In this document: piece by piece, positions 1 through 64,000 of the stretch
Layout: each line of letters begins with the position of its first letter
Numbering within the stretch: position 1 is the first letter of the stretch
Assembly (NCBI GenBank): GCA_031459385.1
Contig: JAVKIP010000004.1
Span: 96,001-160,000, forward strand
Length of the DNA stretch: 64,000 bases
Origin: Candidatus Fervidifonticultor secundus
Lineage (GTDB): Bacteria > Sysuimicrobiota > Sysuimicrobiia > Sysuimicrobiales > Humicultoraceae
Direction: 5' to 3'
The notes under the pieces: generated by a model
Database searches by the model: none
Seen by the model: the letters and a program-made list of their open reading frames with translations, nothing else
What the model was told of the DNA's origin: nothing
Made by a program: the position numbers and the translations under genes

Positions 1-1
1 C

Positions 2-373
2 GGCACCAAGATCGACAACCTGGTACAGATCGGGCACAACGTGACCATCGGGCCGGGCTGCCTCATCGTCGCCCAGGTCGGGATCTCGGGCAGCGTCACG
101 ATCGAGGCCGGCGCGGTGCTGGCCGGGCAGGCCGGCGTTGGCGACCACATCACCATCGGCGCGGGCGCGCGGGTGGGCGGCCAGGCGGGCGTGACGCGAA
201 ACGTGCCGCCTGGCGTCACGGTCTCCGGCTACCCGGCCCGCGAGCACCGCGAAGAACTGCGGCTGCAGGCCGCGCTGCGGCGGCTGCCGGGCCTGCTGGC
301 GCGCGTGGCCGCGCTCGAGGCACGCCTCGCGGCCGCGGATGACGGGCCCCCGAAGGGCCCGCGAGGACCGTGA
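2..373 (+). CDS. lpxD: UDP-3-O-acylglucosamine N-acyltransferase, 3' part (truncated by window start)
   Basis: [14 protein letters not shown] motif at 2-43, hexapeptide repeats, GQAGV..VSGYPA C-terminal signature; lpx operon context. Confidence 0.95.
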
Positions 374-2178
374 CCCCCGCGCGAGCATCCCTGCTGGTCG
401 CCGTGCTGGCCGCCACGGCGGCAGCGCCCCCTCCGGCGGTGCTGGCGGCCGGCCGGCCGTCGTGGCTGGCCGGGGAGGTCGTCGCCTGGCGGGCGTCGCC
501 CCGTGCGCAGGAGGCGGAGCTGCGGGTGCGGGGGATCGTCGTGGCCCGCCTCTACGGCCCTACGGCCTGGCCCCGCGCGGCCGCCGCGGCCCGCGCCCTG
601 CGCCGGCCGCTGTGGCCCTCGCCGGCTGTGGCGGTGCGGCCGTGGGGCCAATCCGCCGCGCTCGCGCTGGACGGCCGGGTCGTCCTCGTGGCTGGCGGGC
701 TGGACGCCCGCCAGGAGGGCACCGATGCCGTGACGCTGGCGTCGCGCTGGGCCGAGCGACTCCGGGAGGCGCTGGCGGTCCCCCCGCTGGCGGTGACGCC
801 ATCGAGTGTCGTGCTCTCGCCGGACGGTGTCGCCACGCTGCGGGTCGCCACGGCAACGCCGGGCCCGCTGTCGGTCGGGGAGGCGGATCGGCGGGTGGTG
901 GCGGTACGCCTGCTCCGCGGGGCGATCGAGCTCCGGGGCCGGGCCTTGGGCGCCACGGTGGTGCCGGTATACCTTGGACCCTACCAGGCGGCGGTGCCGG
1001 TGTCGGTCCGGCCGCCGGCCGGGCACATCCCCCCTGAGGTCGAGGTGGTCGTGACCGGCACGCCTGCGTCCGTGGCCGTCGTCCGCGAGGCGGTGGTGCG
1101 CCAGCTCGACGTCTCCGTGGCGCGCACGCCGGGCGCCGTGCTGCGCTGGTCGGCGATCCCGGTGGACGCGCCGCTGGCGGCGGGCGCCGCCGTCACGGTC
1201 CACGTGCCAGTCAGCGTCCGCAGCCCCTACGCCGGGCCGGTGGAGCGCCGCATGGCCGTTACCGTCCGCAACGAGCCGCTGGCGCTGCGCGATCCGGAGA
1301 TCCTGCTGGTCAGCAACCGCCCCGAAACGATCACCGGCAACGGCCTGCTCTTCGAGGAGACGCTGCAGCCCCGGCGGGGTGCGCGCCTGCTCTACCATCA
1401 CATGAACGGGTCTCCCGGGCAGGCCCGCATCCTGACCATCACCCTGATCAACCCCGGCGCGACCCGGGCTCGCGTGCACTATCTCAGCGGCCACGCCGGG
1501 CCGTCGCCCGACCCCTTGCAGGTGGGGTGGCTCGCGACCGGCCGGTTCCTGGCCGCGCTGGGCGTCGGGCAGGGCTATCTCGTGGAGGTGCCGGCGCGTG
1601 GCGCCACGACGTTCACCGCCTATGCCCTGCCGCCGCTGGCGCTGGTCTCCGGGCTGATGCAGTTCCAGGTGATCGACGGCGGGCCGGTCCACCTGCGCGT
1701 GGCCGTCCGGGTGCCGTGGCTGCTCGACCGCACGGTGACCGGCGACCTGGGCCCCTACGCGTTCCCGCACCCGCGGGGCACGTTCCCCGGGGCCACGGTG
1801 GACGTGGCGCGAGAGGTGACGCTCGACCAGCGGGCCGATGTGGCCGAGCTGGGCATCATGGCCGACCTCAAGGACCTGCGCACGGGCGAGGCGCTCGTCG
1901 GCGACTACGGCGTGCTCTACCGGCTACGGCTGCGCCTGCGCAACCCGACCCCCGGCGAGGTGACCGCGGCGCTGGTGGCGAATGCCGCGGGGGGCCCGGC
2001 CCGCGGCGTGTTCGTGATCGACGGCACCATGACAGACGTCGGCCTGCTGACACCCAACGAGGACCGCACGGTGGCAACGTTCGCCGTGCCCCCGGCCGGC
2101 GCGCGCGACGTGACCGTCGTGACCATGCCCGTGGCGGGGTCGTTCTATCCCGTCCGGCTCTCGGTGCGACCGCAATGA
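370..2178 (+). CDS. Conserved hypothetical exported protein (602 aa, beta-rich)
   Basis: N-terminal signal-like segment; GTGA overlap with lpxD stop and ATGA overlap with lpxC start; typical GC3-rich codon usage. Confidence 0.8.
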
Positions 2179-3032
2179 CGGCCTCCGCGGCCCAGCGGAC
2201 GATCGCCCGCCCCGTGACCGTCACGGGCACCGGCCTGCACACCGGCGAGCCCGTCACTGCCCGCCTGCTGCCGGCGCCCGAACACCACGGCGTGACGTTC
2301 CGACGCGCCGACGTGCCGGGCGCGTCGGTGATCCCTGCGTGCCTGGGGGAAGTGGTGGCGACCGATCGCGGCGTCGTGCTCGGCCGCCGGGTGCCCGTGG
2401 CCACCGTGGAGCACCTGCTCTCGGCGGCGCGGGGGCTCGGCATCGACAACCTGGCGGTGGAGGTAGAGGGCGAGGAGCTGCCCTGCGGGGACGGGAGCGC
2501 GCAGATCTTCGTGGACGCGTTGGGGCGGGCCGGCACCGTCGCCCAGGCCGCTGCGCGGTCGCCGATCGCGCTCACCGCGCCGGTCTGGGTCGGCGGCGGC
2601 GCCAGCGTCATCGTGGCGCTGCCCGCGCCCCGGCTGCAGGTCACGTACATCGCCACCGCCAACGGGGTGGCTCTGGCGCCGCAGATGGCGGAGTTCGACG
2701 CCGACCGCGACGACTACGCCACGACCATCGCACCGGCGCGGACGTGGGGCCTGCTGGCCGAGGCCGAGCAACTGCGCGCCCGGGGCCTGGCGCGGGGCGC
2801 CTCCCTGGCCACGACGCTGGTGATCGGCGTGGAGGGCTTCATCAACGAGCCGCGGTTCCCGAACGAGATGGCCCGCCACAAGATCCTCGACGCGCTGGGC
2901 GACCTCTCGCTGCTGGGCCGGCCCCTCCACGCGCAGATCCTCGCCGTGCGCGCGGGCCACGGGTTGCACATTGCGCTGGCTCGAGCCATTGCCCGCCAGA
3001 CCGGCGCGGGCGACGGCAGTCAGGACACCTGA
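2175..3032 (+). CDS. lpxC: UDP-3-O-acyl-GlcNAc deacetylase
   Basis: QRTI..GTGLHTG N-terminus, TVEHLLSA, HKILDALGDL and AGH zinc/catalytic motifs. Confidence 0.95.
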   Translation: MTASAAQRTIARPVTVTGTGLHTGEPVTARLLPAPEHHGVTFRRADVPGASVIPACLGEVVATDRGVVLGRRVPVATVEHLLSAARGLGIDNLAVEVEGEELPCGDGSAQIFVDALGRAGTVAQAAARSPIALTAPVWVGGGASVIVALPAPRLQVTYIATANGVALAPQMAEFDADRDDYATTIAPARTWGLLAEAEQLRARGLARGASLATTLVIGVEGFINEPRFPNEMARHKILDALGDLSLLGRPLHAQILAVRAGHGLHIALARAIARQTGAGDGSQDT

Positions 3033-3033
3033 C

Positions 3034-3867
3034 GTGGCGGAGCCCGGCCGCGCAGCCCGCGGCCCCCGGATCCACCCCACGGCGGTCGTGCACCCGGACG
3101 CGTGGCTCGACGACGGCGTCGAGGTCGGACCGTACGCGGTGATCGGCGCCGACGTCACCGTGGGGGCCGGCACGAAGATCGGGCCGCACGTCGTGATCCA
3201 CGAGGGCGTGACGATCGGCCGCGACAACGTCTTCGCCGCGCACGTGGTGCTCGGCGGCCGGCCGCAGGACCGGGCCTGGCGCGGGGAACGTACCCGGATC
3301 GTGATCGGGGACGGCAACATCTTCAGCGAGTTCGCCAGCGTCGACCGGGCCACCGGCGAGGGACACGAGACGCGGATCGGCAACGGGACCTACATCATGT
3401 CCGGCGTGAAGATCAGCCATAACTGCCAGGTGGGCAACGGCGCGGTCATTGTGAGCGCGACGCAGCTCGGCGGCTGGGTGCGGGTGGAGGAGGATGCCTA
3501 CATCGGCGGCGTCTCCGGCGTGCACCAGTTCGTGCACGTGGGCCGCCTGGCCATGGTAGCGGGGATGACCGCCGTGCGTCAGGATGTGCCTCCCTACGTG
3601 ATGGTCGCGGGGCTGCGCACGCGGGCGATCGGCCTCAACGTGGTCGGCCTGCAGCGCCACGGCGTTCCGCCCTCGGACCGCATGGCGCTGCGGCGGGCGT
3701 TTCGCATCTTCTTCCAGGCAGGGCTCTCCATGGACGACGCCCTCGCGGCCCTGGAGCCCGAGGCCGCCGCGAGCCAGCCGGTCAGGCACTTTGTGGAGTT
3801 CATTCGCGCCGCTAGGGCGCGTAAGCGGGGGATCGTACGGTGGCACCCGGGCGAGACGGCATGGTAG
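3034..3867 (+). CDS. lpxA: Acyl-ACP--UDP-GlcNAc O-acyltransferase
   Basis: IHPTAVVH hexapeptide start, GGRPQD, VHQFVHVG, DVPPY, GLNVVGLQRHG. Confidence 0.95.
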   Translation: MAEPGRAARGPRIHPTAVVHPDAWLDDGVEVGPYAVIGADVTVGAGTKIGPHVVIHEGVTIGRDNVFAAHVVLGGRPQDRAWRGERTRIVIGDGNIFSEFASVDRATGEGHETRIGNGTYIMSGVKISHNCQVGNGAVIVSATQLGGWVRVEEDAYIGGVSGVHQFVHVGRLAMVAGMTAVRQDVPPYVMVAGLRTRAIGLNVVGLQRHGVPPSDRMALRRAFRIFFQAGLSMDDALAALEPEAAASQPVRHFVEFIRAARARKRGIVRWHPGETAW

Positions 3868-4679
3868 GTCTGCTGGCGGGCACGGGCGCGCTCCCCGAGG
3901 TGATCGCCGCGGCGGTGAAGGCGCGCGGCCTGCGCCTGGTGTGCGTGCAGGTTGGCGAAGAGTCCGCCACGCTCCCCGGCATCGCCGACCACTACCGGCG
4001 CTGCGCGCCCGGCGCGCTGCGCGAGGTGCTGGAGACCCTGCGGGCGCACGAGGTGCGCGAGGTGCTCGTGGCCGGGCGGTTCCTGCGCGCCAACCTGCTC
4101 GTCCGGGGCGACGAGCTGCACGACGCGGTCTTGCGGGGCCACCTGGACCACCGCGACGTGCCGCTCCTGGAGCGGCTGGCGGCGCTGCTGGCAGAGATGG
4201 GCATGGCGCTGGTGGAGCAGACGCGCTTCGTCGGTAACCTGCTGGCGCCGCCGGGCCTCCTGACCACCCGGCCGCCCACGCCCGAGGAGCTGTCGGACCT
4301 GGCCTTTGGCCGCGCCGTGGCCCGGCGGCTGGCCGACCTCGATGTCGGGCAGACGGTCGTCCTCCGCCGCGGCATCATACTGGCCGTTGAGGCGGCGGAG
4401 GGCACCGACGCCACCGTGCGCCGCGGCGGGGCCATGGCGCAGGAGGCGGTGGTGGTCAAGGCCAGCCGCAACCGCCAGGACCCGCGCTTCGACATCCCCG
4501 CGGTGGGTCCCGGGACCGTCGCCGCCATGTGCGAGGTCGGCGCGCGCGTCCTTGGCATCGACGCGCGGCGCACGCTGCTGCTGGAGCGGGAGCGCATGCT
4601 GGCCGACGCGGAGGCAGCAGGCATCACGATCCTGGCTGCCGACGTCCCTCCGCTGGGCACGCCGGTGCATGACGGGTAG
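3861..4679 (+). CDS. lpxI: UDP-2,3-diacylglucosamine diphosphatase
   Basis: GLLAGTGALP start, LDVGQTVV, AVEAAEGTDATVRR, QDPRFDIPAVGPGT. Confidence 0.92.
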   Translation: MVGLLAGTGALPEVIAAAVKARGLRLVCVQVGEESATLPGIADHYRRCAPGALREVLETLRAHEVREVLVAGRFLRANLLVRGDELHDAVLRGHLDHRDVPLLERLAALLAEMGMALVEQTRFVGNLLAPPGLLTTRPPTPEELSDLAFGRAVARRLADLDVGQTVVLRRGIILAVEAAEGTDATVRRGGAMAQEAVVVKASRNRQDPRFDIPAVGPGTVAAMCEVGARVLGIDARRTLLLERERMLADAEAAGITILAADVPPLGTPVHDG

Positions 4680-5820
4680 CGGTCCCCGGATCGTGCTGGT
4701 GGCCGGCGAGGTCTCCGGCGACCTGCAGGGGGCAGGCCTGGCGCGGGCGCTGCGGGCGCTGGAGCCGTCCGTGTGCCTGGAGGGCGTGGGCGGACACCGC
4801 ATGGCGGCGGCGGGCGTCCGGCTGGTCGCCGACAGCAGCGCGTGGGGGCTGGTCGGCTGGATGGAAGTCGCGCGCGAGCTGCCGGCATTCGCACGCCGGC
4901 TGCGGGAGCTGACGGCGTGGCTGCGCGCCCGGCCGCCCGACGTCCTGGTGCCCATCGACTTCCCGGGGTTCAATCTGGCGCTGCTCCAGCGCGTGCGTGG
5001 CCTCTGCCCGGTGGTGTACTACCTCCCGCCGATGGTGGCCATTCGCCGCGGCCGCCGCGCCGAGCGCGTGGCGCGCCTGGGCGCCCGACTGCTGCCGGTG
5101 TTCCCGTTCGAGGCCGAGGCGTACCGGCGCGCCGGTGCCGACGCGGTCTTCATCGGGCATCCGGCGGTCGACCAGCTGCAAGACGACGAGCCCGAGGACG
5201 CCGTGCGGCGGCGCCTGGGCCTGCCGGCCGGTGCGCCGGTGCTGGGGCTCCTGCCGGGCAGCCGCCACCAGGAACTGGCCCGGCTGCTCCGACCCATGAT
5301 CGCGGCGGCCGTCTACCTGCGTGAGCAGCGGCCCGACCTGGCGATCGTGCTGGCGCGCGCCGCGCCGGTCTTCGCGGCACAGCTCGAGGGCGCGCTGCAC
5401 GCGGCCGACCTCCCGGCCGTGGTCACCGACGGCGCGCGCGACGCGTTCGCCGTGAGCACCGTGCTCCTGATGGCGTCGGGCACGGCGACCGTGGAGGCGA
5501 TGCTCCGGGGCGTGCCGATGGTGGTGGCGTACCGGACCTCGTGGTCGACCCGCTGGCTGGCCCCGATCGTCTGGAACGTCCGCTGGCTGGCGATGCCGAA
5601 CATCCTGGCGCAGGAGCGCGTCGTGCCCGAGGTGCTGCAGCGCCACGTGACACCTGACCGGTTGCGCGCTGCCGTGGAGTCCCTGCTGGCCGATCCCGGG
5701 GCGCGGGCGCGCATGCGCCAGCGGCTGCTCGCCCTGGCCCGGGAGTTGGGGCCGCCCGGCGCCGTGAGCCGGGCAGCGGCGGAGGTGCTGGCGGCCAGCC
5801 GGCGCGGACCCGCGCGGTGA
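4669..5820 (+). CDS. lpxB: Lipid-A-disaccharide synthase
   Basis: VAGEVSGDLQGA, IDFPGFNL, FPFE..FIGHP, LLPGSR..E, ASGTATVE. Confidence 0.95.
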   Translation: MTGSGPRIVLVAGEVSGDLQGAGLARALRALEPSVCLEGVGGHRMAAAGVRLVADSSAWGLVGWMEVARELPAFARRLRELTAWLRARPPDVLVPIDFPGFNLALLQRVRGLCPVVYYLPPMVAIRRGRRAERVARLGARLLPVFPFEAEAYRRAGADAVFIGHPAVDQLQDDEPEDAVRRRLGLPAGAPVLGLLPGSRHQELARLLRPMIAAAVYLREQRPDLAIVLARAAPVFAAQLEGALHAADLPAVVTDGARDAFAVSTVLLMASGTATVEAMLRGVPMVVAYRTSWSTRWLAPIVWNVRWLAMPNILAQERVVPEVLQRHVTPDRLRAAVESLLADPGARARMRQRLLALARELGPPGAVSRAAAEVLAASRRGPAR

Positions 5821-5823
5821 ACC

Positions 5824-5853
5824 TTGCGGGGCGATTTCCCCGTCTAGTACCAT
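5824..5853 (+). promoter_or_regulatory. Putative sigma70 promoter for lptC-lptA-lptB-lptFG
   Basis: TTGCGG-N18-TACCAT in the short gap before lptC; AAGGAG RBS follows. Confidence 0.4.
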
Positions 5854-5877
5854 GAGGCGGACGTCGAAGGAGCGCGC

Positions 5878-6474
5878 ATGACGGCACGCAGATGGCGGCG
5901 GCTCCTGGCTGCGCTGGCAGTAGGGCCGCTGGCAGCAGCCGCGGTGCTCCACGCGCTGGCGGTGTCGTCCCGCCCGCTGGCTGCCACCTCCACCGCGCGG
6001 TCCGCGCCGACGGCGCCGCCGGCCAGGCCGCCTGCGGTGCCGCCGCTGGAGGTCCAGCAGACCGCCATCACCTCGGTCGACGCGCAGGGCGACCGGCAGT
6101 GGGAGCTGCGGGCGCAGACCGTCGTGGTGGACAACGCCGCCGGTGTAGCCGTGCTGACCGCGGTGCAGGGCACCTACTACAAGACTGGCGAGCCCGCGAT
6201 CACGTTCTCGGCGCCCCGCGGCCGCTTCGAGCTCGCCTCGCGCAACGTCACCCTGACCGGGGGCGTGCGCGCCCGCTCCACCTCGGGCCGGCGCGTCTCG
6301 GCAGACACCGTGCGATGGTTCCCGAAGACCCACGAGCTGGAGGCCACGGGACACGTCGTCCTGGAGCAGGGGGCCTGGACGATCCGCGCCGACTACCTGC
6401 GGGCCGACGTGACGCTACAGAAGACCACGCTGCGGGGCAACATCCGCGCGACCGTCACCGAGGGGGGCCGGTGA
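5878..6474 (+). CDS. lptC: LPS export periplasmic protein LptC
   Basis: N-terminal TM segment, WELRA and beta-jellyroll repeats; position before lptA/lptB. Confidence 0.8.
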   Translation: MTARRWRRLLAALAVGPLAAAAVLHALAVSSRPLAATSTARSAPTAPPARPPAVPPLEVQQTAITSVDAQGDRQWELRAQTVVVDNAAGVAVLTAVQGTYYKTGEPAITFSAPRGRFELASRNVTLTGGVRARSTSGRRVSADTVRWFPKTHELEATGHVVLEQGAWTIRADYLRADVTLQKTTLRGNIRATVTEGGR

Positions 6475-7313
6475 TGCGCGCCGCGCCCGGCTCGCAGCGC
6501 TGTGCCGGCCGTCGGAGCCCGCCCGCCGCCGTGGTGGCGGCACTGGTCCTGCTGGCCGCTGGGGGGGCGGCCGCGCAGGCGCCGGCGCGTGCCGGGCCGG
6601 TGGAACTCAGCGGCGCAACGCGCGTGGAGCTGGACGATGCCCGGGGCATCTGGCGGGCTGAGGGCGCGCCCGTAGAGCTCGTGCGGGACGGCGCGCGCCT
6701 GCGTGCGCCGCGGCTACGCTACGACGCGCGGGCAGGGGTGGTGGCGGCCGAGGGGGGTGTGGAGGTGGCGGCGCCGGGCGTCGAGGCGCGGGCCGAGCGC
6801 GCGGAGCTCCGGCTGGCGGACGAGTGGCTGCGGGCGAGCGGCGATGTCCGGCTGACGGCGACGCAGGGAGAGGTGCGGGTGCGGGCGCCCGAAGTGCAGG
6901 GCTCGCTGCGCACGCGGCGGTTTGTGGCCACCGGTGGGGTCGCGCTCGCGCGCGGGGAGGCCGTGCTCACCGGCCGGCGGGTGGACTACGACGACGGCGC
7001 GCGCACCGCGATCGCAACGGGCGAGCCTGAGCTGCGCCTGCGCGAGACACGCCTGCAGGCGCAGACGCTGGTGCTGCTGGTGGACCAGGAGCGCATCACC
7101 GGCGAGGGCGACGTGCGCGTGCGGCGGGGCGACCTGCTGGCCACGGCCCCCCGGGTGGATCTGCGGCTGCGCGAAGGCGCCGCGACCCTTGCGGGCGGCG
7201 CGCGAGCCCAGCGGGGAGGCGACGTGATCGTGGCCGAGGAGATCGTGGTGGCGCTGGACGGCTCGTCCATCGTCGCGCGCGGCTCGCCCCGCCTCACCGT
7301 CACGACACCGTAG
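6474..7313 (+). CDS. lptA: LptA/OstA family beta-jellyroll protein
   Basis: Signal peptide, repeated A.GGV/G.V jellyroll units; between lptC and lptB. Confidence 0.75.
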   Translation: MRAAPGSQRCAGRRSPPAAVVAALVLLAAGGAAAQAPARAGPVELSGATRVELDDARGIWRAEGAPVELVRDGARLRAPRLRYDARAGVVAAEGGVEVAAPGVEARAERAELRLADEWLRASGDVRLTATQGEVRVRAPEVQGSLRTRRFVATGGVALARGEAVLTGRRVDYDDGARTAIATGEPELRLRETRLQAQTLVLLVDQERITGEGDVRVRRGDLLATAPRVDLRLREGAATLAGGARAQRGGDVIVAEEIVVALDGSSIVARGSPRLTVTTP

Positions 7314-7322
7314 GGCGCCGCG

Positions 7323-8039
7323 ATGCTGGCGGCCCGGGGGCTCGTCAAGCGGTTCGGCCGGCGCACCGTGGTCGACGGGGTCGATCTTCAGGTCGAGCGC
7401 GGGGAGATCGTGGGGCTCCTGGGGCCCAACGGCGCCGGGAAGACCACCACGTTCTACATGATGGTTGGCCTGATCCGCCCGGACGCCGGCGAGGTGTGGC
7501 TCGACGATGTGCCCATCACGCTGTGGCCCGTGCACCTGCGTGCGCGCAAGGGCATCGGCTACCTGAGCCAGGAGCCGTCGATCTTCCGCGGCCTGACCGT
7601 CGAAGAGAACATCCGGGTGGTCCTGGAGATGAACGGGGTGCTCCCCGACGAGCATGCCGAGATCGTCGCGGCGCTGCTGGAGGAGTTCGACCTGGTGCAC
7701 CTGCGCCACCAGGCGGGCGGCACCCTGTCTGGCGGCGAGCGGCGCCGCGTGGAGATCGCCCGGGTGCTGGCCATGCACCCGTCGTTCATCCTGCTGGACG
7801 AGCCGTTCACGGGCGTGGATCCCAAGTCGGTGGCCGAGATCCAGGAGATCGTGGTGCGGCTGCGGGAGCGGGGGCTTGGCGTCGTTATCACCGACCACAA
7901 CGTCCGCGACACTCTGGCCATCACCGACCGGTCGGAGATCATGCACGAGGGACGCATCTTGTTCGCCGGGACCGCGGAGGAGATCATGGCCAGCGAGGCC
8001 GCACGCCGGTTCTACCTGGGCGAGCGCTTCCGGCTCTAG
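7323..8039 (+). CDS. lptB: LPS export ABC transporter ATPase
   Basis: GLLGPNGAGKTTTFYM, LSGGERRRVEIAR, LLDEPFTGVDP, ITDHNVR, YLGERFRL. Confidence 0.97.
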   Translation: MLAARGLVKRFGRRTVVDGVDLQVERGEIVGLLGPNGAGKTTTFYMMVGLIRPDAGEVWLDDVPITLWPVHLRARKGIGYLSQEPSIFRGLTVEENIRVVLEMNGVLPDEHAEIVAALLEEFDLVHLRHQAGGTLSGGERRRVEIARVLAMHPSFILLDEPFTGVDPKSVAEIQEIVVRLRERGLGVVITDHNVRDTLAITDRSEIMHEGRILFAGTAEEIMASEAARRFYLGERFRL

Positions 8040-8044
8040 CGGCC

Positions 8045-9118
8045 ATGCGGCGGCTGGACCGGTACATCCTCCGTGAGGTTGGCGGGGTCTTCGTCTTCGG
8101 CATCGGCCTGTTCACGACCCTGCTGGCCCTGAACCACATCTTCTTCCTGGCCCGGGTGACCGCCGACGCGGGCGCCCCATGGCGCGCCATGTTCACGCTG
8201 CTGGTGCTGCGCCTGCCCTACTTCGTCAGCTACAGCCTCCCCATGGCCATGCTGCTGGCGACGCTGCTCGCCTTCGGCCGGCTCTCGGACAGGAACGAGA
8301 TCACGGCCATGCGCACCAGCGGCTGGAGCCTGGGGCGCGTGGCGCTCCCGGTGCTGGTGGCCGCCGGGGTCATCGCGGGCGTCGCGCTGGGTGCCAACGA
8401 GTGGGTGGTGCCAGTCAGCGAGAGCCGCTACCGCGCCGTGCTGGCCGAGGTCGTGCGGGCCCCGCGGCGGCAGGTCCAGGAGCACGTGGTGGTCCGCGAG
8501 CCCATCGACGGCCTCGAGTCGCTGGTCTATGCCCGTGAGCTGCACCCGGCCGACGGGGCGATGCGCCAGGTCGTGATCGTCCAGTTGGTCGACGCGCGGC
8601 CAGCGCGCGTGATCGAAGCCGAGGAAGCCCGCTACGACCCGCAGGAGGGCTGGACGCTGCGCCGCGGCGTTGTCCACCTGTTCGCCGCCGACGGCGCCAT
8701 TGCCACCCGCTTCGTCGCCCTGCGCGTGCGGCTGGCGCGCACGCCGCCGCAGATCGCCGCGGCCCGCCGCGACCCCGCCGAGATGACGATCCGCGAGCTG
8801 CGCGACCAGATCGCCCGCCTGCGCGCGACCGGCGAGAACGTCGCCCGCTATGCGGTGAACCTGCATGCGAAGGTCGCCCTGCCCCTGTCCGCCGCGATCT
8901 TCGCCCTGCTGGCGGTGCCGCTGGGGCTGCGGCCGCACCGGTCGGGTCGCTCGGTGGGCCTGGGGCTGACGATCCTGATCCTGCTCGTCTACTACTTTGC
9001 CCTGTCCATGACCATCACCCTGGGCGAGCGCGGGCGCCTCCAGGCGTTCTGGGCGGCATGGACCCCCAACCTGATCGTGGCCGCCGCTGGCGTGCTGCTC
9101 CTGTGGCGGGCGCGCTGA
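8045..9118 (+). CDS. LptF/LptG family permease
   Basis: MRRLDRYILRE start, LSDRNEITAMRTSG, AAWTPN C-terminal motif; 3+3 TM layout. Confidence 0.92.
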   Translation: MRRLDRYILREVGGVFVFGIGLFTTLLALNHIFFLARVTADAGAPWRAMFTLLVLRLPYFVSYSLPMAMLLATLLAFGRLSDRNEITAMRTSGWSLGRVALPVLVAAGVIAGVALGANEWVVPVSESRYRAVLAEVVRAPRRQVQEHVVVREPIDGLESLVYARELHPADGAMRQVVIVQLVDARPARVIEAEEARYDPQEGWTLRRGVVHLFAADGAIATRFVALRVRLARTPPQIAAARRDPAEMTIRELRDQIARLRATGENVARYAVNLHAKVALPLSAAIFALLAVPLGLRPHRSGRSVGLGLTILILLVYYFALSMTITLGERGRLQAFWAAWTPNLIVAAAGVLLLWRAR

Positions 9119-9164
9119 GCGGCCCCGCGGGGGCATCCCCGCGGGCGGCGGGGGCCTGCGGCCG

Positions 9165-10790
9165 ATGAGCGGCGGCGAGTGCCGGCAGATGCTGGCCGTC
9201 ACGCTGGCCGCGCTCCTGCTCTTCACCTACGGGCTCGGCGCGGGCAGCCTGTGGGACCAGGACGAGGCCAAATACACGCAGGTGGCCGCGGAGATGCTGG
9301 CCACGGGCGACTGGTGGACGCTGCGCTGGAACGGCGAGCCGTGGTTCGTGCACCCGCCGCTGTTCATGTGGCTCCAGGCCGCCACGGCGCGTCTCGTCGG
9401 TCTGACCGAGGCCACGGCGCGCTGGTGGTCGGCGGTTTCCCAGGCCGTGGTCGTGGGCGTGACCTCCCTGCTGGGTCGTCTGCTCTACGATGCCCGGACA
9501 GGGTGGCTGGCCGCTGCGGTTGCGGCCACCATGTTGCAGATGGTCGTGCAGGCCCGGCTCGCGGTCTTCGACCCCACCCTGCTGGCCGGCATGCTGGCCG
9601 CACTCTACATGGGTCTGGTGGCCCACGCCACGGCCAGCCGCCGCGCCCAGCACTGGGCCTGGGCGTGGGCGGGGCTGGCCACCTCGGCCAAAGGGCCCAT
9701 CGGCCTGCTCCTGCCCGCCGTGGTCTTGGTGGCGCTGGGCATGCGCGCCAGGCGCCTGGGCATCTGGCGCGCGTCGCTCGTCACGGGCCCGTTGCTCTAC
9801 GCCGCAGTGGGCCTGCCCTGGTATGTCGTCGAGACCGTCCGGCACGGCTGGACGTTCCTCCGCCCGGTAGTCGGCTACTACCTGATCACGCGATTCGTCG
9901 GCGTGGTCGAGGAGCAGCCCGGCCCGTGGTGGTACTACGCGCCGGTGCTGGCCGCCGGCGCGTTCCCCTGGACGGCGCTGGCGCTGCCCGCGGGGGTCTA
10001 TCTGGCGCGCCGGGCGTCCGCCTCCCACCAGGTGATCCTGCTGTGGGTGGGGCTGGTGGTGGTCTTCTACTCCATCGCGGGCACGAAGCTGCCCAACTAC
10101 GTGCTCCCGGTCTACCCCGTGCTCGCCATCGGCATCGCGCGCTTCTGCCTGGATGCCCTCGCCGACGCGCCCGGTACGCGCCGCCTCTTCCAGGTGTCGG
10201 TGGGGCTCCTCGTCGCCACTGCCGTCTTCCTCGTCGTCGGCCTGCTCGCCTTCGGGGCGCGGCAGTACCCCGCAGAGACCGCGGCGCTGCTCCCGGCGCT
10301 GCTGCCGGCCCTGGCGGTGCTGGCCGCAGGCCCCCTGAGCGCGGCGCTGCTGGCCATCCTCGGAAGCCGGCGGGCGGCGCTATGCGCGCTCCTGCTGACC
10401 ATGGTCGTGGCCACCCCGGTGCTGGTGCACGTCACCCTGCCGGCTGTCGAGCGGCAGCGCCCGATCCCTCGCCTGGCCGCCCTCCTGCGCGGGCAGATGC
10501 AGCCGGGCGATGCGCTCGCCGCGGTGCAGATGCGCACGACCCCGTCACTCGTCTACTACGCGGGCACGCGGGTGCAGTTCCTGCGCACGCGCGACGACCT
10601 CGCGCAGGCGCTGTGCGCCCACTCCCGGCTGTTCGTCGTCGTCCCCGACGGGCTGTACCGCTCCTGGTTCGCCGCCGGGCTACCTCCCGACGTGCGCACC
10701 GTCGGACAGGAGGGAACCTATCGCTTGTTGCGGAAGGACGGCCCGGCGCCCTGCGCCGGCACGCGGCCCGCCTCCCCGCCCCGCCCGTAG
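9165..10790 (+). CDS. ArnT/PMT-like GT-C glycosyltransferase
   Basis: LWDQDEAKY..AAEML..GDW, HPPLFMW, AKGPIG, PWWYY, TKLPNYVLP. Confidence 0.88.
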   Translation: MSGGECRQMLAVTLAALLLFTYGLGAGSLWDQDEAKYTQVAAEMLATGDWWTLRWNGEPWFVHPPLFMWLQAATARLVGLTEATARWWSAVSQAVVVGVTSLLGRLLYDARTGWLAAAVAATMLQMVVQARLAVFDPTLLAGMLAALYMGLVAHATASRRAQHWAWAWAGLATSAKGPIGLLLPAVVLVALGMRARRLGIWRASLVTGPLLYAAVGLPWYVVETVRHGWTFLRPVVGYYLITRFVGVVEEQPGPWWYYAPVLAAGAFPWTALALPAGVYLARRASASHQVILLWVGLVVVFYSIAGTKLPNYVLPVYPVLAIGIARFCLDALADAPGTRRLFQVSVGLLVATAVFLVVGLLAFGARQYPAETAALLPALLPALAVLAAGPLSAALLAILGSRRAALCALLLTMVVATPVLVHVTLPAVERQRPIPRLAALLRGQMQPGDALAAVQMRTTPSLVYYAGTRVQFLRTRDDLAQALCAHSRLFVVVPDGLYRSWFAAGLPPDVRTVGQEGTYRLLRKDGPAPCAGTRPASPPRP

Positions 10791-10838
10791 CCTGCGGGGG
10801 CAGCGGCGCAGCGTCTGGCGGCGGGGCGGGGAGGCGCA

Positions 10839-11747
10839 GTGGAGTCCGGGCTGATCTTGATCCCCATCCTGATCCTGGCGGGCGGTGCGATCGCCTATGT
10901 GGGCAACGTCGTCGGCCGGACCACCGGCCGGCGGCGGTTGACCCTCTTCGGCCTGCGGCCCCGGCATACGGCGCAGGTGATCACCGTCGCCACCGGCGTG
11001 CTCACCACCGTGGTCACCGTCGTGGCGATCCTGCTGGCGTCCAGCGACGCGCGCACAGGCCTGTTCCACCTGAACGCGCTGCGCGAGCAGATCCGGCAGG
11101 CCGAGGCCCGGCTCGAGCAGATCAAGCAGGGAGACATCGCCTACCTCCGCGCCCAGGAGGTGCTGCGGGAGGTCATCGACGGTCGGCGGCCGGTGGAAGA
11201 GATCCAGGCGCGGCTGGACGCCATGCGCCTGCGCGCCGTGGACCTGGCCGTGGCCAAAGGCATCGCCCCGGATCTCGTCAGCGGCGCGGTGCTCTTCCTC
11301 GACCCGCCCAACGTCACGTGGGAGGCGATCGCCCGCCTGGTCGCGAGCCGGCGCGGCGAGACCATCGTGCGCATCGTCGCGGCTGAGAACACTCTGCGAG
11401 GCGAGGCGCTCCGGGTCTTCGTCATGCGACATGACCGCACGCTGGCGTATCGGGCGGGCACGCGCCTGGGCAGCGGGGTCATCGATGGACGGGTCGGCCG
11501 CGAACGCGTGGGCCTCGAGCTCCTGGCTCTGGTGGATCGGGTGACCGAAGGCGCGGCGTCCAGGCTGCTGTCCCCGCCGTTCGCACGCATCACCGACCCG
11601 CCCCCGACCCAGGTGGACGTGGACGAGCACCGCCGCGCCGTGACCGAGATCCTACGCCGGGGCGGCGAGGTGCGCGTCGACGTCGTCGTCCGACGCGATG
11701 TGACCACCGAGATGCCGCTCGTCGTGGGCTTCGCGCTGAGCCCCTGA
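10839..11747 (+). CDS. DUF3084 domain protein
   Basis: GGAIAYVGN.VGR..GRRRLTLFGLRPRHTA signature; two N-terminal TMs and a short coiled coil. Confidence 0.85.
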   Translation: MESGLILIPILILAGGAIAYVGNVVGRTTGRRRLTLFGLRPRHTAQVITVATGVLTTVVTVVAILLASSDARTGLFHLNALREQIRQAEARLEQIKQGDIAYLRAQEVLREVIDGRRPVEEIQARLDAMRLRAVDLAVAKGIAPDLVSGAVLFLDPPNVTWEAIARLVASRRGETIVRIVAAENTLRGEALRVFVMRHDRTLAYRAGTRLGSGVIDGRVGRERVGLELLALVDRVTEGAASRLLSPPFARITDPPPTQVDVDEHRRAVTEILRRGGEVRVDVVVRRDVTTEMPLVVGFALSP

Positions 11748-11824
11748 GCGCACCGGCCGCGCCGCCGGCAGGAGGCGGGGGGCCGAGGGCGAAGAGAGAA
11801 AGTAAGATCAACCGCATAGCGAGC

Positions 11825-12016
11825 GGCGCAGGTGGACGGGGGAACGTGTGGGGTGTCCCCGTCAGAATAGGGAAGTCCGGTGATCCCGGCTTTGGGAGAA
11901 GCCGGCGCGGTCCCGCCGCTGTGACGGAGAGTCCGGCAGCCGCACGTGCCACTGGGAGGAGTCCCGGGAAGGCCGGCTGCGGGCGATGACCCGAAGCCAG
12001 AAGACCTGCCTGCGCC
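11825..12016 (+). ncRNA. Cobalamin (AdoCbl) riboswitch
   Basis: P1 GGCGCAGGT/GCCTGCGCC; AATAGGGAAGTCCGGTG, CCCGCCGCTGTGA, GCCACTGGG..GGGAAGGCC and B12 box GAAGCCAGAAGACCTGCC; directly upstream of a TonB-dependent receptor. Confidence 0.95.
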
Positions 12017-12055
12017 CATGCCGCACGCCTTCGAGGCAGAGGAGGTGGGCAGGAG

Positions 12056-13900
12056 GTGTGTCTCTCCCGTTGCGTGGCGGCCCGCGGGGCCGCCGTGTTC
12101 GTTTTCGTGACGTCGCTCGCCGGCGCGCCGCAGCCCGTGGCAGCGGTGGCGTTGCAGGAGCCCCCGGTCTTCGAGTTGCCCGACGTGGTGGCGCCGGGTC
12201 GTCGCCTCCAGCCACGCACTGCGACGCCGGCGAACGTCTCGGTGCTGACCGCCGCCGATCTCGCCCGCCTGGGCGTGCGCACCGTCGGCGAGGCGCTGGC
12301 CTACCTGCCCGAGGTCTACGTGCGCAGCCTGGGCGGGCCGGGCGCGCTGCAGGAGATCAGCATCCGCGGCACCAGCTCCGCCCACACGTTGGTGCTGCTG
12401 GACGGTGTGCCGCTCAACAGCCCGGCGCAGGGGCTGGCCCAGCTCAACACCATTCCCGTCGACATCGTCGAGCGCATCGAGGTGCTGCGCGGGCCGTTCT
12501 CCGCCATCTATGGCAGCGGCGCGCTCGGCGGCGTCGTGCGCATCGTCACGCGTCGCGCGCCGGGGGGGGCAGCCCGCGCGGGCGCCGGGACCCAGGGCAG
12601 CGCGCACGCCATCACGACCTGGGGGTGGCGGCGGGACGGCGCCGGCGTGCGCCTGGACGCGGTGCACGATCGCAGCCAGGGCTTCCGCCCCAACAGTGAC
12701 TACGCCGGGTCGACGCTCGCCGGGCGGCTCACCCTCGATCTGGGCACGGGCCGCACCTTCTCCCTCGGCCTCTCGCAGTTCTGGGCCGACCAGGGCGTGC
12801 CGGGTTCCACGGCGTTCCCCTCGCCCCTGGCCCGCCAGCAGAGCGGCCGGACGGCGCTCGATGCCGTCTGGCGGCTGGAGGGGCCGGCCGACCACCGCCG
12901 CACGCTGCGCGCCTGGGGCCTCGCCGACGACATCACGTTCACCGATCCGGCCTTCGCCGCAACGACCCGCACGCGCGCCACCGCCCTGGGGCTCGAGGGG
13001 CAGGCGATCCGCTCGCTGTCGGCCGCTCACGTGGTCACCGTCGGGTGGGAGGTGCAGCGGCACGCCGTGGAGATGCAGTCGAGCTCGCTGTTCGGCACGA
13101 GCGCGCTGGTCCGGGACGCCTGGGTGGGCGCCCTCTACGTCGCGAGCGACCGCACCCTGGATCCGGCGACCCTGCTGTCGGGCGGCCTGCGGGTCGACCT
13201 CCACAGCGTCTACGGCAGTCAGCTCAACCCCCGCGTCGGGCTGGTCCGCCAGCTGGACGATCGGACCGTGCTGCGGGCTGCGGTGGGCCACACGTTCCGC
13301 GGCCCCTCGTTCCTGCTGTTGTTCTTCCCGGGGTGCAGCAACCCGGCGCTGGCCCCGGAGCGCGCCTGGGCGGCTGACGCAGGCCTCGAACGCACGCTGG
13401 CCCCGGGACTGGTGGGGCGGCTCGTGGCATACGCCACGGTGGCCACCGATCTGATCCGGCCCGGCTGCCCGCCCGTCAACGTCGACCGCGCCACGATCGT
13501 CGGCGCCTCTGCCGAGCTCGAGGGCCGGCTGGCACCCGCGCTCGCGCTGCGCGCGCACGTCACCACTACCAACGGTCGCGACGGCGCCGGCGGCGCCCTG
13601 ATCCGCGTGCCGGCCTGGAGCGCCGCCGCCACGCTGCACTGGACGGTCCGGCCGCAGACGACGCTGAGCCTGCTGGCACTCTACGCCGGTGCGCGGCCCG
13701 ACCTCGACTTCTCCACGTTTCCCGCCACGCCCGTCGTGCTGCCGGCCTACACCGTGCTCGGCCTGCGCTACACGCTGGCGACCGGCGCCGGCACGTGGCA
13801 GCTGGGCGTCGACAACCTGCTGGACGCGCCGTATGAGCCGGTGGCGGGCTTTCCGGCGCCCGGTCGGACGGTCTTCGTGTCGTACGCGACCAGCTTCTGA
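12056..13900 (+). CDS. btuB: TonB-dependent cobalamin receptor
   Basis: Plug motifs ISIRG..LVLLDGVPLN and IERIEVLRGPFSAIYGSGALGGVV, NPALAPE, VDNLLD, C-terminal Phe; riboswitch upstream. Confidence 0.88.
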   Translation: MCLSRCVAARGAAVFVFVTSLAGAPQPVAAVALQEPPVFELPDVVAPGRRLQPRTATPANVSVLTAADLARLGVRTVGEALAYLPEVYVRSLGGPGALQEISIRGTSSAHTLVLLDGVPLNSPAQGLAQLNTIPVDIVERIEVLRGPFSAIYGSGALGGVVRIVTRRAPGGAARAGAGTQGSAHAITTWGWRRDGAGVRLDAVHDRSQGFRPNSDYAGSTLAGRLTLDLGTGRTFSLGLSQFWADQGVPGSTAFPSPLARQQSGRTALDAVWRLEGPADHRRTLRAWGLADDITFTDPAFAATTRTRATALGLEGQAIRSLSAAHVVTVGWEVQRHAVEMQSSSLFGTSALVRDAWVGALYVASDRTLDPATLLSGGLRVDLHSVYGSQLNPRVGLVRQLDDRTVLRAAVGHTFRGPSFLLLFFPGCSNPALAPERAWAADAGLERTLAPGLVGRLVAYATVATDLIRPGCPPVNVDRATIVGASAELEGRLAPALALRAHVTTTNGRDGAGGALIRVPAWSAAATLHWTVRPQTTLSLLALYAGARPDLDFSTFPATPVVLPAYTVLGLRYTLATGAGTWQLGVDNLLDAPYEPVAGFPAPGRTVFVSYATSF

Positions 13901-14041
13901 GGTCAGGCACCCCGTGCGCGTGGTGCGCACGCAAGGAGCCGCGCCCGGGCCTGGTCGAATTGCACAGCGAGATCGTCCGGCGGCGGGTGCGGCCGCGTGG
14001 CGTGCCGGCTGTTCGGATCGCGCTGAACCGGGAGGACGCAG

Positions 14042-14569
14042 ATGCACAGACGGTGGATCGTCATCGCGGGGTTGATCGCCGCTGCGGCCGCGAGCCGGCT
14101 GCTGCCCCACCCGCCCAACGCCACGCCCATCGCGGCGATGGCGCTGTTCGGCGGCGCGCACCTGGCCGACCGGCGGCTGGCGCTCCTGCTGCCGCTGGCC
14201 GCCATGCTCGCCAGCGACCTGGTGCTGGGGCTCCACGCCCTGCTGCCGGTGGTCTACGGCGCGTTCGCGCTGATCGTCTGGATCGGCACACGCCTGGCCG
14301 GGCGCATCACGCCGGTGCGCGTGGCGGGCGCGACCCTGGCGGGATCGGTGCTCTTCTTCGTCGTCACCAACGTCGGCGTGTGGGCGCTGGGCGGGCTCTA
14401 TCCGCGCACGGCGGCCGGGCTCGTCGCCGCGTACGTGGCGGCGGTGCCGTTCTTCCGGAACATGCTGCTCGGTGATGCTGCGTATGCGCTGCTCCTCTTC
14501 GGCGGCTACGCGCTGCTGGAGCGGACGCTGGCGACCGCCCCGCATCCCGCGCAGGCCGATCGGACCTGA
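14042..14569 (+). CDS. DUF6580-like membrane protein (probable ECF S-component-type B12 transporter)
   Basis: SRLLPHPPNATPIAAMALFGGA, FFVVTN.GVW, YVAAVPFFRN; about 6 TMs; GGGAGG RBS. Confidence 0.78.
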   Translation: MHRRWIVIAGLIAAAAASRLLPHPPNATPIAAMALFGGAHLADRRLALLLPLAAMLASDLVLGLHALLPVVYGAFALIVWIGTRLAGRITPVRVAGATLAGSVLFFVVTNVGVWALGGLYPRTAAGLVAAYVAAVPFFRNMLLGDAAYALLLFGGYALLERTLATAPHPAQADRT

Positions 14570-15519
14570 TGGGACCACGGCTCCCCGTGCTGCTGCTCGT
14601 CGCAGGTCTGGGGGCTGCGGTCGCGGGCATGCGTCCGACCGCGCCGCAGCGGCCGTGGCCGCCGGCGGCGGGCCAGACTCCCATCCCGGTTGGATCTCCC
14701 CGGGGCGGGATGGCGACATCCGGCGCCGGACCGACCGCCGTCGAGGAGGCGGGCCTGCGCGGCGAGACGTCGGCCGTGGGCCCGTCCTCCGACGCCGCGC
14801 CACCCCGACCCCTGGTCGCCACACGGCCCCGCCCGCGGGCGGGCAGCGCGCGACGTGTGGTTCCCCCGGTGCCGCAGCGGCTGGCGGCAGCGCAGGCCCG
14901 GGCCCAGCGCGCCACGACTGCCGCCACGCAGAGCCGGCCGGGGTCCACCCGGGACGCGCCGGCGCGGACCGCTCCCGCCGGGCCGATTCCACCGCAGGCG
15001 GCGCCTGGCCCGGCCGCCCGGCCGGGAGGGCATGCCGCCGACGCGGGCTCGACGCCCGGGCAGCCGGCTGGCGAGGCCGGGGCCACCGGGGCCTCCTCGG
15101 CGCCCGCGCCCGACGAGCCGGCATCGTCCGGTGGGCCTGCGCCTGCGCCGGTACCTGATATGCCGCCGGCGAGCCGCCCGCCAGCGGGCGCGCCGCGCGC
15201 GCCCACGCTCACGCCGCCGGTGCCGGTCGACCTGGCGCCGCCGCACTATCCCGGACCGTCCCGCATGGTCGTCGAGGCTCCCGGCGTGGTGGCATCGGCG
15301 CGCGTCGAGCCGGCCGATGCGCGCGTCCGGCTGCGGCTGGTCGTGCTGGCCGATGGCACCGTTGGGAGCGTGGCCGTCGCGCTGTCATCCGGCCGCGCCG
15401 ACCTCGACGCGGCCGCGCTGCGGGCCGCGCGCGCCTGGCGGTTCCTGCCGGCGCGCCGCGACGGTGTGCCCGTCGACAGCGTGGTGCTGATCTGGGTGCT
15501 GTTCACCGCCGCGCCCTGA
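14569..15519 (+). CDS. tonB: Energy transducer TonB
   Basis: N-terminal hydrophobic anchor, long Pro/Ala linker, C-terminal V.ADGTV..SSG..LD.AAL.AARAWRFLPA domain. Confidence 0.82.
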   Translation: MGPRLPVLLLVAGLGAAVAGMRPTAPQRPWPPAAGQTPIPVGSPRGGMATSGAGPTAVEEAGLRGETSAVGPSSDAAPPRPLVATRPRPRAGSARRVVPPVPQRLAAAQARAQRATTAATQSRPGSTRDAPARTAPAGPIPPQAAPGPAARPGGHAADAGSTPGQPAGEAGATGASSAPAPDEPASSGGPAPAPVPDMPPASRPPAGAPRAPTLTPPVPVDLAPPHYPGPSRMVVEAPGVVASARVEPADARVRLRLVVLADGTVGSVAVALSSGRADLDAAALRAARAWRFLPARRDGVPVDSVVLIWVLFTAAP

Positions 15520-15520
15520 G

Positions 15521-15946
15521 GTGTCCTCGCGCGTCGTCCTGGCGATCGACCCCGGACGGCAGAAGTGCGGGGTGGCCGTGTGCGCGCCGGGCCGCGTGCT
15601 GGCCAGGACCGTGGTGGCCACGGAGCACCTGGCAGACCTCGTGCGCGAATGGAGCGGCCGCTTCGGCGTCACCGAGGTGGTGATCGGCGACCGCACCGGA
15701 GCAGCCGTCGTGGCGCGGATGGTGGCGGGCATCCTTACCGTGCCGCAGCGGCTCGTGGACGAGGCTGGCACGACGCTGCGCGCGCGGTTCCGGTACTTCG
15801 CCGAGCATCCGCCGCGCGGCTGGCGCCGGCTGATCCCGCGCGGCCTGCAGATCCCGCCCAGGGCCTACGACGACTACGTCGCGGTGCTCCTGGCCGAGGC
15901 GGCCCTGGCCCAGGACGCGCCCCCCGGCGCGCACGGGAACGGATAG
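15521..15946 (+). CDS. YqgF/RuvX-like RNase H-fold nuclease
   Basis: VLAIDPGRQKCGVAV, VIGDRTG, VDEAGTTLRAR.RYF, YDDYVAVLLAE. Confidence 0.85.
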   Translation: MSSRVVLAIDPGRQKCGVAVCAPGRVLARTVVATEHLADLVREWSGRFGVTEVVIGDRTGAAVVARMVAGILTVPQRLVDEAGTTLRARFRYFAEHPPRGWRRLIPRGLQIPPRAYDDYVAVLLAEAALAQDAPPGAHGNG

Positions 15947-16026
15947 GACCGCGCGCGGCCGTGCGGTACACTGAGTGGGGTTTTGAGCCCCGTCGATTCG
16001 GCCGGCAGGCTCCAAGAGGCGACAGC

Positions 16027-17382
16027 ATGAGCGAGCGTGCACACTTCACGGCCCCGGTACTGCGGCGCCCTGCGGTACTGCAGCGCCCCGCGGCGCTGCT
16101 GCTTCTGGCCGCGGCCAGCGCGCTGGTAGCGACACAGGCGGGCGCGCAGGCACCGGTGCCCGCGGCGGCCCTGTGGTGGCTGGGCGGGGCGAACCTGCAA
16201 CGCGTCAACTTCACGCCGAAGCCGGGCGGGTTGACCGCCCCCCACGTCGCCTGGCGCCTGGCCTTCGAGACCACGGCATCGCCGGCGTCGGTCTCCCCGC
16301 CGGCGGCGGCGGACCTTGACGGCGACGGGCGCGTCGAGCTCGTCTACGGCGAGGGCGTGCGCGTGGTGGCCCTCGAGCCGCCGTTCCCCCGCCGCCGCTG
16401 GGAGTACTCGGTCTACGAGATCCGCGGGTTGATCCTCATGCAGCCGGCCGTCCTCGACGTGGACGGCGACCGGCGGCCCGAAGTCTTCTTCGCGCCGTAC
16501 CAGTCCGGCGGGAACTCGATGTTCTTCCGCCTCACCAGCCGCGGGCAGGTCGTCTGGAGCTTTCCGGTGCGGGCCTACACGAGCTACGCGAGCCCCGCCG
16601 TCGCCGACCTCGACGGCACCGGCCGCTACACCGTGATCTTCGCCGACACGCAGGGCACGGTCTACGCGCTGGACGCGGCCACCGGACGGCCGCGGTGGAC
16701 CTTCCCCATGGGGGGGAGCGCCGACATGAACGCCGCTGCCGTCGTCGACCTGGACGGCGACGGCAGGCGCGAGATCGTCATCGGCAACCACGGCAACGGT
16801 CAGATCTACGCCCTCGACAGCGAGGGCCGGCACCGCTGGGTCTACAACACCCACGGGTCGATCTATGGCGTCTCGGTCGACGACGCCGACGGCAACGGCG
16901 AGCTCGAGATCTACGCCGCCGACTGGAACGGCGCCGTGCACTCCCTGACGCCCCAGGGCCGGCTGCGCTGGACCTACAGGACCCCGGGCCCCGTGACCGC
17001 CTACAACGGCCTCGCCATCGCCGACCTCAACGGCGATGGCGTCAAAGAGGTCGTCTTCGGCGTCCAGAACGGCTGGGTGGTGGCACTGTCGCCCGCGGGC
17101 CGGGTCGTCTGGCAGTTCCAGCGCCGCGGCCACATCAGCGGGTCGGTGATCGTCGCCGACTTTGACCGCGACGGCCAGCTGGAAGTCTTCGCGGGCAGCC
17201 ACAGCGGAGCGGTCTACCTGCTGGCCGGCCGCACCGGCGCCCCCAAGTGGGAGCAGCAGCCCGGCGGCCGGATGGCCTACATGGGGATCACGGCCGAGGA
17301 CCTCGACGGCGACGGGCTCGTCGAGGTGCTGATCAACAACGACGAGCACCTCTACGCCTTCAGCCGGCCGCCGGCGCGCTGA
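16027..17382 (+). CDS. Secreted FG-GAP/PQQ-like beta-propeller protein
   Basis: Signal peptide (AGAQA); eight DxDGDG-type repeats alternating with G...W strand motifs. Confidence 0.82.
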   Translation: MSERAHFTAPVLRRPAVLQRPAALLLLAAASALVATQAGAQAPVPAAALWWLGGANLQRVNFTPKPGGLTAPHVAWRLAFETTASPASVSPPAAADLDGDGRVELVYGEGVRVVALEPPFPRRRWEYSVYEIRGLILMQPAVLDVDGDRRPEVFFAPYQSGGNSMFFRLTSRGQVVWSFPVRAYTSYASPAVADLDGTGRYTVIFADTQGTVYALDAATGRPRWTFPMGGSADMNAAAVVDLDGDGRREIVIGNHGNGQIYALDSEGRHRWVYNTHGSIYGVSVDDADGNGELEIYAADWNGAVHSLTPQGRLRWTYRTPGPVTAYNGLAIADLNGDGVKEVVFGVQNGWVVALSPAGRVVWQFQRRGHISGSVIVADFDRDGQLEVFAGSHSGAVYLLAGRTGAPKWEQQPGGRMAYMGITAEDLDGDGLVEVLINNDEHLYAFSRPPAR

Positions 17383-17544
17383 GGGGCGCTGCGGGCGTCA
17401 GGACCGCGCGCCCTCTCCTGGAAGATACCGGGACGTCCGGCGGTGCGCCCGCGGCGAGCGCCTACTGTCGGGGCCCTCCCCGGGGTCGTCGTGCCTGTCA
17501 AGACCGTGCTGTGACCGCCCGAAGCCGCGGTTTCCGGACGCGCC

Positions 17545-18222
17545 CTACGTCGGGAACGATCGGTCGCGCAGCCAGCTCAGGGCGCCGGCTACCAGCGCGA
17601 CGTAGAGGACCGCCAGGCCCGCGTACTGCGCCGGCCGCGGCAGGGCAAACAGGGGCGCGAACGGCCTGACCAGCGCCCGGGGAACCAGCGGGATCAGGAA
17701 CGGCACGCGCTCCCGGTACGCCAGGTACCCCTCACCGAAGCGGCGCTCGTTCTCGCCCTCCTCGTGGATCATGAGGGCCAGGTAGGTACAGCACGCGGTC
17801 ACGAAGGCGATGACCGAGATCGGCCGCACGCCGACCAGCGAGAACCCGGCCAGCCCCAGGAAGATCCCCAGGTACTGCGGGTGGCGGACCACGGCGTACG
17901 GCCCGGAGGTGACCAGGCCCAGGCGGCCGCGGACGCTGTAGAAGTAGGCGTACGACCCCAGGAAGACCACTAGCCCCAGGGCAATGAGCGCCAGCCCCGC
18001 GTAGAACAGCATGACCCGCGTCTCCCGCGGCATCCAAATCGTATGGGTCACCAGCCAGCGGGTCTGCGGAAACCAGACGAACGGTGTCCACGGCGCGTAG
18101 ATGGCCACGAAGATGCCGACCGGCAGGAACATGTATCCCTGGATCACGAGCACCAGGCCCGGGGAGGCGAGAATGACCGGGGTCGCCTGGACCACGGCAC
18201 GCCAGATCTTGCGGATCGACAT
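17545..18222 (-). CDS. Isoprenylcysteine carboxylmethyltransferase/PEMT family membrane protein
   Basis: LVTSGPYAVVRHPQYLG and EE...RFG..YLAYRERVPFLIP motifs. Confidence 0.88.
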   Translation of the reverse strand: MSIRKIWRAVVQATPVILASPGLVLVIQGYMFLPVGIFVAIYAPWTPFVWFPQTRWLVTHTIWMPRETRVMLFYAGLALIALGLVVFLGSYAYFYSVRGRLGLVTSGPYAVVRHPQYLGIFLGLAGFSLVGVRPISVIAFVTACCTYLALMIHEEGENERRFGEGYLAYRERVPFLIPLVPRALVRPFAPLFALPRPAQYAGLAVLYVALVAGALSWLRDRSFPT

Positions 18223-18490
18223 CGTGCAGTCACCCTGCATGTGGAGTCGGGGAGCGCCCCGCCACGGGGAGGACGTATTCGGGAGCCAGCGGGGTCTTCC
18301 TCCCCGGCGACCCCCTGCCTGCTCGGGGAACCTGGGGTCGGCCAGGGGACGGCGCCAGGCGGGCCCGGGTGAGCGCGATGGGACGGGTCCCCTGCCTGTG
18401 GGCCGGGCGGGTCGCCACAGAGGAGTCTGGCCGCCCCTGTCGAAGGATAAGCATGGTTGTAGAGCCTGCGAGCCGCCCGATGCCGGAGCC

Positions 18491-18520
18491 TTGCCGAGAA
18501 AGGGGGCGGAACGCTAATGT
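18491..18520 (+). promoter_or_regulatory. Putative sigma70 promoter of the SLH-porin gene
   Basis: TTGCCG-N18-TAATGT about 290 nt upstream of the ATG. Confidence 0.4.
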
Positions 18521-18808
18521 ATACGTGGCGTTGTTGCGCTGCGTTCTCTGACTCCCGGCAGACTCCCGCATCCGGGGTGCCAGGTAAGTAGGTCTGGGCA
18601 GTTGTCACAGCGTGTCCGCTGCCGCGGCCGCAGAGGCTAAGCGGCCTTCCCGGAAAGGAGGGGTGAGCCAGGCAGGGAGGCGCGACGGCGGCGGGACGGC
18701 GGGCTGATCGGGAGAGACCGCGGAGGAAGAGGAAACACGCACACTCGTTCCCCCGCGGCGGCATTCCGTGACGCCCGTACTACCCAACAAAGGGGGAACG
18801 GACCAACG

Positions 18809-20539
18809 ATGAAGCAGTTAGCTGTGGTGCTCGCAGCGATACTGACGCTCACGCTGGTCGCACCCGCCTTCGCGCAGCCGTTCGCGGACGTGCCCACGGA
18901 CCACTGGGCGTACGACGCGATCGCCGAGCTGGCGGCGAAGGGCCTCATCGAGGGCTATCCCGATGGGGCGTTCCGGGGCGACCGCGCCATGACCCGCTAC
19001 GAGATGGCCATGGTGGTGGCGCGCCTGCTGGCGCGCATCGAGGCCATCAAGATCCCGCCGCTGCCGCCCGACCTGGTGCGCCGCGCCGAACTCGCGAAGG
19101 CGCAGGCGGCCGAGGCGGCGGCGCGCACCGCGCTCGACAAGCGCCTGACCAGCAAGCTCGCCACGATCCAGCGCCTGGTCGCCGAGTTCCGCGCGGAGCT
19201 CGCAGCCCTGGGCGTGCGGGTGACCGCGGTGGAGGAGGAACTGGCGGCGATCCGGGCGCGGCTCGACAACACCCGCATCGCTGGTGATCTGCGGTTCCGG
19301 TACAACGTCTCCGAGGCGGGCACCTCCGACGGCCGGCTGCGGACCCGGATTCAGTTCAGCGGCCGCGGCGGCCCGAACACCGAAGTGGTGGTGCGGCTCT
19401 TCACGGCCAACAACGCCGGCGTGGGCGGATCCTACGACACCCGGTTCGGCCTGCACACGTTCTTCGGGAACGTGTCGTTCGACCGTCTGTACCTCGACAT
19501 CCGGAACACCTGGGGCGCGACGCTGTGGCGGGCCGGCCGGCAGCACTACACGCTGAACGGCCTCGGCCCCTACGGCACCGGCCTGCTCTACGACCCGCAG
19601 AACGCCGTGGGGTTCGCGGGGTTCCAGGGCCGGCATCAGGTCTCGGCAGCCAACGCCGCGCTCGACGTTCCCTACACCGCGGGCATTCCCGGCACCAGCG
19701 ACGGGCTGCGCTCTGACTGGGCGCTCGGGCCGCTGAACGTGACGGCCGCGGTCTTCGTCGAGCGCGCCAACGTCGCCCTGCCGGCCGCCGGCGGAGTCAG
19801 CGCGGCGGTCGTGCGCGACAACCAGATCCTCACCGTCTCCAGCAGCCAGCTGCTCCCCGGCTGGACGCTGGCGGGCAGCTACTACAACCAGGCCATCAAC
19901 CCCGTCAACCCCGCGAACTTCGGCGGGCGCGGCTGGGAGTTCGTGGCCACCGGCACGCTGTTCCCGGGCCTGTCGGTCTACGGCAACTACGCCTCGTGGA
20001 ACGGCAGGCCGGTCGCAGGCGGCCCCGACTGGGGGTCGGCGAACGCCTGGCGTGTGGGCGGGAACCTGAACCTCGCCCAGATCGCGGGCATCGCCGCCTG
20101 GAACCCGACCCTGGACTTCCAGTACCACCAGTACGGTCCGCTGCCTGCCGCCTGTGCCACGGCGCTGACCGTCGGCGGTGGCGGCTATAGCGCCGCCGGC
20201 GGCGGCTGCTTCCCGTCCCACACCTACGCCACGACCATCGTCGGGCAGGCGTTCGCCTTCAACATGCGGGGCTGGCTGGCGCGGCTGAACCTGACGATCA
20301 CGCCGCGCACCGTGGCCAGGATCCTCTACGAGGGCGGGACCGTGCTGTGCGCGAGCGCGGGCTGCGCCACGACCGGGAGCTACTACGAGTGGTGGCTGCG
20401 GCTCGAGCACACCGTGGCGCCCAACACAACCCTGACCCTGAACTACTACAAGGCCAACGCCTCGCCGGCGGCCCTGGCGGGGACCGCCACCGGCGACTAC
20501 CTGAACTTCTACCGGGCTGAGCTGCTGTACTCCTGGTAA
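18809..20539 (+). CDS. SLH-domain outer-membrane porin (OmpM/SlpA type)
   Basis: Signal peptide, SLH FADVPTDHWAYDAI..GLIEGYPDGAFRGDRAMTRYEMA, coiled coil with EFRAELAALGVRV, beta-barrel starting IAGDLRFRY, terminal Trp. Confidence 0.92.
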   Translation: MKQLAVVLAAILTLTLVAPAFAQPFADVPTDHWAYDAIAELAAKGLIEGYPDGAFRGDRAMTRYEMAMVVARLLARIEAIKIPPLPPDLVRRAELAKAQAAEAAARTALDKRLTSKLATIQRLVAEFRAELAALGVRVTAVEEELAAIRARLDNTRIAGDLRFRYNVSEAGTSDGRLRTRIQFSGRGGPNTEVVVRLFTANNAGVGGSYDTRFGLHTFFGNVSFDRLYLDIRNTWGATLWRAGRQHYTLNGLGPYGTGLLYDPQNAVGFAGFQGRHQVSAANAALDVPYTAGIPGTSDGLRSDWALGPLNVTAAVFVERANVALPAAGGVSAAVVRDNQILTVSSSQLLPGWTLAGSYYNQAINPVNPANFGGRGWEFVATGTLFPGLSVYGNYASWNGRPVAGGPDWGSANAWRVGGNLNLAQIAGIAAWNPTLDFQYHQYGPLPAACATALTVGGGGYSAAGGGCFPSHTYATTIVGQAFAFNMRGWLARLNLTITPRTVARILYEGGTVLCASAGCATTGSYYEWWLRLEHTVAPNTTLTLNYYKANASPAALAGTATGDYLNFYRAELLYSW

Positions 20540-20566
20540 CAACCGGGAGACGCAACTCCGTTGACC

Positions 20567-20598
20567 GAGCCCCCGGAGGCGCAGGCCTCCGGGGGCTC
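20567..20598 (+). terminator. Strong hairpin after the porin gene (terminator or 3' stabiliser)
   Basis: GAGCCCCCGGAGGC-GCAG-GCCTCCGGGGGCTC perfect 14-bp stem; weak U-tract. Confidence 0.7.
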
Positions 20599-20724
20599 AT
20601 GCGTTCCGGCGCCGGCGTCTGCGGTGCGTGCGTGGTTCCCTGCGCGGGCGTCGGCTGTCGCCGCCCCCATCGGTCGTGTACAATGGGGCGGGTCCGCATG
20701 TCTGCGAACTGGTGGTGAGAGGCG

Positions 20725-21006
20725 ATGCTCAAAGTGCTGGCCGTGGTGGCGCTGGTGGCGGTGGCGCAGATCCTGCCCAGCTGCGGAGAGCGCGGGGACC
20801 AGGAGTCCGGCGCTGCCAGCCAGCCCCAGGTCATCGGATGGGTCGACGAAAAGTACACCCGCATGGCCGAGACCTCGCCCTACCTCATCGTCATCAACCA
20901 GGTGGAGTACGGCGTGCCCTTCGAGTTCTGGCGCACCGTCGACGTCGGGGACCTCGTGAAGTACCAGGACGGCAGGTGGTCCATCGTGCGCCGGCGCGCC
21001 CGCTGA
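20725..21006 (+). CDS. Small hypothetical probable lipoprotein
   Basis: Hydrophobic N-terminus then LPSC lipobox-like site; GAGG RBS; TACAAT -10 at 20679. Confidence 0.65.
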   Translation: MLKVLAVVALVAVAQILPSCGERGDQESGAASQPQVIGWVDEKYTRMAETSPYLIVINQVEYGVPFEFWRTVDVGDLVKYQDGRWSIVRRRAR

Positions 21007-21031
21007 GGTCGGGCGCGGGCAGGCACCGGCC

Positions 21032-21424
21032 GTGGAGCGCAGCCGCGACTGGCTCGACGCAGCGCTGGCCGACCTGGAGCACGCGCGCAGCGACCGCGCG
21101 CGGGGGTTCTACAACTGGGCGTGCTTCTCGGCCCAGCAGGCCGCCGAGAAGGCCGTCAAAGCGGTCTTCCAGAAGCTGGGGGCCGAGGCATGGGGCCACT
21201 CCGTGGCCGACCTGCTGCGGGAACTCGACAGGCAGCGGCCCGTGCCGGCGGAACTGATGGATCGCGCCCTCGAGTTGGACAAAGCGTACATTCCGACCCG
21301 GTATCCCAACGCGCATCCCTCCGGCTCGCCCGCGGACCGCTATACCGACACGGAAGCCGGACGCCTCATCGGTCATGCCCAGGCCATCGCGGAGTTCTGT
21401 CAGGGTCTCGTATCCACGCTTTGA
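21032..21424 (+). CDS. HEPN domain protein (HEPN-T/COG2250-like)
   Basis: WACFSAQQAAEKAVKA, WGHSV, LDKAYIPTRYPNAH. Confidence 0.92.
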   Translation: MERSRDWLDAALADLEHARSDRARGFYNWACFSAQQAAEKAVKAVFQKLGAEAWGHSVADLLRELDRQRPVPAELMDRALELDKAYIPTRYPNAHPSGSPADRYTDTEAGRLIGHAQAIAEFCQGLVSTL

Positions 21425-21749
21425 CCGGGACCAGCTGCTGGCGCTGCTTCGCCAGCGACTTCCGGCGCTGCAGGCGCGCCTGCCCCTCCGCCGCGTCGTG
21501 CTGATCGGCTCGTGGGCGCGGGGGCGGCAGACCGCCGCGAGTGACATCGACCTGCTGGTCGTCTACGACGGACCGCCCCGCGAGGACGCCTTCGCCACCG
21601 TCAAGCGCGCCCTGGGGATCTCCCAGCTGGAACCGCACGTCTACAGTGCTGCCGAGGCCAGGGCGGTGCGCGACCGGCTTGCCCGCATGGCCGCCGGCGG
21701 GGTGGTCGTGTTCTCCGACCCCGACCGTCCCTCCGTGAACTCGCCTTGA
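21375..21749 (+). CDS. Minimal nucleotidyltransferase (MNT)
   Basis: LIGSWARG....SDIDLLVV (GS-x10-DxD); overlaps the HEPN gene. Confidence 0.9.
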   Translation: MPRPSRSSVRVSYPRFDRDQLLALLRQRLPALQARLPLRRVVLIGSWARGRQTAASDIDLLVVYDGPPREDAFATVKRALGISQLEPHVYSAAEARAVRDRLARMAAGGVVVFSDPDRPSVNSP

Positions 21750-21779
21750 GTGCGCACGGGCACACGCGCTGCCGGCATG

Positions 21780-21808
21780 TTGACCCCGACAGGGGCGCCG
21801 GGTATGCT
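21780..21808 (+). promoter_or_regulatory. Sigma70 promoter
   Basis: TTGACC-N17-TATGCT, followed by GGAGGGAG RBS and GTG at 21831. Confidence 0.7.
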
Positions 21809-21830
21809 CGCACCACAGGAGGGAGTCGCG

Positions 21831-22436
21831 GTGGCCCTGGAGCAGCGGGTCGACAGGTTGGAGGCAGCGCTCACGCGGCTGGCGGAGGCCCAGGCCCGCA
21901 CCGAGGAGCGGGTCGGCCGGCTGGAAGAGCGCATGGGCCGGGTGGAAGCGGCCCTGGCGCAGCTAGCGGAAGCGCAGGCCCGCACGGAGCGGCGGGTGGA
22001 AGAACTGGCCCAGGCCCAGGCCCGCACGGAGCAGGCAGTGCTGACCCTGGCCCAGCAGGTCGGGCGGCTCAGCGAAACGCTCGGCTTCACCCTGGAGGAC
22101 GTCGCCCGCGAGTTGACGCCGTCCTACCTGGCACAACGGTATGGCATCACGGTGGCCTTGCTCGAGCGGAGGTTCTTCCTCGTGGACGGCGAGGAGGTCG
22201 AGGTCGACTTCTACGGCGAGGGAATGCGGGACGGTCAGCGCGTGGCTGTGATCGGTGAAGTCCGCACCCGCATCTACGGGCGCGACGTCGAGGCCGCAGT
22301 GCGGACGGCTGAGCGGCTGAGGCTGCAGGTGCCCGGGGTGCCGGTCGTGGTGCTCTTCGGGTTCGTCATCCACCCGTCGGCGCGCGAGGCGGCGGCCCGC
22401 ACGGGGGCCATTGTGATCTCGTCGGTCGGGCGCTGA
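21831..22436 (+). CDS. Heptad-repeat coiled-coil protein with C-terminal PD-(D/E)xK-like domain
   Basis: Three LA(E/Q)AQARTE repeats, then GFTLED, EVEVDFYGEG and IGEVRTRI motifs. Confidence 0.78.
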   Translation: MALEQRVDRLEAALTRLAEAQARTEERVGRLEERMGRVEAALAQLAEAQARTERRVEELAQAQARTEQAVLTLAQQVGRLSETLGFTLEDVARELTPSYLAQRYGITVALLERRFFLVDGEEVEVDFYGEGMRDGQRVAVIGEVRTRIYGRDVEAAVRTAERLRLQVPGVPVVVLFGFVIHPSAREAAARTGAIVISSVGR

Positions 22437-22494
22437 TCCTGCGCATCGGCGCCACCTTTAATCCGGTCCGGTGAGGCCGGGAAGGAGGGCCCAG

Positions 22495-23535
22495 ATGGGT
22501 TCCCGCAAGGCGGCCCGCAACAGCGCCGCGACACCGACACGAGTGCAGGCACCATCGTGCGACGTGCTCGCCGCTCCCTCCCTCGAAGTCACCGTCGCGG
22601 GTATCGTGTTTCCCACTCCGGTCCTGGCGGGCCCCGGCCCCGTCGAGTTCGGCCGGCAGGTCCAGGCCGTCTACGACCTGCGCGCCTTCGGCGGCATCAT
22701 CACCAAGTCGGTGAGCCTGGAGGCCCGGCCCGGGTATCCCGGGCCCACGATCGTCGAGACCACCGCCGGCTGGCTCAACGCCGTCGGCCTGAAGAACCCC
22801 GGGCTGGCGGCGTTCCTGGCGCGCGACCTGCCGTTCCTGCGCGCGCTCGGTCGCCCGGTGGTCGTCAGCATCGTCGGGCACGCCGTAGAGGAGTTCGCGG
22901 AGATGGCCGCCGTGCTCGACGACGAGGCGGGCGTGGCGGCGCTTGAGGTCAACGTTTCCTGTCCCAACGTGGCCGACGGGCTCTGGTTCGGCACCGATCC
23001 GGCGCGCACGTTCGCGCTGGTGGCGGCCGTGCGCCGCGCGACCCGTCGGCCGCTCTTCGTGAAGCTGGGCCCCAACGTGACCGACATCGTCTCGATCGCC
23101 CGGGCGGCAGCCGACGCCGGCGCCGACGGGCTCTCGCTGGTCAACACGCTGCAGGGGCTGGCGGTCGACGCCCGCACGCGCCGGCCGCGCCTGGCTGCGG
23201 GCCTGGGCGGGCTCTCCGGCCCCGCGATCAAGCCCGTGGCGCTCCGCATGGTGTGGGAGGTCGCGCAGCACCTGCGGCTGCCCATCATCGGGATGGGCGG
23301 AGTGCAGACCGCCGAGGACGCCGTCGAGTTCCTGCTCTGCGGTGCCCGCGCTGTGGCCGTGGCCTCGGGGCTCCTGGCGAATCCCCGGGTGGCGGAAGAG
23401 ATCACCCGTGGGCTGTGCCAGTTCCTGGTCGAGCAGGGCGTGGCGCGCGTCACGGATCTGGTGGGCCAGCTGGAGTTCCCGGGTGCCGTCACCGGGCCTG
23501 TGCCCGCGGGCGGCGCCCGCGCGGGCCGGGGGTGA
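22495..23535 (+). CDS. pyrD: Dihydroorotate dehydrogenase (family 1)
   Basis: NAVGLKNPG, EVNVSCPNV, VKLGPNVTDI, GGLSGPAIKPVALRMV; start codon uncertain. Confidence 0.93.
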   Translation: MGSRKAARNSAATPTRVQAPSCDVLAAPSLEVTVAGIVFPTPVLAGPGPVEFGRQVQAVYDLRAFGGIITKSVSLEARPGYPGPTIVETTAGWLNAVGLKNPGLAAFLARDLPFLRALGRPVVVSIVGHAVEEFAEMAAVLDDEAGVAALEVNVSCPNVADGLWFGTDPARTFALVAAVRRATRRPLFVKLGPNVTDIVSIARAAADAGADGLSLVNTLQGLAVDARTRRPRLAAGLGGLSGPAIKPVALRMVWEVAQHLRLPIIGMGGVQTAEDAVEFLLCGARAVAVASGLLANPRVAEEITRGLCQFLVEQGVARVTDLVGQLEFPGAVTGPVPAGGARAGRG

Positions 23536-24308
23536 TGCGCCCCGACGCGCTCTGGCCGGCACCGCCCCCGTCCGAGGCGTCCGCCCCGGAGGCGCGTCGC
23601 GTGACGTCGGCGTCACCGCCCCCGCTGGTGGTCGCGCTGGACGTGCCGTCGCTGCAGGAGGCCGTGCGTCTGGTCGAGGGCCTGCGGCCGGCAACGGACT
23701 GGTTCAAGGTGGGGGCGATCCTGTTCACGACGGCCGGGCCCGACGCCGTGCGCTCGGTCCACGCGGCCGGCGGACGCGTCTTCCTGGACCTGAAGTTCCA
23801 TGACATCCCCCAGACCGTCGAGGGTGCGGTGGCCGCGGCCGCCGACCTGGGCGTCGCCCTCGTCACGGTCCATTGCGCCACCGGGCCCGCGGCGCTCGAG
23901 GCAGCGGTCCGCGCCGCGCGGCGCAGCCCGCGCCTGCGCGTGCTGGGTGTGACGCGGCTCACCAGCGCGCGGGGGCGGGGCGGCGTCCTGGCCGCGGCCC
24001 GGGTCGCCTTCGCAGCCGGCCTCGACGGCGTCACCGCGGCCGCCGGCGAGGTCCGCGCGGTCAAGCGTGCCTGCGGCGCGGGGTTCCTGGTGGCGACGCC
24101 GGGGATCCGGCCTGCCGGCACCGACACCGGGGACCAGGCACGCACCGCCACGCCGCGGGCGGCGGTGCGCGCCGGCAGCGACTTCCTGGTGGTGGGCCGG
24201 CCAGTGGTGGCGGCGCGGGATCCGCTGGCCGCGGCCCGCGCGATCCAGGACGAGATCGCCGCGGCATGGGGCGATCCTGCCGCGCCGCCGTGGGGGGCAG
24301 CGACGTGA
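23535..24308 (+). CDS. pyrF: Orotidine-5'-phosphate decarboxylase
   Basis: VVALD, FKVG, FLDLKFHDIPQTV, TPGIRP..DQ.R, LVVGRP. Confidence 0.95.
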   Translation: MRPDALWPAPPPSEASAPEARRVTSASPPPLVVALDVPSLQEAVRLVEGLRPATDWFKVGAILFTTAGPDAVRSVHAAGGRVFLDLKFHDIPQTVEGAVAAAADLGVALVTVHCATGPAALEAAVRAARRSPRLRVLGVTRLTSARGRGGVLAAARVAFAAGLDGVTAAAGEVRAVKRACGAGFLVATPGIRPAGTDTGDQARTATPRAAVRAGSDFLVVGRPVVAARDPLAAARAIQDEIAAAWGDPAAPPWGAAT

Positions 24309-24354
24309 GCCGACAGCCCTCCATCGCGCGGACCGCGGTGGGGCGGAGCCACCT

Positions 24355-24942
24355 GTGAGCGACCGGTGGCTCGAACGCCTGCGGCAGCGCAAAGCCGTGC
24401 AGGAGGGGCACTTCCTGCTGACCTCCGGGAACCACAGTTCCGTGTACGTTCAGAACGCCCTGATCCTCCAGTATCCGGAGGACGCAGCCGCGATCGGCCG
24501 GGCGCTGGCGGCGCAGGTCCGCCACCTCGCACCCGAGGTGGTCCTGGGCCCGGCGCTGGGGGCCGTGATCGTCGTCCACGAGGTGGCCAGGGCGCTCGGC
24601 ACGCGCGGCATCTTCGCCGAGCGCGTGGACGGGCGCATGCGGCTGCGTCGGGGGTTCGCGCTCCGGCCCGGCGAGCGGGTGCTGCTGGTCGAGGACGTGA
24701 TCACCACCGGTGGCTCCCTGGCTGAGGTCGCCGACGTCGTGCGCGAGGCCGGGGGTCGCGTCGTCGGCGCAGCCGCGATCGTGGACCGCAGCGGGGGCAC
24801 GGTTGCGCTGGGCGTGCCGCTCGCGGCCCTCGTGACCCTTGACCTGCCGGTGTTCCCGCCCGACGGCTGCCCGCTGTGCGCGCAGGGGCTGCCGGTGGAG
24901 AAGCCCGGGAGCCGGGCCCGGCCGGGTGCCCGGGCCGGATAG
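24355..24942 (+). CDS. pyrE: Orotate phosphoribosyltransferase
   Basis: GHFLLTSGNHS, LLVEDVITTGGS, CPLC..G.PVEKPGSR. Confidence 0.95.
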   Translation: MSDRWLERLRQRKAVQEGHFLLTSGNHSSVYVQNALILQYPEDAAAIGRALAAQVRHLAPEVVLGPALGAVIVVHEVARALGTRGIFAERVDGRMRLRRGFALRPGERVLLVEDVITTGGSLAEVADVVREAGGRVVGAAAIVDRSGGTVALGVPLAALVTLDLPVFPPDGCPLCAQGLPVEKPGSRARPGARAG

Positions 24943-25004
24943 GGCTCCGCACAACATCTTGATGGTTCCCAGCGGATTTCCCCAATATCTGGGAGTACGG
25001 TCAT

Positions 25005-25034
25005 TTGACGCGACCGCGACAGGGCGTCTATAAT
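25005..25034 (+). promoter_or_regulatory. Sigma70 promoter of hpt-guaB3-guaA
   Basis: TTGACG-N18-TATAAT near consensus; AAGGAG RBS before GTG at 25067. Confidence 0.78.
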
Positions 25035-25066
25035 GGCCCCAATCCCCTCCAGAAGGAGCCCGTCCG

Positions 25067-25618
25067 GTGGGCCTGGCGGACGACGTCGAAGAAGTCCTCA
25101 TCCCGGAGGAGGTCCTCCTGGACCGAATCCGGGAACTCGGGCGGCAGATCTCCGTCGAGTACGACGCCAAAGAGCCCCTGCTGATCGGCATCCTGACAGG
25201 GGCGTTCGTGTTCATGGCCGATCTGCTGCGCGCCATCACGATCCCCTGCCAGGTCGACTTCATGGCCACGGCCTCCTACGCGGGCACGGAGTCCAGCGGG
25301 ATCGTCCGCATTCTCAAAGACCTCGACCAGACCATCGAAGGTCGGCACGTGCTGGTGGTCGACGACATCATCGACACCGGCCTGACGATGGACTACCTCC
25401 TTGAGACGCTCAAGGCGCGCTACCCGGCCTCCCTGCGCGTCTGCGCCCTCCTGGACAAGAAGCCGCGCCGGCGGCGCGAGATCCCCATCGACTTCGCCGG
25501 GTTCGTCATTCCCGACCGGTTCGTGGTCGGCTACGGCCTGGACTTCGCCGGCCGCTACCGCAACCTGCGCTACATCGGCGTGCTCAAGCCCGAACTGTAC
25601 GGGATCCCCCCAGCGTGA
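25067..25618 (+). CDS. hpt: Hypoxanthine phosphoribosyltransferase
   Basis: FMADLLR, VLVVDDIIDTGLT, LLDK, FVVGYGLD..YRNL. Confidence 0.96.
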   Translation: MGLADDVEEVLIPEEVLLDRIRELGRQISVEYDAKEPLLIGILTGAFVFMADLLRAITIPCQVDFMATASYAGTESSGIVRILKDLDQTIEGRHVLVVDDIIDTGLTMDYLLETLKARYPASLRVCALLDKKPRRRREIPIDFAGFVIPDRFVVGYGLDFAGRYRNLRYIGVLKPELYGIPPA

Positions 25619-25628
25619 GGTGAGCCAG

Positions 25629-26843
25629 ATGGCGACGCGCGTGGAAGCACCGGCAATCGGCGCTGGCGCGCTCGGCGGCGGTGAGTGGCTGGGCCGCGGC
25701 CGCCTGGTCCGGCGCACGTACAGCCTGGAGGACGTGGCGCTGGTGCCGGCGACGTCGACACTCGATCCCGAGGACACGGACACGTCCTGGCAACTCGGGC
25801 CCCATGTCTTCCGCCTGCCATTCGTCGCCTCGGCGATGGACAGCGTCGTCGACGTGGGCATGGCCGAGGCGATGTGGCGCCTGGGCGGGCTCGCCGTGCT
25901 GAACCTCGAGGGGCTGCAGACGCGCTATCCCGACCCGGCCGAGCCGCTGGCGGCCATCGCGGCCGCAGCGCAGGACGAGGTGGTCGCGCTCATGCAGCGC
26001 CTGTACCAGGCGCCGATCCAGGACGACCTGGTGGCTGCGCGCGTCGGCGCCATCAAGGCGACCGGAGCCATCTGCGCGGTCTCCGTGACACCGGCCGCGG
26101 CCGCGCGCCTGGCGCCGCTGGCGCAGCAGGCCGGGGCCGACCTGGTGCTGGTGCAGTCCACCGTGATCACCGAGGCCCACCGCTCGACCCGGGGGCGCGC
26201 GCTGTCGCTGCGGCAGCTGGCCGCCCAGCTGGGCGTGCCCGTGCTGGCCGGGAACTGCGTGTCGTATGCCGCGGCCCTGGGCCTGATGGAGGCGGGCGCG
26301 GCGGCGGTCTTCGTCGGCGTCGGCCCTGGCGCGGCCTGCACCAGCCGCCGCGTGCTCGGCATCGGCGTCCCCCAGGCCACGGCGATCTGCGATGCGGCTG
26401 CCGCGCGCGCGGACTTCCTGGCCCGCACCGGTCGCTACGTCCCCGTGGTGGCCGACGGCGGTATCGCCACCGGCGGCGACGTGGCGAAGGCCATCGCCTG
26501 CGGCGCCGACGCCGTGATGCTGGGCTCGGCGCTGGCGCGCGCGGCCGAGGCGCCCGGGCGCGGCTTCCACTGGGGCATGGCCACGCCCCACGCCGCGCTG
26601 CCTCGCGGCACGCGCATCCGGGTGGGCACGACCGGCACCCTGCGCCAGATCCTGCTGGGACCGGCGGCCACCGACGATGGCTCGCACAACCTGGCCGAGG
26701 CCCTGCGGACTGCCATGGGGATGTGCGGCGCGGCCACGATTCGCGAGATGCACCAGGTCGAGCTGGTCCTGGCTCCGCAGCTCGGCGCCGAGGGCAAGGC
26801 GGCGCAGTTCAGCCAGCAGGTGGGGCAGGGGCGGGCGCGGTGA
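25629..26843 (+). CDS. guaB3: GuaB3-family IMP dehydrogenase (no CBS domains)
   Basis: [58 protein letters not shown]. Confidence 0.88.
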
Positions 26844-28420
26844 CGACCCGGGCTGCCCTGCAGGCGCAGCCGTCACCGGCCTCCGCGGCCGCGGAGCGGC
26901 CGGTCATCGTGCTGGACTTCGGCGCGCAGTACGCCCAGCTCATCGCGCGCCGCATCCGCGAAGCCCGCGTCTACAGCCTGATCCTGCCCTACGACACACC
27001 GGTCGCCCGGCTCCTGGCCTACCGGCCGCGGGGCATCCTGCTCTCCGGCGGGCCGGCCAGCGTCTACGAACCTGCCGCGCCGCGCGTAGATCCCGCGCTC
27101 TTCGCGGCCGGCATCCCCATCCTGGGCATCTGCTACGGCATGCAGCTCATGGCCCACCTGCTCGGCGGGCAGACCGCGGCGGCCGACCAGCGCGAGTACG
27201 GCCGCACCCGGCTGTTCGTGGACGACGGGGCAGATCTCTTCGCCGGCCTGGAGCCGCGCCTCATCTGCTGGATGAGCCACGGCGACTCGGTCGTGGCCCT
27301 GCCGCCGGGCTTCGTCGCTCTGGCCCACACCGACCGCAGCCCCGTGGCGGCGATGGCCGACCGTTCCCGCCGGCTCTACGGCCTGCAGTTCCACCCCGAG
27401 GTCTCGCACACGCCGTGGGGTCTCGAGGTGCTGCGCAACTTCCTCTACGGGATCTGCCGCTGCGAGCCCACCTGGACCATGGCGTCGTTCGTGGACCGGG
27501 CGGTGGGCGCCATCCGCGCGCAGGTGGGCGCCGGCCGTGCGCTGTGCGCCCTCTCGGGCGGGGTGGACTCGGCCACCGCCGCCGCGCTGGTCCACCGCGC
27601 CATCGGCGATCAGCTCGCGTGCGTCTTCGTCGACCACGGCCTGCTGCGCAAGGGCGAAGCCGAGCAGGTGATCGCGACGTTCCGGGACACCTTCCAGATC
27701 CCGCTGGTCCACGTGGACGCCCGCGAGCGGTTCCTGGCCCGTCTGCGGGGCGTGGTCGATCCCGAGCAGAAGCGTCGGATCATTGGGGAGGAGTTCGTGC
27801 GCGTCTTCGAGGACCAGGCCGCGCGGGTGGGGACGATCGACTTCCTCGTGCAGGGGACGCTGTATCCCGACGTGATCGAGAGCGGCACGCGCACCGCGGC
27901 GCGCATCAAGACCCACCACAACGTCGGCGGGCTCCCCGAGCGCATGCCCTTCCAGCTGGTGGAGCCATTCCGCGACCTCTTCAAGGACGAGGTGCGCGAG
28001 GTAGCGCGCCAGCTGGGGCTGCCCGACCGCATGGTCATGCGGCACCCGTTTCCGGGGCCCGGGCTGGCCATCCGCGTGCTGGGCGAGGTCACGGCCGAGA
28101 AGCTGGCGCTGCTGCGCGAGGCCGACGCCATCATCCTCGAGGAACTGCGGGAGGCCGGGTGGGCCGGGCAGCTCTGGCAGGCGTTCGGCGTACTGCTGCC
28201 CGTGTACACGGTCGGGGTCATGGGCGACGCGCGCACCTACGGGCAGGTGGTGGTCGTCCGCGCCGTCACCAGCGAGGACGGGATGACCGCCGATTGGGCG
28301 CGCCTGCCCGACGACGTCCTGGAGGCGATCGCCAGCCGCATCACCCGCGAGGTCCCGGGCATCACCCGGGTCGTCTACGACCTCACCAGCAAGCCGCCCG
28401 CGACGATCGAGTGGGAGTAG
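26840..28420 (+). CDS. guaA: GMP synthase (glutamine-hydrolysing)
   Basis: [52 protein letters not shown]. Confidence 0.98.
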
Positions 28421-28458
28421 CCCGCGAGGCCGCCGGCCGATATAGTGGACGGCGGACG

Positions 28459-30612
28459 ATGGACCTGCTGGCCGACCTGAACCCCGAGCAACGCCAGGCG
28501 GTCACGCACCCCGGGGGCCCGCTGCTGGTGCTCGCTGGCGCCGGGTCCGGCAAGACCCGGGTGCTGACCTACCGCATCGCGTACCTGATCCGCGCCCGGG
28601 ACGTACCGCCGGCGCGCATCCTGGCCGTGACGTTCACCAACAGGGCCGCGGCCGAGATGCGCCAGCGGCTGGCGCTGCTGCTGGGCGGCGCCGTGGCGCG
28701 CCCCATGTGGATCGGCACGTTCCACGCCACCTGCAGCCGCATCCTGCGCCACCACGGCGCAGCGATCGGCATCCCGCCGACGTTTGCGGTCTACGACGAG
28801 GAGGATCAGCGCGGGGTGCTGCGGGAGGCGATGGAGGCCCTGGGCCTGGACGAGCGCCGGTACCCCCCGCAGGTACTCCACGCCCTGATCGGCCGGGCCA
28901 AGGACGAGGCGCTGGATGCCGACCGCTTCGCGGCGCGCGCGCGCACCTTCCTGGAGGAGGCTGCGGCGCGGGTCTGGCGCGTCTACGAGACGACGCTGCG
29001 CGCGCGGGGCGCGTTGGACTTCGACGATCTCATCTGCGAGGTCCTGCGGCTGTTCGACGCGCACCCGGACGTCCTGGCGACGTACCAGGAGCGCTTCCTC
29101 CACGTGCTGGTCGACGAGTACCAGGACACCAATCACGCGCAGTACCTGCTGGTGCGGGCGCTCGCCGGCCGACACCGGAACGTGACCGTCGTGGGCGATG
29201 ACGACCAGAGCATCTACCGGTGGCGCGGCGCCGACGTCCGCAACATCCTGGAGTTCGAGCGCGACTACCCCGACGCCACAGTCATCACCCTGACCCAGAA
29301 CTACCGCTCCACCAAGACGATCCTGGCTGCCGCGCACGGGGTGATCCAGCACAACCCGCACCGCCATCCCAAGGACCTCTGGACCGGGAACGAGGCCGGC
29401 GTGCCGATCACCGTCTACGAGGCCGCGGACGGCGCCGATGAGGCGCAGTTCATCGTGGACGAGATCGTCTCGCACCGCGCAGCCGGCGGCCGGCTGCGCG
29501 ACGTGGCGGTCCTGTACCGCACCAACGCCCAGTCCCGGTTGCTGGAGGAGGCGTGCCTGCGCGCCGGCCTCCCCTATCAGGTCGTGGGCGGGGTGCGGTT
29601 CTACGAACGCCGGGAGGTCAAGGACCTGCTGGCGTACCTGCGCCTCGTGGTCAACCCCGACGACCTCACGAGCCTGCGGCGCGCCCTGGCCGCGCCCAGG
29701 CGCGGGGTGGGTGAAACCTCCCTGCAGCGCGTGATCGCCTACGCGCAGGCTGCCGGCTGCCCGGTGCTGGAGGCGATGCAGCGCCCCGAGGCACTGGCGG
29801 AGGTGGCGCGGCCTGCCGCCCGGGCGCTGGAGGCCTTCGCCCGGCTCATCGGCGAGTTGCGGGCGCTGGCCGCGCGGCTCCCGGCCAGCCAGGTCATCGC
29901 GCAGGCCATGGTCCGCACGGGCTATCAGGCCATGCTGGAGGCCGAGGGCACCGATGATGCGCTTTCGCGGCTGGAGAACCTCCGTGAGCTGGTCACCGTA
30001 GCGCAGGAGGTGGAGGAGGCCACGGGCGAGATCGAGCTGGTGGCGTTCCTCCAGCACCTGGCGCTGGTGGCCGACGTGGACACGTACCGCGACGACCTGG
30101 ACCGGGTGACGCTCATGACCCTGCACAGCGCCAAGGGGCTGGAGTTCCCCGTGGTCGTCATTGCGGGCCTGGAAGAGGGTCTGTGTCCCCACGCGCGGGC
30201 CATAGAAGAGGAGGGGGGCCTGGACGAGGAACGGCGCCTGTGCTACGTGGGGTTCACGCGCGCCAAGCGCCGCCTGATCCTCACCCATGCCCGGACCCGC
30301 GTGGTCTTCGGCACCACCCACCTGGCCATCCCGTCGCGGTTCCTGGACGAGATCCCCGAGGCGCTGGTCGCCGTGGCGCCGCCCCGCGAGCAGTGGGCCG
30401 TCCCCGCGGGCGGCGCCGCGCGTGCGGGGGGCGCTCCCCGCGGTACCGTCCGGACGCCGGACGTCGGCGCCCGCGTCCGCCACGCCAGGTTCGGTGAGGG
30501 GCAGGTGCTGGAGGTGGAAGGTGAGGGCGCAGGGGCGATCGTCACCGTGCGCTTCGCGGGCGCGGTCAGGCGCCTGGCGCTGGCCTATGCTCCGCTCGAA
30601 CCCGCCGACTGA
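28459..30612 (+). CDS. pcrA: ATP-dependent DNA helicase PcrA/UvrD
   Basis: LAGAGSGKTRVL, VDEYQDTN, VGDDDQSIYRWRGA, TLHSAKGLEFP, EERRLCYV, C-terminal Tudor (VRHARFGEG). Confidence 0.96.
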   Translation: MDLLADLNPEQRQAVTHPGGPLLVLAGAGSGKTRVLTYRIAYLIRARDVPPARILAVTFTNRAAAEMRQRLALLLGGAVARPMWIGTFHATCSRILRHHGAAIGIPPTFAVYDEEDQRGVLREAMEALGLDERRYPPQVLHALIGRAKDEALDADRFAARARTFLEEAAARVWRVYETTLRARGALDFDDLICEVLRLFDAHPDVLATYQERFLHVLVDEYQDTNHAQYLLVRALAGRHRNVTVVGDDDQSIYRWRGADVRNILEFERDYPDATVITLTQNYRSTKTILAAAHGVIQHNPHRHPKDLWTGNEAGVPITVYEAADGADEAQFIVDEIVSHRAAGGRLRDVAVLYRTNAQSRLLEEACLRAGLPYQVVGGVRFYERREVKDLLAYLRLVVNPDDLTSLRRALAAPRRGVGETSLQRVIAYAQAAGCPVLEAMQRPEALAEVARPAARALEAFARLIGELRALAARLPASQVIAQAMVRTGYQAMLEAEGTDDALSRLENLRELVTVAQEVEEATGEIELVAFLQHLALVADVDTYRDDLDRVTLMTLHSAKGLEFPVVVIAGLEEGLCPHARAIEEEGGLDEERRLCYVGFTRAKRRLILTHARTRVVFGTTHLAIPSRFLDEIPEALVAVAPPREQWAVPAGGAARAGGAPRGTVRTPDVGARVRHARFGEGQVLEVEGEGAGAIVTVRFAGAVRRLALAYAPLEPAD

Positions 30613-30660
30613 GCACGGCGTGACCGCGACGCCGCACGGGGTTTCGGTGACCGACGATCC

Positions 30661-30680
30661 TGCTATGCTGGTGGTACGAT
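30661..30680 (+). promoter_or_regulatory. Tandem extended -10 elements upstream of the first peptide ABC module
   Basis: TG-C-TATGCT at 30661 and TG-G-TACGAT at 30672. Confidence 0.4.
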
Positions 30681-30742
30681 CACCGCGCCGACGCCCGTGG
30701 CAGCGGCGGAACGGGCGACGGCAGGGAGGGCGAGCGCGTCCC

Positions 30743-32476
30743 ATGGTGTCGAGACGGCTGATGGTGGTGCTGGTCGTGACAGCCGTGGCCCTGGCTCCGG
30801 CGATGGCGCAGGGTGGCGCCGCGCCGGGGCTGTCGGCGCCCAAGGTGATGGAGGCCCCCGACGTGGGCAGGGCCGGGGGCACCTTCGTGGTGACCTCGAT
30901 CTCCGACCCCCGCACCTTCAACCTGATCGTCGCCCAGGAGACCTCGTCCACCGTGCCGCTGGGCTATCTGTTCGAGAGCCTGGCCGAGACGAACCGGATC
31001 ACGACCGAGGTCGAACCCAACCTGGCCGAGTCGTGGACGGTGAGCCGGGACGGGCGCACCTGGACGTTCACGCTGCGCCGCGGCGTGCAGTGGTTCGACG
31101 GCCGGCCGGTCACGGCCGACGACGTCGTCTTCACCATGGATGCGATCTTCACCCCGGGCGTGCAGTCCAGCTACCCTGACGTGCTCACCATCGCCGGCAA
31201 GCGCATTCAGTACCGGAAGGTCGACGACTACACCGTCGAGTTCCGTACCGAGCAGCCGTTCGGTCCCTTCCTGCGCACGGTGGGTGGCATCGCGCCCATC
31301 CCCAGACACCGGCTGGAGCCGGTGCTGCGGGCGGGCGCCGCCGAGTTCAACCGGGCCTGGGGCATCAACACGCCGCCGCGCGAGCTGATCGGCAACGGCC
31401 CCTTCGTGATGCAGACCTACACGCCCGGCCAGCGGATCGTCTATCTGCGCAACGACAAGTACTGGAAGGTGGACAAGCGCGGGCAGCGGCTGCCCTACCT
31501 GGCCCGGCTGGTGATCGAGATCGTGCCCAACCTGGACGCTGCCCGGCTGAAGTTCCTGGCCCGCGAGACCGACGTCTACGGTGCCCGGCCCCGCGAGTAC
31601 GCCGAGTTCCGGGCGATGCAGCAGCAGCACAACTTCACGATCTTCGACGGGCCGCCGGCGTTCGGCACCGAGTTCCTGATGTTCAACCAGAACCCGGCCG
31701 GCGTGCGCCCGCCCAAGCTGACCTGGTTCCAGAGCGTCAAGTTCCGCCAGGCAGTGAGCCACGCCATCGACCGGGACGCCATCGTGCGGCAGGTGTACGC
31801 CGGGCGGGCCACGCCCCAGTTCGGACCGGTGAGCCCCGCCAACAAGTTCTTCTTCAACCCCAACGTGCGCAAGTATCCGTATGACCTCGCCCGGGCCGAG
31901 GCTCTGCTGCGCGAGGCCGGGTTCGCCAGGGGGGCCGACGGCCTGCTCCGCGATGGCCAGGGGAACGTCGTGGAGTTCACCATCGCCACCAACGCGGGCA
32001 ACACCGAGCGCGAGGCGATCGGCAACCTGATCCGGCAGGACCTGGCCCGGCTGGGCATGCGGGTCGTCTTCGCCCCGGAGGCCTTCAACACCCTGGTGGG
32101 CAAGCTGACGGGAACGTACAACTGGGAGGCGATGATCCTGGGGCTGACGGGCGGCCTGGACCCGCACAACGGGCAGAACGTCTGGAAGTCCAGCGGCTCG
32201 CTGCACATGTGGTGGCCCAAGCAGGAGCGCCCCGCCACCGACTGGGAGGCCGAGATCGACCGGCTCTTCGACCAGGCGGCGACCACCGTCGACCAGGAGA
32301 AGCGCCGGCAGCTCTACTTCCGCTGGCAGGAGATCGTGGCGGAGCATGTCCCGGTCATCTACACCGCCGCGACGCTCACCCAGCCGGCGTTCCGGAACAC
32401 GCTGGGCAACTTCAGCCCCGGCCCGCTGGCGTTCTACGACGTCGAGACGATCTACTACCGGACGCCGTACCGGTAG
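30743..32476 (+). CDS. Peptide/nickel ABC substrate-binding protein (family 5), copy 1
   Basis: Signal peptide, DPRTFN, PNLAESW..TFTLR.GV.W.DG.PVTADDV, FRQAVSHAIDR. Confidence 0.93.
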   Translation: MVSRRLMVVLVVTAVALAPAMAQGGAAPGLSAPKVMEAPDVGRAGGTFVVTSISDPRTFNLIVAQETSSTVPLGYLFESLAETNRITTEVEPNLAESWTVSRDGRTWTFTLRRGVQWFDGRPVTADDVVFTMDAIFTPGVQSSYPDVLTIAGKRIQYRKVDDYTVEFRTEQPFGPFLRTVGGIAPIPRHRLEPVLRAGAAEFNRAWGINTPPRELIGNGPFVMQTYTPGQRIVYLRNDKYWKVDKRGQRLPYLARLVIEIVPNLDAARLKFLARETDVYGARPREYAEFRAMQQQHNFTIFDGPPAFGTEFLMFNQNPAGVRPPKLTWFQSVKFRQAVSHAIDRDAIVRQVYAGRATPQFGPVSPANKFFFNPNVRKYPYDLARAEALLREAGFARGADGLLRDGQGNVVEFTIATNAGNTEREAIGNLIRQDLARLGMRVVFAPEAFNTLVGKLTGTYNWEAMILGLTGGLDPHNGQNVWKSSGSLHMWWPKQERPATDWEAEIDRLFDQAATTVDQEKRRQLYFRWQEIVAEHVPVIYTAATLTQPAFRNTLGNFSPGPLAFYDVETIYYRTPYR

Positions 32477-32518
32477 CGGACCGGGTCGGCGGGCCGCGGG
32501 GCCCGCCGGCGGCGCCTG

Positions 32519-33484
32519 ATGCTGCGGCACATCCTGCGGCGGTTCCTCCAGATGATCCCCATGCTCCTGGGGATCACGCTGGTCTCGTTCGCCATCATCC
32601 AGCTCTCGCCGGGCGACTTCCTGGCCGAGATGCGCCTGAACCCCATCGTCAGCCCCCAGACCGTGGAGCAGATGCGCCGCACCTTCGGCCTCGACCAGCC
32701 CCTGCACGTGCAGTACCTCAAGTGGCTGTGGAACGCCGCGCGCCTGGACTTCGGCTACTCGTTCGCCTACCACGTGCCGGTGATGTGGCTGATCGGCTCG
32801 CGGCTGCTCAACACCCTGGTGCTCAACGTCGTGGCCCTGGCGGTGGCATGGGCGATCGCGATCCCGCTGGGCATCCACGCCGCGCGGCGGCAGTACAGCT
32901 GGTCGGACAACACGCTGTCGTTCGCCGCCTACGTCGGGATCTCGACGCCCACGTTCTTCTCGGGGCTGTTTTTGCTCTACTGGGCGTTCAAGACCGGATG
33001 GCTGCCCATCGGCGGCATGACCAGCATCAACTTCGACGACCTGACGTGGTGGCAGAAGGGACTGGACGTGGCCCACCACATGGTCATCCCGGTGCTGGTC
33101 CTGGGGGTCTTCTCGGTGGCCGGCCTGATGCGGCAGATGCGCGCCAACCTCCTGGAGGTCCTGCGCCAGGACTACGTGCGCACCGCCCGCGCCAAGGGGC
33201 TGCCGGAACCCGTGGTGCTCAACAAGCACGCGGTCCGCAACGCCATCAACCCGCTCATCACGATCTTCGGCTTCGAGCTGGGCGGTCTGCTGGGTGGCTC
33301 GGCGATCCTGGAGAACGTCATCGGCTGGCCGGGGCTGGGCAAGCTCATCGTCGAGGCGGTGCTTCAGAAGGACCTCTACGTGGTCATGGCATCGTTGGTC
33401 ATCGGGTCGGTGATGCTGGTCGTCGGCAACCTGATCGCCGACATCCTGCTGGCCTACAGCGACCCGCGGATCCGGTACGACTGA
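32519..33484 (+). CDS. Peptide ABC permease (OppB/DppB type)
   Basis: GLDQP...QYLKW, DYVRTARAKGL, HAVRNA, DPRIRY. Confidence 0.94.
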   Translation: MLRHILRRFLQMIPMLLGITLVSFAIIQLSPGDFLAEMRLNPIVSPQTVEQMRRTFGLDQPLHVQYLKWLWNAARLDFGYSFAYHVPVMWLIGSRLLNTLVLNVVALAVAWAIAIPLGIHAARRQYSWSDNTLSFAAYVGISTPTFFSGLFLLYWAFKTGWLPIGGMTSINFDDLTWWQKGLDVAHHMVIPVLVLGVFSVAGLMRQMRANLLEVLRQDYVRTARAKGLPEPVVLNKHAVRNAINPLITIFGFELGGLLGGSAILENVIGWPGLGKLIVEAVLQKDLYVVMASLVIGSVMLVVGNLIADILLAYSDPRIRYD

Positions 33485-33491
33485 GGGGACG

Positions 33492-34619
33492 ATGGCGCAG
33501 GACGTGGTGCGACCCACGACGCGCCGGCGGGCTGCCGCAGAGCCGGCGGTGGTGCGGACCCCGGCGCAGCTGGCGTGGCGGCAGCTGCGCAAGCACCGCA
33601 TGGCGCTGGCCGGCGGTGCTGTGCTGGCGTTGCTCTACACGATGGTGCTGCTGGCCGAGTTCATCGCGCCCTACGGGCTCGACTTCACCGACCGCGACCG
33701 GTTTTACCATCCGCCGACCCTGCCCATGGTCCGCGACGCGCAGGGATGGAGCCTGCGCCCCTTCGTCCACCTGACCACCTTGCAGGATCCCGGGCTGCGC
33801 ACGTACACGGCCGATCCGACGCGGCGCTACTACCTGCGCGTCCTGGTCCGCGGCGAGCCGTACCGACTGTTCGGCGTGATCCCGTCGTCGTGGCACCTGT
33901 TCGGGGTGGACCCGCCGGCGCGCATCTTCCTCATGGGGACCGACCAGTCGGGCCGCGACCAGTTCAGCCGCATCATGTACGGCTCCCGGATCTCCATGTC
34001 CATTGGCGTCTTCGCCGCCGCCATCACCATCCCCATCGGCATGCTCTACGGCGGCATCGCGGGCTACTACGGCGGCCGTGTCGACAACCTCATGATGCGG
34101 GCCGCCGAGATCATCATGGCGTTTCCGGGCTTCTACCTGCTGCTGGCGCTGTCGGCCGTGCTGCCCACCAACGTGGGGTGCACCACCCGGTTCTACCTCA
34201 TCACCGTCATCCTGGCGTTTCTCGGCTGGGCCGGCTTCTCGCGCCTGATCCGGGGCATGGTGCTGGCGCTCAAGGCCCAGGAGTACGTGCTGGCCGCCAA
34301 GGCGGCGGGTATGAACGACCTGCCCATCATCGTCCGCCACATTTTGCCCAACACGGCGTCGCTGGTCATCGTGGTGGCGACGCTCGGTATCCCCGGCGCG
34401 ATCCTGGGCGAGTCGGCGCTGTCGTTCTTCGGCTTCGGCGTGCGCGAGCCGTGCGCGTCGTGGGGAAACCTGCTGACGGCCGCGTCCAACCTGCCCACGC
34501 TGATGCTCTCGCCGTGGCTGCTCTTCCCGGGCCTGTTCATCATCGCGGCCGTGGTGGCCTTCAACCTGTTCGGCGACGGGCTGCGCGACGCGCTGGACCC
34601 GCGGCTGCGGACCGGGTAG
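33492..34619 (+). CDS. Peptide ABC permease (OppC/DppC type)
   Basis: GTDQSGRD.FSRI.YGSRISM, RHILPN, NLFGDGLRDALDPR. Confidence 0.94.
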   Translation: MAQDVVRPTTRRRAAAEPAVVRTPAQLAWRQLRKHRMALAGGAVLALLYTMVLLAEFIAPYGLDFTDRDRFYHPPTLPMVRDAQGWSLRPFVHLTTLQDPGLRTYTADPTRRYYLRVLVRGEPYRLFGVIPSSWHLFGVDPPARIFLMGTDQSGRDQFSRIMYGSRISMSIGVFAAAITIPIGMLYGGIAGYYGGRVDNLMMRAAEIIMAFPGFYLLLALSAVLPTNVGCTTRFYLITVILAFLGWAGFSRLIRGMVLALKAQEYVLAAKAAGMNDLPIIVRHILPNTASLVIVVATLGIPGAILGESALSFFGFGVREPCASWGNLLTAASNLPTLMLSPWLLFPGLFIIAAVVAFNLFGDGLRDALDPRLRTG

Positions 34620-34669
34620 CGGTGCGGGGCGACGCCGTCCCCCTCCGCGGAGAGGGCGGGAACCGGGCC

Positions 34670-36133
34670 ATGGGCGCGGCCGCACCCGGGGCCGCCTCGC
34701 CGACTGCCGCCTCGCCCGGTGCGCCCACGCCTGCATGGGCCGCCCTGGCGGTCGGTCTGCTCGTCGGCGGCATGACGGCGCTGCGGGTGGCGCTCGCGGC
34801 GCGCCTCCCCCTGATCCACGACGAGGCGTACTACTGGCTGTGGGCCCGGCGGCTGGACTGGAGCTATGTGGACCACCCACCGCTCGTGGCCTGGCTCCTG
34901 GCCCTGACCCGGCCGCTGGGCGATGCCGCGGTGTGGGTCCGGTTGCCGGCGGTCGCGCTGGGGCTGGGGACGACCTGGGCCCTGTACCTGCTGGCCCGCG
35001 ACCTTTTCGGCGCCCGCGCCGGGCTGCGCGCGGTCGTGCTGTTCCAGGTGGCGCCCGTCCTGGGCGCGGGGGGCCTGATGATGACCCCCGATGCGCCCAT
35101 GTACCTGGCGTGGGCCGTGGCGCTCCGGCTGGCCTGGGCGGCGCTCAACGGTCGCCCGCGGCGGTGGGCCGGCGCCGGCGCCGCGATTGGGCTGGCGCTG
35201 CTCGGCAAGCTCTATGCTGTCACGCTAGGCACCGGCGTGGCGGCATACCTGCTGGCGAGCGACCGCGCCTGGCTGCGCCGGCGCGAGCCGTACATCGCCG
35301 CCGCGCTGGCCGCGCTCGTGCTGGCGCCGGTCGTCTACTGGAACATCGTCCACGACTGGGCGGCGCTGCGCTTTCTCGTCTACTACCGCACGGAGATCGG
35401 CGCGCCGCCAGGGGCCGGCGCGTACGGACGGCTCCTGACCCAGCACCTGCCGCTGGTGCTGTTCCTGCTGCCGGCGTTTGCGTGGGCGCTGTGGACGACC
35501 TGGACGCGGAGGCAAGACCGCACGTGGGCGTTCCTCTTCTGGACGGCGCTGCCGGCCGTGGTGGCGCCCTTTCTCGTGGCTCCTCTGGGCGCGGCCCGGG
35601 GGCACTGGATGGGGCCGGCGTACCTGGGGCTGGCGGTCGCCCTAGCCGGTCTGTGGCGGTGGTGGGTCACCGCACTGGCCCTGGCGAACGCCGCGGTCCT
35701 GGCAGCGTTCGCCGCGGTCGTGCTGCTGCCCTGGGGCCCCGTGGTTCCCGGCGCGCGGGAGTTCTACGGGTGGAAGGAGGCCGGGGAGCGGGCCGCAGCC
35801 GTTGCCGCCCGGCTCGGCCCGGCCGCGGTGATCGTGGCCGACCGCTACCAGGTAGCCGCCCAACTGGGCTACCACACGCGTGATAGGGTGCCGGTGGTGC
35901 TGCTGCCGGAGGCCCCTCCCGGCTCGATCTGGCCTGCGGCGGCGGCCTACGCGGGTCGGCCGGGAGTTGTCGTCACCTATGCTCCGGAGCGGTTCAGCCT
36001 GGAGGGATGTCTGGAGGGAGTGGAAGGCCTGCCGTCTTTGTCGATCGATCTGAAGGGGCGGGCCATACAAGAGTTTAGGCTATTTACCTTTTCTCGGTTG
36101 AAGCCTGGCTGCATTGGCTCGGTCACGCCTTAG
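34670..36133 (+). CDS. Second ArnT/PMT-like GT-C glycosyltransferase
   Basis: DEAYYWLWARRLDWSYVDHPPLVAW, MTPDAP, many TMs; start uncertain. Confidence 0.85.
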   Translation: MGAAAPGAASPTAASPGAPTPAWAALAVGLLVGGMTALRVALAARLPLIHDEAYYWLWARRLDWSYVDHPPLVAWLLALTRPLGDAAVWVRLPAVALGLGTTWALYLLARDLFGARAGLRAVVLFQVAPVLGAGGLMMTPDAPMYLAWAVALRLAWAALNGRPRRWAGAGAAIGLALLGKLYAVTLGTGVAAYLLASDRAWLRRREPYIAAALAALVLAPVVYWNIVHDWAALRFLVYYRTEIGAPPGAGAYGRLLTQHLPLVLFLLPAFAWALWTTWTRRQDRTWAFLFWTALPAVVAPFLVAPLGAARGHWMGPAYLGLAVALAGLWRWWVTALALANAAVLAAFAAVVLLPWGPVVPGAREFYGWKEAGERAAAVAARLGPAAVIVADRYQVAAQLGYHTRDRVPVVLLPEAPPGSIWPAAAAYAGRPGVVVTYAPERFSLEGCLEGVEGLPSLSIDLKGRAIQEFRLFTFSRLKPGCIGSVTP

Positions 36134-36202
36134 AGTGTGAGCGATCCTCCGCTGACCGTACCCGCTGACAACCACCCAGGAGCGCCACTGCTTGCCATCC
36201 AG

Positions 36203-36222
36203 GGAACCACCGAGGAACCACC
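36203..36222. repeat. Direct repeat GGAACCACC x2 with 11-bp period
   Basis: Copies at 36203-36211 and 36214-36222; partial copy AACCACC at 36170. Confidence 0.6.
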
Positions 36223-36292
36223 AACAGGATTTTCGACGTATAGTGCAGTAGACAACAGTATATATATATCGCTATGCGGGATAGTCGGAAAA

Positions 36293-36676
36293 ATGACCTC
36301 GGCGAGGAACCGGCAAGGAGGGCAAGGAGGAGGAGATGCTGGGCCGCTCATGACGGTCGACCAGGTGGCCCGGTATCTCCAGCTCAACCGTCTCACAGTC
36401 TACCGCTACATCCGCGAAGGACGCCTCCCGGCGTCGCGGATCGGGAAAGTGTATCGGATCAGGGTGGATGACGTCGAGCGGTTCCTGGAGGCGCGCAAGG
36501 TTGCCGGCGCGCGCACGGAGGCACCTCGCCCGGAAGCCGCGGGGGTCACACGCCGCGCGCGCATCCCGGAGGAGGAGATCGCCGTGGCGCCTGCGCGCCC
36601 GGAGCGTCGTCGCGGCGGCGAGGCCGCCCGGCTCGACGACGATCCGCTCGAGGTCATCTTGCGAGGGTTGCACTAG
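36293..36676 (+). CDS. Excisionase/HTH_17 (BldC-like) DNA-binding protein
   Basis: LMTVDQVARYLQLNRLTVYRYIREGRLPASRIGKVYRIRVDDVERFL; true start may be 36350. Confidence 0.88.
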   Translation: MTSARNRQGGQGGGDAGPLMTVDQVARYLQLNRLTVYRYIREGRLPASRIGKVYRIRVDDVERFLEARKVAGARTEAPRPEAAGVTRRARIPEEEIAVAPARPERRRGGEAARLDDDPLEVILRGLH

Positions 36677-36740
36677 ACCGGGGCACGGGAGCGGGCGTCC
36701 CGGCGGGCATGTCACTACATCGGCAAGGAGGAGATCCACC

Positions 36741-38405
36741 ATGACGAGGCTCCGGCTGCAGCGCGCGCTTGCGGTGCTGGCCGTGGCGACCCTGGCGCTG
36801 GCGCCGGGCGCGCCCGGCGCGGTGGCGCAGCAGCGCCGCGACACCGTCGTGATCGGCATGGCCCAGGAGCCCGACGGCCTCATCATGGACTTCTGGTCTA
36901 TGGCCGCGGGCCGCGCCGTGTCCAACTCATTGTTCACCGACATGGTCGGCTACAACGAGAAGTGGGAGCTGATCCCGGGCACCGTCCAGAAGATCCCGAC
37001 CCTCAAAGACGGCGACTGGCAGCTGCTGCCCGGCAACAAGATGCGCGTGACGTTCAAGCTCAAGCGGGGCTTCACCTGGCACGACGGCAGGCCCTACACC
37101 GCCACGGACGTGTCGTGGACCTATCTGATGCTGCGGAACCCGCGCACGCCCACGGTCTCACGGTTCGTGCTGCGGAAGATCGACAACGTGCTGGCCCCGG
37201 ACCCATACACCGTGGTGGTGCAGTGGAACGAGCGCTACCCGTTCGCCAACGCCAACCCCGTCGGGGCCAGCCTGATCTACCCGCGGCACGTCATGGAGAA
37301 GGACTACCTGCGGGATCCCGGCAGCCTGCGGAACAACGTCATGGCCCGGGCGCCGGTCGGCAACGGCCCCTACCGGTTCGTGGAGTGGGTACCGGGCAGC
37401 CACATCACCCTGGAGGCGTACGACCGGTACCCCGAGGGCGTCCCCAAGATCCGGCGTCAGGTCTGGCGATTCATCCTGGACTCCACCGTGCTCCAGGCCA
37501 ACGTCATCGCCAACCAGATCGACGTCACCGAGACCAACAACTTCTCGCTGGAGCAGATGCTGGAGATCGAGCGCCGCAACCCCCAGCAGAAGACCTACTA
37601 CACGCCGGCGCTGATCTGGGAGCACATCGACCTGAACCTGGACAACGACTGGCTGAAGGACAAGCGCGTGCGACAGGCGCTGGCCCACGCCATCAACCGC
37701 GACGAGCTGAGCCAGAAGCTCTTCTACGGCAAGCAGCCCGTGGCGCACACCTGGTTGCCCGAGCGGCACGAGGGCTACAACGCCGCTGTCAGGAAGTACA
37801 CCTATGATCCGGCCCGGGCGCGCCAGCTGCTGGCGGAGGCGGGCTTCACGCCGGGCCCCGACGGCATCCTGCGCGACGGACGGGGGCAGCGCGTCGAGAT
37901 GAGCATCATGACCACGGCGGGCAACGCCGTCCGGGAGCAGGTGCAGCAGATCCTCAAGGAGCAGCTCCGTGCGGTGGGCATCGACCTGCGCATCGACAAC
38001 CGCCCGGCCAGCGTGCTCTTCGGGCAGGTGACCGCCCGGCGCCAGTTCCCGCACATGGTCATGTACGCCTGGCTGAACTCGCCCATCAGCACGGGCTACA
38101 CGCTGTGGCACTCGAGTCAGATCCCCACCGCCCAGAACAACTGGGAAGGGCAGAACTACCCCGGGTGGCGCAACGCCGAGAACGACCGGCTGCTGGAGCA
38201 GATCAACACCGAGATCGACACGGCCCGACGAGTGCAGATGCTGAAACGCCAGCAGGAGATCTGGGTCGACGAACTGCCGTCGATTCCCCTGTACTTCCGC
38301 CTGGCCCTGAACACGGCCCACGCCCGGCTGACCAACATCAAGCCCACCGGGCTGTCCGGGACCTACATCAACTGGAACTCCAAGGACTGGGCGTGGTCGC
38401 AGTAG
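36741..38405 (+). CDS. Peptide ABC substrate-binding protein, copy 2
   Basis: AAGGAGG RBS, signal peptide, IGMAQEPD, WHDG.P.TA.DV, PVGNGPYRF, VRQALAHAINR. Confidence 0.94.
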   Translation: MTRLRLQRALAVLAVATLALAPGAPGAVAQQRRDTVVIGMAQEPDGLIMDFWSMAAGRAVSNSLFTDMVGYNEKWELIPGTVQKIPTLKDGDWQLLPGNKMRVTFKLKRGFTWHDGRPYTATDVSWTYLMLRNPRTPTVSRFVLRKIDNVLAPDPYTVVVQWNERYPFANANPVGASLIYPRHVMEKDYLRDPGSLRNNVMARAPVGNGPYRFVEWVPGSHITLEAYDRYPEGVPKIRRQVWRFILDSTVLQANVIANQIDVTETNNFSLEQMLEIERRNPQQKTYYTPALIWEHIDLNLDNDWLKDKRVRQALAHAINRDELSQKLFYGKQPVAHTWLPERHEGYNAAVRKYTYDPARARQLLAEAGFTPGPDGILRDGRGQRVEMSIMTTAGNAVREQVQQILKEQLRAVGIDLRIDNRPASVLFGQVTARRQFPHMVMYAWLNSPISTGYTLWHSSQIPTAQNNWEGQNYPGWRNAENDRLLEQINTEIDTARRVQMLKRQQEIWVDELPSIPLYFRLALNTAHARLTNIKPTGLSGTYINWNSKDWAWSQ

Positions 38406-38462
38406 CGTAGGAGGCGGGGCGGGGGGGCGCAGCGCGTCGCCCGCCCCGGCACCACCGGCGTC

Positions 38463-39428
38463 ATGCAGCGCTTTCTCGCCCGCCGCGCGGTCCACGGCCT
38501 GTTCATCCTGGCCGGCCTGTCGATTCTTGTCTTCACCCTGCTGGTGGTCACCCCCGGCGACCCGGTCGAGCTCATCGCGGCCAGCAACCCGGAGATCCGC
38601 CCGGAGGACGTCAAGGCCCTGCGGCAGTACTACGGGCTCGACGATCCCGTCTACGTGCGGTACGTCAAGTGGCTGCGGTCCACGCTGCGGGGAGACCTGG
38701 GCTACTCGCGCACCTACGGCACGCCGGTGACGAAGCTCCTGGGCGAGCGCCTGCGCAACACGCTGTGGCTGGTGGGCGCGGCGCTGGTGGTGGCGTTCGT
38801 CGTCGGCATCATGGCTGGCATCTACTCCGCGCTCCACCAGTACTCGGTGGCCGACTATGTGGTCACCGTGCTGGCCTTTGCGGGCCATTCGGTGCCGGTG
38901 TTCTGGCAGGGCATCGTCTTCATCCTGCTCTTCGCGGTCTGGTGGCCGATCCTGCCCGCCGGCGGCATGCTGACCCCGGGCGTGCCCCCGGGCTGGCCCG
39001 CGCTGCTGGACCGCCTGTGGCACCTCGTCCTGCCCGTGACGGTGCTGGCCACGTTCAATACGGCCATCTGGGCACGGTACATGCGCAGCAGCATGCTGGA
39101 GGTCATCCGGCAGGACTACATCCGGACAGCGCGGGCCAAGGGCAGCCCCGAGCGCACCGTCATCAACCGGCACGCGGTGCGCAACGCCCTGATGCCCATC
39201 ATCACCCTGGTCGCGCTCTCGATTCCCGGTACCCTCAACGGGGCGGTGCTGACCGAGACCGTCTTCTCGTGGCCCGGCATGGGGCTGCTGCTGTTCCAGG
39301 CCGTCCTGGGGCACGACTACAACGTGGCCATGGCAGTGCTGCTCTTCGCGGCGCTGATGACCGTGCTGTTCAACCTGCTGGCCGACATCGCATACGCGTT
39401 GGCGGACCCGCGCATCCGGTACGAATGA
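38463..39428 (+). CDS. Peptide ABC permease (OppB type)
   Basis: GDLGYS, DYIRTARAKG, HAVRNAL, DPRIRY. Confidence 0.94.
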   Translation: MQRFLARRAVHGLFILAGLSILVFTLLVVTPGDPVELIAASNPEIRPEDVKALRQYYGLDDPVYVRYVKWLRSTLRGDLGYSRTYGTPVTKLLGERLRNTLWLVGAALVVAFVVGIMAGIYSALHQYSVADYVVTVLAFAGHSVPVFWQGIVFILLFAVWWPILPAGGMLTPGVPPGWPALLDRLWHLVLPVTVLATFNTAIWARYMRSSMLEVIRQDYIRTARAKGSPERTVINRHAVRNALMPIITLVALSIPGTLNGAVLTETVFSWPGMGLLLFQAVLGHDYNVAMAVLLFAALMTVLFNLLADIAYALADPRIRYE

Positions 39429-39447
39429 GCGACGCAGGAGGCATCGG

Positions 39448-40371
39448 ATGGCCCGGACGGTGACCCCCCGGCAGCTGGCTCTGGACCTGGAGCGCCGTCG
39501 CAAGGAGGCCGCGGGCGTGGCCGTCGGCCAGTCGTACTGGCAGGTCGCCTGGCGGCGCTTCCTGCGCCACCGCCTGGCGCTGATCGGCGGGGCCGCGGCC
39601 CTGGCGTTGACGCTCATGGCGGTGCTGGCGCCGTGGCTGGCGCCCCACGCCTTCGACCGCATTAACCTCTCCGATCGCTGGGTGCCCCCCCGGCTGGCCA
39701 ACCCGTTCGGCACCGACGAGCTGGGCCGCGACGTCCTCACGCGCATCATGTTCGCAGGGCGCATCTCGCTGGTGGTGGGCTACGTCACCGCCATCGCCAT
39801 CTCGATCGTCGGGGCGTCCGTGGGGGCCGTCGCCGGGTTCTACGGCGGCTGGCTCGACAGCGTCCTGATGCGACTGGTCGACGTTCTGATCGCCGTGCCG
39901 CTGCTGCCGCTCTACCTGATCCTGGCTGCCCTGATTCCCGGGGGCGGCGTGGGGCGCATCGTGCTGATCTTCACCGCCTTCGGCTGGACCACGGTCGCGC
40001 GCCTGGTGCGCGGCCAGGTCCTCTCCCTCAAGGGGCAGGACTTCATCGAGGCGGGTCGGGCCATGGGCGCCTCGGAGGCTCGCCTCATCCTGCGGCACCT
40101 GATCCCCAACGCCCTGGCGCCGGTCATCGTGGCGGCCACCCTCACCGTCGGGAACGCCATCCTGGCCGAGTCGGGGCTCTCGTACCTGGGCCTGGGGATC
40201 CAGCCGCCCACGCCGTCGTGGGGCAACATGCTCCAGCGGTCGCAGGAGTACCTGCTCAAGGCGTCGTGGCTGGCGGTGTTCCCCGGGGTGTTCATCTTTG
40301 TCACGGTGCTCTCGTTCAACTTTCTGGGCGACGGGCTGCGCGACGCGTTGGACCCGCGCCTGAAGACCTGA
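39448..40371 (+). CDS. Peptide ABC permease (OppC type)
   Basis: FGTDELGRDVLTRI..GRISL, PSWGNML, NFLGDGLRDALDPR. Confidence 0.94.
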   Translation: MARTVTPRQLALDLERRRKEAAGVAVGQSYWQVAWRRFLRHRLALIGGAAALALTLMAVLAPWLAPHAFDRINLSDRWVPPRLANPFGTDELGRDVLTRIMFAGRISLVVGYVTAIAISIVGASVGAVAGFYGGWLDSVLMRLVDVLIAVPLLPLYLILAALIPGGGVGRIVLIFTAFGWTTVARLVRGQVLSLKGQDFIEAGRAMGASEARLILRHLIPNALAPVIVAATLTVGNAILAESGLSYLGLGIQPPTPSWGNMLQRSQEYLLKASWLAVFPGVFIFVTVLSFNFLGDGLRDALDPRLKT

Positions 40372-40431
40372 GCCGCAGCCGCGGCTCGGGCGGCCGGACA
40401 GTATGTGAGCCGACGAACAGGAGGGAGCGTC

Positions 40432-42093
40432 ATGCGGGCAGTCGGAGGACGTGGCGTGGTGGCCGTCGTGATGATCGTGCTCGCGCTGGGCCTCTGGCCG
40501 GGGACCGGCGCGGCCCAGGGGCGCCGTGACACCGTGGTGATCGGCATGGCCCAGGAGCCGGATATCCTGGGGCCGTTCTCGACCATGGCCGCCGCCGGGG
40601 TGGTCCACAACTCGCTGTTCGCGTACTTCACCACGTTCAACGAGAAGTGGGTCCGGGTCCCGGTGCTGGCCGAGAAGCTCCCCAGCCTCAAAGATGGCGA
40701 CTGGGAGCTGCTGCCCAACAAGAAGATGCGGGTCACCTGGCGGCTGAAGCGCGGATTCACCTGGCACGATGGCCGGCCGGTGACGGCGCTGGACGCCCGC
40801 TTCAGCTACGGCATGCTGCGCAACCCGCGGACGCCGACCCTGACTCGGTTCGTCCTCCGCAAGGTGGACAACATCCTGGTCCCCACGCCCGGTGACCCCT
40901 ACACAATGGTGGTCCAGTGGAACGAGCTCTATCCCTTCGCCAACACCGCCCCCTACGGCTTCGAGTACATGCTGCCGCGCCACTTGCTGGAGAGGCCCTA
41001 CCTGGTCGATCCGGGACGGCTGCGGGCCGACCCGTACTTCCGGACGCCGGTGGGCAACGGGCCGTACCGCTTCAAGGAATGGGTGGCGGGCAGCCACATC
41101 ACCCTGGAGGCCAACGCCCGGTGGCCCGGGGGGCCGCCGCAGATCAAGACCCTGACGTTCCGCTTCATCCTGGACTCGGTGGTGCTGACCGCGAATCAGA
41201 TCGCCGGCAACGTGGACGCCACCGAGATCAACAACTTCGGCATCGACCAGATGTTGGACATCGAGCGCCGGAACCCCAACGTGGCCACCCACTACACCGA
41301 GGCGCTGATCTGGGAGCGCATTGAGTTCAACAACGACAACGAGTGGCTGCGCGACCGGCGCGTCCGGCAGGCGATCGCCCACGCCATCGACCGGGAGGCG
41401 ATCGTGAAGGCGCTGTTCCAGGGCCGGCAGCCCGTGGCGCACAGCTGGCTGCCGCCGCGCCACCCTGGCGCGCACCCCGCCATCAAGAAGTACGGCTACG
41501 ACCCGGCGCGCGCACGCGCCCTGCTCACCGAGGCTGGCTTCACCATGGGGCCGGACGGCGTGCTGCGCGACCGCGCGGGCAAGCGCGTGGAGATGACCTT
41601 CATGACCACGGCTGGCAACGCGCCGCGGGAGCAGACCCAGCAGATCATCAAGGAGCAGCTCAAGCAGGTCGGCATCGAGATCCGCATCGAGAACGTGCCC
41701 GCGTCGGTCTTCTTCGGCCGGATCGTGGTACGCCGCCAGTGGCCGCACCTGGCCGAGTGGGCCACGCTGTTCACGCCCGAGACGCTGCCCTACCCTAACT
41801 TCCACAGTAGCCAGATCCCCAGTGAGGCGAACAACTGGGAGGGATCGAACCGCGGCGGCTGGCGCAACGCCGAGAACGACCGGCTCTCCGAGCAGATCAA
41901 CGAGACCCTGGACGAGGCAAAGCGGATCGAGCTGCTCCGCCGCCAGCAGGAGCTGTATGTCGACGACCTGCCGTCGCTGCCGCTGTACTTCCGCCTGCAC
42001 CTGACGACGTCGGTCAAGTCGCTGAAGAACGTCAAGCCGGTCGGGCTCGGAGGATTCTACATCAACTGGAACTCGCACGAATGGACCTACTGA
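40432..42093 (+). CDS. Peptide ABC substrate-binding protein, copy 3 (close paralogue of copy 2)
   Basis: Long blocks shared with copy 2 (LKDGDW.LLP..KMRVT, MLRNPRTPT..RFVLRK, WRNAENDRL). Confidence 0.94.
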   Translation: MRAVGGRGVVAVVMIVLALGLWPGTGAAQGRRDTVVIGMAQEPDILGPFSTMAAAGVVHNSLFAYFTTFNEKWVRVPVLAEKLPSLKDGDWELLPNKKMRVTWRLKRGFTWHDGRPVTALDARFSYGMLRNPRTPTLTRFVLRKVDNILVPTPGDPYTMVVQWNELYPFANTAPYGFEYMLPRHLLERPYLVDPGRLRADPYFRTPVGNGPYRFKEWVAGSHITLEANARWPGGPPQIKTLTFRFILDSVVLTANQIAGNVDATEINNFGIDQMLDIERRNPNVATHYTEALIWERIEFNNDNEWLRDRRVRQAIAHAIDREAIVKALFQGRQPVAHSWLPPRHPGAHPAIKKYGYDPARARALLTEAGFTMGPDGVLRDRAGKRVEMTFMTTAGNAPREQTQQIIKEQLKQVGIEIRIENVPASVFFGRIVVRRQWPHLAEWATLFTPETLPYPNFHSSQIPSEANNWEGSNRGGWRNAENDRLSEQINETLDEAKRIELLRRQQELYVDDLPSLPLYFRLHLTTSVKSLKNVKPVGLGGFYINWNSHEWTY

Positions 42094-42098
42094 TCGTG

Positions 42099-42350
42099 CG
42101 CCGCGAGGCCGTGACCCCCGGCATGCCCCAGGAGCCCGACTGGGTCGGGCCGGTCTCGATCATGGGCCCCCAGGGGCGCGTCCAGCTCTTCCCCCGGCAG
42201 CAGGAGATCTTCGCGGAGGAGCTGCCGAGCGTGCCGCTGTACGTCTTGCTCGACCTGACGCCCTTCCCCACGGCGCTGCGGGGGCCGCGGCCGGTGGGCC
42301 TGGGGAGCGACGACCTGCCGCGGAACGCCTGGGAGCGGCGGTGGGGGACC
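42099..42350 (+). pseudogene. Internally deleted relic of a fourth substrate-binding protein
   Basis: RREAVTPGMPQEPDWVGPVSIM (SBP N-terminus) joined directly to RVQLFPRQQEIFAEELPSVPLY..PVGLG..W (SBP C-terminus). Confidence 0.8.
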
Positions 42351-42433
42351 AGTGAACGGGGCCGGCCGCCAGGCGGAGGATTCGCGTGGGGCGCGGAGAA
42401 CCGTCCAGTGAGTACCGGGATGAGGTGAGGCGC

Positions 42434-43471
42434 GTGGCAGAGGCGCTCCTGTCGGTCCGCAATCTCAAGACGTACTTCTACACGGACGAGGGCGTGGTGA
42501 GGGCCGTAGACGGCCTCTCCTACGACCTCTACAAGGGCGAGACGCTGGGCATCGTAGGCGAGTCCGGCTGCGGCAAGAGCGTCCACGCCCTGTCCGTCAT
42601 GCGGCTCATCCCCACGCCGCCGGGGAAGATCGTGGACGGCGAGATCTGGTTCGAGGGCCGCGACCTCCTCAAGCTCAGCGACGAGGAGATGCGCCACATC
42701 CGCGGCAACCGCATCGCCATGATCTTCCAGGAGCCGATGACGTCGCTGAACCCCGTGCTGACCATCGGGGAGCAGATCGCCGAGGCCGTCATGTTGCACC
42801 AGAAGCTCGACCGGCGGGCTGCGTGGGAGCGCGCCATCGAGATGCTGGAGCGCGTGAAGATCCCCCTGGCTCGCGAGCGCGTCAAGGACTACCCGCACCA
42901 GTTCTCGGGGGGCATGCGTCAGCGCGTGATGATCGCCATGGCGCTGTCGTGCAACCCGTCGATCCTCATCGCGGACGAGCCAACCACCGCCCTGGACGTG
43001 ACGATCCAGGCCCAGATCCTCGACCTGATCCGGGAACTCCAGCAGGAGTTCCACATGGCCGTCATCATGATCACCCACAACCTGGGCGTGGTCGCCGAGA
43101 TGTGCGACGACGTGGTGGTCATGTACGCGGGCAAGCCGGTGGAGCACACCAGCGTGCAGCGCATCTTCCAGGACCCGAAGCACCCGTACACGTGGGGGCT
43201 GCTGCACTCGGTACCGAAGCTCTACGAGCGGCGGGAGCGCCTGATCCCCATCGAAGGGCAGCCGCCGTCGCTCATCGACCTGCCGCCAGGCTGCGCGTTC
43301 GCGCCGCGCTGCCCCTTCGCCATGGAGATCTGCGTGCAGGAGGACCCCCCGGACTACCCGGTGGGCCCGGACCATACTGCCAAGTGCTACCTCTACTCAG
43401 AGCACGCCAGCGAGGAAGACAAGCGGGCGGCAGCGCAGGCCGGCCTGGCGGTCTCGACGCGAAGCTCGTAG
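42434..43471 (+). CDS. oppD: Oligopeptide ABC ATPase (OppD/DppD type)
   Basis: [42 protein letters not shown], oligo_HPY C-terminus. Confidence 0.93.
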
Positions 43472-43481
43472 GAGGGCCAGC

Positions 43482-44510
43482 GTGGCGACGAACGGCGACT
43501 ATATCCTTGAGGTCCGAAACCTCGTCAAGCACTTCCCCGTCACCAAGGGGTTCATCTTCCAGCGGCAGGTGGGCGCCGTCAAGGCCGTGGACGGCGTCTC
43601 GTTCTCCATCCGCCGGGGCGAGACCCTGGGGCTGGTGGGCGAGTCGGGGTGCGGGAAGACCACCACCGGGCGGGTCATCCTGCGGCTCATGGAGCCCACG
43701 GCGGGCGAAGTCCGCTTCGAGGGCCAGAACATCCTGGCGCTGAACAAGGAAGAGCTGCGGCGCATGCGCCGGAACATGCAGATCATCTTCCAGGACCCGT
43801 ACTCGTCGCTCAACCCGCGCATGACGGTGGGCGACATCATCGGCGAGCCCCTCGAGATCCACAACTTGGCCCGGGGGAAGGAGAAGGTCCGGCGGGTGCA
43901 GGAGCTGCTGGAGGTGGTGGGGCTCTCCCCCTACCACGCGAACCGCTACCCGCACGAGTTCTCCGGCGGGCAGCGCCAGCGCATCGGGATCGCCCGCGCG
44001 CTGGCGGTGAACCCGAAGCTCATCATCTGTGACGAGCCCGTCTCGGCGCTGGACGTCTCCATCCAGGCGCAGGTGTTGAACCTGCTCCAGGAGCTGCAGA
44101 AAGAGTTTGGGCTGACGTACCTGTTCATCGCCCATGACCTCTCGGTCGTCAAGCACATCAGCGACCGGATCGCGGTGATGTACCTGGGCAAGATCGTCGA
44201 GATCGCGGCCGCCGACGAGCTGTTCGCCAACCCGCAGCACCCCTACACCGAGGCCCTGCTATCGGCGGTGCCGATCCCCGATCCCGCCATCCGGCGCGAG
44301 CGCATCATCCTGCCGGGCGACGTGCCCAGTCCCGTGAACCCCCCGCGGGGCTGCCGGTTCCACACCCGGTGCCTGTATGCCCGCGAGTCGTGCAAGGTCA
44401 ACGAGCAGGAACTGGTCGACATCGGCGGCGGCCACTACGTGGCGTGCGAGGTGCTGCCGTTCCGCCACCAGCGCAGCAAGGCCGCGGTCCTCAAGGCGCC
44501 GGCGTCGTAG
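43482..44510 (+). CDS. oppF: Oligopeptide ABC ATPase (OppF/DppF type)
   Basis: [50 protein letters not shown]. Confidence 0.93.
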
Positions 44511-44530
44511 GGTCTGTCCGCGGCGGGCCG

Positions 44531-44560
44531 GGTGCCGGGGCAGGGTGTGGCCCCGGCACC
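44531..44560 (+). terminator. Hairpin after oppF
   Basis: GGTGCCGGGGC-N8-GCCCCGGCACC 11-bp stem with a short T run downstream. Confidence 0.5.
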
Positions 44561-44590
44561 GCGCTTTCCGGCGGCCGCCCCCGGCAGGCG

Positions 44591-44599
44591 TGCTACCAT
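44591..44599 (+). promoter_or_regulatory. Extended -10 element of gatCAB
   Basis: TG-C-TACCAT about 35 nt before gatC. Confidence 0.45.
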
Positions 44600-44634
44600 G
44601 AGAGCGACGTGAGCCGCACGCCCCGAGGGGTCTC

Positions 44635-44937
44635 ATGATCGATCACCGCACGGTGGACCACGTGGCCCGCCTGGCACGGCTGGCCCTGTCACCAGAGGAG
44701 CGTGAGCGGTTCGCCGCGCAGCTCGGCCGCATCCTGGAGTACATCGCCCGCCTGGACGCCCTGGACCTGGCCGACGTGCCGCCCACGTCCCACGTCGTCC
44801 CGATGGTCAACGTCTTCCGGGCGGACGTGGTGACGCCGTCGCTGCCCCGCGACGAGGTGTTGGGGGCAGCGCCGGCCCAGGCCGATGGCTTCTTCGTCGT
44901 CCCGCGCGTGTTGGACGTCGGGGCCGCCGATGGATGA
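44635..44937 (+). CDS. gatC: Asp/Glu-tRNA amidotransferase subunit C
   Basis: VDHVARLARL, VPPTSH..NVFRAD, GFFVVPRV. Confidence 0.95.
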   Translation: MIDHRTVDHVARLARLALSPEERERFAAQLGRILEYIARLDALDLADVPPTSHVVPMVNVFRADVVTPSLPRDEVLGAAPAQADGFFVVPRVLDVGAADG

Positions 44938-46393
44938 CCTGGCCTTCGCCAGCGCCCGCACCCTCACCGCGGCCTACCGCGCCGGGACGGTGCGGCCCTT
45001 GCAGGTCGTAGAGGGAGCCCTGGACCGCATCGCGCGGCTCGACCCGACGCTGCACGCCTTCCTGTACGTCGATGCCGACGGCGCGCGGCGGGAGGCGGCA
45101 GCCTGGGACGCCCGCATCGCCGCCGGCGCCGCCGATCTCCCGCCGTTGGCCGGCGTCCCGGTGGCGGTCAAGGACAACATCTGTACGCGCGGCGTCCCCA
45201 CCACGTGCGCGTCGCGCATCCTGGAGGGGTGGCGGCCGCCCTACGACGCCACGGTGGTGACGCGGCTACGGGAGGCCGGCGCCATCATCCTGGGCAAGAC
45301 CAACCTGGACGAGTTCGCGATGGGCTCGTCCACGGAGTACTCGGCGTTCGGGCCCACCCGCAACCCGTGGGATCTCACGCGCGTGCCCGGCGGCTCCTCC
45401 GGCGGGTCCGCCGCCGCAGTGGCGGCCGGCCTCGTGCCCCTGGCCCTGGGCTCCGACACCGGGGGCTCGATCCGGCTGCCGGCCGGGTTCTGCGGCGTGG
45501 TGGGGCTGAAGCCCACGTACGGGCGCGTTTCCCGCTACGGCCTCGTGGCCTTCGCCTCGTCGCTCGACCAGATCGGCCCCATCGCCCGCGACGTGGCGGA
45601 CTGCGCGCTGCTGCTGGGCGTGCTGGCAGGCCGCGATCCGGCCGATGCCACGTCCGCCGACGTGCCCGTGCCGGACTACCGGGGCGCGCTGGCCCGGGGC
45701 GCCGCCGGCCTGCGCCTGGGCGTGCCGCGCGAAGCCTTCGGCGAGGGCGTGGCCCCGGCCGTGGCAGCGGCGCTGCGCGAGGCCCTGGGCGTCTTTGAAG
45801 GCCTGGGCCTGACCGTGGAGGAGATCGGCCTGCCCACCATCGACGCGGCGCTGCCCGCGTACTACATCCTGGCCCCGGCCGAGGCATCGTCGAACCTGGC
45901 CCGCTACGATGGGGTACAGTACGGCCTGCGGGTGCCCGGCGAGGACCTCTATGCGATGGTGGCGGGGACGCGCCGCCAGGGGTTCGGCGCCGAAGTGCAG
46001 CGCCGCATCATGCTCGGCACCTACGCGCTCTCCGCCGGCTACTACGAAGCGTTCTACCTGAAGGCGCAGCGGGCGCGGACGCTGGTGGCCCGCGACTTCG
46101 CCCGGGCGTTCACACGCGTCGATCTGGTGGTGCTCCCCGTGGCGCCGACGCCGGCGTTTCGCCTGGGCGAGAAGGCCGACGACCCGCTGCAGATGTACCT
46201 CTCGGATATCTTCACGATCTCCGTGAACCTGGCGGGCCTGCCGGGCCTGGCGCTGCCCTGTGGCACGGCCGACGGCCTGCCCGTCGGCCTGCAGCTCGTG
46301 GGCCGCGCCTTCGAGGAAGTGGACGTGCTGCGGGCCGGATACGCGTACGAGCAGGCCGCGGGCTGGCACGGCCGGCGGCCGCCGGTGGGGTGA
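44930..46393 (+). CDS. gatA: Asp/Glu-tRNA amidotransferase subunit A
   Basis: [50 protein letters not shown]. Confidence 0.97.
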
Positions 46394-46401
46394 GGCCACG
46401 C

Positions 46402-47862
46402 ATGGCCCGCGACGTCGCCGTGGCGTACGAGACGGTCATCGGCCTGGAGATTCACGTCCAGCTGGCGACGGCGTCGAAGATGTTCTGCGGGTGTGCGGTG
46501 AGCTTCGGGGCGCCGCCCAACACCCTGACCTGTCCGGTGTGCCTGGGCCTGCCGGGCGCGCTACCCGTCATCAACCGGGCGGCGGTCGAGCTGGGCCTGC
46601 GCACGGCCCTGGCCCTGGGCTGCCGGGTCAGTCCCCGCAGCCAGTTCCACCGGAAGAACTACTTCTACCCCGACCTGCCCAAGAACTACCAGATCTCGCA
46701 GTACCAGTACGCGGACCACCCGCCGCTGGCGACCGACGGCCGGCTGGAGATCGCCGTCGACGGCACCGCGCGCGTCGTGCGCATCCGGCGCGTGCACCTC
46801 GAGGAGGACACCGGGCGCCTGGTGCACCCCGACGATCCCGGTCGGGGCAGCCTGATCGACTACAACCGCTCCGGAGTGCCGCTCATGGAGATCGTCACCG
46901 AGCCCGATCTGCGCTCGCCGGCCGAGGCCCGAGAGTTCCTGCTGGCGCTGCGCCGCCTGCTGCAGTTCGCGCGAGTGAGCACCGGGCGCATGGAGGAGGG
47001 GACGATGCGCTGCGATGCCAACGTCTCGCTGCGCCCCTCCGACGGTGCCCGCGGCACCCGCACCGAGGTCAAGAACATGAACTCGGTGCGCGCCGTCGAG
47101 CGCGCGCTGGCGTTCGAGGTGACGCGGCAGCGAGCCGTACTGGCGCAGGGCGGGCAGGTGGTGCAGGAGACCCGCCACTGGGACGAGCGGCGAGAGGTCA
47201 CCTTTGGCTCGCGCACCAAAGAGGAGGCGCAGGACTACCGGTACTTCCCCGAGCCCGACCTGGTGCCGATCGCGGTGGACGCATCGTGGTTGGAGGCCGT
47301 GCGGGCGTCGCTGCCGGAGCTCCCGGCGGCCCGGCGCGCGCGGTTCATCGCCGCCTACGGGCTGTCGGCGTACGACGCCGACCTGCTGACGGCGACCGCA
47401 GCCACGGCCGACCTGTTCGAGCAGACCACGGCCCTCTACCCGGCGCCCAAGACCGTGGCCAACTGGCTGCTGGGCGATGTCGCCGGCTATCTCAACGAGC
47501 ACGGCCTTGAACTCGATCAGGTGCCGTTGTCTGCCGGGCGCCTGGCGGCCCTGCTGCGCATGGTCGAGCAGGGCACGATCAGCGGCCGCACGGCCAAGGA
47601 GATCCTGGTGGAGATGCTGACCCACGACCGCGATCCGGCGGCCATCGTCGAGGCCAGAGGCCTGCGCCAGATCAGCGACGAGGAGACGCTGCGGGCTGTG
47701 GTCGCCCGCGTCATCGCCGAGCACCCCGGGCCGGCAGCCGACGTGCGCGGTGGGAAGGACAAGGCGCTGACCTTCCTGGTGGGACAGGTGATGCGGGTCA
47801 CGCAGGGGCGGGCGAACCCCGAGACGGTCCACCGGCTCCTGCGGGAGCAACTGGGGCGGTAG
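46402..47862 (+). CDS. gatB: Asp/Glu-tRNA amidotransferase subunit B
   Basis: [43 protein letters not shown]. Confidence 0.98.
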
Positions 47863-47864
47863 GC

Positions 47865-49307
47865 GTGCCGGAAGCCACGCCACGGCGCCGGCGAACCGCG
47901 GTCCTGGTCCCGCGCCCGGAGCGCCCCACCCGGCATCCGCGACACCCGGCGGTGCCACGGGCTGGCGAGCGCCTCACCGTGCGCTTCACCGGCCTCACCA
48001 TCGACGGAGCCGCCATCGCCCGCGTGGGCCCGGCCACGGTTTCCGTGCCGTTCGGCGTGCCTGGCGAGGACGCCCTCGTCGAGGTGACGCGCGGCGGCCG
48101 CCGGGCAGAGGGCCGGCTGGTGGCGCTGCTGCGCAAGTCGGCCGACGTCACGCCGGCCCGCTGCCAGCACTTCGGACGCTGCGGAGGTTGCCAGTGGCAG
48201 CATCTGATCCCGGACGCCCAGCGCCGCCTCAAGACCCGGCTCGTCCGAGACTTCCTCAAGGAGCATGCCGGCCTGCGCCGCGACCTCGTGGCCGAGACGG
48301 TCGGCGGCGAGGCGTGGGCCTATCGCAGCGTGCTGCGTGCTACGGTCGCCACGCGGGAGGGCCGCGCCGTCGTCGGGTTCCACACTGCGGGTGGAACACG
48401 CGTCGTCGACGTGGCCGCCTGCCCGGTGCAGCACCCGGCCAACGAGGCGATCCTCCACGCCGTGCGTCGCGCGGTGCGCGGCCTGCGCTGGCCGCCGTAC
48501 GATCGCACGACGGGCCAGGGGCTCGTGCGCGGGGTGCTGGGGCTGGCGGCGTTCGCGACCGGCGAGGCGCTGCTGGTGGTCTCTACCGCTCGCGCGCTCC
48601 CCGATCCCACGGCGCTCGTGCACGCGCTCATCGACCGCGTCCCCGGGCTCGTGGGCATCCTGCACACGATCCAGCCTGCCCCGACCCTGGAGCTGCTGGG
48701 CAAGCGCGTACGGTTGCTCTGGGGCCGCGCCTACATCGAAGACGAGGTGGCTGGCTACCGGCTCCGCCTGCGGTCGGACGGCGATCTGCCGCCGAATCCG
48801 GGCGCGCTGCGGCTCCTGCTGGACGCCATCGTCCGCCTGGCGGCGCCCGGCCCGCGCGACGCCGTCCTCGACCTGCACGCCAGCACGCCCTTGCCGGCCC
48901 TGGCCCTGGCGGGTCAGGCGCAGGTGGCCACCGGCCTGGTGCCGGGCCGGCGGCTGCTGGAGGATTATCGCGCGGCTGCCGCGAGCAACGGCGTACCCAA
49001 TGCGGTCTTCGTCGCGGGCGACCCCGTGAGGTACCTGGCGCGCCTGACGGCCCGCGGCCGCACGCCGCAGGTCGTGCTCGCCGAGAGCCGCGGCGTGGGC
49101 CTCGAGCCGGCGCTGGTGGCCGCCGTGGCCGGCTGCGGGGTGCCGCGGGTGGTGAGCGTGACCCGCTCGCTGGCTGCCTGCGCGCACGATCTGGCCGCCT
49201 GGCAGCGCGCCGGCTACCGCGTGGAGCACCTCCAGCCCGTGGACCTCCTGCCGCACACGAGCCACGTGCACGTCGTCGCCAGCCTGCACCGGATCGCGCG
49301 CACCTGA
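47865..49307 (+). CDS. RlmD/TrmA-family homologue with degenerate catalytic domain
   Basis: TRAM N-terminus, CQHFGRCGGCQ and CPVQ Fe-S ligands, QPVDLLPHTSH C-terminus; SAM-binding and catalytic residues missing. Confidence 0.85.
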   Translation: MPEATPRRRRTAVLVPRPERPTRHPRHPAVPRAGERLTVRFTGLTIDGAAIARVGPATVSVPFGVPGEDALVEVTRGGRRAEGRLVALLRKSADVTPARCQHFGRCGGCQWQHLIPDAQRRLKTRLVRDFLKEHAGLRRDLVAETVGGEAWAYRSVLRATVATREGRAVVGFHTAGGTRVVDVAACPVQHPANEAILHAVRRAVRGLRWPPYDRTTGQGLVRGVLGLAAFATGEALLVVSTARALPDPTALVHALIDRVPGLVGILHTIQPAPTLELLGKRVRLLWGRAYIEDEVAGYRLRLRSDGDLPPNPGALRLLLDAIVRLAAPGPRDAVLDLHASTPLPALALAGQAQVATGLVPGRRLLEDYRAAAASNGVPNAVFVAGDPVRYLARLTARGRTPQVVLAESRGVGLEPALVAAVAGCGVPRVVSVTRSLAACAHDLAAWQRAGYRVEHLQPVDLLPHTSHVHVVASLHRIART

Positions 49308-49338
49308 GCGGGCGCGCGGCCCACGGATGGGCAGCCTG

Positions 49339-49347
49339 TGCTACAAT
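49339..49347 (+). promoter_or_regulatory. Extended -10 element of dnaE
   Basis: TG-C-TACAAT 13 nt before the ATG. Confidence 0.6.
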
Positions 49348-49360
49348 CTCCGGTGAGCCC

Positions 49361-52300
49361 ATGCCCGATGCCTTCGTCCACTGCCATCTGCACACCGAGT
49401 ACTCCCTGCTCGACGGTGCCGCGCGGATCGAGCCGCTCATCAAGGCGGCGGCGGCCATGGGCATGCCGGCGGTCGCCATCACCGATCACGGCGCGATGTA
49501 CGGCGCCATCGAGTTCTACCTCCAGGCGCGGGCGCACGGACTGAAACCCATCATCGGCGTGGAGGCCTACGTCGCTCCCCGCCGGCACACCGACCGCGAT
49601 CCGAAGCTGGACGCGGTCCCCGCACACCTGGTCCTGCTGGCCACCGACCTGCAGGGCTACCGCAACCTGCTGCGCCTGACGACGCACGCCCACCTCGACG
49701 GGTTCTACTACAAGCCGCGCATCGACCGCGAGCTGCTGGCGCGGCACCACCAGGGGCTGGTCGCCCTGTCGGGATGCCTGCAGGGCGAGGTGACGCGGGC
49801 GCTGCTGCGCGACGACTACCGGGCCGCCCGCGACGTTGCCGCTGCTTACCGCGAGATCTTCGGGCCCGAGCGCTTCTTCCTCGAGGTGCAGGATCACGGG
49901 TTGCCAGAGCAGCGGGTGAACATCCAGGGGATGCGGCGGCTGGCCGCCGAGCTGGGGCTCCCGCTGGTGGCCACCAACGACGTGCACTACGTCCGGCAGG
50001 ACGAGGCCGAAGCGCAGGACGCCCTGATGTGCATCCAGATGAACATCACCTTGGAGGCGACCGACAAGCCGCGGATGGGCGCGGTCCCCGAGTTCTACCT
50101 GAAGAGCCCCGAGGAGATGGCGCGCCGATTCGCCGAGCTGCCGGAAGCGCTGCGGGCGTCAGTGGAGATCGCCGAGCGGGTGCACCTGGAGCTGGAGCTG
50201 GGCCGGCCCAAGCTGCCCCACTTCCCCGTGCCGGAGGGCGAGACACCAGATGGGTACCTGCGGCGGTTGTGCGAGGAGGGCCTGCGGCGGGTCTACGGGC
50301 GGCCCACCCCGCAGGCGCAGGCGCGCCTGGACGACGAACTGCGCGTCATCGCCCAGATGGGATACGCCGCCTACTTCCTCATCGTCTGGGACTTCGTGAC
50401 GTTCGCCCGGCGCCGCGGCATCCTCACCACGGTCCGGGGGTCGGCGGCCGGCAGCCTGGTGCTCTACACCCTGGGCGTCACCGACGTCGATCCGCTCCAC
50501 TACCGGCTGCCGTTCGAGCGCTTCCTGAACCTGGAACGCTACACGATGCCGGACATCGACGTCGACTTCATGGACAGCCGCCGCGACGAGGTGATCCGCT
50601 ACGTGATCGACAAGTACGGCGCCGACCACGTGGCCCAGATCATCACCTTCGGCACCATGGGCGCGCGCCAGGCCGTGCGCGACATCGGCCGCGTCATGGG
50701 CCTGCCCTACGGCGACGTGGACCGGATCGCCAAGCTCATCCCGTTCAACGCCACGATCGACGAGGCCGAGCGGGCCGATCCCGAGCTGCGCCGCGCCGCC
50801 GACGAACACCCCCCCATCCGGCGGCTGCTGGAACTCGCGCGCCGGCTGGAAGGCGTGGCCCGGCACGCCAGCACCCACGCGGCCGGCGTCATCATCTCGC
50901 GCGACCCGCTCACGGAGCTGGTGCCCCTCCAGCGCGCGACCCGCGGCGATCTGGTGATGACCCAGTACGACATGGACGCCGTGGAGAGGATCGGGCTCCT
51001 CAAGATGGACTTCCTGGGGCTGTCGTACCTGACGATCCTCCACCGTGCGCTGAAGATCATCGAGCGTACCCGCGGAGTCGCCATAGACCTGAAGACCATC
51101 CCGCTGGACGATCGCGCGACGTTCGACCTCCTCTCCCGCGGCGACACGGTCGGGATCTTCCAGCTGGAAGGCGCGGGGATGACGCGGTACCTGAAGGAGC
51201 TCAAGCCGACCCGCATCGAGGACATCTTTGCCATGGTGGCCCTCTTCCGGCCGGGCCCCATGGCCAACATCCCGGCCTACATCCGCCGCAAGCACGGCGT
51301 CGAAGCCATCACGTACCTGCATCCGCTGATGGAGCCGGTGCTGGCCGATACCTACGGCGTGATGGTCTACCAGGAAGACGTCATGGCGGTCTGCCAGGCG
51401 GTCGCCGGCTTCACGCTGGCCGAGGCAGACGTCCTCTGCTACGCCATTCGCAAGAAGATCAAGGACCGTCTGGAAGCGCAGCGCGAGAAGTTCCTGGCCG
51501 GCTGCCGCCAGCAGGGGGTGTCCCGCAGGACTGCCGATCAGATCTGGGAGCAGTTCGAGCCGTTCGCGCGCTACGGGTTCAATCGGGCCCACGCCGCCTG
51601 CTACGGGCTGATCGCCTACCAGACCGCTTACCTGAAGGCGCACTACCCGGCCGAGTACATGGCCGCCGTCCTGGGCGTCGAGGCGCAGGGACAGGAGTGG
51701 ATGGCCAAGGTCGCCGGGGCTGTCGCCGAATGCCAGCGCATGGGCATTCCGGTGCTGCCGCCGGATATCAACGCATCCGCCGATACGTTCACCGTCGTGG
51801 GCGACACGGTCCGGTTCGGGCTCGCGGCGGTCAAGCACGTCGGCCAGGGCGCGGTGGAGGAGATCCTGCGGGCGCGGGCCGCGGGCGGACCGTTCCGCTC
51901 CCTGCCCGACCTCGTCGCGCGGGTGGATGGCCGGGTGGTCAACAAGCGCGTCCTGGAGAGCCTGATCAAGGCCGGCGCGTTCGACTCCCTGGGCCGGCCG
52001 CGGGCAGCGCTCTTGCAGGACCTGGACGGCGCCCTGAGCACCGGCCAGCGGCTGGCCAGGGGGCGGGCGGCTGCCCAGACCGGGTTGTTCGTGGACGCCG
52101 ACGGGGCCGGCGAGCCCGATGCCGTGTCGGCGGCTGTGGAGGAGTTCTCCAAGGCCGAACTGCTGGCCATGGAGAAGGACATGCTCGGGTTGTACATCTC
52201 TGACCACCCGCTGGCGGCCGTCCGGGAGCGGCTGGCGGCGCGCGTCTCGGCGACGATCGACCAGCTCGCGGAGCTGCGCGACCGCAGCGAGGTGGTCATC

Positions 52301-52819
52301 GGCGGGTTGATCACGGGACTGAAGCGGACCGCCACCCGGGCCGGCGCGGCCATGGCTTTCCTCACCCTGGAGGATCTCACCGGCAGCGTCGAGGTCATCG
52401 TGTTTCCCAAGACCTACGAGGCCGCCCACCTCCTGCTCAAGCGCGATGCCATCGTGCTCGTGCGTGGGCGGCTGGACGTGGCCGAGCAGGAGGCGAAGGT
52501 GCTGGCCGACGCGGTGCTGCCTCTCGATGACGCGCCGGGGGCCGCAGCCCCAGCGCCGGAGCCCGACGGCGGCGCCGAGGTGCTGCACGTCCTGCTCGAC
52601 GCGGACCGGCATGGGGAGGCGGGGATGCAGCGCCTGCGCGCGCTCCTCCAGCGGCACACCGGGGACCGCAAGGTGCTCCTGACCGTGCGCACGGCCGGCC
52701 GGGAGGTCCGCATGCAGGCAGGTGCCCTCGGCGTGGCCCCCGGGCCACGAGTCGTCCAGGCGATCGAGGCGCTGCTGGGACCCGACACTGCCCGGTGGGT
52801 GCCGGCCAGGCATGGCTGA
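49361..52819 (+). CDS. dnaE: DNA polymerase III alpha subunit
   Basis: PHP motifs HLHTEYSLLDG, ITDHG, ATNDVHY; RGSAAGSLV, PDIDVDF, KMDFLGL, YGFNRAH; C-terminal OB fold; no intein. Confidence 0.98.
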   Translation: MPDAFVHCHLHTEYSLLDGAARIEPLIKAAAAMGMPAVAITDHGAMYGAIEFYLQARAHGLKPIIGVEAYVAPRRHTDRDPKLDAVPAHLVLLATDLQGYRNLLRLTTHAHLDGFYYKPRIDRELLARHHQGLVALSGCLQGEVTRALLRDDYRAARDVAAAYREIFGPERFFLEVQDHGLPEQRVNIQGMRRLAAELGLPLVATNDVHYVRQDEAEAQDALMCIQMNITLEATDKPRMGAVPEFYLKSPEEMARRFAELPEALRASVEIAERVHLELELGRPKLPHFPVPEGETPDGYLRRLCEEGLRRVYGRPTPQAQARLDDELRVIAQMGYAAYFLIVWDFVTFARRRGILTTVRGSAAGSLVLYTLGVTDVDPLHYRLPFERFLNLERYTMPDIDVDFMDSRRDEVIRYVIDKYGADHVAQIITFGTMGARQAVRDIGRVMGLPYGDVDRIAKLIPFNATIDEAERADPELRRAADEHPPIRRLLELARRLEGVARHASTHAAGVIISRDPLTELVPLQRATRGDLVMTQYDMDAVERIGLLKMDFLGLSYLTILHRALKIIERTRGVAIDLKTIPLDDRATFDLLSRGDTVGIFQLEGAGMTRYLKELKPTRIEDIFAMVALFRPGPMANIPAYIRRKHGVEAITYLHPLMEPVLADTYGVMVYQEDVMAVCQAVAGFTLAEADVLCYAIRKKIKDRLEAQREKFLAGCRQQGVSRRTADQIWEQFEPFARYGFNRAHAACYGLIAYQTAYLKAHYPAEYMAAVLGVEAQGQEWMAKVAGAVAECQRMGIPVLPPDINASADTFTVVGDTVRFGLAAVKHVGQGAVEEILRARAAGGPFRSLPDLVARVDGRVVNKRVLESLIKAGAFDSLGRPRAALLQDLDGALSTGQRLARGRAAAQTGLFVDADGAGEPDAVSAAVEEFSKAELLAMEKDMLGLYISDHPLAAVRERLAARVSATIDQLAELRDRSEVVIGGLITGLKRTATRAGAAMAFLTLEDLTGSVEVIVFPKTYEAAHLLLKRDAIVLVRGRLDVAEQEAKVLADAVLPLDDAPGAAAPAPEPDGGAEVLHVLLDADRHGEAGMQRLRALLQRHTGDRKVLLTVRTAGREVRMQAGALGVAPGPRVVQAIEALLGPDTARWVPARHG

Positions 52820-53426
52820 GCCGCCTGCGACCATGGTCCCGACGCCCCTGGCGCCCTCGGCGCCATCGGGTAGGAAACGCTGGATCGCCGGCGCGCTGGT
52901 GGTCGGGGTCGCCGCGGTCGCCGCCTATCTCGCCGGCACGCGCAGCGTGCCCGTTCCGCGCGATGGCGCCCGGCTCCAGGAGGCGCCTGCCCGCCAGGCG
53001 GCGCCGGCATTCACCCTGCCCTCGCTCCGCGGGGGTCGCGAGATCGCGCTGCGCGACTTCCGCGGGCAGGTCGTGGTGCTGAACTTCTTCGCGTCGTGGT
53101 GCAAGCCGTGCGAGCTGGAGGCGGCCGACCTGCAGCGCACCTGGGAGGCGGTGCAGGGCCAGGGCGTCGTCCTGCTGGGGATCGCCATGCAGGACCGCTA
53201 TGACGATGCCCGGCAGTTCCTCGAGAAGCACGGCCTGACCTACCCGGCAGTCTTCGACCGCGACAACCGCGTCGCGGAGGCCTACCGGATCACGGGGATC
53301 CCGACCACGGTCTTCATCGACCCCACGGGCCGCATCGCCGGCCGCCACGTGGGCGTGTTCGTGGGCGACGAGGGTCGGGCCCGCCTGCGGGCGCGGATCG
53401 AGGCGGCCCGGCGGGGGGCGCCGTGA
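52812..53426 (+). CDS. TlpA/ResA-family membrane-anchored thiol-disulfide oxidoreductase
   Basis: APAFTL, VVVLNFFASWCKPC..E, GIPTTVFID. Confidence 0.92.
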   Translation: MAEPPATMVPTPLAPSAPSGRKRWIAGALVVGVAAVAAYLAGTRSVPVPRDGARLQEAPARQAAPAFTLPSLRGGREIALRDFRGQVVVLNFFASWCKPCELEAADLQRTWEAVQGQGVVLLGIAMQDRYDDARQFLEKHGLTYPAVFDRDNRVAEAYRITGIPTTVFIDPTGRIAGRHVGVFVGDEGRARLRARIEAARRGAP

Positions 53427-54148
53427 GGGGGACGGCGCGCGCCCGGGTCACCGGCCTCCAGCTCGTGGCCGCCGTCGTGCTGCTGGGGCTGGGGTTCCTG
53501 TTCGTGGTGCAGTTTCGCGCCGGGCGCCTGCTGAGTGCGCAGCCGGAAGTGCCCACGCGCAATATCTACGCCCTGGCCACGTTGCTCCAGCAGGAGCGCG
53601 CCGCCCGCGCCGCCATGGAGCGGCGGGCCGCAGAGCTCTCACAGCAGCTGGCGCAGTACGAGCGCGCCGCGGCCGCCGACAAGACGCTGGCCGCAGCCAT
53701 GAGCAGAGAGCTGGACCAGCTGCGGCTGCAGGCCGGCCTGCGGGCGATGCAGGGGCCGGGCGTGACCATCGTGGTGCAGGACGCGCCGCACAAGACGGCC
53801 GGGGCACCGGTGGTGGTCACCTATCACGACCTGGTGGCGGTCGTCAACGAGCTCTGGGCTGCGGGCGCGGAGGCCGTGGCCGTCAACGGCCAGCGGGTTA
53901 CCGCGATGACGGGGTTCGGCCAGGTCGGCGGCACCATCGTCGTCGACCTCCAGCGCCTCGTGGGACCCTTCACCATCGTGGCCCTCGGCGATCCGGCCAC
54001 GCTGGAGGGAGCGCTCACCATCCGCGGTGGGGTGGTGGAGGGGCTCCGCGCCCTGGGACTCTCCCTCACCATCACGCGCCACGGCACCGTGACCGTTCCC
54101 GCCCACCGTGGCGGCGTGAAGTTCGAGCATGCGCGGCCCGTCCCCTGA
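53423..54148 (+). CDS. DUF881 domain protein
   Basis: TM plus coiled coil, GPGVTI, DL..VVNELWAAGAEAVAVNGQRV. Confidence 0.9.
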   Translation: MRGTARARVTGLQLVAAVVLLGLGFLFVVQFRAGRLLSAQPEVPTRNIYALATLLQQERAARAAMERRAAELSQQLAQYERAAAADKTLAAAMSRELDQLRLQAGLRAMQGPGVTIVVQDAPHKTAGAPVVVTYHDLVAVVNELWAAGAEAVAVNGQRVTAMTGFGQVGGTIVVDLQRLVGPFTIVALGDPATLEGALTIRGGVVEGLRALGLSLTITRHGTVTVPAHRGGVKFEHARPVP

Positions 54149-55265
54149 CGGGGTCTACGACGTCGTCATCGCCGGCGCGTCGTTCGCGGGCCTGGCCGCC
54201 GCGCGGGCGCTCGCCTCCGGCACGAGCCCGGCGCAGGCGCGGGGCGCGGCTCGCGGGCACCGGGTGCTGCTGGTGGACGCGCGGCCGATCGGCGAGGGCG
54301 TGACCTCGGCCTGCGCCGCGCCGGTGCGGATCGTGCGGATGATGGGCGCCGAGGCGTCGATCGCGCAGGTGCACGACGCCCTCGTCATTCACACGCCCGG
54401 CGGCCGGACGCGCTGGCTCCTGCCCGAGCCCTTCTGCACCTTCGACTACCGGACGTTCTGCCGCTGTGCGGCCGCGGGGTGCACCGCTGAGGTGCGCGTC
54501 GCCATCGTGCGCGGCCACGAGGGCAGGCGGGTCCTGACGTCTGCCGGCGCAGTAGAGACCCGGTTCATGATCGACGCCACAGGGCCGCGCGCGGCCCTGG
54601 CGGGGCCGGGGCGGCCCCGGTACGTCGCCTTCGGGCTCGAGTCGGAGATCCCCCACGCCGTCGAACCCGGACTGCACTTCTACTTCGTGCCGGAACTCCC
54701 GGACGGCTACGCCTGGGCGTTTCCGGCCGGCCCGGTAACGCGCTTCGGCGTGCTCTCGTATCGCGGCCGCACCAAGCTGCTCCCGGCCCTGCGCCGGTTC
54801 ATGGACCGGTTCGGCGCGCAGCCGGGTGAGCTGCACGGCGGATATCTTGCCACGGGATGGACCGGCGGACTCGCCGGGGCCGTGTTCGCGATCGGGGACG
54901 CCGCCGGCCACTGCCTGCCGCTGTCCGGCGAAGGCATCCGCACCGCGGTGCTGGCCGGCTGGCGCTGCGGGGCGTTGCTCCGGCGGGTGCTCGACGGTGA
55001 CCGAACCGAAGCGCAGGCCCGGGATGCCTACCGGGCGTTCGTCGCGGCCGCACGCCGGCGCTATCGGGGGTTGCTGGTGGGGAACCTCCTGCTGCTGTGG
55101 GTGCCGCGGCGGACGCTGGCCCCTGCGGCGCGGTGGCTGGGGCGGCCGGGGGCGCGGCGGTGGTTCTTCAAGCACTACATGGGCATCTTCGATGAGGTGC
55201 CCTTCGCGGGCGAGGAGGAGGCGGTCGGCCGACCACAATCTGCCGCGTCGGTCCCGTGCCGATGA
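54129..55265 (+). CDS. FAD-dependent oxidoreductase (geranylgeranyl reductase-like)
   Basis: DVVIAGASFAGL, DATG, GYAWAFP, IGDAAGHCLPLSGEGI. Confidence 0.85.
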   Translation: MRGPSPDGVYDVVIAGASFAGLAAARALASGTSPAQARGAARGHRVLLVDARPIGEGVTSACAAPVRIVRMMGAEASIAQVHDALVIHTPGGRTRWLLPEPFCTFDYRTFCRCAAAGCTAEVRVAIVRGHEGRRVLTSAGAVETRFMIDATGPRAALAGPGRPRYVAFGLESEIPHAVEPGLHFYFVPELPDGYAWAFPAGPVTRFGVLSYRGRTKLLPALRRFMDRFGAQPGELHGGYLATGWTGGLAGAVFAIGDAAGHCLPLSGEGIRTAVLAGWRCGALLRRVLDGDRTEAQARDAYRAFVAAARRRYRGLLVGNLLLLWVPRRTLAPAARWLGRPGARRWFFKHYMGIFDEVPFAGEEEAVGRPQSAASVPCR

Positions 55266-55277
55266 CCTCCTGCAGCC

Positions 55278-55363
55278 TGGTGCCGGGGGCGGGATTTGAA
55301 CCCGCACGGGGTTTCCCCCATCGGCTTTTGAGGCCGACGTGTCTGCGATTCCACCACCCCGGC
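55278..55363 (-). tRNA. tRNA-Leu(CAA)
   Basis: GCCGGGG/CCCCGGC acceptor stem plus encoded ACCA, anticodon arm TCGGC-CTCAAAA-GCCGA, long variable arm, GGTTCAAATCC T-arm. Confidence 0.96.
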
Positions 55364-55388
55364 GAGCGCGTGTACCGATCCCGGAGCA

Positions 55389-55417
55389 ATCCTACGGTAT
55401 CGCCGACGCGAAATCAA
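55389..55417 (-). promoter_or_regulatory. Sigma70 promoter of tRNA-Leu
   Basis: Minus-strand TTGATT-N17-TAGGAT. Confidence 0.65.
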
Positions 55418-55512
55418 CGGCATCGGGCGCGTGTGCCCTCGATCCGTCCGCCGAGCGTGACGCGCCTCGACGCCCTCCGTGCCCGTGGCGTATCCTGGAG
55501 CATGGCCTGACG

Positions 55513-58194
55513 ATGCGGCAGCCCCCGCCAGTGGTGCCCGTGAGTGGAACGCTCGTCCTGCTCGATACCAACGGCCTGATCTACCGGGCGTTCTACGCCC
55601 TCCCCTACCTGACCACGTCATCCGGGCGTCCCACGAACGCTGTCTACGGCCTGACGGCCATGGTCCTCAAGGTGCTGGAGGACGAGCGGCCCGATTACAT
55701 CGCCGCCGCGTTCGACCGGCCGGAACCGACCTTTCGGCACGAGCGGTACGAGGCCTACAAGGCGCACCGGGAGGCCATGCCCGACGACCTCCGGCCCCAG
55801 GTGGCCACCGCCAAACAGGTGCTCGAAGCGCTGAGGATCCCCATCGTCGAGGTGCCGGGGTACGAGGCCGACGACGTCATCGCCACGCTGGCGCGCCGCG
55901 CCGTGGCCGACGGCCTCGAGGTCCTGATCGTCAGCGGCGACCTCGACACGCTGCAGCTGGTGGACGGCCGGATCCGCGTCATGGTCACGAGCCGCGGGGT
56001 CACCGACACGGTGGTGTACGACGAGGCGCGCGTACGCCAGCGCTTCGGCTTCGCCCCGGCACGCCTGCCCGACTACAAGAGCCTGCGGGGCGACCCCAGC
56101 GACAACATCCCGGGGGTGCCGGGCGTCGGCGCGAAGACCGCCGCCGCCCTCATTCAGCAGTTCGATACCGTCGAGCAGCTCCTGGCGCGCCTGGCCGAAG
56201 TGCCGCCGAAGCTGCGGGAGCCGCTGGAGCGGGCGGCCGACCAGGTCCGGGAGAGCAAGGCGCTCGCGACGCTGGCGACAGACGTGCCCCTGGCGGTCGA
56301 CTGGGAGGCGCTGCGCGTTCGCGCCCCGGACTGGGCGAGGGTCGAGGCGCTCTTTTCCGAGCTCGAGTTCCGCGTCTTCCTGGAACGCCTGCGCGCCCGG
56401 GCAGAGGCGTCCGTGGCCCCCGGTGAGCCGGCGGTCGCCAGCGGGGCGCACACTGCGGTCGCCCCCGGCGAGGCCACCGCGGCCGCCAGCGCGGGCGACC
56501 TGGTGCGCCTGGCCCGAGCCGGCGGGCGCATCGGCGTCGCCTTCGCCCGCGGCGAGGGGCATCCACTGACGGCGCCGCTGCTGGCCGTCGGGGTGGCCTC
56601 GGCGGCCGGCGCGGCGTGGCTGGGGCTCGACGGCGACCGTCTCCCCCCGGAGATCGCGGCCGTGCTGGAGGATCCGACGGTGCGCAAGGTCAGCGCCGAC
56701 GTGAAGGGTGACCTGCTCACGCTCGAAGGCCGCGGCGTGCGCCCAGCCGGGTTCGACTTCGACGTGGGCATCGCCTCGTATCTCCTGAACCCCGGCAAGC
56801 GCACCCACACGCTGGCTACGGCGGCGCGTGAATTCCTCGGCCTCGACCTGGACGCGGACCGGGGGGGGCGGCCGGATGCCCTCGATGGCGTGTGGGCGGC
56901 CCGGGCGGCGGCAGCCCTGCTGCGTCTGCGCGAGGTCCTGGAGCCGCGCCTGGAAGAGCGGCAGCTGGACCGGCTGTTCGCGGAGGTGGAGCTGCCGCTG
57001 GCGGCTGTGCTGGCCGAGATGGAGCGTCACGGCGTCGCCGTCGATCTGCCGTACCTGGCTGCGCTGGGCGACGAGCTCGGCGCCCGCCTGGCAGCTGTGG
57101 AACGCGAGATCTATGCCCTGGTGGGCACCGAGTTCAACATCGGCTCGCCCCGGCAGCTGGCCTTCGTGCTGTTCGAGAAGCTCCAGTTGCCGCCGGTCAA
57201 GCGCACCAAGACCGGCTACTCCACCGACGCCGAGGTCCTGGAGGCGCTGGCGTCCCGACACGAGGTGGTGGCGAAGATCCTGGAGCACCGCGAGCTGGCC
57301 AAGCTCAAGTCCACCTATGTGGATGTCCTGCCGCGCCTGGCCGACGCGCGTACCGGCCGCGTCCACACCACCTTCAACCAGACCCTGGCAGCCACGGGCC
57401 GCGTGATCACGGAATCGCCCAACCTGCAGAACCTCCCCATCCGCACCGAGGAGGGCCGGAAGATCCGGCGGGCGATCATCGCCCCGGCGGGGATGGTCCT
57501 GCTCAGCGCCGACTACTCGCAGATCGACCTGCGGGTGCTGGCCCACGTCACCGGCGACCCCGGGCTGGTCGACGCCTTCGCCCGGGGCGACGACATCCAC
57601 GCGGTCATCGCGGCGGAGGTGTTCGGCGTCGCGCGTCAGGCCGTCACCCCGGAACTGCGCCGCCGGGCCAAGACGATCGTCTTCGGGGTCGCCTACGGCA
57701 TGAGCGAGCACGGCCTGGCTTTGCAGCTGGGGATCGACCGCGCGCAGGCCCGGGCGTTCATCGAGCGGTACTACGCCCGGTTCCCGGGCGTCCGTCAGTA
57801 CATGCAGCAGGTCGTCGAGCAGGCCCGGCGCGATGGCTTCGTGACCACCGTGCTCAACCGCCGGCGCTACCTGCCTGACCTGCGCAGCCGGAACCGTCAG
57901 GTCCGGGAGGCGGCGGAGCGGACAGCCATCAACACGCCGATCCAGGGCTCCAGCGCCGACATCATCAAGCTGGCGATGCTGGCCATCGCCCGCGAAGTGC
58001 CCCCGGCGCACCCCGGTGTGCGGATGACGCTGCAGATCCACGACGAGCTGCTCTTCGAGGTGCCCGACGGCGCGGAGGAGACCGTGGCGCGCCAGGTGGT
58101 GGCGCTCATGCAGCGCGCCTACCCGCTGCGGGTGCCGCTGGTGGCCGAGGCCAAAGCCGGGCCCAACTGGGCCGAGATGCGGCCCCTGCCGTGA
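55513..58194 (+). CDS. polA: DNA polymerase I
   Basis: 5' nuclease (YEADDVIATL, GDPSDNIPGV), TKTGYSTD, DYSQIDLR, AINTPIQGS.ADIIK, QIHDELLFE; start 55513 or 55540. Confidence 0.97.
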   Translation: MRQPPPVVPVSGTLVLLDTNGLIYRAFYALPYLTTSSGRPTNAVYGLTAMVLKVLEDERPDYIAAAFDRPEPTFRHERYEAYKAHREAMPDDLRPQVATAKQVLEALRIPIVEVPGYEADDVIATLARRAVADGLEVLIVSGDLDTLQLVDGRIRVMVTSRGVTDTVVYDEARVRQRFGFAPARLPDYKSLRGDPSDNIPGVPGVGAKTAAALIQQFDTVEQLLARLAEVPPKLREPLERAADQVRESKALATLATDVPLAVDWEALRVRAPDWARVEALFSELEFRVFLERLRARAEASVAPGEPAVASGAHTAVAPGEATAAASAGDLVRLARAGGRIGVAFARGEGHPLTAPLLAVGVASAAGAAWLGLDGDRLPPEIAAVLEDPTVRKVSADVKGDLLTLEGRGVRPAGFDFDVGIASYLLNPGKRTHTLATAAREFLGLDLDADRGGRPDALDGVWAARAAAALLRLREVLEPRLEERQLDRLFAEVELPLAAVLAEMERHGVAVDLPYLAALGDELGARLAAVEREIYALVGTEFNIGSPRQLAFVLFEKLQLPPVKRTKTGYSTDAEVLEALASRHEVVAKILEHRELAKLKSTYVDVLPRLADARTGRVHTTFNQTLAATGRVITESPNLQNLPIRTEEGRKIRRAIIAPAGMVLLSADYSQIDLRVLAHVTGDPGLVDAFARGDDIHAVIAAEVFGVARQAVTPELRRRAKTIVFGVAYGMSEHGLALQLGIDRAQARAFIERYYARFPGVRQYMQQVVEQARRDGFVTTVLNRRRYLPDLRSRNRQVREAAERTAINTPIQGSSADIIKLAMLAIAREVPPAHPGVRMTLQIHDELLFEVPDGAEETVARQVVALMQRAYPLRVPLVAEAKAGPNWAEMRPLP

Positions 58195-58240
58195 CGGGTC
58201 GCCGGCATGACGGGCGTGGGGTCATGCCCCACCCTGGGGC

Positions 58241-58873
58241 GTGAAGGTTATCGGCCTGACCGGGGGCATCGCCAGCGGCAAGACGCTGGTGGCCCGCATG
58301 CTGCGTGACCTGGGCGCCCACGTGATCGACGCCGATGTCCTGGCGCGCGAGGTCGTGGTCCCCGGCGCGCCCGCCTACCGCGAGGTGGTCGAGGCATTCG
58401 GCCCGGCGGTCGTCCGCCCCGACGGCACGCTGGACCGCGCCGCCCTGGCTGCCATGGTCTTCAGCGACCCCGAGGCCCGCGCGCGGTTGAACCGGATCAT
58501 CCATCCGCACGTGCGCCAGCGCATGGCCCAGGCGCTGGCCGACGCGGCGGCCGCCCACCCGCACGGGATTATTGTGCTGGTCATCCCGCTGCTGCTGGAC
58601 ACCGCGCCGGCCGACCTGTACCCTTTCGACGGCATCGTGGTCGTCTGGCTGGACCAGGCGGCACAGGAGGCGCGCCTGATGGCCCGCGACAGCCTGAGCC
58701 GCGAGGAGGCCCGGGCGCGGATCGCGGCCCAGCGGCCCCTGGCGGAGAAGCTGGCACAGGCGACCTGGGTGATCGACAACAGCGGCACGCCCCAGGAGAC
58801 CCGCCGCCAGGTGGAAGCCCTCTGGCGCCAGTGGCGCAGCGGAGCCTCCGAGGCACCCGCGCGCCAGCCCTGA
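58241..58873 (+). CDS. coaE: Dephospho-CoA kinase
   Basis: IGLTGGIASGKT, IDAD..AR, LNRIIHP, VIDNSG; polA-coaE synteny. Confidence 0.96.
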   Translation: MKVIGLTGGIASGKTLVARMLRDLGAHVIDADVLAREVVVPGAPAYREVVEAFGPAVVRPDGTLDRAALAAMVFSDPEARARLNRIIHPHVRQRMAQALADAAAAHPHGIIVLVIPLLLDTAPADLYPFDGIVVVWLDQAAQEARLMARDSLSREEARARIAAQRPLAEKLAQATWVIDNSGTPQETRRQVEALWRQWRSGASEAPARQP

Positions 58874-58903
58874 GGGGACCGGTGGAGCGCCGTACCGGCC
58901 CGC

Positions 58904-58912
58904 TGATATACT
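58904..58912 (+). promoter_or_regulatory. Extended -10 element giving a leaderless uvrB mRNA
   Basis: TG-A-TATACT followed after 6 nt by ATG at 58919; no SD. Confidence 0.65.
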
Positions 58913-58918
58913 GATAGT

Positions 58919-61900
58919 ATGCCCCCGTTTCAGATGGTCACCGACCTGCCGCCGCGCGGCGACCAGCCGCAGGCGATCGCCGGGCTGATCGAGAGCGTGC
59001 GCGCCGGTCACCGCTACACGACGCTGCTGGGGGTGACGGGATCCGGGAAGAGCGTCACCGCCGGCACGCCGGTCTTCTTGAAGCGCGGTAGCCGCCTCAC
59101 CCTGGAGACGATCGGAGAGGTCATCGACCGCGCCATGACGGCCCAGCCCGACGACGTGCGACGACAGGGGGACACCGAGATCCTCGCGCGGGTCGGGCCC
59201 GCGGATTACCTCGAAGCGCTCAGCTTCGACCCCGGCACCGGGACCGTCTCGTGGAAGCCCGTCCGCCAGCTTGTCCGACACCGCTCACCCGACGTCCTGT
59301 ACACCCTGTCAACGGGCTGCGGGCGGGAAGTGACCGTGACCGGCGATCACAACTTCTTCGTGCTGCGGCGCGGGCAGCTGCACCTGGTCCGGACCACGGA
59401 TATCCGGCCCGGAGACTTCCTCCCGATGCCGCGAGCCCTACCGGAGCCGGGCGAGTCCCTGAGGCACCTTCCGCTGATCGAGGCGCTCGGCCATGATCCC
59501 CGCGTCGACGCCACGGAGCCGCACTCCCACCAATGCCGGGAGCCGGCGGTGGTGGGCGGAGGTCCCACCGGCAGATCCAGCGCCCGTGGAGGCTCAAGCG
59601 GGCGGCGGTGGATGCCGCCTCCCCTTTCCCGTGGTGTCGTGGCCGCGACGGACGCACCCGCCGTGGGCGCGTGCGGCGGGACCCGGATACGGCGCTCCGG
59701 GATGCCCGCGTGGCTGCCGCTCGCGCCCGGGCTCCTGCGATTCATCGGTTACTACGTGGCTGCAGGGCAGGCACAGGACGCCTGCGTCACCATCTCATCG
59801 AGTGACAGGGAAGTCGTCGCAGATATCCTTGCTGTGGCGCGAGAACTCCCCGCGGGCGTCGATCATCCACCGGGGACGCGCGACGTGCAGATCCGTTCCA
59901 GCCTCTGGCGCGTGGTCTTCACGGCGTGGTGCGGATACGATGCGCGCTCCAAGCGACTTCCGCCGTTCTGGCCGCAGCTCTCCAACGAGCACCTGGCAGA
60001 GCTGCTGCGCGCGTACTTCAGCGCTGCCGGTGGTGTCGACGGCGATGAGGTCGCATGCACGACGGCAAGTCGCGAGCTTGCGTCGGATCTTTCCTATGCC
60101 CTCCTCCGCTTCGGCGTCGTGAGTCGGGTGCGGCCTCGTCCCCTGAAGCCTCCCCGCCGCGGGGAGGGGCGGACCGCCTGGCGCGTCGGCGTGTCGGGAC
60201 AGCCGTTCCTCCGGCGGTTCCATGACGCCATCGGCTTCGCGGTCCCGGAGAAGCGCGCGCGGCTTCGGGACCTTCTCGGGCGAAGCGACCCTGCCACGGG
60301 CGACGTCCCGCCTGTGCGCGGTGGCATGGGGCGTCACCGGCGGGCGCGCTGCGGACGCTCCCAGCATGAGGCCTGCGTCGGCCTGCCCGATCTCTGCTGG
60401 ACGCCCGTCCGGTCCGTCGCGACGGTGCCGGGCGAGGGCTTTGTCTACGACCTGGCCGTGCAGGACAACGAGACGTTCCTGGCGGGGTGGGGCGGCCTGT
60501 TTGTGCACAACACCTACACGGTGGCGCGCGCCATCGAGCACCTCCAGCGCCCCACGCTGGTGCTGGCGCACAACAAGACCCTGGCGGCGCAGCTCTACAG
60601 CGAGTTCCGGCAGTTCTTCCCGCACAACGCCGTGCGGTACTTCGTCTCCTACTACGACTACTATCAGCCCGAGGCGTACGTGCCCCAGACCGACCTGTAC
60701 ATCGCGAAGGACGCGTCCATCAACGACGAGATCGACCGGCTGCGCCATGCGGCCACCAAGGCGCTCATGGAGCGGCGGGACGTGATCGTGGTGGCCTCGG
60801 TATCGTGCATCTACGGCCTGGGCCGGCCCGAGGACTACAAAGAAGTGATGCTGCTCATCCGCCGCGGCGAGCGCCGGACGCGCGAGGAGATCATGCGGCG
60901 TCTGGTGGACATTCAGTACGAGCGCAACGACGTCGACTTTGCCCGCGGCAAGTTTCGCGTGCGCGGCGACGTCATTGAGGTCCACCCCGCCTACGAGGAT
61001 CGCGCCGTTCGCATCGACCTGTTCGGGGACGAGGTGGATCGCATCATCGAGCTGGACCCGTTGACAGGCGAGGTCCTCGAGGCCAAGGACGCCGTGGCCA
61101 TCTGGCCGGCCAGGCACTGGGTGACCACCGAGGAGCGCCTAGAGCGCGCGCTGGCGTCCATCGAGGCGGAGTTGCAGGAGCGCCTGGCCTGGTTCCGCAG
61201 CCAGGGCCGCCTGCTGGAGGCACAGCGCCTGGAGTTTCGCACCCGCTACGACATGGAGCTGCTGCGGGAGACCGGCACGTGCCCCGGCATCGAGAACTAC
61301 TCGCGGCACCTGGACGGGCGGGCCCCTGGGGAGCGCCCGGGGTGCCTGCTGGACTACTTCCCCCGGGACTTCCTGCTGGTGGTGGACGAGAGCCACGTGA
61401 CGATCCCGCAGGTGAAGGGGATGCTGGAAGGCGACCGGTCGCGCAAGCGCAACCTGGTGGAGTTCGGGTTCCGGCTGCCGTCGGCGTTCGACAACCGCCC
61501 GCTGTCGTGGGACGAGTTCGAGGCGCTGATCCCCCAGGCCATCTTCGTCTCGGCCACGCCGGGGCCGTTCGAGCTGGAAGTCAGCGCCCGGGTGGTCGAG
61601 CAGATCGTGCGGCCTACCGGGCTCGTCGACCCCCAGGTGGAGGTACGCCCGGCCCGGGGGCAGGTGGACGACCTGCTCGCCGAGGTCAAGGCACAGGTGG
61701 CGCGGGGGGAGCGCACGCTGATCACGACCCTCACCAAGCGCATGGCCGAGGACCTGACCGCGTACCTGCAGGAGCTGGGGTTCAAGGTCCACTACCTGCA
61801 CTCGGAGATCGACACCCTGCAGCGGGTGCAGATTCTTAAGGATCTGCGGCTGGGCACCTACGACGTGATCGTCGGCATCAACCTGCTGCGAGAGGGGTTG

Positions 61901-62524
61901 GACCTGCCCGAGGTCTCCCTGGTGGCCATTCTGGACGCGGACCGCGAGGGCTACCTGCGGTCAGAAACCGCCCTCATCCAGACCATGGGACGGGCGGCGC
62001 GCAACGTCTCCGGTCGGGTCATCCTCTATGCCGACGAGGCCACCGACTCGATGCGCCGTGCGATCGCCGAGACCAACCGCCGGCGCGAGATCCAGTTACA
62101 GTACAACGCCACCCACGGCATCACCCCCGCCACGATCGTCAAGCCCATCCGCGACATGATCGACATCGAGCAGGTGGCGGAGGAGCTGGATACCTACCGG
62201 CCTTCCACGGAGATCCTCACCGCCGAGGAGTTGATCCGCCTGGCCGAGACGCAGCGGGCCAAGGTCCCGTGGGATGTGGCGCGCCTGCTGATGCTGTCGC
62301 CGGCCGAACTGGAGCAGACGATCGAGGCCCTGGAGCGGGCCATGCGTCACGCCGCCGCCGAACTGCAGTTCGAAAAGGCCGCCGTCCTGCGCGACCAGAT
62401 CATGGAGCTGCGCAAGGGCCTGGGGGAGCCGTTTTTCGCCGCCGCCGGCGGGGGCCCCGACCCGGGCCGGCGAAGCCGCGGGCGCGCCCGCGGCTCCGCC
62501 GGCCGCCGCCGGCGCGGGCGGTAG
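58919..62524 (+). CDS. uvrB: Excinuclease ABC subunit B, intein-containing precursor (1201 aa; 714 aa after splicing)
   Basis: [15 protein letters not shown]|intein|[56 protein letters not shown] domain. Confidence 0.97.
59051..60511 (+). mobile_element. Intein (487 aa) with degenerate LAGLIDADG homing endonuclease
   Basis: Block [11 protein letters not shown], block [15 protein letters not shown], block [17 protein letters not shown], block G GLFVHN followed by extein Thr; removal restores GSGKT. Confidence 0.95.
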
Positions 62525-62538
62525 CAGCGGGGACGCCG

Positions 62539-64000
62539 ATGGCACGGGACCGCATCGTCGTGCGCGGTGCGCGCGAGCACAACCTCAAGAACATCACGGT
62601 GGAAATTCCGCGGGACCGGTTCGTGGTGCTTACCGGCATCTCGGGCTCGGGCAAGTCCTCTCTCGCCTTCGATACGATCTACGCCGAGGGCCAGCGCAAG
62701 TACGTGGAATCGCTGTCTGCGTACGCGCGCCAGTTCCTGGGGCTCATGGAGAAGCCCGACGTGGACGGCATCGACGGGCTATCGCCGGCGGTCTCCATCG
62801 ACCAGAAGGGCGCCCCCCGCAACCCGCGCTCGACCGTCGGGACCGTCACCGAGATCTACGACTACCTGCGGCTGCTGTACGCCAGGGTCGGGACGCCGCA
62901 CTGCCCCAAGTGCGGGCGGCCCATCACGCGGCAGAGCCGGGAACAGATCGTCGATCAGGTGCTCGCCCTGGGGGAGGGCGCCCGCGTACAGGTGCTGGGT
63001 CCGATCGTGCGGGGCCGCAAGGGCGAGTACCGCCAGCTCTTCGACGACCTGCGCCGGCAGGGCTTCGCCCGGGTGCGGGTCGACGGTCTGGTCTACGACC
63101 TCTCGGAGGAGATCCCGCTCGACAAGCACCGCAAACACACCATCGAGGTCGTCGTGGACCGCCTGGTGGTGCGGCCGGAGATCCGAGCGCGCCTGGCCGA
63201 CGCGGTGGAGACGGCGCTCAAGCTCGGCCAGGGCCTTGTCTTCGTCGACGTCGTGGGCGACGGCGACCATGCGCCGGCGGGGCCGGCGCGGTCGCGCCGA
63301 CCGCGGGCCGCGGCCGCGGGGAACGGGGTGCTGGTCTTCAGCCAGCAGTTCGCCTGCCCGGACCACGGGACGGTCCTGCCCGAGATCGAGCCGCGCATCT
63401 TCTCGTTCAACAGCCCCTACGGTGCGTGCCCGACGTGCACCGGGCTCGGCTTCAAGCAGGAGCTGGATCCGGACCTGGTCCTGGACTGGGACAAGAGCCT
63501 GCTGGACGGCGCGGTGCTGCCGTGGGCCGCCTCCACCAGCGACTACTACCAGGAGCTCCTGCAGTCGCTGGCCAGCCACTACCGGGTGGACATGAAGACG
63601 CCGGTGCGGAGGCTGCCGCGGGCGTTCGTGGACGTGCTGCTGCACGGCAGCGGCGAGCCGATCCGGATCCGGTACCACAACAAGTGGGGGGTGCTGCGCA
63701 CGTACGACGCCCCCTTCGAGGGAGTGCTCCCCCAGCTGGAGCGCCGCCATCGCGAGACCGACTCCGACTACGTGCGGGAGGAGATCGAGCAGTACATGAC
63801 CAGCGCGCCGTGCCCCGACTGCCGGGGGGCGCGGCTCAAGCCCGAGTCGCTCAGCGTCAAGGTCGGCGGCCTGACCATCGCGCAGCTCACGGCCCTGACG
63901 GTGCGGGGCGCCCTGGAGTTCTTCGAGGGGCTGCGCCTCTCGCCGCGCGAGCAGCTGATCGCAGCCCAGATCCTCAAGGAGATCCGGGCGCGCCTGGGCT
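62539..64000 (+). CDS. uvrA: Excinuclease ABC subunit A, 5' part (runs off window end)
   Basis: Read manually (not in ORF track): [76 protein letters not shown]. Confidence 0.97.

Follow-up and report, generated by a model that had tools for sequence, protein, structure and literature searches.

A conserved, apparently non-catalytic relative of the RlmD/RlmCD methyltransferases encoded behind gatB in Candidatus Sysuimicrobiota

Work on m5U methyltransferases has assigned roles to the individual sites of RlmD and RlmCD, and the mechanism is described as dependent on a Cys and a Glu, according to the accessible portions of PMC6235398 and bioRxiv 10.1101/797472. In RlmCD of Streptococcus pneumoniae, residues R127, Q162 and F145 touch the RNA beside the target, and the mutants Q283A and D381A lose activity and keep RNA binding (PMC6235398, accessible portion). 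Studies on related enzymes, as far as their accessible text goes, indicate that TrmA folds tRNA independently of catalysis (PMC7641329), that a catalytically inactive bovine TRMT2B is retained (bioRxiv 10.1101/797472), and that an inactive Trm2 is retained as well, a precedent for a role free of catalysis (bioRxiv 10.1101/797472; PMC7641329). The role of m5U1939 is called unknown in the accessible text of PMC13602947. Two points about RlmD have long been open: the reason for its Fe-S cluster, for which no role in methyl transfer is known, and whether it is the chemistry or the folding of RNA that keeps RNA-modifying enzymes in place.

The window, that is, the whole stretch of 64,000 nucleotides analysed here, encodes a protein of this family, hereafter class B; the intact RlmD paralog of the same phylum is called class A. 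The gene and its neighbours are arranged as follows.

44635 to 46393, plus strand: gatC (44635-44937) and gatA, which we take to be the head of the operon, named from their sequence and their place before gatB
46390 to 47862, plus strand: gatB, the upstream neighbour
47865 to 49307, plus strand: class B, a predicted pseudo-methyltransferase gene of RlmD/RlmCD fold, 480 aa in an uninterrupted reading frame
49361 to 52819, plus strand: dnaE (DNA polymerase III alpha), the downstream neighbour

Class B starts with GTG, 2 nt past the TAG of gatB (47862), and ends 53 nt before dnaE. The gatC and gatA ORFs are conserved upstream of class B in the compared loci. The open frame of 480 aa, its distance from gatB and its ordinary codon use are as given in the preliminary description. 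GC3 is 0.91 and CAI 0.71, compared with 0.73-0.78 for gatA, gatB, dnaE and polA, which also form the CAI reference set, and 0.75 for the intact rlmD. An antisense ORF of 590 aa over class B was rejected as a GC shadow (CAI 0.57). A scan of 44300-49600 for sigma-70 promoters and terminators gave no match, and the metatranscriptome reads of one dataset that fell on the region were mostly 80-90% matches, coming from other organisms. The genes after dnaE (52722-55265), encoding a ResA/TlpA-like thioredoxin, a DUF881 protein and a geranylgeranyl-reductase-like flavoprotein, look ordinary.

Residues of class B were mapped by alignment to S. pneumoniae RlmCD and E. coli RlmD, and the altered sites, with their state among the orthologues, are these.

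48783 to 48797, plus strand: degenerate FxQxN motif, D307-L-P309-P-N; F in 0/70, Q in 0/70, P in 63/70 orthologues
48870 to 48941, plus strand: degenerate SAM motif I (DLHASTP) and V359; E or D at 359 in 0/69, G at 340 in 29/69, G at 342 in 48/69
49083 to 49094, plus strand: degenerate DPPR motif, E407-S-R-G410; D in 2/72, R in 3/71, G in 62/71
49164 to 49166, plus strand: R434 in place of the nucleophilic Cys; C in 0/70, R in 47, H in 10
49263 to 49271, plus strand: H467-V-H469, with H469 in place of the general-base Glu; E in 4/71, H in 47

In terms of the E. coli enzyme, F263 has become D307, Q265 P309, E315 V359, D363 E407, R366 G410, the nucleophile C389 R434 and the general base E424 H469, and SAM motif I reads LDLHASTP (A339/S340/P342). 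E315 of RlmD is presumably the acid that binds the SAM ribose. Expressed in RlmCD numbering, the canonical residues are found in class B at 0/70 (F281), 0/70 (Q283), 2/72 (D381), 3/71 (R384), 0/70 (C408) and 4/71 (E443). The four Glu at the general-base position all belong to one genus, g23, in which the alignment register is uncertain, and Glu at position 407, a conservative replacement of Asp, occurs in 3 orthologues, with Asp itself kept in 2/72. Any single copy keeps at most one of the seven canonical sites, which are present in 29/29 class A proteins each and in 75-76 of 75-76 Bacillota outgroup proteins. Since the same losses recur across orthologues and the sites are intact in paralogs and outgroups, chance is not the cause. 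Class B thus fails four defining features of an active RlmD, namely the nucleophile, the general base, the uracil pocket and the SAM motif, and the alignments show a protein that is predicted to have no residues to bind SAM, hold the target uracil or catalyse. The losses of FxQVN, the SAM loop, GVE, the nucleophile and the general base had all been recognised in the preliminary description; its loss of DP(A/P)R also stands, with a corrected register, the DPPR equivalent being E-S-R-G (407-410) rather than AESR, so that the D to E change in this copy is a conservative one.

Class B scores 224.7 bits against the RlmD profile TIGR00479, above the cut-off of 183.55, and it is because this cut-off is passed that the proteins bear the name of an active RlmD; both NCBI and JGI name them so. 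It is nevertheless extremely unlikely that class B is still an m5U methyltransferase that works by an unusual mechanism, as the databases would have it: the nucleophilic Cys is missing in 70/70 copies, Q, F and the ribose-binding acid are absent, and the known mechanism needs the Cys and Glu introduced above. The catalytic-domain profile PF05958 gives no match in class B at E<=0.1.

The fold itself seems to be preserved. Among proteins of solved structure, S. pneumoniae RlmCD is the best match (E 1e-37), and an AlphaFold2 model (pLDDT 90.3, pTM 0.87) has RlmCD 5xj1 as its top Foldseek match (TM 0.87/0.92, rmsd 2.4). An ESM Atlas search with class B returned RlmD-type clusters only. In the model, class B is shown to keep the three-domain TRAM/central/Rossmann arrangement, and its N-terminal part is predicted as follows.

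47865 to 47945, plus strand: basic Pro/Arg-rich N-terminal extension, aa 1-27, predicted to be disordered (pLDDT<50)
47964 to 48140, plus strand: TRAM/OB-fold domain, about aa 34-92, with a sub-cut-off match to PF01938 and five beta strands in the model

The TRAM match amounts to 16.7 bits (E=0.0066), under the cut-off of 21. The arm predicted to be disordered carries a PTRHPRR-like motif (47919-47945) that several genera of family f1 conserve, and gene callers often begin class B at codon 30, dropping the arm (P0273, 451 aa).

Residues outside the catalytic site, in positions that RlmD and RlmCD use for the cluster and for RNA, have been retained.

48162 to 48191, plus strand: CxxxxxCGGC with C100/C106/C109, predicted [4Fe-4S] ligands equivalent to E. 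coli RlmD C81/C87/C90; C in 67/67 covered
48324 to 48380, plus strand: RNA-groove residues R154 (RlmCD R127) and F172 (RlmCD F145); R in 68/68, F/Y in 62/68
48420 to 48431, plus strand: C186, the fourth Fe-S Cys (E. coli RlmD C162), and Q189 (RlmCD Q162); C in 70/70, Q in 69/70

The equivalent of RlmCD H441 is H/R in 69/71 copies. The RNA contacts N249, H151 and the K of YRNK (0/68) of RlmCD are not retained, and the linker has the RlmCD length. The wedge residues F106/H125 of TrmA align with G226/A242 of class B, a position where the register is unreliable, TrmA being 14% identical. Protein identity within class B versus class A is 0.55 vs 0.57 in TRAM, 0.52 vs 0.56 in the central domain and 0.43 vs 0.64 in the catalytic domain.

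The four invariant Cys, C100/C106/C109/C186, whose retention had been pointed out before, could suggest a Fe-S-dependent RNA-binding regulator in which loss of the cluster under oxygen or iron limitation would switch mRNA or rRNA binding and act as a translation checkpoint. In line with this idea, one proposal makes the cluster of RlmD an input for oxidative stress, without direct proof (PMC13602947, accessible text), the cluster ligands of METTL17 are better conserved than its SAM motif (PMC11046306, accessible text), and the phylum is described, in the accessible part of its literature, as facultatively anaerobic. The same Cys are, however, just as invariant in active relatives (29/29 and 76/76), as befits a structural cluster, and such a switch appears decidedly unlikely.

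Codon-level evidence indicates that class B is maintained. Values of dN/dS by NG86 were 0.115-0.297 (23 pairs) for class B and 0.112-0.228 (6 pairs) for class A, and YN00 gave 0.043-0.149 for class B (11 of the 23 pairs). A tree-based codon model on 22 genomes with both genes, in which kappa was fixed at 1 and a GC3 near 0.9 may compress dS, yielded an omega of 0.092 for class B and 0.093 for class A. By domain, the figures for class B and class A were 0.081 and 0.091 in TRAM, 0.074 and 0.099 in the central domain, and 0.110 and 0.085 in the catalytic domain; with omega lower in the central and higher in the catalytic domain, constraint has moved to the Fe-S/RNA-binding domain. These values show, on codon comparisons, purifying selection on class B across most of the phylum. 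That the orthologues would share the motif loss and evolve under constraint had been predicted, and both were found (Cys in 0/70, omega 0.092). Taken together, the shared motif loss, a dN/dS far below 1 and the intact modelled fold bear out the earlier proposal that the protein is no active m5U methyltransferase and is still maintained.

On the same codon evidence, a recent pseudogene is excluded. The related idea of a decaying gene that serves as a mere spacer in an essential operon could draw on two broken copies, a frameshift near codon 370 in G059 (L190) and one in-frame TAG in G082 (L191), and on the absence of class B from family f5. Its probability is next to nil, given an omega equal to that of the intact enzyme, a frame open in nearly all copies, and a dN/dS of 0.28-0.30 even in copies of g23 that have moved elsewhere. 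The two breaks themselves may reflect loss in progress or assembly error.

Selection on the catalytic domain (omega 0.11) raises the question of whether the pocket has been rebuilt as a SAM-independent site for modifying or processing RNA. Several replacements are clade-specific and conserved, namely P309 (63/70), R385 (67/69), G410 (62/71), L436 (86%), R/H434 (57/70) and H469 (47/71). New chemistry nonetheless seems improbable: no new residue is invariant, position 434 being S/G/T/A in several f2 and g23 copies and position 385 being G in the window genome, conservation is lowest in the catalytic domain (0.43), and the four Cys, if all ligate, leave no open iron site.

The host phylum of class B is, we infer, Candidatus Sysuimicrobiota. 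Among named records, those with a class B gene of 40-61% identity carry the titles Armatimonadota bacterium, uncultured bacterium, Bacillati bacterium ANGP1 and Ca. Fervidifonticultor octavus, and the last of these is placed in Ca. Sysuimicrobiota, Humicultoraceae. The phylum search covered 94 genomes, all of one order, in agreement with the one-order phylum described in the accessible text of PMC11604079. Class B is present in 75/94 of them; the tally set comprises 74 genomes in 75 rows (G035 twice, several rows cut by contig ends), plus G067, and the 94th genome, G078, stands outside the class B count. It was not found in the 12 genomes of family f5 (0/12; four rechecked at E 0.001), nor was there a match in G008, G014, G026, G050, G052 and G060, which are 77-89% complete. 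With completeness of 90% or more required, 51/51 genomes outside f5 have class B (3 as contig-end fragments) and 0/9 within it. Five f5 genomes (L197-L201) have another gene directly 3' of gatB, which we take from its motifs to be an aminotransferase-like ORF. In G033 only a short remnant lies before dnaE.

A profile search of 1.84 billion protein representatives gave seven class B matches above 500 bits, the next score being 405, and no class B was seen outside the phylum in this set, in which most proteins carry no taxon. The nucleophilic Cys is kept in 141 of the next 143 matches below; the exceptions are P0021, which is class B, and P0107. In unnamed protein collections the Cys is absent in 75/77 matches, the 2 intact ones being outsiders of 28-32% identity, and a metagenome scan found no close class B locus. 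P0107 is an unrelated RlmD-like protein in which the same sites are lost (F, Q, E, D, R, C) and four Cys are kept. It was rejected as a second pseudo-RlmD family, as the Cys is kept in 23/24 of its close relatives, the remaining one being a fragment; these relatives are intact, one is named Calditrichaeota, and P0107 is a singleton of convergent loss.

A separate intact rlmD had been suggested as a check, and the window genome does have one, class A, on another contig (G000:C3:15988-17268; 361.8 bits), among unrelated metabolic genes; it is the sole PF05958 match over the cut-off in that genome. Class A and class B coexist in most genomes of the phylum, and inactive partner subunits occur in other RNA methyltransferases. 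A role of class B as a non-catalytic subunit or regulator of class A would be consistent with both facts. It is, however, very improbable when the rest of the phylum is considered, for f5 has the active enzyme alone, and the opposite situation is found in genera g3, g9 and g12, which form one clade on the GatB tree (SH-aLRT 99; 5 of 8 genomes placed). In this clade class A was not found in 8/8 genomes, and class B is kept in 7 (dN/dS 0.18-0.25). The genomes (G004, G014, G020 and G044 of g3; G010, G018 and G024 of g9; G013 of g12) are MAGs, 68-97% complete with four at 91-97%, so single absences are weak, but the pattern is consistent. Weak RlmD-profile matches in g3 and g9 were considered as a hidden rlmD and rejected as RlmI-like (3 checked). 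Being kept in a clade in which no intact rlmD was found, class B is more than a partner of the active enzyme.

TrmFO was searched for in 60 genomes of the phylum and found in none (0/60). With no intact rlmD found, and no TrmFO in the four genomes searched for it, the rRNA and tRNA of g3, g9 and g12 may be without any m5U. In the window genome, which has its single PF05958 protein, 45/56 predicted tRNAs show a T-loop pattern with U54; class A may be the enzyme that makes m5U54 in tRNA, as happens in Pyrococcus, unless U54 stays unmethylated.

The position of class B directly behind gatB has led to the proposal of a GatCAB partner. A tRNA-binding factor of this kind would use TRAM and the groove to hold tRNA(Gln/Asn) for the amidotransferase, or would chaperone tRNA in a phylum in which TrmFO was not found. 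Class B starts overlapping the gatB stop or within 10 nt of it in 55/59 loci with the gatB end captured, and a switch to tRNA by RlmD-like proteins is known from Pyrococcus (PDB titles 2jjq/2vs1). Against this, intact rlmD lies 0.7-3.5 kb 3' of gatB in 19 of the best 76 Bacillota outgroup loci (and 3' of dnaE in 3 of them), which means that such a gene order can be inherited. Moreover, six relocated copies, in five g23 loci and in G077, are away from gatB. The occurrence of class B tracks neither GlnRS (f1 19/22, f2 8/12, f4 0/15, f5 0/9) nor AsnRS (51/60 genomes overall, f1 21/22), nor dependence on transamidation: f5 has gatB and no GlnRS and is without class B, and f1 has GlnRS, AsnRS and class B together. 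Thus a GatCAB-tied role is weakened and remains unlikely, and we infer that the place behind gatB reflects inherited gene order and translational coupling rather than proof of a complex. The window genome has AsnRS and GlnRS (G000:C12:189240-190499 and G000:C12:13359-14951) alongside GatCAB (44635-47862). In g23 (L068, L183-L186, L222) class B is more diverged, and it is off gatB in the five loci checked, as it is also in L182 (G077); several of the relocated loci have an HTH/TPR-like regulator ORF close by, as judged by eye.

With regard to its origin, class B is monophyletic (support 100/99). A tree of only these two domains, TRAM and central, unites class A with four outside proteins (100/100) and sets class B apart. 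W286, a Bacillota-type feature, is found in 70/70 class B versus 2/29 class A proteins. This suggests that class B is the old gatB-linked rlmCD and class A a different lineage. AU tests did not reject A and B as sisters (p=0.67 quick; p=0.18 careful), and for this reason neither duplication within the phylum nor replacement by transfer is claimed.

Our results indicate that class B is real, conserved across most of the phylum and misannotated, and the alignments and the model show it as a conserved putative pseudo-enzyme of the RlmD/RlmCD (COG2265) family. Of the roles offered in the preliminary description, that of an RNA-binding factor is the best fit to the sequence evidence. Ancestry, the highest constraint in the central domain, and the precedents of TrmA, TRMT2B and the RlmCD mutants lead us to favour, with about even confidence, a [4Fe-4S] protein that binds RNA without catalysis and serves the folding of 23S rRNA or the assembly of ribosomes. 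Such a protein would bind a [4Fe-4S] cluster that stabilises its central domain and would grip structured RNA between the TRAM and central domains. Its RNA, judged from ancestry, would most likely be the 23S rRNA region bound by RlmD/RlmCD (U1939 or U747 loops) during 50S assembly. What was once the active site has turned basic (R434/H, H/R467, H469 and, in most orthologues, R385) and may contact the backbone with no flipping or methylation of uridine; the catalytic domain of class B carries a mean net charge of +5.4, that of class A in the same phylum +0.4. Class B would then be a chaperone of RNA folding or a factor in assembly, in which a modification-independent side job of m5U methyltransferases has become the sole job. 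In TrmA, bound SAM tightens the hold on tRNA (PMC7641329, accessible portion), and class B, having lost its SAM site, may bind RNA less firmly as a result. Because f5 lives without it, class B is not a universal assembly factor.

Class B may represent a natural separation of function, in which the chemistry appears to be gone, the cluster ligands and the groove are kept, and selection is as strong as on class A; one clade appears to have lost the enzyme and retained the pseudo-enzyme. This also corrects the database annotation of these proteins as active RlmD. A full-text literature search, with most subscription papers and supplements outside its scope, returned no described bacterial pseudo-RlmD. 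The word methyltransferase is absent from the main text of PMC11604079, the main paper on Sysuimicrobiota; its supplementary gene tables could list class B.

In METTL17/Rsm22, a methyltransferase fold and a four-Cys [4Fe-4S] cluster are coupled to rRNA in assembly, according to the accessible text of PMC11046306, a likeness of design with class B. By analogy, class B might be their bacterial counterpart, a SAM-blind [4Fe-4S] binder that would couple ribosome assembly to the iron-sulfur or redox state, which we regard as fairly unlikely; were it true, RNA binding and not m5U would be the more valuable function of RlmD in the g3, g9 and g12 clade. METTL17/Rsm22 are eukaryotic and act in assembly of the small mitoribosomal subunit, whereas class B is bacterial.

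Among bacterial relatives, RlmCD/YefA (S. pneumoniae SP_1029, B. subtilis YefA) and E. coli RlmD/RumA share with class B the fold, the four Cys and contacts of the R127/F145/Q162/H441 type. Unlike them, class B is without all seven catalytic, uracil-pocket and SAM-ribose sites and without a PF05958 match, and it has a basic N-terminal extension; all the Bacillota relatives aligned keep the catalytic residues. YfjO of B. subtilis, compared here by its description, is a second COG2265 paralog with no known target that is treated as an enzyme in the accessible text of PMC3241648. The TrmA/Trm2 chaperones and bovine TRMT2B, of the same family, resemble class B in having a role independent of methyl transfer or in being retained after loss of the Cys. 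As far as the accessible sources describe them, TrmA and Trm2 are active enzymes with a side job, and in TRMT2B the Cys is replaced in certain animal lineages, the SAM site being retained. In class B, by contrast, the SAM site, the uracil pocket, the nucleophile and the base have been lost jointly, in most of a bacterial phylum and beside an intact paralog.

Follow-up and report, generated by a model that had tools for sequence, protein, structure and literature searches.

The closest solved match to the element described here is PI-PkoII (PI-TkoII), the intein of Thermococcus kodakarensis DNA polymerase (2cw7/2cw8), which combines a Hint splicing domain, a LAGLIDADG domain and an accessory domain placed before the C-terminal part of Hint. 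Its accessory domain is described as resembling an HTH, and an extra domain IV is present (PMC8966425). The same source describes TliVMA and PhoVMA (VMA-b; 7qss, 7qst), which interrupt the P-loop of the V-ATPase A subunit, have a HINT-HEN-ACD layout and share one site although the nuclease is active in one of them and inactive in the other; it gives the homing cycle as invasion, fixation, degeneration, deletion and loss. The Pyrococcus horikoshii RadA intein sits in the P-loop of a repair ATPase and has no working nuclease. With Cys1 and a length of about 170 aa it is a mini-intein; its Thr+1 has a dual role, and extein-dependent control by ssDNA and temperature has been measured for it (PMC5238726, PMC4513877). 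Inteins are also reported in UvrD, RecG, RecD and SNF2/HepA, P-loop DNA helicases of the same host category L as UvrB that include the nucleotide excision repair (NER) helicase UvrD (PMC4760082). UvrB does not appear as a host in the main text, the top-15 tables or two of the three supplement files of that survey, and the inteins treated in the text of PMC6390638 sit in GyrB and DnaE. The original prediction held that UvrB is not among the common intein hosts, and we found no description of a UvrB intein in the literature searched; an entry for this site may nonetheless exist in InBase or in subscription journals.

We analysed a window of 64,000 nucleotides, which contains a uvrB precursor ORF of 1201 aa on the forward strand (58919..62524) that scores above the cut-off of both UvrB equivalog models. 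The translated 44-aa N-extein (58919..59050) ends in the Walker A sequence GVTGSGK, with the Lys codon at 59048-59050. Directly after it, positions 59051..60511 of the same strand translate to exactly 487 aa, beginning S-V-T and ending F-V-H-N (precursor residues 45-531). The 670-aa C-extein (60512..62524, forward) then resumes with T-Y-T, and its alignment to solved UvrB chains of the Bacillus type begins at residue 46, immediately after Walker A Lys45, so that Thr+1 is the equivalent of Walker A Thr46. Empty uvrB alleles read GVTGSGK-TYT, and the intein is thus an in-frame insertion that splits a conserved motif. The genome has one uvrB match (single-copy). The gene stands in the order polA-coaE-uvrB-uvrA, all on the forward strand, with polA and coaE (dephospho-CoA kinase) at 55513..58873, uvrA at 62539..64000 running off the window, and uvrC just past the window on the same contig. 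A tRNA-Leu(CAA) lies just upstream of polA on the reverse strand (55278-55363). A promoter and terminator scan of 58700-59100 found none.

Both intein junctions are spanned by contigs from three runs of one study, with 0-3 differing letters; these three runs exclude a possible source run. Since independent-run contigs cross both junctions, the intein is not an assembly artefact. Five runs contain the stretch, all hot-spring metagenomes from two studies, one of them possibly the source and one with a small share only. This bears out the thermophile setting that had been proposed.

The residues needed for splicing are all present: Ser1, Thr97 and His100 in block B, Asp467 in block F, His486-Asn487 at the end, and Thr+1. 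Pfam Intein_splicing (PF14890) matches the intein with E 6e-16 and 59 bits (cut-off 35.8), and the models of the intein N- and C-termini, TIGR01445 and TIGR01443, also match above cut-off. LAGLIDADG_3 (PF14528) matches with E 4.5e-15. Prediction from the single sequence gave a pLDDT of 37, and we used instead a model built on a 73-sequence alignment (pLDDT 86.6), in which confidence is low only at residues ~161-214 and 421-442 and in which two LAGLIDADG helices are predicted at residues 226-238 and 312-326. Judged by the split motif, the splicing residues and the Hint profile and fold, the element would be a class 1 intein, and it likely splices itself out. Translation, profiles and residues therefore agree with the original prediction that UvrB is divided at GVTGSGK|T by a 487-aa intein with intact splicing blocks.

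When the intein model was compared with solved structures, Foldseek ranked PI-PkoII first (2cw7; E 2.4e-31, TM 0.70, 22% identity), and PI-PkoII was also the best solved match of the family profile (E 1.5e-56). The two share the order Hint, LAGLIDADG, accessory domain before the C-terminal Hint, but PI-PkoII has an archaeal polymerase as host whereas UvrB offers the P-loop of a bacterial SF2 helicase, and in this UvrB intein both catalytic acids are gone and the accessory domain is largely missing. The TliVMA and PhoVMA structures took ranks 2, 3 and 5 (15-17% identity); they resemble the UvrB intein in P-loop site and layout and differ in host, in site and in being archaeal. The RadA intein shares a repair-ATPase P-loop, a dual-role Thr+1 and the lack of a working nuclease with the UvrB intein; the latter, however, has Ser1 and 487 aa and is 15-16% identical to it over Hint, and control can be proposed only by analogy. 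The archaeal look that had been noted reflects deep kinship to PI-PkoII. It holds for the architecture and the best solved match but not for acquisition directly from archaea, since the nearest relatives, at 48-56% identity, are bacterial UvrB inteins. A direct archaeal origin was considered and set aside for the same reason: the best representative matches are UvrB inteins, and the UvrB junction occurs in 35 of 149 new rows of representative matches, most of the highest-ranking ones among them.

Searching with the intein region returned 115 protein matches, and in 110 of these Ser immediately follows the Walker A motif of UvrB; the remainder are three UvrB carriers without an N-terminus and two other hosts. 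One of the matches, P0003, is named in its source 'excinuclease UvrABC helicase subunit UvrB/intein/homing endonuclease'. A junction-pattern search of GTDB gave at least 119 loci, and among the matches listed 117 were UvrB (114 called by script, 3 by eye), one was probably frameshifted and one a chance match. The matches listed come from Patescibacteria, Chloroflexota, Deinococcota, Armatimonadota, Abditibacteriota, Cyanobacteriota, Aquificota, Bacteroidota, Pseudomonadota, Planctomycetota and others, and only one listed UvrB carrier bears an archaeal label (P0025, Micrarchaeota). With well over 100 UvrB inteins at the same site, the rarity claimed for this one disappears. The UvrB Walker-A family is widespread in genome data, at a host site that seems little described. 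What is new here is a degenerate allele of a large intein family at the UvrB Walker A motif, a host site that we did not find described.

We pooled 186 complete inteins (109 from the protein search, 72 from GTDB, 5 from this class), of which 175 were unique; P0036 (C-end unparsed), L086 and loci without an N-end were left out. L086 is a 291-aa member that has lost the whole nuclease and kept the HTH, the reverse of the loss seen in the present copy. Ser1, the block B Thr and His and the block F Asp are present in 175/175. The His-Asn/Thr end was required by our extraction, and where it was not required, in the parsed rows of the protein search, His-Asn was found in 100/100. Both catalytic acids are kept in 155/175 and the HTH region in 171/175, which suggests that most of the family is competent for mobility. 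The present intein is nested in a well-supported clade of UvrB Walker-A inteins. The Ser/Thr nucleophile pair had been read as a sign of a retained element. The comparison does not support that reading, because Ser1 occurs in every member, including the 155 whose catalytic acids are both intact, and Thr+1 belongs to the Walker A motif of UvrB itself.

The domains of this copy have fared very differently. We counted a column as conserved when at least 80% of the 154 intact members agree in it. The N-terminal Hint region (residues 1-128, 59051..59434), which carries Ser1 and Thr97/His100, keeps 21/21 conserved columns, and the C-terminal Hint region (residues 446-487, 60386..60511), with Asp467 and His486-Asn487, keeps 16/16, giving 37/37 for the splicing core. 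Between these, on the same forward strand, lies an eroded linker subdomain (residues 129-220, 59435..59710) that is rich in Gly, Ala, Arg and Pro, is modelled with low confidence, and matches the clade consensus at 38%, versus 48-81% in eight catalytically intact reference members. It is followed by a full-length LAGLIDADG domain (residues 221-413, 59711..60289), predicted to be inactive, and by a 32-aa remnant of an XRE-type HTH accessory domain (60290..60385). The family profile matches XRE regulators at positions ~432-487, and the HTH domain is about 83 aa long in intact relatives. Only 4/13 conserved columns of the HTH region are kept here, and the absence of this family trait before the C-terminal Hint is a derived loss that the original prediction had not mentioned. 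Using nine relatives in tblastn against the intein DNA, we found no convincing match to out-of-frame HTH or linker remnants among those listed (off-frame E at least 0.016). The pattern suggests a splicing core under constraint while the parts that serve mobility decay.

In the nuclease, the block C Glu is replaced by Ala238 (GCA, 59762-59764) and the block E Asp by Ala326 (GCC, 60026-60028), each one base away from an acidic codon; the block D Lys301 is kept. These columns hold E in 160/175 and D in 157/175 family members. Neither LAGLIDADG helix thus ends in the acid expected of an active homing endonuclease, in accord with the prediction of a dead endonuclease. The rest of the domain is little changed. 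It is gap-free, it matches the clade consensus at 70%, like the intact G009 and P0001 (69-70%), and it keeps 36/41 conserved columns, against a mean of 38.3 in intact members. A full-length, consensus-like LAGLIDADG domain means that decay has so far been selective and not general. That both catalytic acids are among only 5 changed columns of 41 has P = 0.012 if changes fall at random. Once one catalytic residue has been hit, the chance of finding the second among the other four changes is 0.1, so selective disarming of the nuclease is not established. The dead nuclease had further been taken as a sign of domestication, and here the family gives a different picture: 20/175 members are without one or both acids and are scattered over the tree, the FtsH intein of the same genome also lacks the block E Asp, and dead copies require 13 changes of state on a tree of 105 rows, the most reduced stages being 387-413 aa long. 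The sister copies G077, P0057 and P0015 carry partial deletions of the nuclease domain.

Of the 94 genomes in the class, 86 gave a uvrB match, and in 84 the match extends over the site. The site is interrupted in 5/84 (this genome, G000, and G009, G011, G076 and G077) and uninterrupted in 79/84. Both genus mates, G001 and G002, have an empty site although their exteins are 94% identical to those of G000; the three group together on the extein tree (support 98) with no long branch. On an IQ-TREE analysis of 22 rows picked from the 175, the intein falls in a five-member group (92/94) with P0001, which is intact, P0057, G076 and G077. The order within this group is not resolved. The exteins of the other four lie with family f4, apart from the extein group of G000. 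Constraining the intein to group with carriers nearer its own extein group was rejected (p-AU 0.023), a modest result since the group was named after the trees had been seen; in addition, the branches of several rows are long or of unusual composition. FastTree had placed the intein as direct sister of G076 and G077. This was not recovered by IQ-TREE, and we therefore do not claim that it shares its HTH deletion with those two. Carriers are scattered on the extein tree, with 9 changes among 63 rows in a set enriched for carriers.

One pair of genomes in the class differs at the site with little other divergence. G011 carries the intein (L007/L016) and G013 is empty (L030), with exteins 99.1% identical. 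Just 5' of the site 21/30 bases are identical, whereas the other 23 windows have 27-30/30. This dip is co-conversion-like, as homing would leave it. No clear dip was found in G000 against G001 and G002, where the junction has 23-25/30 identical bases versus 23-29 elsewhere. The HTH is lost in 4/5 class carriers, the only four such cases among the 175, and the remnants differ; in G011 both catalytic acids are kept and the HTH is cleanly deleted. HTH loss confined to this class hints at long retention in the lineage, and a loss in the common ancestor of G001 and G002 accounts for the empty sites of these two no less well than a gain in G000. Several stages of the homing cycle are found together in the class: intact copies, copies without the HTH, copies with a dead nuclease, partly deleted copies and empty sites.

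Three inteins were found in this genome by TIGR01445, in UvrB, DnaB and FtsH. The FtsH intein (L015:444-3005, G000:C27) follows EMFVGVGA, is 445 aa long and has the form Ser1...His-Asn|Ser; it shows a distant relationship to the one in UvrB (E 4e-16) and has His in block E where three relatives have Asp. In DnaB (L001:763-3147, G000:C7) the intein follows Walker A and has the form Cys1...His-Asn|Thr; it matches LAGLIDADG weakly, and by eye it has a degraded look. G001, G002, G009, G011 and G013 have 1-5 intein N-terminal matches each, in differing ORFs, which indicates that intein content turns over within this family.

We propose, with a probability of about 0.82, that this is a class 1 intein of the widespread UvrB Walker-A family that homed in from another bacterium, has since lost its nuclease, and now remains as an unregulated self-splicing passenger. 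From the comparisons above we infer that it splices, that the nuclease is inactive and that it arrived by homing. Class 1 splicing proceeds by an acyl shift at residue 1, attack by the +1 residue and cyclisation of the terminal Asn. Here Ser1 would make the N-O acyl shift at Lys44, aided by the block B Thr and His, UvrB's own Walker A Thr would then attack, Asn487 would cyclise with the help of His486 and Asp467, and ligation would restore GVTGSGK-T. In terms of the homing cycle, the element would have reached the degeneration phase. It probably remains in place because the single uvrB needs an intact splicing core to work and because it can be removed only by precise deletion or by conversion by an empty allele.

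The original prediction had instead raised a switch on NER. On that reading, contacts between extein and intein would keep UvrB as a precursor without ATPase activity, and splicing would be set off by ssDNA, damaged DNA, the loading of UvrA, or heat. Damage-gated splicing, if true, would put a core repair pathway under post-translational control. The geometry is that of the RadA intein: a P-loop site in a repair ATPase and a Thr+1 that serves as nucleophile and Mg-ATP ligand (PMC5238726). In UvrB the Walker A substitution K45A abolishes the ATPase (PMC3025350), so an unspliced precursor would be inactive. The single copy of uvrB, the hot-spring origin of the runs that contain the stretch and the persistence of the intein without a nuclease, as in the RadA mini-intein (PMC4513877), also fit. 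However, each trait put forward as a sign of retention either occurs throughout the family or comes from the host, most members of the family seem to be mobile, and homing into conserved sequence explains the P-loop preference as well (PMC4513877). According to PMC11409957, a study of 2024, earlier work offered no in vivo evidence for regulatory excision in native hosts. We see no sequence feature here that indicates a sensor. The patchy distribution, with an uninterrupted site in 79/84 class relatives including both genus mates, argues against such a switch being needed; lineage-wide retention, which we would look for in a useful regulator, is absent when 5 of 84 genomes carry the intein. We therefore regard a conditional switch, which rests on analogy, as unlikely, and we are just as doubtful of its wider form, in which UvrB inteins would be a family of splicing-gated NER switches and the hot-spring lineage, with the HTH shed in 4/5 carriers and several nucleases dead, would show their domestication. 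Patchy presence and turnover favour the homing cycle over a switch.

Two further explanations attach to the state of the intein's middle. The folded LAGLIDADG domain might have been selectively disarmed and retained for binding DNA, so as to tether the precursor or the excised intein to DNA or to sense DNA for either of them. Its freedom from deletions, its high-confidence predicted structure and the loss of both catalytic acids among so few changed columns would suit such a role, but the HTH, itself DNA-binding, has been deleted, the linker is eroded and sister copies have deleted parts of the same nuclease domain. Core residues would be kept in any case, since a misfolded insert could hinder splicing, and we consider a retained binding module very improbable. 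Poor or lost splicing, which would leave uvrB effectively inactive, might be suspected from the degraded middle and the segments modelled with low confidence; it is hard to reconcile with the complete set of conserved Hint columns, with an open ORF whose exteins remain 94% identical to intact genus mates and show no long branch, or with the adjacent uvrA and uvrC, and we give it scarcely any credence.

Outside the class, uvrB is split at the same Walker A position in 16 of 109 genomes of the genus Deinococcus with a match (111 searched), the criterion being a break at profile position 41-42 within an ORF of at least about 1200 aa. The named loci L120 (Deinococcus murrayi), L065, L114, L067 and L095 keep both catalytic acids and the HTH. 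These carriers include named cultured strains, with empty congeners as controls, so the question of regulation versus selfishness in a P-loop intein is answerable for NER.

Among the joints listed from the runs, none showed a near-identical empty uvrB allele from the same population, though rare variants are lost from contigs; listed joints across an empty site carried other letters, probably from other organisms. No RNA run was among the listed runs that contain the stretch. In run X3, record 10 is a deeper-covered contig that aligns at window positions 60443-60663 with 33 differences in 221 bases. This contig comes from another organism and matches the intein C-terminus together with the start of UvrB. 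At 33/221 differences, another carrier of a UvrB intein likely shares the sample.
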